DNA of 64,000 bases from positions 44,119,130 to 44,183,129 of the forward strand of contig NC_092375.1 of NCBI RefSeq assembly GCF_030028105.1, written 5' to 3'. The notes beneath the pieces were generated by a model. That model saw nothing but the letters and a program-made list of their open reading frames with translations, was not told the origin of the DNA and ran no database searches. The stretch comes from Mobula birostris. Taxonomy: Eukaryota. The translations under genes were made by a program, and so were the position numbers. Below, one piece after another: positions 1 through 64,000 of this stretch (its first letter is position 1; each line of letters begins with the position of its first letter).

Positions 1-473
1 ATTTCCCAGTATCCCTTCATGCACTGACTAATCTATCAACCTCTACCTTGACTATACCCAATGATGGCATTGATAAACTCAGGAAAAATGTGTTTTACTG
101 CTACAAGTGATGTTTTTTTTAATTGCCAGAGCCTAACAGCAGAGTGCTGCTACTTTTTCCAACACTGTGCAATTGAAAATTGATTTAACAAGGAGTAAAT
201 TGCATTTGGTACTATTTCCAGGAAAAACCACGCTGACCTTCAACTGATAATTCTGGCCAAGTCACCCTATTTCAAATTCAGAGACTTGGTTACAATGAGC
301 TTTAATGCAACACAATGCTTTAATATTTTTAGGCTGCTGTCTTCTGTAAAAGGTAGTGTTAATCAGTAAAACATACCCTTTTATTTCTTGCCACTATTGT
401 CATTACAATTTAAAAAAATGAAACTAAAGTGTATTTCACCCTCACTGAGAGCAGAGCAAGATATGTGGCATAC

Positions 474-815
474 CCCAAACAGGCAGATGAACAACTGCTT
501 TTCCATATCCACCATCAGTGCTAACAAACAACATGTAATCTCCTTCATCCCAAAGATTAACATTCTTCAATGTAAGAAATGCTTTGCCGTTATTGATTGA
601 ATTTTCATCAACTTGAATTCTTTTTGAGTAGTTGGCATGCTGGTTGCTGAAATCACTTTTACTTTCTTTGTACTCATATAAAATTTCAGAGCCAGGATTC
701 TTCTCCCATTTCACTGCTGGAGTACATTGGCCATTGCAATCAAATGAACACTCGAAGGTGACAGATCCTCCAATTTCTGCAGCTGGTTCCTGCTCACACT
801 CAACTCTGAATGCAC
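474..815 (-). CDS. IgV-set exon of a B7/butyrophilin-family gene (VTCN1/HHLA2/CD276-like)
   Basis: 342-bp phase 1-1 exon: acceptor ttctatcctttattcAG (817-816), donor G|GTATGC (473). Encodes AFRVECEQEPAAEIGGSVTFECSF..VKW..FSNQHANYSKRIQVDENSINNGKAFLTLKNVNLWDEGDYMLFVSTDGGYGKAVVHLPVW, matching B7 distal-V motifs (R..I.NG.A.L.L.NV...DEG.Y). Confidence 0.9.
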
Positions 816-883
816 CTGAATAAAGGATAGAAATAGTTATAAACAAAACCTTCTCGAAAAAAAAAATTCAAACGTTCACTTAC

Positions 884-920
884 GTTTCAGCTGATCAGCT
901 TTTCTATTGTTAACACAAGT
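884..920 (-). CDS. 37-nt micro-exon upstream of the IgV exon (TCVNNRKADQLK-R)
   Basis: Acceptor atacctttttcAG (922-921), donor AAC|GTAAGT (883). Open only in phase 0->1, which matches the phase-1 IgV acceptor across a 68-nt intron. Confidence 0.55.
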
Positions 921-2039
921 CTGAAAAAGGTATATTTTTCCACTTACAAATTGCTTTCAGAAAATTCCTTGCCTGATATTCATCTCACTTTAAGAACTTG
1001 GGCAATGGACGAGGATGGTCTGCAGAATTTTCCAGTTTCTCCAATTTGATTGATTCCATTTATCTTTAAAAAGTTAATTGTATCCATCCAACACCTTCTT
1101 GTCTAAATATTAGTCTGTACTTTGCTGGGTTTTAACATTACACTGTTGCACTCACATTTATAATTTACAGGATGTTTTCTATGCTACAGAAGAACACTGC
1201 TCCCAGCAGATCTAACTTGCACAAAATCATCACTCTGCTTGAACAAAAGTTGGATAAGAATTACTACAAAACCTCATGGCATGATTGGAGTCTGATCTGG
1301 AAATTCTAGGACTCTACTGACTTTGAGCCCATGTCCTTGTGCTGACAATTTAAAACTTCACCCAATCAGTTTGTCTGAAAAGGGACCACAAATCCACAGT
1401 TTCAATTCACTTGACTGTCCACATCCTTTCGTTTCATTTCTGTCACAGGCTATAATAAAAATCAAACAGGGCAATATTCTGTATTTTCAGTTTGTTAATA
1501 ACATGGCTTTGCATTGTTGTTATATTTTGCAATTTGTTTTGAGTCATGGCCAGATTTCTTGAGGTATAGTAACATTCCCTATGGGTTTGAGAGTTGGATT
1601 CAGAAAGGGTTGAAAAATATGCAGTCTAAGAACATAACCTGTTGTCCTATCAGGTTGGAATGACAATTGACCACTGTTAAAATCCTGATCACTGAATTTT
1701 TAGATATTTAGCAATAAAACTAATAATTGTCATGTTAAACTGCTAAGCTTAACAACAAGGATCTCTACCACAGCCTCAATATAAATTGACCCAGTTGATT
1801 CCATAAGCTGACAATATGGAAAATAAACTGTTTAAGGTAATGTGGTATTATGATTACAAACTTAACAGTCTATTAGGTAGAAATAAAACCACAGATCTCT
1901 TAAAACTCCAACTGAAATTTTCACACATTAACAAAATTTGAATGCTTGCCCTGGGCCTTTCAATACCAGCTTTGGCAGAATTATGTTGTCACTTACTTAT
2001 TTGCCTCTTTGGCAAAAATTAAAGGTCTTAGAAATGATC

Positions 2040-3130
2040 TTCAATATTACTGTATGTGATGATTTTACATCCTCACTGGCCACAGGAGTAATGCCAGGAG
2101 ATTGGAGTATGACAAATGTTATTCCTTTGTTCAAGGAGAAAGTCATAGGGATGACCCTGGGAATTACAGAGCAGTGATTTTACATCAGTGATGGGCAAAC
2201 TTTTGGAGAGGATTTATAAGCACTTGGAGAAACACAGCCTAATTAGAGATAATTAGCATGGTTTTGTGAGGAACAGGTCATGCTATATGAGCTTGATTGA
2301 CTTGTTTGAGTCAGCAACAAAACTAATTGTTGAAGTTAGAGCAGTGGACACAGTGTATATGGATTTTAGTACGGAATTCAACAAGATTTCCCATGGTAAG
2401 TTCATTCAAAAAGTCAGGAGCATGGGATTCAGGGAATCTTGGCTGCATGGATTTGGAATTGGCTTGTCCACAGAAGGCAGAAGATTGTACATAGAGTGTA
2501 TCCTGCCTGTAGGTCTGTGACGAATGGTGTTCCACAGGGATCTGATCTGGGACCTCTGCTCTTCAATATTTATAAAAATGACTTAGATGTGGAATTGGAA
2601 CAGCATGTTAATAAGTTGGTGGTATTGTGCATGGTGTAGAAGGCTGTCACAGGTTACAATGGGAAATTGATACAATGCAAAGCTGGGCTGAGAAGAGGCG
2701 GATGAAGTTCAACTTTGGAAGACTGAACTTGAAAGCAAAATATAAGGTTAATGGCAGGATTCTTGATCGTGTGGAGGAATAGATAGATCTTGTGATCCAT
2801 ATCCATAGATCCTTCAAAGTTGCCACACAAGTTGATAGGATAGCTGAGGAGGTCTATGATGTGTTGGCCTTTGTTAGTCAAGGGACTGAGTTTAAGAAGT
2901 GATTAGAGGAAAGTCTAAGGGTATGTCTGAGGTGGTTTTTAATTAAACACAAGAGAATTTTAAGTGCATGGAACGCACTGCCCGGTAGGAGCAGATACAT
3001 TAGGTATATTTTAGATAGGCATATAGATAAAAGAAAAATGAAGGACAATGTGGGTGAGAAAGGACAGATTAATCTTGGAATAGGTTAAAACGTCAGCACA
3101 TCATCATGGGCTAATGGGCCTGTACTGTTC
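2040..3130 (+). mobile_element. CR1 LINE, degenerate ORF2/3' fragment
   Basis: RT remnants VYMDFS..FNKI.HG, GVPQGSDLGPLLFNIY.NDLD; CR1-type 3' end near 3120. Confidence 0.85.
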
Positions 3131-3450
3131 TTTGTCCTGTGCTCCATGTTGTGGAAATATAGTCTTGAGTAGCAATGCAGCAATGTAAGGAGGCTACTGA
3201 AGCATCTAACATCAACCTCATCCAGAGAATAACTTACCAACAGGAACAAGCAACAAGGAACACACCACAGCTGAGATATACATCATCCTGAAAAGAAATT
3301 AACAATTGGTTAGAAGAGAGTAAACTGAGCATTTAAAGCATCTACCAAATGGTCAGAGTAAAATAATAACGTTCAAGTGTAAAATTCTAATATTTGCTTC
3401 TGCACATTCATATACAAAAATTATTTAGATATAAGACTATCAGATGTATA

Positions 3451-4050
3451 GAACATGGAACATAGAAAGGTACAATACAGGAATAAGCCCCTTGGTTCAC
3501 GATGTCTATGCTGACCATAATACTCACCCAAACTAATCCCATCTACCTGCACATGTTCTGCATCTCTCATTTCCTGCCTGTTCACGTGCCTACCTGAATG
3601 CCTCACAAATGTTATTGTATCTGCTTCCACCACTTTACTTGGCAGCATGTTCCAGGCATCTACCACTCTCTTGTGTAAAATATTTTCCTTGTAAATCTCC
3701 TTTAAGCTTTCCACCTTGCACCTTAAAGCTACGCCCTCTGTTATTTGTAACTTCAACCCTGGGTCAAGGATTTTCATTATCTATCTATACACGCCTTTCA
3801 TAACCTTATAGATTTCTATCAGGTTGCCTCTCAGCCCTGATGCTCCAAAGAAAACTATCAAAATTTGTTTAACCTCTCCTGTGGCCCAACCATAGTTTCA
3901 GACAACTGCAATATGACTTCCCAACTTTTATACTCAACACCCCAACAGATGAAGGCAAGTATCCCAGGTAACTTCTCTTCTACCCCATTTACTTTCAGGA
4001 AGCCATGAATTCGCACCCAAGATCCCTCTCAGACCATGTATATTATTGTC
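3451..4050 (-). mobile_element. CR1 LINE 3' fragment
   Basis: Reverse-oriented CR1 tail (aacatagaaaggtacaatacagg) and ORF2 C-terminal remnant RVVDAWN.LP..VVEADTI. Confidence 0.8.
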
Positions 4051-4933
4051 CACATTATTATATATTACGGATTTGTTTCTAAGTTTGCAGAGGTCAACAT
4101 GACATCAAAATAAAATGCAATGTAAATATTTCTGAAAACTAAGACATGCCGCAAGAAAATATTCAAAAGATGGGGCAAAGGCATAAGAATGAACTCTGGG
4201 GGCAGTTGGCTCATCCATCTACAAGTTCTGCTCTATCTGCATAGACTGGAATGAAGCTTGTATCCATTGGGCAAGTGTAGGGACTGCAACTCTTCAAACA
4301 CTAACTCCTGGATCCTCACAGCTGTCCCAACTCAGAGGCATACTTTCTTATCCCCTTGACTGATAAAGTATACAGTAATTAACTAAAGGAGTGTGCACTG
4401 TTACCAGGAATGCTCTCATTCTCAAGTGCACCATAGGATCAGAATCTCTGATTCCAGCTCATCATCTCCAAACCAAAATTCGTGTAAACGCAGGCAGATG
4501 TAGTCTTAGTATACTACAGCTGCAACATGTCACCTCTTACATATATTCATTACCTTAAATATTTTAAATCTATCGTCACTAGTAGCTTACCGAAAAAACC
4601 CAATGCAAATATACACAGTGCTTTTCATTAAGTTCAGAGATTTAAAGTCCATAATATCTGTACTGTACCAATATATATACCCAGCTTCACTCAACTAACT
4701 CTAGCTGGTTACTCAGTCAGTTTGGAGACTTAGTTGCCTTGCTTTATATTACTATGATTTGAAACTAAAAAATTAAGAGAATTGAATTGTAAAATTCACT
4801 AAAACATTTTAAAATAAAGCAAAACTCATCTAACTCACGAAAAGATGTAATAGATAAAGCAGTAATGAAATGTTATGGTTAAAATGATCTGCACTCCATA
4901 CCCCACTCCCTTCACAACAACTTAAAATGCATA

Positions 4934-6563
4934 CAGGTGTCCGCTGCTTTTCGAACGTTCGCTTTACGAAACCTCGCTGTTACAAAAGACCTTTATCAGT
5001 TACCTGTTTTCGCTAACAGAAGGTGTTTTCACTGTTACGAAGAAAGGCAGCGCGCGCCCCGAGCAGCAAAGCTCCTCTCCCGGAACTGCATTCTAGCCGG
5101 CTTTGCTTAAATATGTGCCTCTGAGCAGCCATTAGCAAGATGAGTTCTAAGGTATCGGAAAAGCCTAAAAGAGCTTGTAAGGGTGTTACACTTAGCGTAA
5201 AACTAGACATAATTAAGCGTTTCGATCGTGGTGAAAAAAGTAAGAATAAAGTGAGTTTGGCTTGTGGAAGCTGACGAAGATGATGATAAAGACGTTTGGC
5301 ATCCCATGAGCAAAAACAGATAGATGAAGAGCCGATGCAATTGGAAGAGGAAAGGAAAATAATCGAAACCACATGCAGTAGCGAATGGACCGAAAGTGAA
5401 GTTGTCCAGGAACTGAATGTGAGCAACCGCATGAGATTTTCGCCACAATGATTGCAGAATAGTACAACTTTAATTTTGAAAGGGTATGTCGGTTTAGGGC
5501 ATATTTGCAGGACGGTTTTGAGTGCTTACAAAGAACTGTATGATAGTAAAATGCATGAGGCTAAGCAGTCAAGCATGCCATCATTTTTCAAGCCTTCCAC
5601 ATCAGCCACAGCAGACGATGAACCTCAAACTTCGACATCGAGGCAAGCAAACATAGTAGAAGATGACCTGCCTGCCCTGATGGAAACAGACAACGATGAG
5701 ATGTCACCCCAGTATCCCACCACCCCAACCACCAGGCCGCGGACCGATACATTGCCACAGGGAATGCAGCGGTAGCCGGGATGCACCCAGCACATCTTTA
5801 AGAAAAACACCGAAATAAACAAGCTTTAGGTGCTGCCCGGCACGTAAATGTCGGCCCAGATCAGAGGCCATTGTCAATTACGCTGCCTCTGATCTGGGCC
5901 AACATTTACGTGCCGGGCAGCACCTAATTAATTAGCTTGTTTATTTCGGCTTTTTTCTTAAAGATGTGCTGGTGCGTCCCAGCTACAGCTGCATTCTCTG
6001 CGGATCGGTATCAGTTCGCCGCCCGGAGGTTGGGGATCACTGCACCACCCCAACCTCCGACGACCCAGCCTAACACACAATCATCAGTGTGCTCGGCGCT
6101 GTCTTCTCGATTCCGGTAAGTGATACTGCAGTGTACATACATTATTTCTACTTTATATAGGCTGTGTATTTTTTAAGTGTTATTTGGTATGATTTGGCAG
6201 CTTCATAGCTTAAGGGTTACTGGAGAGAGTGTTTCTGCCAAGAGCGCTTGCACCATGTTTCTGCCGAGAGCGCTTGCATGAGATTTTCGCTATGGAGAAC
6301 AGTGCGGCAATGATTGTAGAAAAGTATTTCTACTTTATATAGGCTGTGTATCTACCATATCATTCCTGCTTTTACTATATGTTACTGTTATTTTAGGTTT
6401 CATGTGTTATTTGGCATGATTAGGTAGGTTATTTTCTGGGTCTGCAAACGCTCACAAATTTTTCCCATATAAATAAATGGTAATTGCTTCTTCACTTTAC
6501 AACATTCCAGCTTATGAACCGTCTCATAGGAACACTCTACCTTTGGATGGCGGGGGAAACATG
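4934..6563 (+). mobile_element. Tigger/pogo-type DNA transposon, internally deleted
   Basis: TA-flanked ends (TA|CAGGTGTCC ... GGAAACATG|TA; only partly matching). CENP-B-like N-terminus at ~5140 (MSSKVSEKPKRACKGVTLSVKLDIIKRFDRGEK) and C-terminal YKELYDSK..KQSSMPSFFKP. Confidence 0.75.
5762..5997. repeat. ~235-bp near-perfect palindrome inside the Tigger element
   Basis: Arms gtagccgggatgcacccagcac...cccagatcagaggc and gcctctgatctgggcc...gtgctggtgcgtcccagctac around a ~16-nt loop. Confidence 0.9.
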
Positions 6564-7011
6564 TACTGTTATGTTTTATAACTCTAAAACTTAAAAACTA
6601 ATTGAAACAAGGGAATCCAAAATAATGTACCTGAAGTGTATCTTTGTGTTTACTTTAAGTGAAGCATGCACATATCACATGGTGGCATGATGACGTATAC
6701 TAGTTACATACCTTTACATGCAACTGGTAATAAATTATTTAAGCAAAGAATGATTTATCAACATGTTACTCAAATATTACTGAAATATTAAATACTCAAC
6801 ACATACTTTATAACTTCTCCACCACTATTGTTGGCCAAAGCAAAGATTCTGATGAATTTTAGAGAGACTGAAAATCTGGTTGAGTCACGAGAGCCCTGCT
6901 GGCAGCTGATGGAGTATCAACATTTTAGATTACTCCTTCCCTTTTTACCTTATTGTCTCCTACCAGAGTTTTTTTTGAAACCTTATTATAATACTTTAAT
7001 ACTGCTTTACT

Positions 7012-8441
7012 ATGGCTGGGAAAAGAGCAAAAGCTTCTGCAAAAGAAAGAGAAACAGAAGACGATTCCCCAGTCACTTTGGAATCAATCAGTGACTTCCT
7101 TAAACGGCAAAAATCTGAATTCTCCAAGGAGTTTCAACAGCTTAATGGCAAATTGGATACAATCCAACAAACTTTAACTGAGCACGAGAACCGAATTCAG
7201 GAAAATACTGCAAAACTGGTGACATTTGAAGAGGACGTTGAAGATACATCTAACCTCTGCGAAGAGTTATCCTTAACCAATGAAAAAATTATGAAAAGGA
7301 TTATCAGTCTAGAAAATAGAAACAGGAGAAATAACTTGCGAATTCTAGGTCTTGAATCAATTGAAGGCACTGACCCTACAAAGTTCTTTGCAAACTTTCC
7401 GAAAAAGCTACTCCCTGTTCTACTGACTTCTGAGTTGAAGCTTGATCAAGCTTTTCACTCGCCGACTTCGAAGCCATTGTCGTCGGCTGCGAGACCCAAG
7501 TCGGTCACTCTAAGTTTTCATGAATTTCATAATAAAGACCTTTTAATTCGCCATACCCGTCGACAAGGAATGATTGACTTCCATGGTTACAAGGTCAGAT
7601 TTGTGGAAGATTATTCGCCTGAAGTTACGGCTGATCATATGAAATATAAAGAAGTTATGTCGGAATTTTATAATAAAGGATTTGCACCTTATGAAGGAGG
7701 AGAAGATGGAGGCGCGACGCAGCTCGCAGCAGCCACTCCGGTGAATGATATCTGTGCACAATCCTGATTTGATGGAGACAGACGTGACAGCACGGAGGAA
7801 CATCCGGTGAAACTACTGAAATGCCTGTTTCACTGCTGTTCGCTGCTACCGTGTGATCCAGAATCTCCAGAGGGGAAGGCCCCGAGTCCTCGGATTTGCT
7901 TGTTGCTCGACGGCCAGGGCGGGGTTGAAGCACTCGGCAGAGATGGTGCTCGGTGTCGGAGGGCTGGTTGGAGGCTCGAAGTTTTTGGACGGACTCAGAA
8001 TTGGCTGCAGTCCGGTGCTTCCAACTCATCGGCAAGTTTGCGGCGCTTGGAGGCAGGGAGAGTTTCTCCCTTCTACCCTCAGCATGAGATGATGGGGCTA
8101 TCGGGACTTGAGCCATTTTTTTTTACCATGCCCATGGTCTGCTCTTCATCAAATTACGGTATTGCTTTGCATTGTTGTAACTATATGTTATAATTATGTT
8201 AGTTTTGGTTTGTCCTGTGTTTCTGTGATATCTCTCTGGAGCGACATTGTATCATTTTTTAATGCATGCATTTCTAATTGACAATAAACGAGGACTGAGT
8301 GTCCTCATAATCTAATCTAATCTAATCTAAACCATCCCTTCTGTTTCCCACCCATCTGAGTATTGATTTGAAGAAAACAGATTGCGAAAAAGAATAAAGT
8401 TGGTTGAAAACGCAAAGGAGTTTCTGAAGGATGAAGCCTAA
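7012..8441 (+). pseudogene. L1 ORF1, interrupted by an insertion
   Basis: Frame ..YNKGFAP breaks at ~7689 and resumes at ~8331 as PSLLFPTHLSI..EFLKDEA*. Confidence 0.8.
7689..8330 (+). mobile_element. Non-autonomous retroelement with (TCTAA)n tail inserted in L1 ORF1
   Basis: Ends aataaacgaggactgagtgtcctcataatctaatctaatctaa; same family as 45450-45926. Confidence 0.7.
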
Positions 8442-8941
8442 AACTGTTATATTTCTTAGTTGATCAATTTTCTCCTCTGTTAATATGAATTTGAAATAAG
8501 GTTTCAATAAGCCTATGTTTTGGTTGTTCGTATATTGTTTTTTGTTGCATTTTTTTAATACTTTTTTATTATATCCCTTTTTGAGGCTTTATTTTAACAC
8601 AGCTTTCTTTGAATTTGTTTAAACTAATCCTTTTATATTTCTGAATTCTGAGTTATTTTTCTTTTTATGTTGTGTCTTGGTAGGGACATATTTGACCTTG
8701 TAGGATCGGAGTTTCTGTCAACAGGATTTTTTGGGGAGGGAACTTAGTTGTTAGCTCGCTGATTGTCTATTGGTCAGCTTTCTTGCTTTGGGTGGGGGAG
8801 GGAGTAGGGCCTATTTCTCCCTGGGAGCTGTGTTGGGTCGGTTATATGACTGCCTCTTTGACTACCTTACCTTACGGTTTGCTTTCTAGTTTTTATAACT
8901 TATGGCCAGATATTTTAATTACATAATGATTTCTATTTAAA

Positions 8942-11900
8942 ATGGTTCAAAATACTAACTTATTTAGTTTGAATATGAAAGGGCTGAATCATCCCATTAA
9001 ACAGAACAAAGTGTTTGCTTATATTAAAAAATTAAAAGCACCCATTATTTTCTTACAAGAAACACAAATACGCAACTGTGATAGCTTACATTTGTTTACT
9101 CGGTGGAAGGGTATGCAGTTCCACTCTTCGTTTGATGGAAAATCACGTGAAGTTTTGATTTTTGTAGATAATAGCTTCCTTTGTTCAGCATACAGTTGTT
9201 TTGGATCCTAATGGTCGATTTGTTATTGTATCAGGGAGTTTAGACAGTAAATTGATTGTTTGCCAGATTTGTGTACTTACTGTCTTGTGATGGGAGGAGA
9301 TTTTAATTGCTGGTTAGATCCAGTATTAGATCACTCATCTGTCAAACCAGCCACACTTAATAAATCAGCTTTGTTTATCCAACCCTTTCTAACTAAATGT
9401 GGTATAGTTGATGTTTGGCATTTTCTTCATCCAACGGACAGGGAGTATTCTTTTTTCTCTCATGCCCATCATTCTTATACCAGGATTGATTATTTTTTTA
9501 TTGACAGTCAAATGATTCCATTGGTTCAATCGATCGAAAATAAAGAGATTGCTATTTCTGACCACTCTCCTGTACTTCTATCTTTAAATCTCCCTGGTTC
9601 TATCCCTATGAGTAGATTTTGGCGATTTAATTTAACTCTGCTATCCAATGAGGACTTTTTAAAACTTATGGAAAATCAAATTACTCTTTTTTTTTGAAGA
9701 AAATACTTCGGAAGAGACATCTTGTCTTATTATATGGGATACTTTTAAAGCATATATCCAGGGTCAAATTATGTCTTATACTGCAAATATCATTATAAAA
9801 GCTAACAAAGAGAGAAACGAACTAGCTATTCAGTTAAAACTGGACCATAAATATGCTTCGATACCCGACCCTGAAACATATAAGAGACGTATTGAAACCA
9901 AAACTAAATATGATCTTCTTTTCACCCATCCTATTGAAAGCCAGCTTATAAAAGATAGAAGTCAATTTTATATTCACGGAGATAAAACTGGTAAGCTACC
10001 GGTTAATCAATTGAAGCCATTTTTAGCCAAGTGGCAAATTAAAGAAATACCTAAAATTAATGGGGACATTAGTGAGAGTAAGAGTTCAGCACGGACTAGA
10101 AGGGCCGAGATGGCCTGTTTCCATGCTGTAATTGTTATATGGTTATACGACAAGTGACCACTCTGAAATTAATGACACTTTGAGGGAATTTTATTTCAAA
10201 ATGTATAGTTCTGACTCTGTTAAGGATAATATTGCAATGAATAATTTTTTAGATCAAGTGAATATTCCTAATCTTTCAATAGATGATCGTAGGCAATTGG
10301 ATTAACCCATTTCCCAGGAGGAAATTGCTCAGGCTATTCAAGAATTGCATTCTGGGAAATCCCCAGGATCCGATGGATTCTCTGCAGAGTTTTATAAGGC
10401 TTTTTCCTCCCTTATACCACACTTATGTTCTACCCTTACAGATTCCTTTAAGGTAGGAAGATTACCGCAGTCCTTTTTACAAAGCTTCCATTTCGCTTCT
10501 TCTCAAAAAGAATAAGAATCCTACTGAATGTTCTTCGTATAGACCTATCTCTTTACTCAGTTTTGATAACTAAAATTTTATCTAAAGTGTTGGATCGCAG
10601 ACTTGAAAATATTTTATCTTCTATAGTTTCGGATGATCAGACAGGATTTATTAAAAATCGATATTCCAATTTTAATATATGGCCTTTGTTAAATGTTATG
10701 CATTCTCCATCTAAGGAAATATCGGAATGTGTGATATCTTTGGATGCAGAGAAAGCCTTTGACAGAGTTGAATAGAATTTACATCCTTAGAAAAAAGTAA
10801 TTTTGGACCTAATTTTATTCATTGGATTAAATTACTTTATTTATCTCCCTCCGCTCGGGTCCTTACTAATCTTCAGAATTCTAAACCCCTTAAACTCCAC
10901 TGTGGAACTAGACAAAGTTGTCCTTTGAGCCCTCTGCTTTCTGATTTGGTATTAGAACCCTTAGCAATTGCTTTTCAAGTGTCTAAAGAGATTACTGGTA
11001 TTTTAAGGAGAGGTACTATCCATAAAGTGTCGCTCTATGCTGATGACTTATTGCTTTTTCTATCTAATGTTATAACCTCCTTACCATTTGTGTTTCGTTT
11101 ACTGACTAATTTTAGTCAGTTCTCAGGACATAAACTAAATTTACATAAAAGTAAACTGTTTCCTTTAAACAATTTAATACCAACTAATATTAACCTTCCT
11201 TTTAAAATTTAACAAAAACAATTTATGTATTTAGGAGTAACAATTACTAAGAAATATAAAGACTTATTAAAGGAAAATGTTTTAACTTTATTGAATTAAG
11301 TTAAAAAAGCACTTTCTAGTTGGTCGCCTCTCTATCTATCATTGATTGGCCAAATTAATTCTATTAAAATGAATATCTTACCTAAATTTATATACCTCTT
11401 TTCAAGCTGTGCCTGTTTTTATTCCTAAAACTTTTTTTGACTCTTTGGATTCAATTCTTTCTTCTTATAAATGGAAGAATACCAAACCTCTTATAAATAA
11501 AGCTCACCTTCAAAAAAAAACAAACAGAATGGTGGCTTTGCCTTACCCAACTTTAGCTTATATTATTGGGCAATTAATATACAAAATATTACGTTCTAGA
11601 TATATTACATTAACCATGAGAATTGCCCTATATGGGTTTCTTTGGAAGTCAAGTCTATTATGAAATTTTCCATTATTTCTTTACTTGGATCCTCACTTCT
11701 TTTATCTTTAAATAAGCTAACTGACAATCTGGTGGTCAAACATACTTTGAGGATTTGGTTACAGTTCAGAAAACATTTTGGTTTATTGAGATTCTCCCTC
11801 TCGAGCCTCATCTTTTCTAATTGTTTTTTAAACCATCTTTAATTGACTTATCTTTCAAAGAATGGGATAGATAGGGTATTAAACGATTTTAGCATTTGTT

Positions 11901-12715
11901 TGATGGAGAGAATCTCTTCTTTTTTGCAACTTTCAACGAAATTTAACCTTCGCAATACCCACTTTTTTCAATATTTACAGCTTAGAGATTTTTAAAGATC
12001 TCAATTACATACATTTCCTACAAGTCCAGATAAGGATAATAGATACAATTTTTAATCTGAAACCCTTTGACAACGGTTCAATATCTTACATTTATGGTCT
12101 GCTATTGGGACTGAAAAAGGCCTATTTAGACAAAATTAAAGGAGACTGGGAAAAGGATTTACAGATTTTCAAATCTGAAGAGAGCTGAAGATTATTTTAA
12201 AATTGATTAATTTTTCATCATTATGTGCTCGTCATTTTCTATTACAATGCAAAGTGGTACATAGAGTTCATATGTCTAAAGACAAGCTCTCTCGTTTCTA
12301 CGCAAATATTTCCCCTTACTGTGACAGATGTACTAATGGAATGGCCACACTAATTCATACGTTTTGGACATGTCTGAGCCTTGAAAAATTTTGGAAAGAT
12401 GTATTTCAAACTTTTTCTGTACTCTTCAATGTTACTTTTAAGCCCAATCCTTTGACTGCCATGTTTGGTATTGTCAAGGATAGCGCGACAAAACTGAAGC
12501 CATCTAATTTGCGGGTATTGGCCTTTATGTCTCTTATGGCCAGGAGGGTGATCTTGCTCAAGTGGAAGGAGACTGCCCCGCCCACTCATGCTCAATGGTT
12601 ATCTGATGTTATGTTATGCCTTGATATAGAGAAGATTCATTGTTCGATTTCTGGTTCAAAACGTGATTTTCTAATGTTATGGGGACCCTTTCTGAGTTAT
12701 TTTCATAATCTTTGA
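8942..12715 (+). pseudogene. L1 ORF2 (endonuclease/RT), multiply frameshifted
   Basis: Successive ORF pieces 8942, 9260, 9771, 10563, 10925, 11409, 11642, 12203 carry ordered L1 ORF2 motifs; a short CR1 3' tail is inserted at ~10075-10146. Confidence 0.88.
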
Positions 12716-13059
12716 ACTGTTATTAAAGTATGGATCTGAGCCATTATATTATTATTATAATATTAATTGTAAAGGTATCTCTTTTTTTCCTTCTCTTTTT
12801 TTTTTAACCAACCAGCACATTTTGGTGGTGGGGGTAGATTTTTGTTAATAAAATACAATTATTTTACCTTATTTCATTTCATAATTCAATTTTTTTTCTA
12901 CGATTGATTTGGAATATGGGATACTGTGTTTTAAATGTAATGCAATTTATATTACTTATTTGTATCCTAATGAATTTTGTATTTGTATTTATGCAATTTA
13001 TATAATATTAATTAAAATATAGAAAGAGAAAATCCAGTTAAGTGATGCCAAAACACTAG

Positions 13060-13760
13060 TCCCTCACTCAGCGTCAGCAAAACCTAAGAGCTGATTATCA
13101 TCTGCAGGAGGATGAAGCTCATTCCGGGAATGGAAGTGGAGAAGGCAGTAGCTTTAAATTTCTTGGCGCTGATATATCAGAGAATATTTCCTGGAACCAG
13201 CAACTAAGTGTTATCACAAAGAAGGCACAACAGTGCCCTTACTTTCTTAGAAGTTTATGCATTCCTGGCATGTCACAAAGAATTCCGACAATCTTCTACA
13301 GATGCACAGTATAAAGTATCCAAACTAGTTGCATCATGGCTCAGCATGGAAAGTTGTGCCCGGGAATGGTGAAGGTTACAGAAAGTAGTGGATACAGCCC
13401 AGTCCATCACAGTCAAAGCCCTTCCCACCATTGAGGATATTTACATGGAATGCTGCGACAAGAAAATAGCATCCATCATTAAAGACTCCCACCAAATGGG
13501 CCAGTCTCTTTTCTATACTACCGCTGGGCAGGAGGTACAGAAGCTTAGGCTCCCAGGGACAGTTATTACCCTACTACCATCAGACTCCTGTTCCAGAAAG
13601 GATAATTTCAATCACCCCGACTCTGAACTGATTCTATGACTTACAGACTCACTTTCAAGGATCCTTTACAACTCATTTTTATGTGCACAATTCATCATTT
13701 GCACATTAGCTGTCAGTTGTTTGTCACTTTGTCTACTCATGAATAATTTTTCATAAAATT
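13060..13760 (+). mobile_element. Rex1/Babar-like LINE 3' fragment, old
   Basis: Remnants of FKFLG..ISE.LSW..KKAQQ.LYFLR and DTAQSITVKALPTIEDIY. Confidence 0.65.
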
Positions 13761-13767
13761 CTATTTT

Positions 13768-14400
13768 TGAATTGAATTGAATTATTTAAATGATACATCC
13801 GTCCCGCAACACAAGGGAGTAAAAATCTTCCGTCACAATGTCTAATGGCTTGTAGAAAGAAGCTGTTCCGTAGCCTGTTGGTCCTGGCTTCAATGTTGCG
13901 GTACCATTTACCAGACAGAAGCAGCTGAAACAGTTTATGGCTGGGGGTGAGTGGTGTCCCCGATTATCTTCCAAGCCTTCTTTATGCACCTACTGTTATA
14001 AATGTCCTCAATGGAGGGAAGTTCACATCCACAGATGCACTAGGCTGTCCGTACCACTCTGCAGTACCCAGCGATCAAGGTTGGTGCAGTTCCCATACCA
14101 GGCGGTGATGGAGCCAGACAGAATGCTCTCAATGGGGCCCCTGTAGAAGGTCTTGAGGATTTGGGGGCTCATGCCGAACTTTTTCAGTCGCCTGAGGTGG
14201 AAGAGACGCTGCTGTGCTTTTTTTTGCCACACAGCCAGTGTGTACATTCCAGATGAGATCATTGGTGATGTGAATACTGAGGAACTTGAAACTACTCACC
14301 CTCTCAACCACAGTCCCATTGGTATCTCCATTCCTCTTGTAATCCACAATCAGCTGTTTTGTTTTTGTTTGGTACGTCTTTTTTTCCCCTGTAAACACCT
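13768..14400 (-). mobile_element. Rex1/Babar-like LINE 3' fragment
   Basis: Minus-strand KKAQQRLFHLRRLKKFGMSPQILKTFYRGPIESILSGSITAWYGNC; short-repeat tail at ~13770. Confidence 0.8.
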
Positions 14401-14444
14401 TCAAGAAAAAGTAATCTCAAGGTAGTATTTGGTAACATATAGTA

Positions 14445-14745
14445 TGTATCAGTCCTGAAGAAGGGTCTCGGCCCAAAACATCAATTGTTTACTCTCTTCC
14501 ACAGATGCCGCCTGACCTGCTAAGTTCCTCCAGCACTTAGTGAGTGTTGCTAGGGTAACATATAGGTACTTTGATAACTTCACTTTGACTTTGATCTCTG
14601 GAAGGAGATGGACAGTTGATATTTCAGGTCAACACTTGTTATCTGGATCCTTCAATCCAATGAATGGTCTTGACTCGAAACATCGACTGTCCATTTCCCT
14701 GCACAAATACTACCTGATCCACTGTGATCCGGCAGTCTGACCATA
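14445..14745. mobile_element. Penelope-like terminal repeat remnants
   Basis: cagtcctgaagaagggtctcggcccaaaacatc...cctgacctgctaagttcctccagca, plus further direct and inverted partial copies. Confidence 0.65.
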
Positions 14746-14749
14746 CATA

Positions 14750-15840
14750 GAAGCAGAAGTCGGACATTCAACCAATTAAGTCTGCTCTGCCATTTCATCA
14801 TGACTAATTTATTATCTCTCTCAATCACATTCCCATGCCTTCTCCTCGTAACATCTGACACCTTGACTCAACCCATCTCCATTTTAAACATAATGACTTG
14901 GCCTCCATAGCCACCTGTGGCAATAGATTCCACAGATTCATTTTCCCTCTGGCTAAAGAAATTTCTCTACATCTCTGTTCTAAATGGACGTCCCTTTATT
15001 CTGAGGCTGGGACCTCTAGTCCTAGGCTCACTCACGAAAAGAAACTTCCTCTCCAATTCCACTCTAAGCCTTTCAATATTTAATAGCTTTCAATGAGATC
15101 TCCCCCTCATTCTTCTAAACTCCAGCAAGTACATGCTCCTCATATGTTAACCCTTTCATTCCCAGAATCATTCCCATGAACCTCCTCTGGAGGAGCACAT
15201 CTTTTCTTGGATAAGGGGCCCAAAACTGCTCACAATACTCAAAGACCAGTCTGACCAATGCTTTATAAAGCCTCAGGATCACATCTTTTCTCTTATATTC
15301 TAGTCCTCTCCAGATGAATGCAAACATTGTATTCGCCTTCCTTATCACCAACTCACCCTGCAAGTTAACCTTGAGGGAATCCTGCAGCACTCCCAAGTCC
15401 CACTGCACCTCTGATTTTTGAATTTTCTCCCCATTTACAAAATAGTCTACGCTTTTATTCCTTCTACCAATGTGCATGACCGTACACTATATTCCATCTA
15501 TTCTAGCAACTTTTACGTGTGTTGCTATATTCCAACTGCCACTTTTTTGCTCATTGTCCCAAACTGTCTGTCCTTCTGTAGACTCCCTACTTCCTCAACA
15601 CTATCTGCCCTTGCACTAATCTTTGTATCATCCGCAGTCTTCGCCACAAAGCCATCAATTTCATCATCCAAATTATTGCAATAACATAAAAAGAAGCAGT
15701 CCCGATACCGACCCCTGCAGAGCATCGCTAGTCACCAGCTGCCAACCAGAGTAGGCCTCCTTTCTGCCAACTCTTTGCCTCCTGCCAGTCAGCCAATCAT
15801 CTATTCATGCTAGTATCTTTCTTGTAATACCATGGACTCT
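14750..15840 (-). mobile_element. CR1 LINE ORF2/3' fragment
   Basis: Minus-strand FVAK.ADDTKI, ILRLYKALVR..EYCEQFWAPY. Confidence 0.85.
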
Positions 15841-16391
15841 TATGAGTCTGATAGTAAGTGTTCCTTATGAAAGCCAGAGCAAAACAATGATTGTAAACTG
15901 AGTTGAACATAAGAAACACTAAAAGTGATTCCAACACATTTTCACTTTTAAATCTTACATCCTGTATACTAAGCGTTTAGGAATTCTACACATGGGTATT
16001 AAGGAGGCCAAAAAACTATTAGAAGAAATTGCTTCTAAACAAAATGTCTTTGCTGCAATTGGCATTAGTGTTAAATAGGTAGTGCAAAAACAGAAATAGA
16101 AAAGTAGTGCGGTAGCGTTCGAGGGCTCAATGGCAGAGAGGACGAAGCTGTTCCCGAATCGCTGTGTGTGCGCCTTCAGGAACTGTGTGTACCTCCTTCC
16201 TGAAGGTTAACAATGAGAATCGGGCACGTTCGGAGTGGTGGGGTCCTTAATGATGGACGCCACGATATTAATTTGAATTTGAATATCCGAATTGTTCTTC
16301 GGAATTTATTTCAAAATAATTTAGAACGAGTCATCGAAGATCAGTGGCCATAAACGGACCAATTCCGAGTAATAGGAACTGCGTATAAACG

Positions 16392-16410
16392 GAGAAACGA
16401 AACTGAAAGT
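16392..16410. promoter_or_regulatory. Tandem ISRE / IRF-binding element
   Basis: GAGAAACGAAACTGAAAGT (reverse ACTTTCAGTTTCGTTTCTC) in a locally CpG-rich, non-repeat patch; TATAAA at 16384-16389. Confidence 0.6.
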
Positions 16411-16574
16411 GAGTGAGTGGAAATTTTGAAAACAATCCCCGCTTCACCCCCTACAGCCCGATCAGCGACCCTCCTATGGTATGATCATTATCGTCCGCAG
16501 TTATGTTTTGTATTTCTGTTGCGCGGTCGTATTGAAGAGTATACGGGAACTTAAAAGTGTGCAGATGGCCGTTT

Positions 16575-16830
16575 TCGACAGCATAGTGACTGCTTCGCCG
16601 CCTCAGTGACCAGGGGTGTTGTCTGCACATTCTCCCTTGTGAGTATTTCGGTTTCGTCCCACATCAATTGTAGGTTAACAGGCTACAGTATATAGGTGAG
16701 TGGCAGGAGAATCAAGACACAGGCAATAGCTGTAAATAGATAATGGGAAAATAAGAGGGGGGATGGCACTGATGGAAATGCTCTCAGAACCAGAATAGAA
16801 TTGATGGGCTGAATGGCATTATTCTGTGTG
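16575..16830 (+). mobile_element. tRNA-derived V-SINE (HE1-like), diverged
   Basis: V-domain-like cattctcccttgtg...ggtttcgtcccacat and LINE-like tail atgggctgaatggc. Confidence 0.55.
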
Positions 16831-17639
16831 GCTGTAGATATATTAAAAATACACTCGGAGGAAAAAATGTCTGGTAGCAGCTGTAGGAAGAAACAGTTAA
16901 TGTTTCAGGGCAATTAATTTTATCAGAACCAGGAAAAAAGTTGAAAGATAAAGCAAGGTGCAAAGAAAGGAATAGAAGAGGAAACAGGATTAATAATAAT
17001 TGTGTTCGAAAAGCATGAACACGTGTGGCTGTGGCTTTTTGTGCTTGTACTGAGAGATTCCCCACAGTCCCTCAGGAAGGATCTCTGCTGGGGTAGTTCC
17101 AAAATACTTGCATAGTGATTAGGCACAATGCCTGGAGTTCAATTGCTGCAGCTCAGCTGCCAATATTGGGAACATTATGTCAGCTGTTGGACAGCCTGTA
17201 CTAGCATTGTACATGATAACCATATTTAAAAATAGGGCCAATGGTCCAATAAGAGGCAATTGGTAACCTATCTTTTTTATTCTCTTTTGTCTTTTCTTTC
17301 TTTTAACTGTTCATTCCTCCCTTTTTATACATATTCCTTGCTCATTCATGTTTATCCTCCCTTCTGCCTTTATCCTCCTCCCTCCCTCATCCTCCTTCAT
17401 CCACTCCACCCTCATTCTACCACCCACTTCCATCCTCCATCTTACCTTACTTTCCCAATTTCTTCCCTTTACTCCTTCCACCTCTCAATCTCTACCTCAC
17501 TCTAACCTCTCTCCCTCTCCACCATTTCATTTCTCCTCTCCTCTATCAGCAACAGCCATAGGCAATTTGGAAAACTTATCAATACACTGTTATTGGCAAA
17601 CATCTTTCTCCCCTTTTCACTGATCTATTTGAAGAGACT

Positions 17640-18050
17640 ACCAATAACATCACTGTTGGCAACACCATTGCTGTTGGCAGAACCTCAGATGAAGCTCAGG
17701 AGGTGTACAGGAGCAAGATAGATTGGCTGGTTTAGTGGTGAAATCACCCTACATCAGCAAGACCAAGGAATTGCTTGTGGACCTCAAGAAGGGTAAGTTG
17801 GGGGAATACACATCAGTCCTCATTGAGGGGTCAGCAATGGAAATGAAGAGCAGCTTCAGTTTCCTGGGCATCAACATCTCAGAGCATCTGTCCTTGACCC
17901 AACACATTGATGCAATCATGAAGAAGGAAATCATGAGTGGCTATTCTTCATTGGGAGTTTGGGGAGATTTGGTATGTAATGTGAGCAAGTTTCTTCAAAC
18001 GTACATTGGAGTGCATTCTGACTGGTTGCATCAACGCCTGGTATAGAGGC
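17640..18050 (+). mobile_element. Rex1/Babar-like LINE fragment
   Basis: SKTKELLVDLKKG..FSFLGINISEHLSLTQHIDAIMKK; flanked by CT-rich tracts at 17330-17560 and 18050-18330. Confidence 0.7.
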
Positions 18051-19949
18051 TTTGTTCCTACTTCCCTCCTCCCACCTTTCTCCATTGCTGTGTTATCTCT
18101 GCCTTCTTAAGCCCATATCCTCTCACCTCCTCCTTCTGTTTCACCTTCTCCTGTACACCCTCCTGTTTCTCCCTTTCTGCTCTCCATCTCCATCACCATC
18201 ACCTTCTCCCTTCACCTCGACCACCCTCTTCCCTTTGCTCCCACTATTTGCTGCTGAAAAATCTACTAAAACTCTCTCCCTCCTCCCAACCCCTCTTTTC
18301 TTTCTCCCATGTGCCTTCACATTCCTCTAATCCTGTATCAACAGATGTCAAAAGTTAGGTTGGTTTAGCCAGTTGTCAAAGATGTTCTGCTCAGAATTTG
18401 ATGTCAGTGAAGTTTGCAGACCTTTCTTTTACTTTCTTTAAACTTTTTCACTCTCTTCTTTCCTTCCATCCATATCCTTCTTCAGCCTTTCCTGCAATCA
18501 TCTTTCCTCTCCATTCACTACACTTAGCTCTTCTATCAGTCAGGATTTCAAAGATGTTGACCAGGCAAATGAAAAAGAATGGACATCAAAGTCAGAATGA
18601 CATGACTTAAAGAAAAATTTGCAAGAGTTGTGCTTCTTACAGTATATCTTTGTTGCCCTTGTGTTTCGAATAGAAACTGTAAGCATATGCGATACTGCTG
18701 AAGAAAGCTTAACAAATAGCTGCAATGCATTCTATAGCTGCAGAGTGCAAACAGTCAGGCACACATGTCGTAGACCTTGTTCACTATCAAATCTTGAAAC
18801 AGAAAGCTAAATGTTTGTTGACCTATTGAAATGTGGTTGTTAAACATCTTTTACCAATTTTGTTTCAATCTCCTGGGACATATGTTTAATAAATACAAGA
18901 AAAACTCAGGCTTCACACATTTTGTCACAATAATCAGTAGTATAATCCAAAAGAAGAACTGATGAAATTTGTATGTATATTAATGTAATTAAATGTATTT
19001 TTTTCTTTTGTCACACTATCATAAGTGCATTTAAAAATTGGTGTCTAACTAAGGAATTCGACAATTTTGGAATATCATTTAAACGTTTATTGAATATATA
19101 AGACTCTGCATTTCCTTTAATTACTAATAATCTGAAAGCAAGAATAATTTCTATTAAGCATGATATATGTACAACAGCTTTAAAAGCAGCCTTTCTCTTG
19201 CTGAGAATGTTCCAGAAAAAAACCATCACAGAAGATCAGCTCCATGTGGTTCCAGGTTAGTTAAATGATACGGGTACCATGGTTTCCAGCAAATTTGCCT
19301 TCTGGAACTGAAGGTGAAAGGAAAATCATTATTTATAATATCAATTAACATTTTCTCCACAAGTACAACCACATTACAAGTTTTTAAAATTGTTTTTTTT
19401 CAACTACAGTTAATTTTACAGTTCCTAAATCCTTGAAGAAAAAGCAATGGAAATTGCAAGGTTTGGTTCCAGTCTCTCAGTGGTGAAAAGAGATATCATT
19501 GGTTGCCTATTCTGTTTAAAACAACTCTGAATATTCAGCATGTTTACCCACCAATCCACTTCTCTTCCTTTCCCAGTTCCTCCCCATAAGGTAACTACCT
19601 AATAATAGCTCTAAGGTGAGAGGGGCAAGTTTAAAGGATATTTACAAGGCAAGTCTTTTATACAGTTAGGTGCATGCACTGTGGGTAAATGGTGGAAGAG
19701 TTATAAGGTGCCTTGACAGGTACATGAACAGGCAGGTCATTTAAAGATGCTGACCATGTGCAGACGATCCATATTGGCATCACAATTAGCACATTGCTTG
19801 TTCCTATGTTCTGGAGTTTTAAATGGAACACTCATGAAAGTACTAATTACTTGACATTCCATTATGTGATCTTTGCCCATGTCTTGTACATGTTTTTGTC
19901 TTAGTTAATGGTTTCTTGTATCCTTATAGGTACAGGATCTCTCTGCTCC

Positions 19950-20038
19950 CTATGCCGATACCACCGATGCAGTGATAACGAAGCACAGAGCCCAGATATT
20001 CTGATGTTTTGTCATTCTTTGTCCCAAATCAAATTCAC
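19950..20038 (-). CDS. Candidate hydrophobic exon (signal peptide, or C-terminal anchor) of a B7-family gene
   Basis: After ggcttttactacacAG (20040-20039): GEFDLGQR-MTKHQNIWALCFVITASV-VSA*. ATG at 20015 has A at -3; weak phase-0 donor GTG|GTATCG at 19961. Confidence 0.35.
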
Positions 20039-20124
20039 CTGTGTAGTAAAAGCCATCATATGCCCTATTTCTCTACAACTGATTTTGTTTTAATAGAAGT
20101 CCCCAGCTTCAGATTCCCAGCAAT

Positions 20125-20760
20125 CAAAAGAGCAAAATACTGCAGATGCTGAAAAAAAAAATCAAAATATAAAAAAGTGTTAGAAATGTTCAGAACAGGC
20201 ATCATCTTTGAAATTGGGAAAAGTTTGTTCTGTTTCTTAAAGAAGTATGCAAAAGAGGAAAGGGAAGAAAGCTATTGTGATAGGTTAGAAGGCGGGAGAG
20301 GAGTACATGCTGAAAGAAATGAAGAAACGAGGAGGTACAAGGTAACAGGTATGATATTCCAGGGGACACAATTGTTGATGCTGGAACTCTGAAAATGGAA
20401 GGTGCTGGAAACACTCAGTCCCAGAAATTATTAAATCAGATTAAAACTGGAAGGAATATATAGCAATTGGAGGATGAGGTTCTCTTTCTTGACCTTGCTT
20501 TGAGATTCAATTAACAGTACAGTACACAAGGGCATAGGTGTCCAAGTAGGAATGGAATGGAAAATTAGGATGACAGACTGGGATTTTGGGATTGTGTATG
20601 CAGGGTGAATGGGGTGTTGTTTAAAGCAGCTACAAAATCAGAAGTTGGCCTTCTCAATATTAGAGAGGGCTGAATCATGAGCAAATATTGAATTTTTAAA
20701 TTGAAAATGCAAGCAAGTCGCTGCCTCACCTGGAAAAAGTATGTATGGTATGTCTGAAGC
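20125..20760 (-). mobile_element. Penelope-like element remnant
   Basis: Starts with the family terminal motif aatactgcagatgctg; purine-rich antisense body. Confidence 0.55.
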
Positions 20761-21494
20761 TTGAGATGGTAGGTGTTGTAGTGCCTGCAGTTGTTTTAGT
20801 AATTGCTGAAAATGAAAGAGTAAAGCAGAGCTTCTTAGATAGGAAAAAAAACTCTTGATAATGATAAAGTAGAGGATAAAAAAGTATAGCTTTTGGTAAC
20901 AATTTTGGAATTACTGGAAAGAACTAGTAGATGATCCATAGAAGACTGATAAAATGGAAAGTGAGGACAAAACTAACTGTATTGTAGGTCTGGAAAGCAG
21001 GAGTCTGGGTGAGATAAATATGCTCTGTTAACCATGATGGACAAGACTGAGAAAATAAAACACAAAACATCTTTTAAAATTAATTTTCTGGATCGGGATC
21101 TCGCAGTTTTTGGTGTCATGCCCAGTTACTCTGGGGAAGACTATAGTAGCCTACCTCCTTGAACTTGTGCGGTGGTTTTAGTAAAGGTTTTCTGCGAGTG
21201 CTATTGTATGGGCATATATACCTAGCATTGATAAAGTACCAGCGATATATTTTCAAGATAGGACAGTATGTCATTTTTCTATGCAGATCATGGACATGGT
21301 ATGCATCTACTGTTCTTGTTCTTCTTGGTAGCAGAGGTCATTGGTTTGGGAGCTGTTGTGAGAGCTGCAAGTTAGATATGTGGACTGGTATACATTGTGT
21401 AAGAATGAGGAGGGAATGAATACATGGGATCAAAAAGAGTGCCTATCAAATGGGCTGCTTTGTCTGAGTTTCTTGCGTGTTGTTGGATTGGAAA

Positions 21495-21885
21495 CAAAAG
21501 TCAAGGAAGCCTGGCCTGCTGAGTTCTTCTAGCATTTTGTATGCTTGTCTGTTACTCTGGATTTCCAGCATCCACAGAATCTCTTCTGTGTTTGATTTGC
21601 TGTTTCATTGCGAAGTCTCTTCGGGGTATGCTTCCCCTGAAGGAATTTAAATCTTCTCTTCGACAGGAATTTGGTGAGACCCTCTCTCACTGCTCCCCCT
21701 TTATCTGTGCTGCTCTCTAACTCTTTGCCCCTTCCATCTTGTACTCCTTCTCCTCGCCCCACCTTCTTCCCCCTTCCTTTCCAGGCCCGATGAAGGGTTT
21801 CAGCTCACAGCTTCAACTCTTTATTCCTCCCCATAGATGCTGCCTGACCAGTTGAATTCCTCCAGCGTTTTGTGTGTGTTACACA
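21495..21885. mobile_element. Penelope-like terminal repeat remnants
   Basis: cctgctgagttcttctagca, ggatttccagcatccacaga, cccgatgaagggtttcagc, gatgctgcctgacc. Confidence 0.6.
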
Positions 21886-22539
21886 GCAATGTAAAGTTTC
21901 ATAAGAAATTTGATAAGCTGCTTGTTAAGCAGTTAGCACTCATTGGTTGTAGTGTGTGTGGGGGGTGGATAGCATAGGCAAGAATAATTTAAGCATGAAT
22001 TGTGGAACAATTGCTTGACAGAATGCAGAATCGCTGTTTGGGTTTACATTACCAATAGGTTGCAGCAAGGATTTGTCCTTGACTTCATAGAAAAAAACAG
22101 CTTCAACTATTTACTAGCAGATTAAATGAAGGCAGGTGATATTTATAAGTTTACTGGTGAAAGAAAGTTAAATGGAAAATTAACTCTGAGGATGCAGATG
22201 CTGTAAGTGGTATTGATTAATTAAGTAAGGAGGTAACATCAAAGTGCCAGAAGTAGTTAGCCAAAATCACCGAACAGTCCAACACAGTTAACATTTCAGG
22301 CCATTGTCCTTCATCTTTTTAAGTGCAGCTAAGTGTGGAGAAATACAGAAATATCCACTTTGATAGGAAAAATAAGAAGCAGTTTACTTTGAAGTGATGA
22401 GAGGCTTTCATGAACAAAAAGGCTCAGCAGAGGATGTACTTCTTGCAAAAGATGATAAAACTACACCTTCACAATAAAGTATAAAGTACAACATTCTGCA
22501 CTGTCACAACAGAGAATATCCTCACGTCAGCTATAAATT

Positions 22540-23045
22540 TCTGGTTGGTTCATCATTCTCTCACAATATATGAAAACTACAGCGAACTGTCAGGTCAGCT
22601 GAAAAGGTCAGTGATTGTCTACGATCACTGCAGGACTTGTATGTGGCCAAAGCAAGGAAGTAGATAAGAAAAATTATTGCAGACACTACCCACCCACAAA
22701 ATGCCTTTTCCAAAACTCCCTTCCACAGAGCTCTTTAGCTCAATTTTTTTGAGAAAAAACACATTTTAAAAGTTTTTCCACCAAGAATTCAATCTGTTAA
22801 GCTATTCTATTTAGCCACCCCATGCCCCCTCTATTTATTACCTCAGTCATTGCACTGTAAACACTTTAAGCCACCTTTTATAGAGCTGTTTACTTTGTAA
22901 ATACATGCTGGTATTGTGTATCTATGCACATTTTATTCCATATCTGTAACCTCTATGTTTATTTTTTTATAATTCTTTATTTCTGTAATGGTTGAATGTT
23001 CTTGTGTTTTGTTGCATGTCATGCCAATACACCACAACAAATTCC
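22540..23045 (+). mobile_element. Rex1/Babar-like LINE 3' fragment
   Basis: Degenerate C-terminal coding remnant (..DTTHP..LF..LPS..) followed by an AT-rich 3' UTR. Confidence 0.55.
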
Positions 23046-24450
23046 TAATGCAAAATACTGGAGATGGTCAAGCAACAACTATGGAAATGAATAAACAGTA
23101 GGTATTCCAGGCCGAGAATCTTCTTCCAGACTGGAAAGTAAGGGGGGGCGATGCCTGAATAAAATGGTAGGGGGAGGGAGAAGAAGGATTAAGCTGGAAG
23201 GTATAGGTGAAGCCAAATGAATGGGAACAATAAAGAGCTGGAGAAGAAGGAATCTGACAGGAGAGGAGAATGGACTATGGGAGAAAGAGAAAAAGGAGGG
23301 GCATCGGGGGGAGATGATATACAGGTGAGGAGAAGAGGTAAGAGGCCAGAGTAAGGAATAGGAGAAGAGGGAAGGGGGAGGTGAAATTTTACTGTAAGGA
23401 GAAATTGATGGTCATGCCATCCTAGATGGAATATGAGGTGTGCTCCTCCACCCTGAGGGTGGTCTCATCATGGCAAAATGAGGAAGCCATGCACTGACAT
23501 GTCAGAATGGGAATAGGGATAGAAATTAAAATGGTTGGCCACCGGGAAATTCCAATTTTAGCAGATAGAGTGGAGGTGCTTGACAAAGCGTTCCCCCAAT
23601 TTATCTCGGGTTTCAGCAATGTAGAGGAGGCCGCATCAGGAGCACTGTATACAATAGATGACCCCAGCAGGATGGATGGGGGAGGAAGGGAGCAATACAG
23701 ATATGTTAGGTGGTAGGATCCTATTGAAGATGGTGGAAATTTTGGAGAATGATGTGTTGAATACGGAGGCTCATGAGGTAGTAGTTGAGGACAAGAGGCA
23801 CTTAATCCCTGTTAAGGTGGTGGGAAGATGGAGCGAGTGTGGATGTACAGGAAATGGAGATGTAGGTGAAGGTAGCATCAATGGTGGAAGAAGGGAAACC
23901 TTGCTCTTTGAAAAAGAGAACATCTCAAGAGTTACTCTTGTCTTCATCCCATGAGACTCCGCATCCAAGACGTCATTCTCCACATATTCCACCATCTTCA
24001 ACCAGCAAACCAAAACAGATCTTTATCTCTCCTCATTCTCCACTCTTCACAGGGAGCATCCTTTCGTCCCTCTCCACTAAGTTCCCTCTTAGCACATGTC
24101 CCTGCAAATGACAAATGTTACACCTGTCCATTCACCTCATCCCATACCTCTATTCAGGTCCCCAAGCAGTTCCTTTGGGCGAGGCAACACTTCACCCGTG
24201 AATCTGTTGAGGTCATCTATATTATCCAAAGTTCACCTAGCACATTCTAGCCAATCCTCCTTACCTTCCCCCCCACTTTCTTATTCTGATAATCTTCCCC
24301 CCCACATCCAGTCCTGCAATAGAGTCTCAGCCCGAAATGTTGACTGTTTATTCATTTCCATTGAAGCTACCTGACCTGCTGTGTTTCTCCAGCATTTTGT
24401 GGGTGCTGCTCCAGATTTCCAGGATCTGCAGAATCTTTTGTATTTATAAA
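23045..24450. mobile_element. Penelope-like element with GIY-YIG remnants in both orientations
   Basis: Plus-strand CYTCPFTS..QVPKQFLWARQHFTRESVEVIY at ~24110-24240; inverted purine-rich part at 23050-23950; terminal repeats at both ends. Confidence 0.7.
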
Positions 24451-24829
24451 TTCCTAATACATGTAAACGTATATGGAGAATAAAGTTGAAGCTCAATCCT
24501 TGATTGGTTAGTCTACTATTTGAAAGGCTAGTTAGTCTACTTTTCAGAAGTATTTGGGGAGCCTTTGTATTTGATATAAAGAAATGTAACTTTTAGGAGT
24601 GAAAACTTCGCAATATACAAGCACAAATTTCAAAACCTTGCAAGACATACCTCTGTTTTGGGTTTAGAAGAATTTCTCAACACAAATGAAATAACACAAG
24701 AGCAGGACAAATAAACTGTAGCGGAGGATTGTCAATAAGTAATGCAAATTGGTTCCTATTTCTGGAATACAATAGATAAATGATCAGTCAGCATGTTTAG
24801 TATTTTGACATTCCATGTTGTTACAACCT

Positions 24830-25357
24830 ACACTCAGAAGCCACTCCATTAGGTGCACGTACACTTGCACATTAATGCAAATATCTAATCAGCCAATCGT
24901 GTGGCAGCAACTCAATGAATAAAAGCAGACATACATGGCCAAGAGATTCAGTTGTTGTTCAGACTAAACATCAGAAGGGGAAAGAAATGTGACTTTGACC
25001 CTGTTGATGCGAGACGGGGTAGTTTGGGTATTTCAGAAACTGCTGGTCTGCTGGGATTTTCACACACAAGTCTCTAGAGTTTACAAAGAATGGTGAAAAG
25101 GAGAATCCAGCGAGTGGCAGTTCTGTGAGTAAAAATGCCTTCTTAATGAGAGAGTTCAGAGGAGGATGGCTAGACTGGTTCAAGCTGACGGGGTGGTGAC
25201 AGTAATTCAGATAACCACACGTTATAACAGTGGGGTGCAGGAGAGCATCCCTGAATACACAACATGTCAAACCTTGAGGTGGAGGAGACCAGGAACATAA
25301 ACTCAGTGACAACTTTATTAGGTACAAGAGGTACATAATGATGTGACCACTGAGTGT
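24830..25357 (+). mobile_element. Tc1-like non-autonomous DNA transposon
   Basis: Termini tacactcag..ccact..attaggt / gtgaccactgagtgta; internal HTH-transposase remnant. Confidence 0.7.
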
Positions 25358-25369
25358 ACAGTCAGCCTT

Positions 25370-27128
25370 GATCATATCCTAATTGGAAGAGGGTCATAAG
25401 TATACGTACTGACATGGATAGAAAATTGGTTGGCAGACAGGCCCCCAACCAATACATAACTCTACTCTCCCCTCCTACCCTCCTCACAGCCCCCCACCCT
25501 GCTCTCATGACTACACCCCTTCCCCACATGAAACCACCACGGTGGGCTTCACAGCTGAACAGGTGAGAAGACAATTGAAACGTATCCATCCAAACAAGGC
25601 TACAGGCCTGGATGGTGTCAGCACCGGGGTGCTCAAAGCCTGTGCTCCCCAGCTATGTGGAGTACTCCACCATGTCTTCAACCTGAGCCTGAGTCTCCAG
25701 AGGGTTCCTGTGCTGTGGAAGACGTCCTGGCTCGTCCCTGTGCCGAAGACGCTGCGTCCCAGTGGCTTCAATGACTACAGACCGGTAGCATTGACCTCCC
25801 ACATCATGAAGACCCCGGAGAGGCTTGTTCTAGAGCAGCTCTGGCCTGTGGTTAGACCACACTTAGATCCCCTCCAGTTCGCCTACCAGCCCCGACTAGG
25901 AGTTGAGGATGCCATCGTCTTCCTGCTGAATCATGTCTATGTCCACCTGGACAAGCCAGCGAGCACTGTGAGGGTCATGTTTTTTGACTTCTCCAGTGCG
26001 TTCAACACCATCCGCCCTGCTCTGCTGGGGGAGAAGCTGACAGCGATGCATGTGGATGCTTCCCTGGTATCATGGATTCTTGATTACCTGACTGGCAGAC
26101 CACAGTACGTGTGCTTGCAACACTGTGTGTCAGACAGAGTGGTCAGCAGCACTGGGGCTCCACAGGAGACTGTCTTCTCTCCCTTTCTCTTCACCATTTA
26201 CACCTCAGACTTCAACTACTACACAGAGTCTTGCCATCTTCAGAAGTTTTCTGATGACTCTGCCATAGTTGGATGAATCAGCAAGGGAGATGAGGCTGAG
26301 TACAAGGCTACGGTGGGAAACTTGTGTCACATGGTGTGAGCAGAATTATCTGCAGCTTAATGTGAAAAAGACTAAGGAGCTGGTGGTGGACCTGAGGAGG
26401 GCTAAGGCACCAGTGAGCCCTGTTTCCATCCAAGGGGTCAGTGTGGACATGGTGGAGGATTACAAATGCCTGGGAATAAGAATTGACAATAAACTGGACT
26501 GGTCAAAGAACCCTGAGGCAGTCTACAAGAAGGGTCAGAGCCGTCTCTATTTCCTGAGGAGACTGAGGTCCTTTACCATCTGTCAGATGATGCTGAGGAT
26601 GTTCTACGGGTCTGTGGTGGCCAGTGCTATCAGGTTTGCAGTTGTGTGCTGGGGCAGCAGGCTGAGGGTAGCAGACACCAACAGAATCAACAAACTCATT
26701 TGTAAGGCCAGTGATGTTGTGGGGATGGAACTGGACTCTCTGACGGTGGTGTCTGAAAAGAGGATGTTGTCCAAGTTGCCTGCCATCTTGGTCAATGTCT
26801 CCCATCCTCTACATAATGTACTGGTTGGGCACAGGAGTACATTCAGCCAGAGACTCATTCCACCGAGATGCAACACTGAGCATCATAGGAAGTCATTCCT
26901 GCCTGTGGCTATCAAACTATACAACTCCTTCCTTGGAGGTCAGACACCCTGAGCCAATAGTCTGGTCCTGGACTTATTTCCATCTGGCATAATTTACATA
27001 TTATTATTTAATTATTTATGGTTTTATATTGCTATATTTATACTCTACTCTTGGTTGGTGCAACTGTAACGAAATCCAATTTCCCTCGGGATCAATAAAG
27101 TATGTCTATTTGTCTATCTATCTGTCTA
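25370..27128 (+). mobile_element. Rex1/Babar-like LINE, 5'-truncated, RT domain nearly intact
   Basis: ORFs 25542-26276 and 26269-26952 (LNDYRPVALTS-like, QFAYQP, FFDFSSAFNTI, LQKFSDDS); TGA at 26274-26276 plus a nearby 1-nt frameshift; aataaag + (TCTA)n tail. Confidence 0.9.
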
Positions 27129-28185
27129 TGAAACAAAGAGTAGGGATTAATGGGTCCTTTTCAGAACGGCAAGCAGTGACTAGTGGGGTACTGCAAGGCT
27201 TGGTGCTGGGACGGCAGCTATTTACAATATACATTAATGATTTAGATGAAGGAATTAAAAGCAACATTAGCAAATTTGCAGATGACACAAAGCTGGGTGG
27301 CAGTGTGAAATGTGAGGAGGATGTTATGAGAATGCAGGGTGACTTGGACAGGTTGGGTGAGGGGGCAGATGCAGTTTAATGTGCATAAATGTGAGGTTTT
27401 CCACTTTGGTGGCAAGAACAGGAAAGTAGATTACTATCTGAATGGTGTCAAGTTCGGAAAAGGGGAAGTACAACGAGATCTAGGGGTCCTTCTTCATCAG
27501 TCACTGAAAGTAAGCATGCAGATACAGCAGGCAGTGAAGAAAGCTAATGGCATGTTGGCCTTCATAAGAAAGGGAGTTGACTATAGGAGCAAAGAGGTCC
27601 TTCTGCAGTTGTACAGGGCCCTCATGAGGCCACACCTGGAGTATTGTGTACAGTTTTGGTCTCCAATTTGAAGAAGGACATTCTAGCTATTGAGGGAGTG
27701 CAGCGTAGGTTCACGAGGTTAATTCCCAGGATGTTGGGACTGTCATATGTTGAAAGATTGGGGCGACTGCGTTTGTATACACGGGAATTTAGAAGGATGA
27801 GAGGGTATCTGATTGAAACATATAAGACTATTAAGGGATTGGACACACTAGAGGCAGGAAACATGTTCCCAATGTTGGGGGAGTCCAGAACCAGAGGCCA
27901 CAGTTTAAGAGTAAGGGGTAGACCATTTAGAACGGAGTTGAGGAAAAACTTCTTCACACAGAGGGTTGTGGTTCTGTGGAATGCTCTGCCTCAGAAGGCA
28001 GTGGAGGCCAATTCTCTGGATTCTTTCCAGAAAGAGTTAGATAGAGCTCTTAAAGATAGTGGAGTCAAGGGATATGGGGAGAAGGCAGGAAAAGTGTACT
28101 GATTGTGGATGATCAGCCATGATCACAGTGAATGGTGGTGCTGGCTTGAAGGGCTGAATGGCCTACTCCTACACCTATTGTCTAT
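27129..28185 (+). mobile_element. CR1 LINE 3' ~1 kb
   Basis: [58 protein letters not shown]; CR1 tail at ~28180. Confidence 0.92.
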
Positions 28186-29366
28186 ATCATGAGTCATTAT
28201 TGTTTAATTGGACCAAAATCTCACATAGTAAATATGAAAACACAATTTTCAGGCTACGTTGAGGGTATTTCCCTCATTGTCTTGAGTTTGGAGATATTTT
28301 CTTTCAAAGCCTGTGAGTTCTATTTCTTCTTTCCATATCACAAATATTCCTGCAAGTTCCCAGTCATCTAATGTTTTTTGTGGGGATATTTGGACAGTGG
28401 AGTGAGCCAAAATGGTAAAATGTAAAAATATACCATTGAGAACTTCATCCTCTGGAATAAAGTCTGTTAAAAAAAAAAGAAATAGAATCATTAATTATTT
28501 AGAAATAAACTTACAGTAATAAGTATTTGACAGGCTTGATCATTGCCAGGATTTTCATTTCAGCACTGAATTCACCAGCTTTTACTCCTTGTGTTAGAAC
28601 TGGCCGATTCTGATGTGCAGACATCTGCTTCAACTCCACTTATATCTCTCAGCAGATGCAGCTTGGTCTGCTGGGTCTTTTAACGATGCAGATTTCCACA
28701 CAAGATGTCCTTTGCCTCCAAAAGACCCAGCACAGTATTTGTTTCCTATTCTTTCTCTCCTTATTTTCCATCGTTCTCCCATTATTAAACCACTCAGAAA
28801 GCATTGAATGACTTGCATACCCTTGGTCTCTACTATTTCACGGATGTTCTCTCTACCCACCCCTACTCTCAGATTTAAAACATACTTGTCTTCCAACTTC
28901 TCTGGTTCTCTCTACAGAATCCAATCTGGCCTACTGAGCATTTCCGGCATTTTCTGTTACTACGTGGATTTCATTATTGTGGTAAATGCAGGAGAGTTTG
29001 ATACTGCATGTTCACACTAACAGTCTTAAGCTGATCTTTCAAACAAAAATAAAACTACAAGCTAGATAATTGATATTGGACACAAGACAAACTATAGTTT
29101 TGAAGAAAGAACAAATGCAGTTTCAGCTGGATAATAATGCAGCTCAGAAGTATCTCTACCACTTAGGTCATACTCAATTGAATTTGTAAATTCGATTGCC
29201 ACTAGGTGAAAATCCCCACTAACTGCACAATCGGAGTCCCTTCACGAGAAGGTTCAGACTGCCTGGACATAACCTTCTCATGAGCACTTAAAGGACGGGT
29301 AACCATTGCCGATCTTTCTGGAAACCCATATCCTGATTTTGATAAACAACACCGAAAGATCAGATT

Positions 29367-32300
29367 AGAAACATAGAAAACCTACAGCACAGTACAGGTC
29401 CTTCAGCTCACAGTGCTGTGCCGAACATGTACTTACTTTAGAAATTACCTAGGGTTACCCATAGCCCTCTATTTTTCTAAGCTCCATGTACCCATCCAGG
29501 AGTCTCTTAAAAGACCCTATTGTATCTGCCTCCACCACAGTCGCCAAGTACCCATTCCATGCACTCACCACAATCTGCGTAAAAAACTTACCACTGACAT
29601 CCCTTCTGTACGTACTTCCAAGCACCTTAAAATTGTCCCTTCTCTATTAGTATTTTCAGCCCAGGAAAAAAGCCTCTGACTATCCACACGATCAATGCCT
29701 CTCATCATCTTATACACCTCTATCAGGACACCTCTCATCCTCCGTCGTTCCAAGGAGAAAAGGTAAGTTCACTCAACCTATTCTCATAAGGCATGCTCCC
29801 CAGTCCAGGCAATATCCTTGTAAATCTCCTCTGCACCCTTTCTATAGTTTCCACATCCTTCCTGTAGTGAGGTGACCAGAATTGTGTGCAGTACTCCAAG
29901 TGGGATCTGAGCAGGGTCCTATATAGCTGTAGCATTACCTCTCGGATCTTGAACTTAATCCCACGGTAGATGAAGGCCTATACACCGTATGTCTTCGTAA
30001 CCACAAAGACAACCTGTGCAACAGCTTTGAGTGCCCTATGGACTGGGAACCCAAGATCCCTCTAATCCTCCACACAGCCAAGAGTTTTACTGTTAATACT
30101 ATATTCTGCCATCAGATTTGACCTACCAAAATTAACCACCTCACAATTATCTGGGTTGAGTTCCATCTGCTACTTCTCAGCCCAGTTTTGCATCCTATCG
30201 ATGTCCCATTGTAAACTCTTGACAGCTGTCCACACTGTCCACAGCACCCCCAACCTTTGTGTCATCTGCAAATTTACTAACCCATCCCTCCACTTCCTCA
30301 TCCAGGTCATTTACAAAAATCACAAAGAGAAGGGGTCCCAGAACAGATCCCTGAGGCACACCACTGGTCACCAGCCTCCATGCAGAATATGATCCATCTA
30401 CAACCACTCTTTGCCTTCTGTGGGCAAGCCAGTTCTGGATCCACAAAGCAAGGTTCCTTTGGATCCCATACCTCCTTCCTTTCTCCATAAGCCTTGAATG
30501 GGGTAACTTATCAAATGCCCTGCTGAAATCCATATACACTACATCTACTGTTCTACCTTCATCAATGTGTTTAGTCACATCCTCACAAAATTCAAAAAGA
30601 CTTGTAAGGCATGACCTACCTTTGACAAAGCCATGCTGACTATTCCTAATCATATTCTGCCCCTCCAAATGTTCATAAATCCTGCCTCTCAGGATCTCCT
30701 CCATCAACTTACCAACCACTGAAGTAAGACTCACTGGTCTATAACTTCCAGGGCTATCTCTACTCCCTTTCTTGAATAAGGGAACAAGCTCTGCAACCTT
30801 CCAATCCTCCAGAACCTCTCCCATCCCCATGATGATGCAAAGATCATTGCAATCTCCTCCCTCGCCTCCCACAATAACCTAGGGTATATCTCATCCGGTC
30901 CCAGTGACTTAGCCAACCTGATGCTTTCCAAAAGCTCCAGCACATCCTCTTTCTTACTATCTATATGCTCAATCTTTTCAGTTCACTCTAAGTCATCCCT
31001 ACAATTGCCAATGTCTTTTTCCATAGTGAATACTGAAGCAAAAATACCTCCGTTACCTCCTCCGGTTCTATACACACTTTTTCACTGTCACATTTGATTG
31101 GTCCTATTCTTTAACATCTTATCCTCTTGCTCTTTACATACTTGTAGGATGCCTTGGGGTTTTCCTTAATCCTGCCCGCCAAGGCCTTCTCATGGACCCT
31201 TCTGGCTCTCCTAATTTCATTCTTAAGCACCATCATGACAGCCTTATAATTGTCTAGATCTCTATCATTACCTAGTTTTTTGAACCTTCCATAAGCTTTT
31301 CCTTTCTTCTTGACTAGATTTTCTACAGCCTTTGTACACTATGGGTCCTATACCCTACCATTTTTACCCTGTCTCATTGGAACGTACCTATGCAGAATGC
31401 CATGCAAATATCCACTGAACATTTGCCACATTTCTGCCGTACATTTCCCTAATAATATCTGTTCCCAATTTATGCTTCCAAGTTCCTGCCTGAGAGCTTC
31501 ATATTTCCATCTACTCCAATTAAATGTTGTCCTAACTTGTCTGCTCCTATCCCTCTCCAATGTTATGGTAAAACAGAGAATTGTAATCACTATATCCGAA
31601 ATGCTCTCCCACTGAGAGACCTGACACCTGACCAGGTTCATTTCCCAATAACAGATCAAGTACAGCCTCTCCTCTTGTAGGCTTATCTACATATTGTATC
31701 AGGAAACCTTCCTAAAGACACCTAACGAACTCCACCCCATCTAAACCCCTTGCTCTAGGGAGATGTCAATCAATATTTGGGAAATTGAAATTTCCCACCA
31801 CAACAACCTTGTTATTATTACACCTTTCCAGAATCTGCTTCCCTATCTGCTCCTCGATGTCCCTGTTACTATTGGGTGGTCTATAAGAAAACACCCAGTA
31901 GAGTTATTGACTCTTTCCTGTTTCTAACTTCCACCCACAGTGGATCAGTAGACAGTCCCTTCATGACTTCCTCCTTTTCTGCAGCTGTAACACTATCTCT
32001 GATCAACAGTGCAACGCCCCCACCTCTTTTGCCTCCCCCCCCCCGTTCTTTTGAAACATCTAAAGTCTGGCCCCCTAAGTAGCCATTCCTGCCTCTGAGT
32101 CATCCAAGTCTCTGTAATGGCCTCAACATTATAGCTCCAAATACTGATCCACGCTGTAAGTTCATCTGCTCTGTTCATGATACTCCTTGCATTAAAATAC
32201 ACATCTCAAACCATCAGTCTGAGTGCATCCCTTCTCTATCACCTGCCTATCCTCCCTCTCACACTGCCTACAAGCTTTCTCTATTTGTGAACCAACCACC

Positions 32301-33125
32301 CCTTCCTCGGTCTTTTCAGTTCGGTTCCCACCCTCCAGCAAATCTATTTTAAACTCTCCCCAATAGCCTTAGCAAACCTCCCTGCTTGGATATTAGTCCC
32401 CCTCGGATTCAAGTGTAACCCATCCTTATTGTGCAGATCATGCCTGTCCCAAAAGAGGTCCCAAAGCTACAGAAATCCGAATCCCTGCCCCTTGCTCCAA
32501 TCCCTCAGCACCTGAGAGGCAAATTACCATCCGTGTTTCTCGCCTGCGTCCACAGAATCGTCTGTCTGACCCCCTAACTATACAGTCCCCTGTCGCTGCT
32601 GCCATTCTCTTCCTTTCTCTGCCCTTCTGAGCCACAGGGCCAGACTCTGTGCCAGAGGCGCAGCCACTATTGCTTCCCCCAGGTAGGTCCCCCCCCCCAA
32701 CTGTACTCAGACAGAGGTACTTATTGTCAAGGGGGTGCAGCCACAGGGGTACTCTATAGTACCTGACTCTTACCCTTCCCTCTCCCAACTGTTACCCACT
32801 TATGTCTCCCGAGTCCCCCGTGTGACTACTTGCCTGTAGCTCCTCTCTATCACCTCCTCACTCAGATGAAAGTCATCAAACTGCATCTCCAGTTCCCTAA
32901 CCCGGTCCCTAAGGAGCTGCAGCTCAACACACCTGGGGCAGATGTGGCCATCCGGGAGGCTGGGAGTCTCCCGGGCATCTCACATTCGACACCGAGAACA
33001 GAACACCGGCCTCGCAGACATACTTCCCGTTTCTGTACTACACAAGTAACTTACCTCGCCTCGACCCGTTATCCCCGAAGCCCGGTTGAGCCAAAGCTCT
33101 CCTACTCTGGCACCCGTTCTATTAA
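29367..33125 (-). mobile_element. CR1 LINE, long degenerate copy (ORF1 esterase + ORF2)
   Basis: 3' tail agaaacatagaaaacctacagcac at 29367; RT ORF 30195-30872 ([35 protein letters not shown]); APE YFNARSI at ~32200; ORF1 SGNH IVRGSDRRFCG at ~32500. Confidence 0.9.
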
Positions 33126-33569
33126 GCTATTAGATTTGAAACTATTTCATAAACTTACCAGCCAGAAAAGATTCTGCAGATGCTGGAAATATTGATCAAC
33201 AGCACAGAAATTAAGGGAGGAATTTGGCAAATTCAAGTTTGCCAGAGCTGTTGGGGAGGATTTAAACTCATTTGGCAGGGGTAACGAGAACCGGAGGGAT
33301 CGGGATGAAAATGGGGCAGTTGGTATACAAGTCGATGCAGTGTGTAATAAGAATGCGAGGAAGGACAGGCAAATGATAGGGCAAAATTACAGTCAGTGGG
33401 TGAGTTGCCCTATAACATGGAGCAAAATCAGAAAATGTGACCAATAGAGGGCACAGCGAAGGATGTTGGCCCAAAACGTCCACTGTACTTTTTTCCATAG
33501 ATACTGCCTGGCCAGCTGAGTTCCTCCAGCTTTTTGTATCTGTTGCTCGGGTTTCCGGCATCTGCAGAT

Positions 33570-33975
33570 GAGGGTTAACTTATGAGGAGCGTTTGATGGC
33601 TCTGGCCCTGTACTTGCCGGAGTTTAGAAGAGGGGCGGGGGTGCGGTGGGGATCTCATTGAAACGTAATGAATATCGAAAGATTTGGACAGAGTGGATGT
33701 GGAATGGAGGTTTCCTAAGGTGGGTGTGTGTAGGACCAAAGGCCACAGCCTCAAAAGAGAGGGACGTCCATTTAGAACGGAGATGAGGAGGAATTTCTTT
33801 AGCCAGTGGGTGGTGAATCTGTGAAGTCCAAGTCAAGATTATATTTAAAGAAGTTCTTGATTAGTCAGGGCGTCAAAAGTAACGGGGAAAAGACAGGATG
33901 AATGGGGTTGAGAGGGATAATAAATCAGCCACGATGTAATGGCGGAACAGACTCGATGGCGTTAATTCTGCCTCG
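33570..33975 (+). mobile_element. CR1 LINE 3' fragment
   Basis: gagggttaacttatgaggagcg...tttagccagtgggtggtgaatctgtg...aaatcagccacgat. Confidence 0.75.
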
Positions 33976-34076
33976 ATGTTTTTATGGTCCTAAGTCAGGC
34001 GGGATCTATGGAAAGGAATGAACGGTCAACTCTTCGCGCCGAGACGCTGCATCGGGACTGCAAAGGATGGGGGCAT

Positions 34077-34171
34077 TTATGTGTTGATCATAGACTCTTG
34101 GTTATAAGCAAGTATCACGAGGGTCGGGAACCCGGGAACGATAGAAATTAGGACACTGGCAGCGGTGATAT
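34077..34171 (-). CDS. Transmembrane/short-tail exon of the VJ-type gene
   Basis: Acceptor cctcctttctttctAG; (D)ITAASVLISIVPGFPTLVILAYNQESMINT*. Confidence 0.65.
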
Positions 34172-34296
34172 CTAGAAAGAAAGGAGGTCATGCCTAGTTT
34201 ACAATGTGCCCTCTCGTGCTTGAAGGTAATAAAATACTAGTCTGATATGTGATTTACAAAAATTATATGGGGCTTTTAGTCGCCATTCTACCCTAC

Positions 34297-34651
34297 CTGC
34301 AACCGCAACAGTCAGCTGAGTTCCGAAGCCCTGAATATTCTTGGAGAACGAAGTGATAGCGTTGCAATAATATGTCCCGCTGTCTGCAAACTCAAGGTTA
34401 TTTATTAATCGTCAAGGTGCTATTGAAACTTGAAGAATTAGTTCCAAACACACTGATGCGACCATCTCCACTCTTGGTGCTGATGTTTCTCGCGTACAAA
34501 TCACCAGAGATCTCTTTAGTAAAATGCCAATAAAAGCTACCATTTACCAACTCTCCCTTGTCTTGTAAAGTACAGCTGAAGGAGGCAGAATCCCCTACCA
34601 GCAGCCGGAGCGATCGGGGAGTTTGCTGCAAATCCAGTCCGGTGGCAGCAC
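34297..34651 (-). CDS. V-domain exon with germline J-like segment (355 bp = 351 + 4-bp duplication)
   Basis: Acceptor tgtattgtgatAG, donor GCAG|GTAGGG. LDLQQTP..GDSASFSC..SFYW..GRI..STLTIN/NLEFADSGTYYC..QGFGTQLTV; four N-x-S/T sequons. Confidence 0.88.
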
Positions 34652-34756
34652 CTATCACAATACAGCTCGTTAAAGTTGCAAGTAGCAAACAGCAAACATA
34701 ATAATTACACATTAAGTGTGAACAATTGTGTGTCGCTTTGAATCTATTATACTTAC

Positions 34757-34787
34757 AGATTGCTACCAGGACCAGAATGGTGATCAT
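34757..34787 (-). CDS. Leader exon MITILVLVAI(C)
   Basis: ATG at 34787, donor T|GTAAGT at 34756; spliced signal peptide MITILVLVAICAATG. Confidence 0.85.
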
Positions 34788-34949
34788 AATTTTTCTTCGA
34801 AAGGCTGAAGCTCAAGAATAACTGTTCCAAACAATTCGCTTCTATTGTCAGTTCCCGTTTCATCATTTCCTTTTTAAAGCAATGTGACTGGTCATCATCT
34901 TCTCTGACTTGGATAATTTGAATTATGTAGTAAAATCGATTTTTCTCAA

Positions 34950-35212
34950 TACATGAGGACATGGCTTTAAGGTAAGTGGTGGGAAGTTCAAGGGGGATAT
35001 TAGAGGAAGGTTTTTCACTCAGAGTGTGGTTGGTGTGTGGAATGCACGGCCTGAGTCAGTGGTGGAGGCAGATACACTAGTGAAGTTTAAGAGACTACTA
35101 GACAGGTATACGGAGGAATTTAAGGTGGGGGCTTATATGGGAGGCAGGGTTTAAGGGTCGGCACAACATTGTGGGCCGAAGGGCCTGTACCGTACTGTAC
35201 TATTCTATGTTC
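34950..35212 (+). mobile_element. CR1 3' fragment just upstream of the VJ-gene leader
   Basis: FFTQSVVGVWNA remnant and (ttctatg) tail; highly similar to 39998-40245. Confidence 0.85.
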
Positions 35213-37764
35213 TATGTTTTATCTCTAGTTCATCGTCACAGCAACCGGTTTCCGGGACAGACCACGCTCTTAGGTGCCATGCACAAGTCACTGACGGGGA
35301 GCGCAACAATCCAGCCCGTGACAGAGTCTGCACATCCTACAGGGCATTATGGAGCAACAAATGAATTGCAGGACAACCTTGGGGAGTCCAGCTTCACCTG
35401 TGGGGTGGAAGCTGTTGGTGCTTCTGGTGGAACCCCTGTATCAGTATACAGAGCCAAGGTAGTCGGTATAAAGAAGAACAAGGGAGTGGCGAGCCAGGCA
35501 GATGAGAGTGGTGGACGGGGGAAGGATAAAGGATAAAAGATTAAGCCAAATATAGAGAAAATAGGATGGAGTTAGCAGACAAAGCCAGGTGAGGGATGAC
35601 AAAAAAGGAAGATGCTGAAAGGAGGGAGAGATGGAGTGAAAAAGGACGCAGCTTCTGAAGAGAAATAACCAGGAACTCTATATCTGGTCACAACATACTG
35701 ATGCAGCTATAAAGAAAGCAAAACGGCGGCTATGTTTCTTCAGGAGTTTGCGATTTGGTTTATTACCTTTGGTCACCTAAAGCACTCGAAAACTTCTACA
35801 GATGTATCTCGGAGAGCATTCAGACTGGATGCATCACCGTCCGGTATGGGGGTGGGGGGCGGCTACTGCACAGGATCGAAGTAAGCTGCAGAGGGTTGTA
35901 AAATTAGACAGCTTCATCATGGGCACTAGCCTCCATAGTCTCCAATACATCTTCGAGGAGCGGTGCCTCACAATGGTGGCATCCATCATTAGGGACCCCG
36001 TCACCCAGGACATACCCTCTTCTCATTGTTATTATCGGGAAGGAGGTACGGAAGCAGGGGCGGCGCTGAGGTGGTGCTAGCTGGGGCTATAGCCCCAGCA
36101 GAAATTGCAATAGCACCAGCGTAGCACCACCAAGAAATTAACTGAAATTTCACATACAAATTGCAGCTGCATTTATTTCTCTGTATAGTTTTGAATACAG
36201 CTTGTTTCTCCAGTTGATCAAGTGAAACGGCGCCCCCAATTACCATAGCACCCACGCAGCAATAAAATTATAAACTCTATCAGATCCACTCTACACTTCT
36301 GCTTATTTGTTCGTTGTCAATGTCTCGCCGTTGCTGCGCTCAGATCAGTTAGGCTGATCTAAGATTACTTAAGGTGGTGATGTCACTCACTCTCACTCAC
36401 GCGTTGATAGTATACATCCAGTCGCAGATTCGTGGTCTCGCGAACTAACGGATCCCCCCCCCCACCCCCGCCCCCCCCCCACACACACACAGTGCTTTTG
36501 CAAGCGAGCGTCAACCTCGCACGTGTATTATTTTGGCCGGCGTGAAAAATGGATCAACTTTTAGTGAGAAAACGACCTCCTCCAGAGGAATCAGTGGTGT
36601 CTCAGCCTGAGCATATCTTAATTGAAAGTGACATGCAGAAAGTAGGGATGAAGACGACAGCAGTTCGTCGAAGGAGTGTGAGGGCGAAGCAGAGGAACAA
36701 GAAATGGAGCGGGATTCACAAGAGAACGTGGATGAAGCTGCTCTTACTGCTGGTGGGAATACTGTTAGCGATGTTAGCCAGCAGCCTGAGGAAGGACCCC
36801 GTCGGCCAGCATTGAAAATAGTCATAGTCATACTTTATTGATCCCGAGGGAAGCACCGTTCGCTGCTCGCAACAGTTTGGCAATCAGCAAGGGAGTTTTA
36901 TTCGTGGCTGGTTTGACTGACTGGAATATTCGAGCACGAAAGGTACTACGTTTTGCTTCGCATGCAGGCATTACCTGTCTGGGGGACATGGGTTCTATTC
37001 TGAGTCTACCTTCACTGTCACCGGTTACCGCAACAGGCGGAAAGCTAGAACAGCTTTCAAAACCCACCATGTAAATGCAGCTCATAAGTTTGCTATGGAG
37101 GCACGGGCCGAATTCAGATTGAGAAAACAAGCGGTTCAAGATTGGGACATAAGCTTGACAAAGGACATGCAAAGATTGTCCAAGAAAATCGTGAGTATAT
37201 GAGAGCTGTGGTTGAGTCTCCAGCAAGGACAGACATTGATTGACACAGTGGAATTTCTAGCTCCAATGAGTCCCTACCGCGATGCATTTATAGATTTATA
37301 CAAATTGATCTGCATGTCACTGACTCTACCTGTGACATCTGCCTCGTGCAAACGGAGTTTCTCTTGCCTCAGACCGCTCAAAAACTACCTAAGGAATAAC
37401 AGTGAAGATACTCAGAACAGCAACTTGGCCCTGTTGGCCATAAACAGGCAAAGGACCAAAGCACTTGACATCCAGAAAATCATTGATGCTTTCAGCACCA
37501 ATCACAACAGACAGATTGTGCTTCTCTGAAAACATCAATGGTGAGTGCAGTTGATTTTTTTTTAAAAATTCGGCCAAGACTAATGCTGATTATTATTATT
37601 ATTTTGTGGTGGATATCCCATAGTCTTTATGTTTCCTGAAAATCCTAAACTATTACATTTACTGCTATTAAGCCTACTGGTTTTGCTTAGACTTCCAAGC
37701 AGTGATTCTGTTGATTTTTGTTTTAAATTCATTAGCCGAATTTGGCAGTTTTGGCAGTTGGTCT

Positions 37765-38875
37765 GTGCAATCAAGTCAATCAAGATTTGAATAGTTCAGC
37801 AGAAAGCCGTTCATTAGACAATCAAGATTTGAATAGCTCAGACTCAGCAGAAAGCAGCTGATTGGGCAATCGAAGTCAGGTGACCAAGCATTTTGAAAAG
37901 CTCAGATAAATAGAGGGGTAGATCAAGCGGAGCGGCCAGTGAGTGAGTGGGCCAGTGAAGGAGTGGAGCTTTGAGGCTTTGACACGAGAGGCTTCCACGA
38001 GAAGAGGCGGAGGACAAGCTTGTTCCCGGTTATTCTTTAATGTCTCCTGAGACGGTAATGTGCTTCTCATGTGGGATGTGGCAGTCTTGGGGGAACTCCC
38101 CTCTCCCGCAGAGTCACATCTGCCAGAAGTGCATATGGCTGGGCCATCTGGAAGACCATGTAAGGAACCTGGAGCAGCACCTGGATGACCTTCGACTCAT
38201 AAGGGAGAATGAGGCAGTCATAGATGAGAGCTACAGGGAGGTAGTCACACCTAGGCTGTCGGAAGCAGGTCGTTGGGTGACAGTCAGAGGGGGGAAAGCG
38301 AAGGTGAGCAGACAGGTAGTGCAGAGCACCACTGTAGCCATTCCCCTGAATAATAAGTTTACCATTCTGGATACTGTTGGTGGGGTTGACCAACCAGGTG
38401 TGAGCCACGGTGGCAGGGCCTCCGGCACAGAGTCTGAGCTGGTGGAGCAGAAGCGTGGGATGGAGAAGAGGACAGCTGTTGTCATTGGAGATTCTATAGT
38501 CAGGGGAGCAGACAGGAGATTTTGTGGACGTGAGAAGGACACCTGCATGGTTTGTTGCATCCCAGGTGCCAGGGTCCGGGATGTCTCTGACTGGGTGCAC
38601 GACATCCTGGTACGAGAGGGAAAGCAACCAGAAGTCGTGATACATGTTGGGACCGACGACATAGGCAGGAAGAGGGATGAGGTCCTGAAGTGTGAGTTTC
38701 GGGAAATAGGCAGAAGGCTGAAGAACAGGACCTCAAGGGTGGCATTCTCAGGATTGCTGCTAGGGCTACGTGACAATGATGGTAAGAATTGGAGGAGATG
38801 GCAGTTGAATGCGTGGCTGAGGAGTTGGTGCAGGGAGCAGGATTTTAGATTTTTGGATCATTGGGATCATTTTTG
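37765..38875 (+). mobile_element. CR1 5' UTR + ORF1 (zinc finger, coiled coil, SGNH esterase)
   Basis: ORF 38040-38876: CFSC..CQKC, VIGDSIVRG, PGARVRDV, VIHVGTDD. Confidence 0.9.
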
Positions 38876-39997
38876 ACTTCTGCAGTGCGTTCAACACCAT
38901 CCGCCCTGCTCTGCTGGGGGAGAAGCTGACAGCGATGCAGGTGGATACTTCCCTAGTATCATGGATTCTTGATTACCTGACTGGCAGACCACAGTACATG
39001 TGCTTGCAACGCTGTGTGTCGGACAGAGTGATCAGCAGCACTGGGGCTCCACAGGGGACTGTCTTGTCTCCCTTTCTCTTCACCATTCACACCTCAGACT
39101 TCAACTACTGCACGGAGTCTTGTCGTCTTCAGAAGTTTTCGGATGACTCTGCCATAGTTCGATGCATCAGCAAGGGAGATGAGGCTGAGAACAGGGCTAT
39201 GGTAGGAAACTTTGTCACATGGTGTGAGCAGAATTATCTGCAGCTTAATGTGAAAAAGACTGAGGAGCTGGTGGTAGACCTGAGGAGAGCTAAGGTAGCA
39301 GTGACCCCTGTTTCCATCCAGGGGGTCAGTGTGGACATGGTGGAGGTTTACAAATACCTGGGGATACGAATTGACAATAAGCTGGACTGGTCAAAGAACA
39401 CTGAGGCTGTCTACAAGAAGGGCCAGAGCCGTCTCTATTTCCTGAGGAGACTGAGGTCCTTTAACATCTGCTGTACGATGCTGAGGATGTTCTACGAGTC
39501 TGTGGTGGCCAGTGCTATCATGTTTGCTGTTGTGTGCTTGGGCAGCAGGCTGAGGGTGGCAGACACCAAGAGAACCAACAAACTCATTCGTAAGGCCAGT
39601 GATGTTGTGGGGATGGAACTGGACTCTCTCATGGTGGTGGCTGAAAAGAGGATGCTGTCTAAGTTGCATGCCATCTTGGTCAATGTCTCCCATCCACTAC
39701 ATAATGTACTGGTTGGGCACAGGAGTACATTCAGCCAGAGACTCATTCCACCGAGATGCAGCACTGAGCGTCATAGGAAGTCATTACTGCCTGTGGCCAT
39801 CAAACTTTACAACTCCTCCCTTGGGGGGTCAGACATCCTGAGCCAATAGGCTGGTCCTGGACTTATTTCATAATTTACTAGCATAATTTACTTATTACTA
39901 TTTAACTATATATGGTTCTATTACTATTTATTATTTATGGAGCAACTGTAACGAAAACCAATTTCCCCCGGGATTAATAAAGTATGACTATGACTAT
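38876..39997 (+). mobile_element. Rex1/Babar-like LINE 3' 1.1 kb with open RT C-terminal ORF
   Basis: ORF 38935-39849 (304 aa; GAPQGTVLSP, LQKFSDDS); (atgact) tail; close relative of 25370-27128. Confidence 0.9.
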
Positions 39998-40245
39998 TTA
40001 AGGTAAGGGGTGGGAAGTTCTAGGGGGATATTAAAGGAAGGTTTTTTACTCAGTGTGTGGTTGGTGCGTGGAATGCACTGCCTGAGTCAGTGGTGGAGGC
40101 AAATACACTACTGAAGTTTAAGAGACTACTAGACAGGTATATGGAGGAATTTAAGGTGAGGCTTATATGGGAGGCAGGGTTTGAGGGTCGGCACAACATT
40201 GTGGGCCGAAGGGCCTGTACTGTGCTGTACTATTCTATGTTCTAT
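39998..40245 (+). mobile_element. CR1 3' fragment
   Basis: VVGAWNALPESVVEA; (ttctatg) tail. Confidence 0.85.
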
Positions 40246-40879
40246 GAATTAGTTGAGGTGTTGCATGGTCAGAGTATGATTTCTCCAACTCCTGGTAAAG
40301 CCTTGCATCTGTTGTTTGACAGTTTGCCTTTAATAACAGTGTATCTTTTGGCATTGTCAGTCTATGTAATGCGAATAGCAGTGGACATTGTGGGTGAGTG
40401 TTGTGTTTTTCAGTTGAAAAGCACGCATTTGACGCTGATTGCGGGATTGGTGTGTGATTCACGTTGTGCGCTGTGAATCGGATGCTCTGTTGGTTTGTTT
40501 GTTTGTGCTCTATGTAGCCCGGGTTGTCTCTGATGCTGTTGACACTGTCACAGTTCACTTCTATATTATATTTATCAAATGCTGTTGCTTGTGAATCAAC
40601 AGAGGCATTTATAGCAGGCACATAATGCTTGAAACTGACTTTTGAACGCCACGCGTCTGGCCTTGCGAATACATATTACCATACAGTACATTCCTCAGCA
40701 CCATCACTGAATAACTGAGCCCCACTGTAGCACCAGCAAGAAAGAATCTCTGGCACCGCCACTGTACGGAAGCCTGAAGGCGCGCACACGCACCGATTCA
40801 GGAACAGCTTCTTCCCTGCCATCTGATTTCTAAGTGGACATTGACCTCATAAACACTTCTTCATTACACACATGAGGCT

Positions 40880-41560
40880 GCTTAACAAGATAAAATGCTG
40901 TTGTGTTACAGAAAAGATACTGGCATGGGTAGAGGAATAGCTGGCAGGCAGGAGGCAGCGAGTGGGAATAAAAGAGGCCTTTTCTGAATGTCTACCAGTA
41001 AACAGTGGTGTTCCTCAGGGGTCAGTATAGGGACTGCTACTTTTCACATTGTTTGTTAATGATTTGGATAATGGAATTGATGATTTTGTGGCAAAGTTTT
41101 CTGATGATAGCTGGAGGAGTAGGTAGTGCTGAGGAAGCAATGCGATTGCAGCAGGACAGACAAATTGGAAGAATGGGCAAAATAGAGGCAGGTGGAATAC
41201 AGTGTTGGGAAATGTATGAAAATGCATTTTGGTAAAAGGAACAATAGTGCGGACTATCATCTAAATGGGGAGAAGGTTCAAACATCAAAGGTGCAAAGGG
41301 ACTTAGGAGTCCTCTTGCAAGCACCCCGGAAGGTGAATTTATAGCTTGGCTCTGTGGTAAAGAAGGCAAATGCAATGTTAGCATTTATTTCAAGGGAAAT
41401 AGAATATAAAAGCGAGGAGATAACGCTGAGGATTTATGAGACACTAGTCAGGCAGCACATGGAGTATTGTCAACTGTTCTGGGCCCCATATCTCAGAAAG
41501 GAAGTTTTGTCATTGGAGAGAGTCCAGAGGAGGTTCACGAGGATGATTCTGGGAATTTCT
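40880..41560 (+). mobile_element. CR1 ORF2 fragment
   Basis: [35 protein letters not shown]. Confidence 0.8.
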
Positions 41561-42907
41561 CCCTCCTATTCACCTCCCCACTCATCCACGTACACACACA
41601 GTCCTCTAATCCCATGATAAGTCATCTCTGCACTCCAGTGGACTCATGGATTCATATGCACAATAGACCCAAGTTCATATTTTCCTTTATGTGAACCCCC
41701 TTCATTTATTACTTTATATTATATTTATAAGAACAGCATTTTTGGATAGAGGACTAATTCCCTTTCAGTTCCCCAAGCTGGAAGCAAAGCCATAGGAATC
41801 AGTCAAAGCCAAAAGAAAGAATCTTTGTCCATTAATGGCTTCAACTTATTTTGGACCTCTTATATAAGAAAGGATGTCCTTGCATGGTGAAGGAAGCGTC
41901 GGGACAGGAATCACCCAGCTCTGATGGTCATTTTATAATGTGTAAAATCGCTGCAGAATTTGTGGCGGTTTCACTTCAGTGCGTCACGTGTGGCAGACTG
42001 GCGGAAAGTATAATTTAAAAACTCTTCAATCATTCCAAACATTGGCCGTCTTGCACTGACAACTGATGAAATAGGCAAACGAGAAGCTGGAATTTGTAAA
42101 TAACCACTGAAAATATTTTCTGAAAAGCTAGCAGATGCACTTAAATAAAAAGGAAAAAATGTTGGCAACGTTCAGCAGGTCAGAGAGCATCCAGAGAAAA
42201 AAAAATAAGAGAAAAAATTTTTATCATTTCTGAGAGAAAGTGTGATTCAAGAGACTCAGGGGTAATGATGTGCTGGAAGAACAAGGTGAATGAGCAGCAT
42301 CTGTGGGAGGGAAGTTCGCATGGAGACGCTGCATCGGTACTGAGTTATCATTTCATTTAGACATGAAACAGAAAAGCAGAAAATATGTCGCTGCCGGACT
42401 TGCTGAGAGGGGCATCTTAAGTTCTCATTTCAGCAAATGATCACCTGCTTTAAGAGATCGATCACTCAAGCGAGGTGAGGACTTGTCCGCTGTGAATGGT
42501 TGGTATCGAGAAATACCGGCTGAGTCTTAGAGTCACGGAACAATAGGGCCCGAACGCAGCGCCGTCGGTTCAATCAGCCCACGCAGACCACGTTATCCAT
42601 CTCTAGCCAGTTCCAATTTCCTGCATTCAGCCCATATTCCTCCAGGCCCCTTCCCTCAAGTGGTTCTTACATAATACTATTGCACATGAATTTTGCACTA
42701 TTTAGAAATTTTATGTCTTATCACTGTACCGCTGCCACAAATTCTGCGACATATTTCAATATTAATAAACCTGGTTCTCATTCTGATACTGGTTCTTCCT
42801 CAACTACTTCTTCTGGCAGCTTGTTCCCTATACTCATCACCCTCTGCGTGGGAAAAGTTGTCCCTGGGATCCCTTTTAAATCTTCCCCCTCGTCCTAAAT
42901 TTATGCC

Positions 42908-44298
42908 TGTCATAAGGGGGGCGCTGGGAGCGGACCCAAATGCAAGACACAGACACTGAAGTACTAGGAACCGGACTAGAGTTAGGGACGGGACTGGATG
43001 CAGACTAGGAGCTGGGACAAGAACACAGACTTGGGCTAGGACTTGACTAGGAAAGCGGGACCTGGACGAGGAACTAGGAACTTGGAAACTGGACAAGGGC
43101 TCCGAGCCAGAGACTGGACAAGGACGCGAAACCTGAGTCTTGACTCGGGTTCGGACCCCGGATCCAAGCAAGGAGATGACGTGGCTACAGGACTGGACGA
43201 CACACATGGACAGGACGAGAACACAAAGCCTGACTTGGACAGGACTTGGACTAGACGAGGTTCTTGGACGTGGCCAGGACTAGACGAGGTTCTTGGACAG
43301 GACGAGAGACTCCAGCACAGGATGAAGGAACTCCAGCACCGGGCTGGGCGAGAACACGAAACCTTGATTTGGTCGACGGAAAGACAGGAACGCAGAGCCT
43401 TGGTCGAGGGAGAGACAGGAACGCAGAGCCTTGGTCGAGGGAGAGTGGAACATGGAACACAGAGCCGGGACCCCTCCTTGGGAACAGGACGTAGGGCCAG
43501 GACTCATACACAGAATGCAGAACATGACGAGATGTTTCTCAACACTAGGTAGCCGCAAACGGCCAGACCTACCTAGCGAAGGTGTGGACACAGAGACAGT
43601 TCAAAACAACGATAGACAGTTCCTTATTTTGCTCTGGTGGTTGAATCTGACAGTGGTGCAGGCGAGGGTTACAGGTGAAGGAAGGCTTCAGGCGAGGTTT
43701 GGTAAGGCTTCAGGCAGGGCTTAGTCATAGTCATACTTTATTAATCCCAGGGGGAAATTGGTTTTCGTTACAGTTGCACCATAAATAATAAATAGTAATA
43801 GAACCATAAATAGTTAAATAGTAATATGTAAATTATGCCAGTAAATTATGAAATAAGTCCGCAACCAGCCTATCGGCACAGGGTGTCTGACCCTCCAAGG
43901 GCGGAGTTGTAAAGTTTGATGGCCACAGGCAGGAATGACTTCCTATGACACTCTGTGCTGCATCTTGGAGGAATGAGTCTCTGGCTGAATGTACTCCTGT
44001 GCCCACCCAGTACATTATGTAGTGGATGGGAGACATTGACCAAGATGGCCTGCAACTTAGACAGCATCCTCTTTTCAGAACTACCATGAGAGAGTCCACG
44101 GGAGGAAGGGGAGGGGAAGGGAACAGTCCAGCAAATGAAGCTGACCCCAGGAGCTATTTATGTAGCCAGCCCAAAATCAGATTCATATGCTTCAATTAAG
44201 GCACACAACAGGACCAGGGAAAACCGGAAAACCTGGAGTACAGATCGATGGACCGGACCATGAACCGGAATGTGGATTTTACGGACCGGACCGTGACA
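42908..44298. mobile_element. Solo LTR-like element (copy 1) with a nested Rex fragment at 43722-44098
   Basis: TGTCA...TGACA ends; flanks atgcc / ttgtc (degenerate 5-bp TSD); internal short repeats ggaacgcagagccttggtcgagggaga. Confidence 0.75.
43722..44098 (-). mobile_element. Rex1-like LINE 3' fragment
   Basis: Tail tagtcatagtcatactttatt; MLSKLQAILVNVSHPLH; same family as 38876-39997. Confidence 0.85.
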
Positions 44299-44552
44299 TT
44301 GTCCTCTGATTTGGGTTTCCCTTCCCAGGGAAAAGACTGCTTCCATTCCCCATTATCCATGCCTCCCATAATTTAAAATGCTTCTATAAGATTGTCTACC
44401 ATTCTCTTACACTCTAAGTAATAAGGATCCAGAGTGACCAGACTTTTTTCATAACTCAGACCCTCTAGACCCAGCAATACCCTCATTTTTGTACTCTTTC
44501 CAATTTAACTGCAGTTTTTCTATAATAAAGTGACCTAAACTGTACACCAAAC

Positions 44553-46093
44553 TGTCATGGTCGGGTCTGTGAAGCCCACTTTCCAGTTCATGGTCCGGTC
44601 CATAGTTCCTTATTCCAGATTTTCTAGTTTTCCCTTGTCCTATTGTGTGCCTTAATTGAGGCACATGATTCTCATTTTGGGCTGGCTACATACACAGCTC
44701 CTTGGTTCAGCTTCAGTTGCTGGATTGTTCCCTTCTCTTCCTTCTGAAGCCTCGCCTGCTACCTTCGCCAGTGTCCTTGCCTATAATGTTGTCAGGTTCA
44801 ACCGCCAGGGCAAGATCGGGGCCTTGCTGTGTCTAGATATGGAACTGCCTTTTGTTGTTTGGAACTGTCTCTTTGTGTCCTCGCCTTCGTTAGGTAGGTC
44901 TGGCCATTTGCCACTACCTTGTGTTGGGAACCGTGTCTGTGTCCACGCCTTTGCTAGGTAGGTCTGGCCGTTTGCCGCTACCTTGAGTGGAGATCTGTCT
45001 CTCAGTATTCTGTGTATGAGTCCCAGCCCTATGTCCTGCTCCCTAGGAGGGGTTCTGACTCTGTGTAGAGCCCCGGCCCCAAGTCCTGTTCCCAAGGAGG
45101 TGTCCCAGCTCTGTGTTCCATGTTCCTGTTCTCCCTCGACCAAGGCTCTGCGTTCCTGTTCTCCCTCAACCAAGTCAAGGTTTCGTGTTCTCGTCCTGTC
45201 CATGTGCTTTGCCCAGCCCAGGAGTACCTCGCTCAGCCCGATGCTGGGGTTCCCTTGTCCTGTCCTGGAGTCTCATGTCCAGTCCTGTTGCCAGTACTCA
45301 TCCTGTAGCCACATCTTGTCCTCACCTAGATCCAGGGTCTGAGCCCGAGTCAAGACCCAGGTTCCGGGTCCCTGTCCAGTCTCTGGCTCTGAGTCCTTGT
45401 CCAGGTTCCAAGTTCCTTGTTCCTCATCCAGGTCCCGCTTCCCTAGTCATTCGCTGCTGTCGTTACTGTACGGTCAGGAATCTTCCGGAGGGAAGGCCTC
45501 AAAATCCCCGGCCTTGCCTGCTGTTGGCGACCGAGTTTGAGGTTGAATCGTTTGGACAGAGATGGCGCTCAGTACTCGGTGTCAGAGAGCTGATTCGGAG
45601 GCTCGAAGTTTTCGGATGACTCAGAGACGGATTGTGGTCAGGCATGGCAGGAAGAGTTTTTCTTCCTTCTCCCGTCTGCGTGAGATGTGGGACATTTGAG
45701 AGACTTTGAACTTTTTACTGTGCTCATGGACTTCTTCATCAAGTTATGGTATTGTTGCACTGTTGTAACTATATGTTATAATTATGTGGTTTTGTTAGTT
45801 TTTTCAGTCTTGGTCTGTCCTGTGTTTTGTGATATCACACCGGAGGAAATATTGTATCATTTCTTAATGCATGCATTACTAAATGATAATAAAAGAGGAC
45901 TGCATGTCTTCATAATCATATCATCATAGTCCTAGCCCAGGCCCTGTATCCTGGCCTCGTGCAGGGCCTGTGACTTGTCCAGCGCCGTTTCTTCCCCACT
46001 TCCCTTGCTTGCTTGACTCACCTAGTCCTGTTCCTAGTACTTCAGTGTCTGTGTCTTGCACTTGTGTCCGCCATTAACGCCACCCTTGTGACA
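44553..46093. mobile_element. Solo LTR-like element (copy 2), inverted relative to copy 1
   Basis: TGTCA...TGACA ends with perfect 5-bp TSD CAAAC (44548-44552, 46094-46098); contains an insertion at ~45450-45926. Confidence 0.85.
45450..45926 (+). mobile_element. Non-autonomous retroelement nested in LTR copy 2
   Basis: Ends aataaaagaggactgcatgtcttcataatcatatc; homologous to 7689-8330. Confidence 0.7.
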
Positions 46094-46129
46094 CAAACTC
46101 CAAATACAGCCTCTCGAACAACTTATACA

Positions 46130-46870
46130 ACAACACTATATCCCAATACCAACCCAGGAGACAAGGAGGCATACAAGAGTGAAATAGATCTGTTGATTGA
46201 GTGGTGTCATAACAACAACTTTGCACTCAACAGCAGCAAGTGTGAGTATTTGTCTGTGGATTTCAGAAAGGGAAAGTCAGGACATCTACCCCACTCCTCA
46301 TTGTCAGCTCAGTGGTAGAAAGGGTGAGCAACTTCAAGTTCTTGGGCATCAATGTCTCAGTAAGTCTATCCTGAGCCCAACACAATGATGCAATCACAAA
46401 GAAGGGACATCAACAGCTCCAGGAGATTTGGTATGTCACCAAGGTCACCTGCAAATCCCTACCATGGAGAACGTTCTGACTGGTTGCATCACAGCCTGGT
46501 CCAGAGCTTTCAATGTGCAGAATTGCATGAGGCTGCAGAGGTTTGGAGATTCAGCCATTTCCATCACAGGCACATTACTTCCCACCATCGTGGACACCTT
46601 CAAGTGGCAGCAGCTCAAGAAGCCGGCATCCATCTGGAACATGCCCTCTTTGCATTACCACCTTCAGAGGAGCCTGAAGACCTACACTCGACACTTTAAG
46701 AAGAGCTTCTTCACTCTGCCATCAGATTTCTGGACAGTTTGCAAATACATGAACACTACCTCATTATTTGCCTTTTGCACTATTTGTTTATTTTGTAATT
46801 TGTAGTAACTTTTATGTCCTGTATTGCACTGCCACAAAACATCAGATTTCATGACCTAGGTTAGTGAAAA
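46130..46870 (+). mobile_element. Rex1/Babar-like LINE 3' fragment
   Basis: EAYKSEID.L.EWCHNNN.ALN, NFKFLGINVS, ENVLTGCITAW. Confidence 0.75.
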
Positions 46871-47394
46871 TAAACCTCATTTTGATTCTATACATACTTG
46901 CCCTGACTGATGAATGGCAGCATGCTAAAGACCTTTTTCACCATCCTGTCTACCTGTGTTGCAGATTTTAATAAACGAATCACTTGCACTTCTTACCACC
47001 ACTAACCCCATAATTCCTCTACACTCTCTATTGCCCTACCATTCATAGTATAGGTCCTAAACTGATATGACTTTCCAAAATGCATCACCTCGTACTTATC
47101 TGTATTGAAATGAATTTGCTATTCCTTGGCCCACTTCCCTAACTGATCAAGATCCACTGTAATCGATGATAACCTCCTTCACTAACAACACCACCTCCCT
47201 TATTTTGTGTCATCCACAAACTTGCTGATCAAGCCTTGTGCATTAACATCCTTCTATAAATAATGAATAACGAAGGTCCAGTATGAGTGTCCCTGTGACT
47301 GCTCCTGCCCCTGTGGCACATTGGTAGTCACTGGCCACCATTCTGAGAAACAACCTTCAACCACCACCCTTCTGCTTCCTACCCACAAAACAAC

Positions 47395-47975
47395 CTACCT
47401 ATAAGACCTTGGTCAGTCCACACTTGGAGTACTGTGTTCATTTCTGGTCACCTCACTACAGGAAGCATGTGGATACTATAGTAAGTGTGCAGAGGAGATT
47501 TACGAGGATGTTGCCTGGATTGGAGGGCGTACCTTATGAGGATAGGTTGAGTGAACTTGGCCTTTCCTCCTTGGAGCAATGGAAGATGAGAGGTGTCCTG
47601 ATAGAGATAGTGTATAAGATGATGAGGGGCATTGATCGTGTGGATAGCCAGAGGCTTTTTTCCCAGGGCTGAAATGACTAACAAGAGGAGCATAGTTTTA
47701 ATGTGCTTGGAAATAGGTACTGAGGGGATGCCAGGGGGACGTTTTTCACACAGAGAGTGGTGGGTGCATGGAATGCACTGCAGGCGGTGGTGATGAAAGC
47801 GGATACAATAGGGTTTTTTAAGAGCCTCTTAGATAGGTACATGGAGCTTAGAAATATAGAGGGCTATGCCCTAGGGAAATTCTCAGCAGTTTCTAGAGTA
47901 GGTTACATGGTCGGCACAACAGTTTGGTCCGAAGGGCCTGTAATGTGCTGTAGATTTCTATGTCCTATGTTCTAA
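47395..47975 (+). mobile_element. CR1 3' fragment
   Basis: LVSPHLEYCVHFWSPHYRK; tail ctatgtcctatgttcta. Confidence 0.85.
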
Positions 47976-47979
47976 ATAG

Positions 47980-48900
47980 CTCTCCCTGGATTCCAGGAGA
48001 ATTAACCCTGCAGACCAGGCCACCATGTGGGACCTTGTTGAAGGCCTTGCTAAAGCCCAGATAGACAATATCCACTGCTTTGCCTTCATCTACCCTTTTG
48101 GCTACCTCTTCAAAGAGCTCTAAAAGATTCAACTAGCACAACCTCCCATGTTCAAAGCTATTCTAACTCCTCCGAATCAGCCTCTGTCTACCCAAATGCT
48201 GATAGATTCTGTCACTCAGAATTCCCTCCATCTACTCCCCCAATACTGATAACTGGCTGATTGGCCTGTAGTTCCCTGGCCTGTCCTTTCCACCCTTCTT
48301 GAACAATGGAACATTAGCCACCCTCCAGTCTTCTGGAACATCACCAATGACTAACAATGAAACAAATATCTTTGCAAGGGCCTCTGCAATTTTCTCTCTA
48401 TCCTCTTACAAAGTCCAAGGACATACTCAGTCAGGCCCTGGGGACTTATTCACCTTAATGTGCTGTAAGGCTGCAAATACATCCTTCCTGGCATTACGAA
48501 CTTTTTCCAAAACATCTCCACTTTTTTCCCCTTCTCTTGAGCAAGCACTGTGGAGAACTATTCACTTATCTATCCCACCTGTTTCCTGTGGCTTGAGACA
48601 TTTACGGCCCTGCTGGTATCTAAGAGGACCTACTCTCTCTAGACACCTTTTTATTCTTTATGTAGTTGGACATCCTCTGAGAATTGTGCTTAATCTTAAG
48701 TGCCAAATCCATCTCTTATATTCTCTTTGCCCTCCTGATTTCCATCGTTACTGTATTCTTAATCTTTTTATGGCCATCGAGAGACTTACATCTCCTCGAC
48801 TTCTTAAAAGCATTGTTCACTTTCTTCTTCATCTTAACAAGTGCAACTGGGGCATTTTATGCCCCGCTGGTGCTAGATGCTTTGTTTTCATATTACTGAG
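47980..48900 (-). mobile_element. CR1 ORF2 fragments
   Basis: Antisense of KSPGPD, NYRPISL and AFNKVPH-type motifs. Confidence 0.65.
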
Positions 48901-49989
48901 ATGTTTGTGTGTTAAAAAGAACTACTTTGGCCTTTAGTACAATGTATGATTTCATCTGTGGGAATGGTTGATTTCATAGACGGTAGAGTGAAGGAGTTCA
49001 AAATAAAACAGAGAATATTCAGTAGGTTAAGTAGCATTTGTGGGAAGGGAAACAGAGGTAACATTTCTGGTTGAAGAGTTTTAGTCAGGACTGGGAAGGA
49101 GACCAAAGACACTCGTAAAGAGGTAGGGTGGAGGATGGGAAGAAAGGGGTATGCTTCTGATAGGATAAAATGAGGGTAACCATGGAGTTAGGCTAACAAT
49201 CAAAGTTATCTGGTCAGTGATTAAATGGGAGCAGTAAGAGGGTGATAATATAGACAAAGAATGGGGGAGACTGGTCATGTCCACCACTTCCAAAGAAAAG
49301 AAATAGGGAAGGAGGAAATCTGTGCTAATATTACAGATGGGCAACTGACACAGACCAAGAAATCACATTACATAAGGCTATAACATTCAGAATGGAATCC
49401 AAAAGATTGCAACATGCCCACACAGATTGGGTTCTTCTCTTCATGTTTGATATTTTACCTGACCATTATGTCATTGCATAGTATGCTCATTTTTCTGTGA
49501 AAGGTTTCATTTTCAGATTATTCATTGTCATACACACCGGAGTGCAATAAAACTCCTTGTCCATGTGAAGATCACAGAGTAAACAGTGCACATGGTAACA
49601 ATAATAAATATAACAACAGGTGCAAACCAAAGGAACGGTGCAAAGTATAGTAGTGCAAACTGAAGTTGTCCAAGAAGAAATGCTGAATACAATAATGGAA
49701 GAGGTAGATGGACAAGGAGTTCCTAGCCAACCCAGTTACCATTTATTCCATTGTTTAAGCTTTAATATACACCATTGCAGAAAAATACATTAGGCATCCT
49801 ATGAAGATTCAGCATTAGATGTGGCATGAAGTGCAGGGTTGTTGAGAAGTGAAGGTGGCGCCAGCAAACAATATGACCAAAGCCAACGTCTTTCAGACAG
49901 TCCACAAAACTACTTCTTTCACTTTTTTTTCCTCTCAAATGTGGTTCGGCTACTGTTGGACCCTGTGATCTACATTGCAGTGGTGTGTT

Positions 49990-51290
49990 TTCGGGCCAAG
50001 TCCGCAATCTGGTGCTTTGCTGTCTCCAAGGGGGTTCCATGAGGTTTCATGCAAACTGTGCGGTCTGAAGGCCAAAAGTCCTGGAGACAGGGTGTGAGCC
50101 CACGATTCACACTGCTTCTCACCAATCTCATCGAGGAAAAATGAAATTATCGAGGCGAGAGTGGAAAGTGAGCAGGTTCAGCTCCATCTACCAGCCTCTT
50201 GCTTGGTGCTGCCAGAGCAAGGTGTCTGCATGTGACAATTCTCTCTCTCACCCTCTCATCCGCTGCTCCCAGAGGGAGGTCCTGGCATTCAAATGGTCTC
50301 TCTCTCACCCTCTCATCCGCTGCTCCCAGAGGGAGGTCCCTGCATTCGAATGGTCTCTCTCTCACCCTCTCATCCGCTGCTCCCAGAGGGAGGTCCCTGC
50401 ATTTGAATGGTCTCTCTCTCTCACCCTCTCATCTGCTGCTCCCAGAGGGAGGTCCTGGCATTCAAATGGTCTCTCTCTCACCCTCTCATCCGCTGCTCCC
50501 AGAGGGAGGTCCCTGCATTCGAATGGTCTCTCTCTCACCCTCTCATCCGCTGCTCCCAGAGGGAGGTCCCTGCATTCGAATGGTCTCTCTCTCTCACCCT
50601 CTCATCTGCTGCTCCCAGAGGGAGGTCCTGGCATTCGAATGGTCTCGCTCTCACCCTCTCATCCGCTGCTCCCAGAGGGAGGTCCCTGCATTCGAATGGT
50701 CTCTCTCTCACCCTCTCATCCGTTGCTCCCAGAGGGAGGTCCCTGCATTCGAATGGTCTTGCTCTCACCCTCTCATCCGCTGCTCCCAGAGGGAGGTCCC
50801 TGCATTCGAATGGTGTCGCTCTCCCTCTCCCTCAAAGCTGCTGGGAGATGGTGCTGGCATCCTGGTCTTGGGCAAGGTTTAACTGATGCGTTTTGTGAAT
50901 TGGACTCTGTAGATCACGTTACGATGTGTTCCTGGTTTCTGGTCGCACTTTTTTTGTTGCTATTTTGATTGGAGTGGACCAGCTCTGCAACCTGAAGTTA
51001 ACGGGCAACACAGAGCTGGATTGAACTGAACTGAGCTGAACTGAATATGTCTGGACTGGTTGGATGATTTGTAGTTTGGTGTTTTATATTCTGTGTTTTC
51101 ACTTGTTTTCTTTTTTGCTGTTTGTTTGATGTGTTCTTTTTTTTGCATGTTGGGAGTTTGATGTTTTTCTTTGTGTGGATCCATGGTTATTCTTTGTTTT
51201 GTGGTTACCTGTAGGAAGACAAATCTCAGGGTTGTATATTGCACACATTCTTTGATAATAAATGTACCTTGAATCTTGAATCTTTGAATT
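49990..51290 (+). mobile_element. Non-autonomous retroelement (SINE/LINE-tail type) carrying a minisatellite
   Basis: 3' end aatctcagggttgtatat...gataataaatgtaccttgaatcttgaat; (ctgaa)n at ~51020. Confidence 0.55.
50241..50814. repeat. 57-bp minisatellite, 10 units
   Basis: Unit ctctctctcaccctctcatccgctgctcccagagggaggtcc(ct/tg)gcattc(g/a)aatggt; units 4 and 7 are 59 bp. Confidence 0.97.
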
Positions 51291-51359
51291 TATGGTTGGA
51301 AGTCTGTCAAAGAATCATACGATGCAGAGTTGTGCACTCACACGCCATGTGTTGTGGTG

Positions 51360-51620
51360 CAAGATCAGCAGTGGTGCAGATAATAGAGCTGTTGCCTTAC
51401 AATTTAACTAACTAGGTTTATTCCTGACTTCAAGTACTGCCTACATGGAGGTTGCGTGTTCTCCCCGTGACTGTGCATGTTTACTCTGGATTTCTCCCAT
51501 ATCCCAGACGTGTTGCTGGTTAGGTTAAATGACTTCTGTGTACCTGCTCCTGGTGTACAGGTGAGTTGTAGAATCTCAGGAGAGTTAACAGGAATGTGAG
51601 CACGATAAAACTTTGCATAA
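51360..51620 (+). mobile_element. V-SINE (HE1-like), diverged
   Basis: tRNA-like head then ggaggttgcgtgttctccccgtgactg V-domain. Confidence 0.6.
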
Positions 51621-51694
51621 ACACAGAAATAGTGTAAATGGGTGTTTGGTGCGCAGGGGATTCAGGCATGGCGAAGACACTATGATACAGATAT

Positions 51695-52982
51695 ATACTC
51701 AGTGGTCACTTTATTGGTACAGGAGGTGCCTACTAAAGTGGCCACTGATTGAATGTCCATGGTCTTCTGTTGCTATAGCCCATCCACTTCGAAGTTTGAC
51801 TTGCTGTGTGTTCAGAAATGCTCTTCTGCACACCACTTTTGAGTTATTTGAGTTACTGTCACCTTCCCATCAATTTGAACCAATCTGGCCATTCTCCTCT
51901 GACCTCCATCACTAGCAAGGCATTTTTGCCCACAGATCTCCCTTCACTGGATGTTTTTTTTAAAAAAATATTTGTTTCTTTTTTGCACCATTCTCTGTAA
52001 ACTTTGAACTCTTAAACTCTAAGAGCCTGTGTATAGAAACATAGAAAATAGGTGCAGGAGTAGGCCATTCGGCCCTTCGAGCCTGCACCGCCATTTATTA
52101 TGATCATGGCTGATCATCCAACTCAGAACCCCGCCCCAGCCTTCCCTCCATACCCTCTGATCCCCGTAGCCACAAGGGCCATATCTAACTCCCTCTTAAA
52201 TATAGCCAATGAACTGGCCTCAACTGTTTCCTGTGGCAGACAATTCCACAGATTCACCACTCTCTGTGTGAAGAAGTTTTCCCTAATCTCGGTCCTAAAA
52301 GGCTTCCCCTTTATCCTCAAACTGTGACCCCTTGTTCTGGACTTCCCCAACATCGGGAACAATCTTCCTGCATCTAGCCTGTCCAATCCCTTTAGGATTT
52401 TATACGTTTCAATCAGATCCCCCCTCAATCTTCTAAATTCCAATGAGTACAAGCCCAGTTCATCCAGTCTTTCTTCATATGAAAGTCCTGCCATCCCAGG
52501 AATCAATCTGGTGAACCTTCTTTGTACTCCCTCTATGGCAAGGATGTCTTTCCTCAGATTAGGGGACCAAAACTGCACACAATACTCCAGGTGTGGTCTC
52601 ACCAAGGCCTTGTACAACTGCAGTAGTACCTCCCTGCTCCTGTACTCGAATCCTCTCACTATAAATGCCAGCATACCATTCGCCTTTTTCACCGCCTGCT
52701 GTACCTGCATGCCCACTTTCAATGACTGGTGTATAATGATGTGCATGAAAATCCCAGGAGATCAGCAGTTTCTGAGATGTTCAAAGTATCTCACCTGGCA
52801 TGAACAATCATTCTATGGACAAAATCACTTAGATCATATTAATTCCCCATTCTGATGTTGGTCTGAGCAACAACTGAACACCTTGACCTTGTCTGCATGC
52901 TTTTATGCACTGAGTGGCTGCCACAATTGACATTAATGAGCAGGTGTACTGGTGTACCTAACAAACTGGCCACTGAGAGTAA
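51695..52982 (-). mobile_element. Tc1-like non-autonomous element split by a CR1 insertion
   Basis: tactcagtggtcactttatt start; ..ctaagagcctgtgtat| resumes |gtgcatgaaaatcccaggagatcagcag; end ggccactgagagta. Confidence 0.7.
52034..52739 (-). mobile_element. Young CR1 3' fragment (open 207-aa ORF2 C-terminus)
   Basis: Uninterrupted ORF 52123-52746; tail tagaaacatagaaaataggtgcagg. Confidence 0.95.
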
Positions 52983-53106
52983 GCGGCAAGACAAACAGAG
53001 ACAAGAAATTTGCATCCATACATTCTGATAGAGAGGTTTCCAATCTAATTTGTTTCTATTATCATCTTTTGCTCTGATAAGTATACAATTTCTCATAGTC
53101 TACAAA

Positions 53107-54654
53107 ATGGTCTGCATCCCACAGTGCTTCAGGAAGTAGCCCAAGAAATAGCGGATGCATTAGTGATAATTTTTCAAAACTCTTTAGATTCTGGACTAGT
53201 TCCTGAGGATTGGAGGGTGGCTAATGTAACCCCACTTTTTAAAAAAGGAGAGAGAAACCAGGGAATTATAGACCAGTTAGCCTAACATCGGTGGTGGGGA
53301 AAATGCTAGAGTCAGTTATCAGAGATGTGATAACAGCACATTTGGAAAGCGGTGAAATCATCGGACAAAGTCAGCATGGATTTGTGAAAGGAAAATCATG
53401 TTGACGAATCTCAGAATTTTTTGAGGATGTAACTAGTAGAGTGGATAGGGGAGAACCAGTGGATGTGGTATATATTTGGATTTTCGATAGGCTTTTGACA
53501 AGGTCCCACACAGGAGATTAGTGTGCAAACTTAAAGCACACGGTATTGGGGGTATGGTATTGATGTGGATAGAGAATTGGTTGGCAGACGGGAAGCAAAG
53601 AGTGGGAATAAACGGGACCTTTTCAGAATGGCAGGCAGTGACTAGTGGGGTACCGCAAGGCTCAGTGCTGGGACCCCAGTTGTTTACAATATATATTAAT
53701 GACTTAGACGAGGGAATTAAATGCAGCATCTCCAAGTTTGCGGATGACACGAAGCTGGGCAGCAGTGTTAGCTGTGAGGAGGATGCAGGGTGACTTGGAT
53801 AGGTTAGGTGAGTGGGCAAATTCATGGCAGATGCAATTTACTGTGGATAAATGTGAGGTTATCTACTTTGGTGGCAAGAACAGGAAAACAGATTATTATC
53901 TGAATGGTGGCCGATTAGGAAAAGGGGAGGTGCAATGAGACCTGGGTGTCATTATACACCAGTCATTGAAAGTGGGCATGCAGGTACAGCAGGCGGTGAA
54001 AAAGGCAAATGGTATGCTGGCATTCATAGCAAGAGGATTAGAGTACAGGAGCAGGGAGGTACTACTGCAGTTGTACAAGGCCTTGGTGAGACCACACCTG
54101 GAGTATTGTGTGCAGTTTTGGTCCCCTAATCTGAGGAAAGACATCCTTGCCATAGAGGGAGTACAAAGAAGGTTCATCAGATTGATTCCTGGGATGGCAG
54201 GGCTTTCATATGATGAAAGACTGGATTGACTAGGCTTCTACTCTCTGGAATTTAGAAGATTGAGGGGGGATCTGATTGAAATGTATAAAATCCTAAAGGG
54301 ATTGGACAGGCTAGATGCAGGGAGATTATTCCCGATGTTGGGGAAGTCCAGAACGAGGGGTCACAGTTTGAGGATAAAGGGGAAGCCTTTTAGGATCGAG
54401 ATGAGGAAAAACTTCTTCACACAGGGAGTGGTGAATCTGTGGAATTCTCTGCCACAGGAAACAGTTGAGGCCAGTTCATTGGCTATATTTAAGAGGGAGT
54501 TAGATATGGCCCTTGTGGCTAAAGGGATCAGGGTGTACGGAGAGGAGGCAGGTACAGGGTTCTGAGTAGGACGATCAGCCATGATCATACTGAATGGCGG
54601 TGCAGCCTCAAAGGGCCGAATGGCCTACTCCTGCACCTATTTTCTATGTTTCTA
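53107..54654 (+). mobile_element. CR1 3' 1.5 kb, same subfamily as 52034-52739
   Basis: [43 protein letters not shown]; tail cctattttctatgtttcta. Confidence 0.95.
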
Positions 54655-55806
54655 AAAAAGTAATTTTGTATCTGCAGTTGTGAATGCCTTGGACCACATC
54701 TAATAAACCAATGTATAAAGAACGTCTTGAAATGTGTCTGTCTTCAGCTTTACTGACAGAGTGGTAAGCTTGGTCACCTTTCATCAGACAACATCTTATT
54801 AAACAGGAGGAGGCAGGAGAACACTGGTTTGCGTGGCCAAAGTAGAATTCTGGGTTAAATTTAAAAACAGCTGAGAGTTGAATCAATGAATGCACAGTTG
54901 AAAGATGTTATACTTACTATAAATTCTGATGTAAAATTGCTTGATTTATCTACCACACAGGACATGCTGTCTTCACGCTGCTGCCTTCAGGAAGAAAGTA
55001 CCTCAGGACTCACATCACCAGGTTCAGGAACAGGTATTACTCCACAACCACCCCTTGACCCAAAGGGAATAACTTCACTTGCCCCATCATTGAAACGTTC
55101 CCACAACCAATGCCACACTTTCACGACTTTTCATCTCACATTCCCGATATTTATTGCTTTTTGATCATTTTTAAATTATCATTATTATTTCTCTCTACCT
55201 ACATTTGCACAGTTCATTGTCTTTTGCACATTGGTTGAAAGGCCAATTTGGCGCAGTCTTGTTTCTATTATGGTTATTATTCAATGGATATTCTGGGTAT
55301 GCCTGCAAGAAAATGAATCTCAGGGTTGTAAATGTACTTCATTAACAAATTTACTTTCAACTTCAAAGACCAATGTTTAGATTTTATATTATTCTACAGC
55401 TGAGTCTTGCTAAAATGTGATTTTCTTGAATTGAGGAAGATGGAATCATCAAGAACCAGGTTGACTTTGTAAGTGATTAGATACGATCTAAGAGATAAAA
55501 GGTAATTAAACCCTTTTATTTATTGGTTGGAGAAAGCAGCGTTCACTGTTTGTTTTCCATGCTGCATGCCAAATAATTGCAAAGTTCCCAGCCTGGGTCA
55601 TTTTTCCCCTTTGGGGTGTGAATCGGAAAATTTTAATCTGAGTAATATTCTGCAGTGATGACCAGTACCCAAAGGGATATCCCTTGTTACTAAGGAGACA
55701 GCTGGATTATTTCCTTCTTCCTAAAACAAGCTAGAATGCTGACATTCTTTAAAATGTAATGGGAGCTTTCTGTAATATGTAAAATAATACATTGCTGGTT
55801 ACTCAC

Positions 55807-55888
55807 CTGGGATATGCTGGAAGTCCAGAATTCCTTGTGATTTATAAAATGCACTGTGACCTGGGAGTCTATTCAGCTCGAATTTATA
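55807..55888 (-). promoter_or_regulatory. Candidate core promoter + non-coding first exon
   Basis: TATAAAT (55888-55882), TCA Inr-like with A at 55857 (31 nt downstream), strong donor CAG|GTGAGT at 55806; no ATG in the exon. Confidence 0.4.
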
Positions 55889-56091
55889 TCGTGACCTAAG
55901 AGTTCACGAGTCAAGTTCATCCACTTTGATCAGTAACAAAATCTATTATTACATAGGTATTTTCCTTCTATTTTACTCTCTCTGCATCCTGTTGGTTGTG
56001 TGTAGAAAATTCTTTAAGTATTCTATAAAAGCCAGATAGCTTGGCTGTAAACAGGCCAGATTGAGTTTATACTTGAGCAGATTCTAGGTCA

Positions 56092-56101
56092 GGGATTTCC
56101 C
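56092..56101. promoter_or_regulatory. Consensus NF-kB site
   Basis: GGGATTTCCC matches GGGRNWYYCC, ~240 bp upstream of the candidate TSS. Confidence 0.4.
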
Positions 56102-57950
56102 TTGTGATGGTGAAAACATTTCATGATCCTGTCATTCATTTAACAACCGCCTCCATGTATCCATGGTGTCAATTATGGACAGCAGCAGTAGTTCAGGCTC
56201 ATCCATGGGACGAAATTCGATGGCAATATATTCAGAATGAACTTGAGCATTGCTTGAGAGTCTTCAGGAGTTGAATTACAGATACAAGAACACAGCTGCA
56301 GTCCTTTTCTTCAGGGCTGTTTTCATAGAAACCAATGGCTGGTTCTCTCAATGTCCTTGGATTTTTTCAACCTGTCTTTCACAGCCTGAATGTCAATCTC
56401 AGTGATATGAAATATGGTTTGCAAAGTAAGTTCACTGTATCTTTCCTGCATTGGTGTTCTTTGACATTTTGTTTTAGCTCCAGTTACAGTATTCAGTGCC
56501 TACTTAACATTGTTCCCTGGTTCTAAGTGTTCACTAAGCTGCTTCTCCCGTGAGGAACATATGTGATTCCATTTCAAAGTGGCTTATTGTAACTATCAAA
56601 TAATGGAGATGATGATCAGATTCTGATGTATTTTTCTTTATTCATTTATATGATGAAGGCATTAGTGACAAAGATCAACGTTTACTGCAACACTAACTAC
56701 TTTTGAAAAGGTACTCTTCTAGTTAGGGTTTATGCTGGTAAAAAGAGATTGTAGGCAAGATCATCATCCAGAAAACTGCACAATGGATTTATGGGCATTT
56801 GTGTATACATGCTCAGTCTACAACATTAAGGATGTACTTATGTACTGCTCTCTAAAGCAAGAAAATCTCAGTGCCTGCTTCAGATATTGAACATTCCAGA
56901 AACTAGACTTTGCAATGATAATACAGGAGGAATTAAATCATCAGGGTGGTGTGCAACCTGCCTTTTCAAAATTCCCTCTCTTAATACATGAGGGTTTTGC
57001 ATTTGGACCTGGAGATTTTCATGTAATTGAAGACATTAATCAAAATAACACCTGATCCTTGTATTAATCATTTCACAATCCTATTCAATTAATTAATTCA
57101 ATTATTTTTATTAATCACTTAAATACAGGAAAAGAGGAAAGGAATTAAAATGAAGTAAAATAAAATGCCTCATGTTTCCATCTTTGCAAATAATTGTAGA
57201 CTGAACTTTCTTCAGTAATAATCGTAGAAACAGTATACAGCATATAGCTATGGCTATGTACACTTGTACATACCACCAAGCAGTATTTTTACTTGCTCTT
57301 ACCTAACAGTCTTCAGATATACACAAATCACAATACTTGATTCACAGAGTTGGTTCCAACCCGAAAAATTTACCCCACTTTAGAGACCACTCACTGACCA
57401 TGATTCAAATGAGTGGTCTTCCTGAAAATCTATCACCTCTTCCAGTTTTGTTTTCATCTACCAGAGATATAAAATCACATTGCTCTAATTTTGGTTAATT
57501 ACAGTCACTTATAGTAGGAACACTACAGCACAGAGACATGTCCTTCAGCCTATCTAGACCAGACCAATTTATTCTGTCTAGTCCCATCAATGTGCCATGG
57601 CCCTCCGTGCACCTCCCATCTATACACATATACAAAATTCACCTAAATATTGAAACCAAACCTACATCTACCAATTCCACTAGCAGTGGTAATTCCTTAA
57701 TCCCTTACTCCAATGCTGCAACAACACCTCTAAGGGTCTTACTATGTGACCATAAAATCCAGCAAGAAAACTAGTTTTAGTTCAACCTTAACATATATTG
57801 GATTAGCCATTTTGATTAACAAAGCTGCAAATGTTTTTAAACCAAAAAACCAGAAATAAGAAAACAGTAAGTCAAATAATATCACTGAGCAGAGAGGCAT
57901 ATCCAGCCATCCCTATTAAGGTTCCAAAACCGGAAAAAATAACAAACTAA

Positions 57951-58120
57951 GCAGAGAGTGGAGAGAAGGGAGGGGCAGACAGGGTGGAGAGAAGGAAGGG
58001 GCAGGCAGGGTGGAGAGGAGGGAGGGGCAGGCAGGGTGGAGAGAAAGGGAGGGGCAGGCAGGGTGGAGAGAAGGGAGGGACAGGCAGGGTGGAGAGGAGG
58101 GAGGGGCAGGCAGGGTGGAG
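57951..58120. repeat. G-rich ~26-bp tandem repeat (~7 units)
   Basis: (gggaggggcaggcagggtggagagaa)n. Confidence 0.9.
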
Positions 58121-58421
58121 TGGAATGTCCATGGTAGGTTGGAGACAAAAGTTGCTCACGTAACAACTAACTTTTTAAAAAGGGCTGTTGGAGACAAAAA
58201 GGAAGTAAGTTGAATCAGTAAGATCCCAGCTGCAGAGAGAAAGGGTAAGTAAGGTTGGCCAGGGTTAAAATCTCTTCCTTTAATGTATCAAAAGAAGTAG
58301 TAACTGGTGGGAGAAATTCAACTTATGATCTGTAGACCACAAGTTCTCTGCATGTTGCTCTTTGCCTGTCTGAAATTCAAGCATCATTAAAACGGACAAG
58401 CTCCAGAGTATGAAGAGTTTA

Positions 58422-58786
58422 CAGTCATCCCTCAGTATCCGCAGGGGACTGGTTCCAGGACCACACTACCCCCCCCCCCCACCCCAGCTAGCCATCCCTT
58501 ACTAGCCTTAAACTCCTTCCTCTCACTCACTACACAAGTAGCAAAACAAACGAGACGCAGAGTAAACAGTGCACAACTGAGTGCTGGACAGAGACTGAGG
58601 ATCTGTGAAATGGCAGAAGGCTACAGCAGGGCATATCACTTCATTCACGTGGATTCGCATAATGCTCGGTGCGCAGCAAATTCAAATTTTGCTTTTTGGA
58701 ACTTTCTGGAATTTTTTTCGAGTATTTTCAATCCACGGTTGGTTGAGTCCGCGTATGCGGAACCTGCGGATACGGAGGGCCGAATG
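58422..58786. mobile_element. Tigger-derived MITE with MER2-like ends
   Basis: TA|CAGTCATCCCTCAGTATCCGCAGGGGACTGGTTCCAGGACC ... GCGGATACGGAGGGCCGAATG|TA; 365 bp. Confidence 0.85.
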
Positions 58787-59624
58787 TACTCTGAATCAAG
58801 TTTAGGTAAAAGATGGACATTCCTTGTTACATTTCTCCCTTGTTACATTTCCCCCAAATTCAGCCTTAGATACATCCAACCACCGAAAGGATTTATTATA
58901 GTTAAGAAGCAATAAACTTTGGAAGTTTTGCTGCGAGCGTATGACTGTTTCGAGAAACACATCTTTTCAATTATAAATCTGATGGCTTCTCTCCATTATC
59001 CACACGGATAAGGTGTTTTCCATCTGAAAATACAAATGGGAACAAAAGTCAACATTTATTCTGCTAATACTGTGTATACATCAGCAGGGCTATCATAATG
59101 AAATAATCTTAAATTGATTGTAATTCTGTATCTTTTATTTAGCCTTAGATTATTTCATATTCAGGTTTAAAATAAGCATTGATCATTCTAAAACACAGTA
59201 CAACAATTGCACTCAATTTTACACTGTGCACTTCCTCAGTTTTCTGCATTCCTACCAACAAAATCGTTACCTTACCTGAAAATTCTCAGTGATGGAAACC
59301 ACTTGGTTAGTGAAAACCAGAAAACAGTTGTCAGTCATTCTGCATTACTAACAATTTCTAAAGTTTCTCATGATCTACAACCAGATAATTGTGCCAAATT
59401 TAGTTAATCCATCTCTGCAGTACTGTATTCAAGTGGAATTATTTTCCCAAAATAGGTTCATTTGTATTTACTCAAAGTTCTATATATGCTTAATTTAATG
59501 TACCAAGTCAAAATGGTGCCAAGCAATGATGTCTGTCAAGTTGTGGCTCAGACTTATTCCTTTGAGGCTAAGGAATGGTTTTGGGGACATTGAGCAATTA
59601 CAGGTCAGGTTTGGGTTTCGGGGC

Positions 59625-60365
59625 ATAGATGCCGGGGAGATAAAGGTTAGGGCCTGTAAATGAAGAGTGAGGGCAGGAGTTGGTGGTCATAGTCCAGGCT
59701 GAAGCACTGAGGATGAAGATCAGCTATCCCCATGGTCAAGGACTGTGGTTGGCTGGTCCCAAAGATGTAGGGTTGGTGACCCTCCCAGGCCGCCAAGCCC
59801 TGGGTTCGGAAGTCCATGCGAGTCTGGAGGTCTATGCTCAGAGTTGAACATCCCATGTGATTGGTCAACCCTGGGGTCAACACCAAAGGTCAAAGAGCAA
59901 AATCAGCGAGTTCAAAAATTGGGGCCTGAAGGTTGAAGCCCTGAAATTTGAAGCCCCTTGATCAGTGTGTTCGGAAGTTGCTGGCTCAACATTCGTGAGT
60001 CTAGGCTAGGGACTAGGGTTAGAGGCACAATGTCTATGCCTGCTGAGTGTTCGAGGCCAAGGACTGGGGTCAAAGGCTCAGAGGTGGCCAGTCCTGGGGT
60101 TGGAGGGGGGTGTGTGTGTGTGTGTGTGTATTGATAGGTGAGAAAGGGACTTCTCTTGCTGTGTTTTTTTGCTTTGTTGTTGGTGTTGTTGCTTGGGTTG
60201 TTCTGCTGATCATAGTGAACATACTATATTGGTGCCGGAATGTGTGGCAACACTTGTGGGCTGCCCCAACACAACCTTGGGTCGTGTTGGTTGTTAACAC
60301 AAACGACAAATTTCATTGTATGCTTCGATGTACATGTGATAAATAAATTAATCTGAATCTGAATG
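59625..60365 (+). mobile_element. Non-autonomous retroelement with (TG)n
   Basis: (TG)n at ~60110-60129; tail aataaattaatctgaatctgaat. Confidence 0.55.
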
Positions 60366-61880
60366 TACTTCTTGTTTCTTGATGTTCCTCCTCCAAAACT
60401 GTTAGAGCGTGCAACAGTTTAATCTCAGCATGCAAAAAAATCTAGTTTTTAAATTATAATTAGAAATAACAAATAAGCTTTCTAACTCAATACAAAATAA
60501 AAAGAGCAAGTGCCAGAAATGTGCTGCAGATCAGAAAAGTGGAAAAAGGATTAATATATAATTGTGAAGACCCTTTGTTGGAACTGGAGAAGGGGAGAAC
60601 ACAGTTTGGTGTCAAGGTATGGGATAAGTGACAGAGGGATGAACAGAACAAAGGGAGTATATAGGGTAAGAGGAGGCCAGGGTAAGATGATTCAATGGGT
60701 GCAGTTAGGAAGAGATAACAAAGTCTTCTGCTCAAAATAACCCAATGCATGATTAGGGAGCAACACCTCATCTTCTATCTGGGCATGTGCCGACTCAAAA
60801 TTGAATCCTACCACTTTGGGTAACACACTTTATCCATGTAAAATCAGGCCAGGTGGCTCTGGGATATTGGTTCATTTTCTTTTGTCTGTCCATAAGCCTG
60901 ACCTAGGCTTGTTCTATTGGATGGCATCTCCTTTGTGTTCTCACATTCCAACGGCTCCCATATTGTAGCTTTTATGCCATTTTCTTTGTTTTTGTTCCAA
61001 CCAATACTGGGTAACAGAACACCTTCAATAGCAGCATTATAACCAAATTCCTATGATTATCTAATTGTGAACTTGTAGTGATGCTCATTGAAGCTGCACT
61101 TATTGCGCTAGCATACCCTCATGATTCACAAGAATGATGTCCTAAAAAATATTTTCTCTTTAGGTCACGCTAAGAGCTTCATAAAGCCTGAACCATAGTT
61201 AAATTTATAAAGTGTGCTTCTGTCAATCATGTTCACCCGCCAGAAATGGAAGGCAGCGTCCAGACTGCTATGTGGGAAACTGGAAAAGAACAAAAACTGA
61301 GTGTGTAACAGAGGCATGTTCAGCAATGGTAAAAGCTGGAATACCTGTGAATGAATGAGGATGGTCATTTCGGACAAATCAAGTTACAACACTGGAAAAT
61401 GACATTGCAATATTAACCTACAAGTGCAAATTCCAACAGAAAGTCTGGTTACAAATTCCTGATGTAATGCAATGCAATGTAACCTGGAAACAATCACTAA
61501 TATACTCAGCACAAAATTAAATCTATGTTCAATAACACTGTGCTGTTTTTCTAATGATTTACTTGAACTTAAGCCAGCTCTGCACTGACTTTAAATAACT
61601 ATTGTAATTAAACATTAATCCAGTTACTTGTGAAATTGTCAAGAATTCTCCCAAAACTATCACTTAATTCTTAATAAGCATTATTTAATTTGCCCTTTTC
61701 TTAACATTTCAAGCTGGGCTTTAATTTCTGATTTAAAAATCTATGGAATGCAATTTCTAGTGATTGTACTAAAAGGTTATGATTAAATAACACAACATTA
61801 CTTAAAATATTTCCAGATTTCCTCTATTTTCAGCCTTGCTCAGTTTCTACACTTTTGTTCTTCCTTTGTTTCTCCTTGTA

Positions 61881-62653
61881 CAATGGGTTCCATTAATTGG
61901 GGCACATCACGATCAGTACATTTTAGCCCAATTAACCTGCTGCCCCAATTAGCCGAGGTTTCATGGAAATCATTAAAAAGGTGTAAAAAACACAAACTGA
62001 GTAACAAATTATGTATTTAACTGAAATATGGAACAAATTGGAAGACTACCAATGCTACTACAGTACTATAAAACTCTGTATTGGTTCTTAATAGTTATCA
62101 ACAGAGGAATTCATTCAGTGTATGCAATGAACAAAATCAGTGCAGACACCTACTGCAGATGATGAACTGCCTTCATACAATGTTTTTGCTGAATGGATAC
62201 TCCAAATCTTCATTTGCATTGTAACATTCAAGATGACTGCCCATACCTTCAAATTCTCAGTAGTTCCTAACTTGTTGAAGTAATGAAATAATTTCATTTT
62301 TCACTCTCACCATTTCTTGCTTGACACCTCACTGATCAAAATAGTTCTGAATTGCCTGACTGCTTATTTCTTGACAACTATCAGTGACAAAAATCACTGA
62401 TTTTTGAACACAAACACACAAAACTGATGCTAAATAAAAACAGTTCACCCTTAAGCATGATGTAGCGTCTAACAACCACACAAGTGCTAGTTAGAACCTG
62501 TTCAGCAAGTCTCCTGTCCTAATTAAGGGGCATGGTGTCACAAATAAACAAAGGGTACCTGGCTATTTTCTCAATTAGTTTTTGCTCTTAATAGTTGTCC
62601 TAAATAAACAGCTGCCCTAGTTAACTGAAAGCCCAATTAACTAGAATCCACTG
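61881..62653. mobile_element. Tigger/Tc1-mariner-type MITE
   Basis: TA-flanked imperfect TIRs CAATGGGTTCCATTAATTGGG / CCCAATTAACTAGAATCCACTG. Confidence 0.75.
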
Positions 62654-62741
62654 TATAATTTTATAAGCTGTACTGATATACTTACTGATTATTATGTTCA
62701 TTTAACACTTTCAAAAGTAACAATTTTAGAAATAAACCTAC

Positions 62742-63011
62742 CTGAGAATATCACTCGAGTCTGCTTTGGCTTGACCATCCATTTATGAATCATGGAGCAG
62801 ATATAGTGATTCATCTTATCAATTACTTTCAAATCATTTGTCACGTTGAAATATCCATCAGTTTCCCTCAATTTTATTTCATTATGCACTGCCAATGCAT
62901 TCCCAAGCTTGTCCCTCCACGTAACTTCTGGAGCAGGGTACCACCCTGAAGACCGGCATGACAGCACATCTGAATCGGAATCCCAGAAAACATGGATGCC
63001 ATCTGTACTAG
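62742..63011 (-). CDS. IgC (C2/C1-like) exon of a B7/butyrophilin-family gene
   Basis: 270-bp phase 1-1 exon: acceptor ttttatcttggtAG (63013-63012), donor CAG|GTAGGT (62741). LSCRSSGWYPAPEVTWRD..GYFNVTNDLKV..YICSM..IFS; both canonical Cys present. Confidence 0.92.
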
Positions 63012-63743
63012 CTACCAAGATAAAAGTAACACAAATTACAGCTAGTCAACAAGAACACAAATCACACAGAAATGCTTCAATACAAAATGTTACAGTTTTT
63101 AGAAAAGCAATAACCCTCTGCAAAATTATATATTTAAGATATTCCCTATACTTTGCTGATAATCAAGATCTGTATATTCTGGAGAAAATAAATATCTATT
63201 GGAATGAGTTGAAAGTTACCCAAAATGTGCAACAAAATAAGACAATGGTCTTACTCCTTTCCATTGGCTTACTTTGTTTTCATAAACACATTGTTCCGTG
63301 AGCATCGTAGGTACATAAAGTTTATAAATAAATAAGATGGCACTTTTTCTACATTGATTCCACATGCATTCTCAGGCAGATTTTCTTGATAGAGGAATTA
63401 AGTTTAAATAAACTGGGCTGCAATTGAAAATAACCTGCACATCTTAGCTTCCTTCTTATAACAAATGAAGCAAAGACTGAGCAAGCACCTTCATTGGTGA
63501 ATAATCTTCCAAACTCTTTTCTTCTGTGCTGTGCTGAAGTGATCCGATGCATTCAGCACACACAGGAAAATAATAATCTTGCCAAGTAAGTATGCAGATA
63601 CCAGTTTAGAATAACATTAAGCTATACTTCATCCCTTGTAATAGTTTAAATGAATGAAATTGAGCTTTCAACATTCACCTGGGCCAACTTGGAAGATTCA
63701 CTTGTCAGGTCCTACTGAAGAAACTGACCATGAGTTATCAGAA

Positions 63744-63942
63744 AACAACAGGAATTCTGCAGATGCTGGAAATTCAAGCAACACACATCAAAGTTGCTGG
63801 TGAACGCAGCAGGCCAGGCAGCATCTCTAGGAAGACGTCAGGACGTCCTGACGAAGGGTCTCGGCCTGAAACGTCGACTGCACCTCTTCCTAGAGATGCT
63901 GCCTGGCCTGCTGCGTTCACCAGCAACTTTGATGTGTGTTGC
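63744..63942. mobile_element. Young Penelope-derived mini-element with inverted arms
   Basis: 14-bp TSD ATGAGTTATCAGAA (63730-63743, 63943-63956); perfect 57-bp inverted repeat 63778-63834 / 63886-63942. Confidence 0.9.
63845..63878 (+). ncRNA. Minimal type I hammerhead ribozyme core
   Basis: GTC-CTGACGA-AGGGTCTCGGCCT-GAAA-C-G-TC-GAC: conserved CUGANGA and GAAA boxes, palindromic ACGT stem III, GUC cleavage triplet (after 63875). Confidence 0.65.
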
Positions 63943-64000
63943 ATGAGTTATCAGAAGAGTGTTCGATGTATTTGAGCCAGGATCACTCACAAGATGTTCA

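Follow-up and report, generated by a model that had tools for sequence, protein, structure and literature searches.

The NKp30/B7-H6 pair is the textbook example of a VJ-type receptor that co-evolves with a B7-family ligand, and the co-evolution of NKp30 and B7H6 is reportedly the conclusion of Flajnik et al. (2012), as worded in the title of that study. NKp30 (NCR3) comprises one IgV domain and a transmembrane (TM) arginine that couples it to CD3-zeta or FcR-gamma (PMC6514059). It is treated as an MHC-linked VJ gene, lying in class III in mammals and also linked to the MHC in sharks (PMC10751288, PMC12227049), for which several NCR3 genes have been reported (accessions MT914154-61, cited in PMC12227049). 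There is an active search in cartilaginous fish for VJ genes that do not rearrange, as relics of the period before RAG rearrangement (PMC12227049, PMC10751288). For example, UrIg and UrIg2 are non-rearranging, single-exon VJ genes of elasmobranchs, located in MHC, MHC-paralogous or antigen-receptor regions, and their products are secreted, antibody-like proteins with several C1 domains (PMC12227049). The gene described here was found in a 64-kb stretch of DNA from Mobula birostris (the window). Like UrIg and UrIg2, it is a single-exon VJ gene without rearrangement; unlike them, it consists of V and TM parts only, and no C1 exon for it was found in the window. Architecturally, its predicted product is built like NKp30, with one VJ-type IgV domain, a TM arginine and a minimal tail. 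The locus probably represents one copy of an elasmobranch receptor family, small and as yet without a name, whose members are non-rearranging, of VJ type and adaptor-dependent; the predicted gene has three exons, an arginine-containing TM segment and a four-residue tail.

The whole receptor gene lies on the minus strand, as do the two B7-type exons that flank it. The leader exon (34787-34757, 31 nt) has its ATG at 34787 with 10 hydrophobic codons after it, encodes MITILVLVAI plus 1 nt, and ends in phase 1 at a GTAAGT donor. It is separated from the V exon by an intron of 105 nt, and the corresponding locus of the shark Chiloscyllium plagiosum agrees in leader length, in phase and in having a first intron of ~100 nt. 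The VJ-type IgV exon (34651-34297) has a phase-1 acceptor and donor and is 355 nt long, which is one base too long. Its contents include a Cys, an NGS sequon, YWH, RNIS, DGRIS, DSGTYYC and GFGTQLTV, and its 3' end reads GCA G/GTAGGG, which is phase 1. The J-like G strand QGFGTQLTV (34330-34307, minus strand, pattern GxGTxLxV) is contiguous with the V part, and no CACAGTG-type heptamer of a recombination signal sequence (RSS) occurs in 34200-34700, in agreement with a sequence-only reading of this DNA, which had described a V exon ending in a J-like strand without an RSS. The features of a rearranging V gene, namely an RSS, a separate J segment and C exons, are thus replaced here by a contiguous V and J and a V exon that splices to a predicted TM exon.

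The extra base of the V exon lies inside AATAAATAAC (34398-34409, minus strand), in the E-F loop, where this +1 frameshift produces an in-frame TAA at 34400-34398. The first frame of the exon therefore runs for 83 codons up to this TAA, and the remaining 37 codons (LINNLEFADSGTYYCNAITSFSKNIQGFGTQLTVAVA) are in the next frame. In a DNA alignment with the intact V exon of C. plagiosum, which is either an orthologue or a paralogue, AATAAATAAC has four bases more, corresponding to one codon and one base. Both frame pieces separately match Pfam V-set, the first at 5e-4 (profile positions 1-78) and the second at 1.9e-6 (profile positions 77-108). Apart from the frameshift, the window copy has an undamaged start codon and stop codon, and its splice sites, its two cysteines, its J motif and its TM arginine are all preserved. 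Its predicted product is a truncated protein of 93 residues, provided that the extra base is not an artefact of assembly. Over 114 codons aligned with the C. plagiosum V exon, dN/dS is ~0.28, with dS at ~1.4 and thus close to saturation, suggesting that the sequence evolved as a coding gene and that its one frameshift either arose recently or is artefactual. We lean towards a very young pseudogene; that the frameshift is an assembly indel is a serious possibility.

The relatives of this V domain were sought by an exhaustive HMMER search of 1.84 billion representative proteins with the 83-residue V piece, which gave 27 matches at E<=1e-3, including just two small single-V proteins. These are XP_043556870 from C. 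plagiosum (automatically named "CD8 beta chain-like"; 52% identity, E 3e-14) and XP_078088791 from Mustelus asterias (uncharacterized; 47% identity, E 1e-11). Three word-index protein searches, with the V piece in a 129-aa open reading frame, with XP_043556870 and with the family alignment, gave nothing beyond both relatives and one teleost NITR-like protein. The likeness of both shark proteins to the window copy consists of the 47-52% V-domain identity, the sequons and a set of motifs common to all three sequences: NGS-x-YWH, RN(I/V)S, D-x-RI, D-x-G-x-YYCN and G-x-G-x-x-L. They differ from the window copy in that both are intact and have a CDR3 that is 3 residues longer, and the Mustelus protein has in addition ~7 extra residues between the V domain and the TM segment.

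The third exon of the gene lies far from the V exon. A conserved terminal exon (24761-24664, minus strand) encodes a short stalk, a TM helix with an arginine (LLTILRYSLFVLLLCYFICV) and the tail EKFF, followed by a stop codon at 24666-24664, its full translation being E-IGTNLHYLLTILRYSLFVLLLCYFICVEKFF-stop. The arginine is located in the outer third of the TM helix, the stalk has ~8 residues and the tail has 4. The acceptor of this exon consists of a polypyrimidine tract and AG, in phase 1 and in frame with the V-exon donor. In tblastn, the exon matches the C-terminus of the Mustelus protein XP_078088791 (56% identity over 32 aa, E 9e-7), and its stop codon is at the position identical to that in XP_078088791. 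A self-tblastn of the 64-kb window revealed no paralogous copy of the V, B7 or TM exons. The Mustelus gene spans 7.4 kb for 171 codons. The match to the distal exon, the shared stop position, the single V exon in the window and the Mustelus gene span together lead to a main model made of leader, V and distal TM exons, for a predicted gene of ~10.1 kb rather than 711 bp, with a coding length, disregarding the extra base, of ~160 codons. The sequence-only reading had proposed a leader/V/TM gene of 711 bp; its leader and V exons are real, whereas its TM exon was mis-assigned, the conserved one lying 9.5 kb further on.

The V-TM intron of this model (24762-34296, 9.5 kb) contains LINE debris throughout, including two RVT_1 fragments (25422-26273, plus strand; 30198-30878, minus strand) and a LINE C-terminal domain named ALKBH8_N in Pfam (26269-26949, plus strand). 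Elsewhere in the window, a further LINE remnant (37983-39846, plus strand) has an open reading frame resembling a GDSL lipase/esterase (E 6e-9) directly upstream of an open reading frame with RVT_1 and the ALKBH8_N-named domain.

The C. plagiosum locus has the same leader/V exon layout as the window gene. By contrast, the RefSeq model of XP_043556870 ends in a non-TM exon (C. plagiosum locus 12283-12429), a point which weighs against the distal-exon model. Neither the 3' end of this RefSeq model nor the name "CD8 beta chain-like" given to it seems dependable. Two assembly gaps are near in this locus. In the same locus, ~160 nt past the V exon, a weak and non-significant look-alike of the Arg-TM exon is present (10650-10742, plus strand; 32% identity over the full length), with Trp in place of Arg.

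The window gene is flanked by B7-type exons on both sides. The upstream one (63011-62742, minus strand, phase 1/1) is a B7/butyrophilin-type IgC exon, which contains CRSSGWYPAPEVTW, matches Pfam PF22705 (C2-set_3) at 1.3e-14 and has BTN2A1 as its best solved relative (1.3e-8). The downstream one (815-474, minus strand, phase 1/1) is a B7/butyrophilin-type IgV exon, which matches Pfam V-set at 3.2e-10; its best solved relatives are CD276 (3e-9), VTCN1 (9e-9), MOG and PD-L1 (E 3e-9 to 4e-7), and its nearest ESM Atlas clusters are butyrophilins. The two exons thus present the features of B7/butyrophilin genes (an IgV domain, an IgC domain of C2-set_3 type and phase-1 boundaries), with VTCN1, B7-H3 and BTN all being candidate subfamilies. 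The position of the receptor gene between a B7-type IgC exon and a B7-type IgV exon on the same strand, as first read from the sequence, is borne out by the Pfam and PDB matches, with all three on the minus strand. The proposal that the receptor gene is nested in a B7 intron is unlikely, with the IgC exon preceding and the IgV exon following it on that strand. The normal order in a B7 gene is V then C. Because the minus-strand order is IgC, receptor gene, IgV, the reverse of V then C, the receptor gene would be flanked by two B7 genes rather than nested in one, and the IgC and IgV exons most likely belong to two different B7 genes. They may alternatively be parts of one gene of V-C-V-C type, as in 4Ig-B7-H3, with an intron of 62 kb. 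A possible last exon of the upstream B7 gene was noticed at 57114-57302 (minus strand), where a hydrophobic segment (YIAIAICCILFLRLLLKK) is followed by a tail of ~30 residues and a stop codon overlapping AATAAA. The only phase-1 acceptor of this segment has a poor pyrimidine tract, and we place little confidence in it; if it were real, the upstream B7 gene would end ~22 kb before the receptor gene, a conclusion held with the same low confidence.

A similar neighbourhood is found in Mustelus asterias, where the gene of the relative (7.4 kb, 171 codons) has a TRIM45-like gene on one side and a B7 gene on the other, both neighbours being judged by their Pfam content. The upstream neighbour encodes 571 residues with RING, B-box and filamin domains, which we take to be the TRIM45 domain set. 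The downstream neighbour is a V-set + C2-set_3 gene on the same strand, starting 10 kb away. No exon of B7 or TRIM45 type was detected in the 10 kb on either side of the C. plagiosum gene, a range that is uninformative given distances of 24-28 kb in the window. Of the linkage to B7 genes expected in other elasmobranchs, the Mustelus part appears to hold, with the relative beside a V-set + C2-set_3 B7 gene, whereas the C. plagiosum flanks lack B7, though they are too short. In the human genome, TRIM45 is a direct neighbour of VTCN1 at 1p13, which is an MHC-paralogous region.

The build of the window gene invites comparison with NKp30/NCR3, with which it shares a single-exon VJ-type IgV domain, the lack of an RSS, a TM arginine, a motif-free tail and a thematic link to B7 ligands. 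It differs in having a shorter stalk (~8 residues), in being frameshifted and in having no detectable specific similarity to human NKp30. In a phmmer search of all PDB chain sequences with the 83-residue piece, shark VNARs (6e-5) and TCR-alpha V were on top, and in an hmmsearch of the PDB sequences with the family profile, the leading matches were TCR-alpha V (1e-9), TCR-mu, VNAR (6e-9) and Ig-kappa. Human NKp30 was absent among the 60 matches listed for four PDB sequence searches. Compared with the PDB sequences, the central 58 residues, which contain the GS..W, RN and GR motifs, gave only chance matches to non-Ig proteins and not one Ig domain at E<=10, and the same was true of residues 38-100 of XP_078088791. 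The alignment with NKp30 made earlier by eye, which relied in part on these central motifs, is therefore statistically undetectable, NKp30 being absent among the 60 PDB matches listed and the central motifs having no Ig match.

Structure comparison was based on an AlphaFold model of the XP_043556870 V domain (11-row alignment, pLDDT 76.6), while a model of full-length XP_078088791 (5-row alignment, pLDDT 51) was set aside. In a Foldseek search of the Swiss-Prot models, TCR-alpha V, CD8-beta, TCR-gamma V, CD79b and Ig-kappa were placed above NCR3, which appeared at ranks 11 (rat, 24% identity) and 17 (macaque, 31% identity, the highest among the top 30 matches); these leaders and NCR3 are all within an E-value band of ~tenfold. 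In the PDB, the top five Foldseek matches were all VNAR. Among the AlphaFold DB fold clusters, the NCR3 cluster was at rank 8, and in the ESM Atlas the nearest structural cluster was annotated as "putative Antigen receptor" (TM 0.81/0.89), followed by PD-1, CTLA-4 and TCR-alpha. Comparison of predicted structures thus does retrieve NCR3, at ranks 11 and 17, but amid equally good VJ domains. Since NCR3 is undistinguished in both the sequence and the structure searches, the V domain would be a generic VJ-type, antigen-receptor-like V, with NKp30 as a candidate relative. What survives of the original description as an NKp30-like VJ receptor is the build, with one IgV, no RSS, a TM arginine and a short tail, the last two supplied by the distal exon; sequence similarity specific to human NKp30 was not detected among the PDB matches listed.

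An alternative, which we consider unlikely but deserving of attention, is that the gene is a true member of NKp30/NCR3, namely a paralogue in the MHC-paralogous TRIM45/VTCN1 region, with the neighbouring B7 genes being B7-H6-like ligands. It would account for the shared architecture (PMC6514059), and the Foldseek ranks of NCR3, the macaque identity topping those of the first 30 matches and the rank of the NCR3 cluster in the AlphaFold DB are all consistent with it, as are the co-evolution of NKp30 with B7H6 and the presence of several NCR3 genes in sharks. The sequence searches argue against it, with human NKp30 missing among the 60 PDB matches listed and the central part of the domain having no Ig match at E<=10, and so do the equal or better scores of TCR-alpha V, VNAR, CD8-beta, CD79b and Ig-kappa. 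The location also differs, the locus not being the MHC: the window holds B7/BTN-type exons and LINE debris only, and the family lies beside TRIM45-like and VTCN1/B7-H3/BTN-like genes rather than in MHC class III. Assignment to a separate elasmobranch family of adaptor-dependent VJ receptors is preferred.

A second alternative concerns the 3' end of the gene. Close to the V exon lies a proximal hydrophobic exon (34171-34077, minus strand; D-ITAASVLISIVPGFPTLVILAY-NQESMINT-stop), which starts 125 nt past the V exon at a phase-1 AG acceptor and encodes a hydrophobic stretch of 22 residues without a charged TM residue, followed by an 8-residue tail. If the compact 711-bp transcript of leader, V and this uncharged TM exon were real, its product would be a non-signalling or decoy receptor, and the distal Arg-TM exon would be left over from a further copy that has since been lost. 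The canonical phase-1 acceptor so near the V exon, with 22 hydrophobic residues and then a stop, is what such a transcript would need. Hydrophobic open-reading-frame stretches of this quality occur in the window at 0.17 per kb per frame, so that the chance of one in the right frame within ~0.2 kb is ~3%, small without being negligible, and this figure weighs against the distal-exon model. On the other hand, no counterpart of the proximal exon was found in XP_043556870, XP_078088791 or the C. plagiosum locus, whereas conservation of the distal exon extends even to where its stop codon lies, and this exon is in phase with the V exon, the only one in the window that it could serve, and the Mustelus gene, with its 7.4 kb for 171 codons, points to a long intron there too. 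The NKp30-type, adaptor-dependent build is likewise provided by the distal exon (24761-24664) and not by the proximal one. This alternative is accordingly very unlikely as a whole, and under the main model of leader, V and distal TM exons the proximal exon is possibly an alternative last exon or a product of chance. A copy of a dispersed repeat (33700-34060) ends ~17 nt past the stop codon of the proximal exon; further copies are at 14450-15055, 27865-27978, 52247-52302 and 54386-54441, and the repeat is also present in the C. plagiosum locus.

A third alternative would make the gene a non-rearranging relative of the TCR-alpha and IgNAR V-type domains, that is, a relic VJ gene that is kin to the exon invaded by RAG and not of NK-receptor type. 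The resemblance is real in so far as these domains are the best sequence and structure matches and share the Q-(T/S)-P start of strand A, D-S-G-x-Y-Y-C and G-x-G-T-x-L. Thus, the N-terminal half of the V domain has shark VNARs (6e-5) and TCR-alpha V as its best PDB matches, the family profile finds TCR-alpha V at 1e-9 and VNAR at 6e-9, the top five Foldseek matches in the PDB are VNAR, and the nearest ESM Atlas cluster is the "putative Antigen receptor" one (TM 0.81/0.89). Such matches are however given by any VJ-type domain, and VNAR is over-represented among solved shark proteins. IgNAR V and TCR-alpha V are rearranged by RAG, are joined to C domains and have a different C-C' region, whereas in the window gene a single germline exon already contains both V and J and is followed directly by a predicted TM exon, and YWH... 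stands in place of the canonical WY(R/K)Q-PG C-C' segment of TCR and Ig. The window gene also has no C1 exon, whereas the known relics UrIg and UrIg2 are of VJ-C1 type (PMC12227049). An antigen-receptor relic is therefore highly improbable. Strands A to C of the V domain (34500-34630, minus strand; QQTPRS...SFSCTLQD...GSFYWHFTKE) are closest in the PDB to shark IgNAR V (6e-5, ~45% identity over 46 residues), and VNARs also lead the Foldseek PDB and ESM Atlas matches, a likeness that reflects either kinship or general VJ-type character. Identity with CD8 beta, which has a long stalk with a cysteine, an uncharged TM segment, a cytoplasmic tail and a gene beside CD8A, was rejected on architecture (a stalk of ~8 residues, a TM arginine and a 4-residue tail), the neighbours of the Mustelus relative moreover being B7- and TRIM45-type genes and not CD8A, and the Foldseek score of CD8-beta being no better than that of TCR V.

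For the preferred family of adaptor-dependent VJ receptors, the architecture suggests how an intact member might work. The protein would have no signalling capacity of its own, and its TM arginine would pair with the TM aspartate of an ITAM adaptor of the FcR-gamma or CD3-zeta type. Surface expression and signalling would then depend on that adaptor, and through this arginine-dependent pairing the receptor would be an activating one, as NKp30 is. Its ligand may, speculatively, be found among the neighbouring VTCN1/B7-H3/butyrophilin-like B7 proteins, a suggestion that comes from the position of the gene and from the precedent of NKp30 and B7-H6. A more specific proposal is that of an elasmobranch family of activating VJ receptors located beside VTCN1 (B7-H4)-like genes downstream of TRIM45, in which receptor and ligand genes were duplicated together as cassettes and the receptor binds the neighbouring B7 protein; in this full form, it is distinctly improbable.

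If true, this proposal would add a second surviving primordial linked pair of VJ receptor and B7 ligand from the proto-MHC, besides NKp30/B7-H6, and would suggest a concrete lineage of candidates for the B7-H4 counter-receptor; in mammals, the receptor of B7-H4 has yet to be identified (PMC13212089). What is new here, to judge from sequence, would be the presence of a VJ-type, adaptor-dependent single-V receptor at a B7-rich locus, a gene of otherwise known kind. The window copy, with its reading frame broken, derives its value from marking the family and the receptor/B7 arrangement and not from being functional itself. A VJ-TM family of its own, with an anchor of activating type and a place by TRIM45 among VTCN1/B7-H3/BTN-like genes, would constitute a new non-MHC example, and would render the idea of a primordial receptor-ligand linkage testable.
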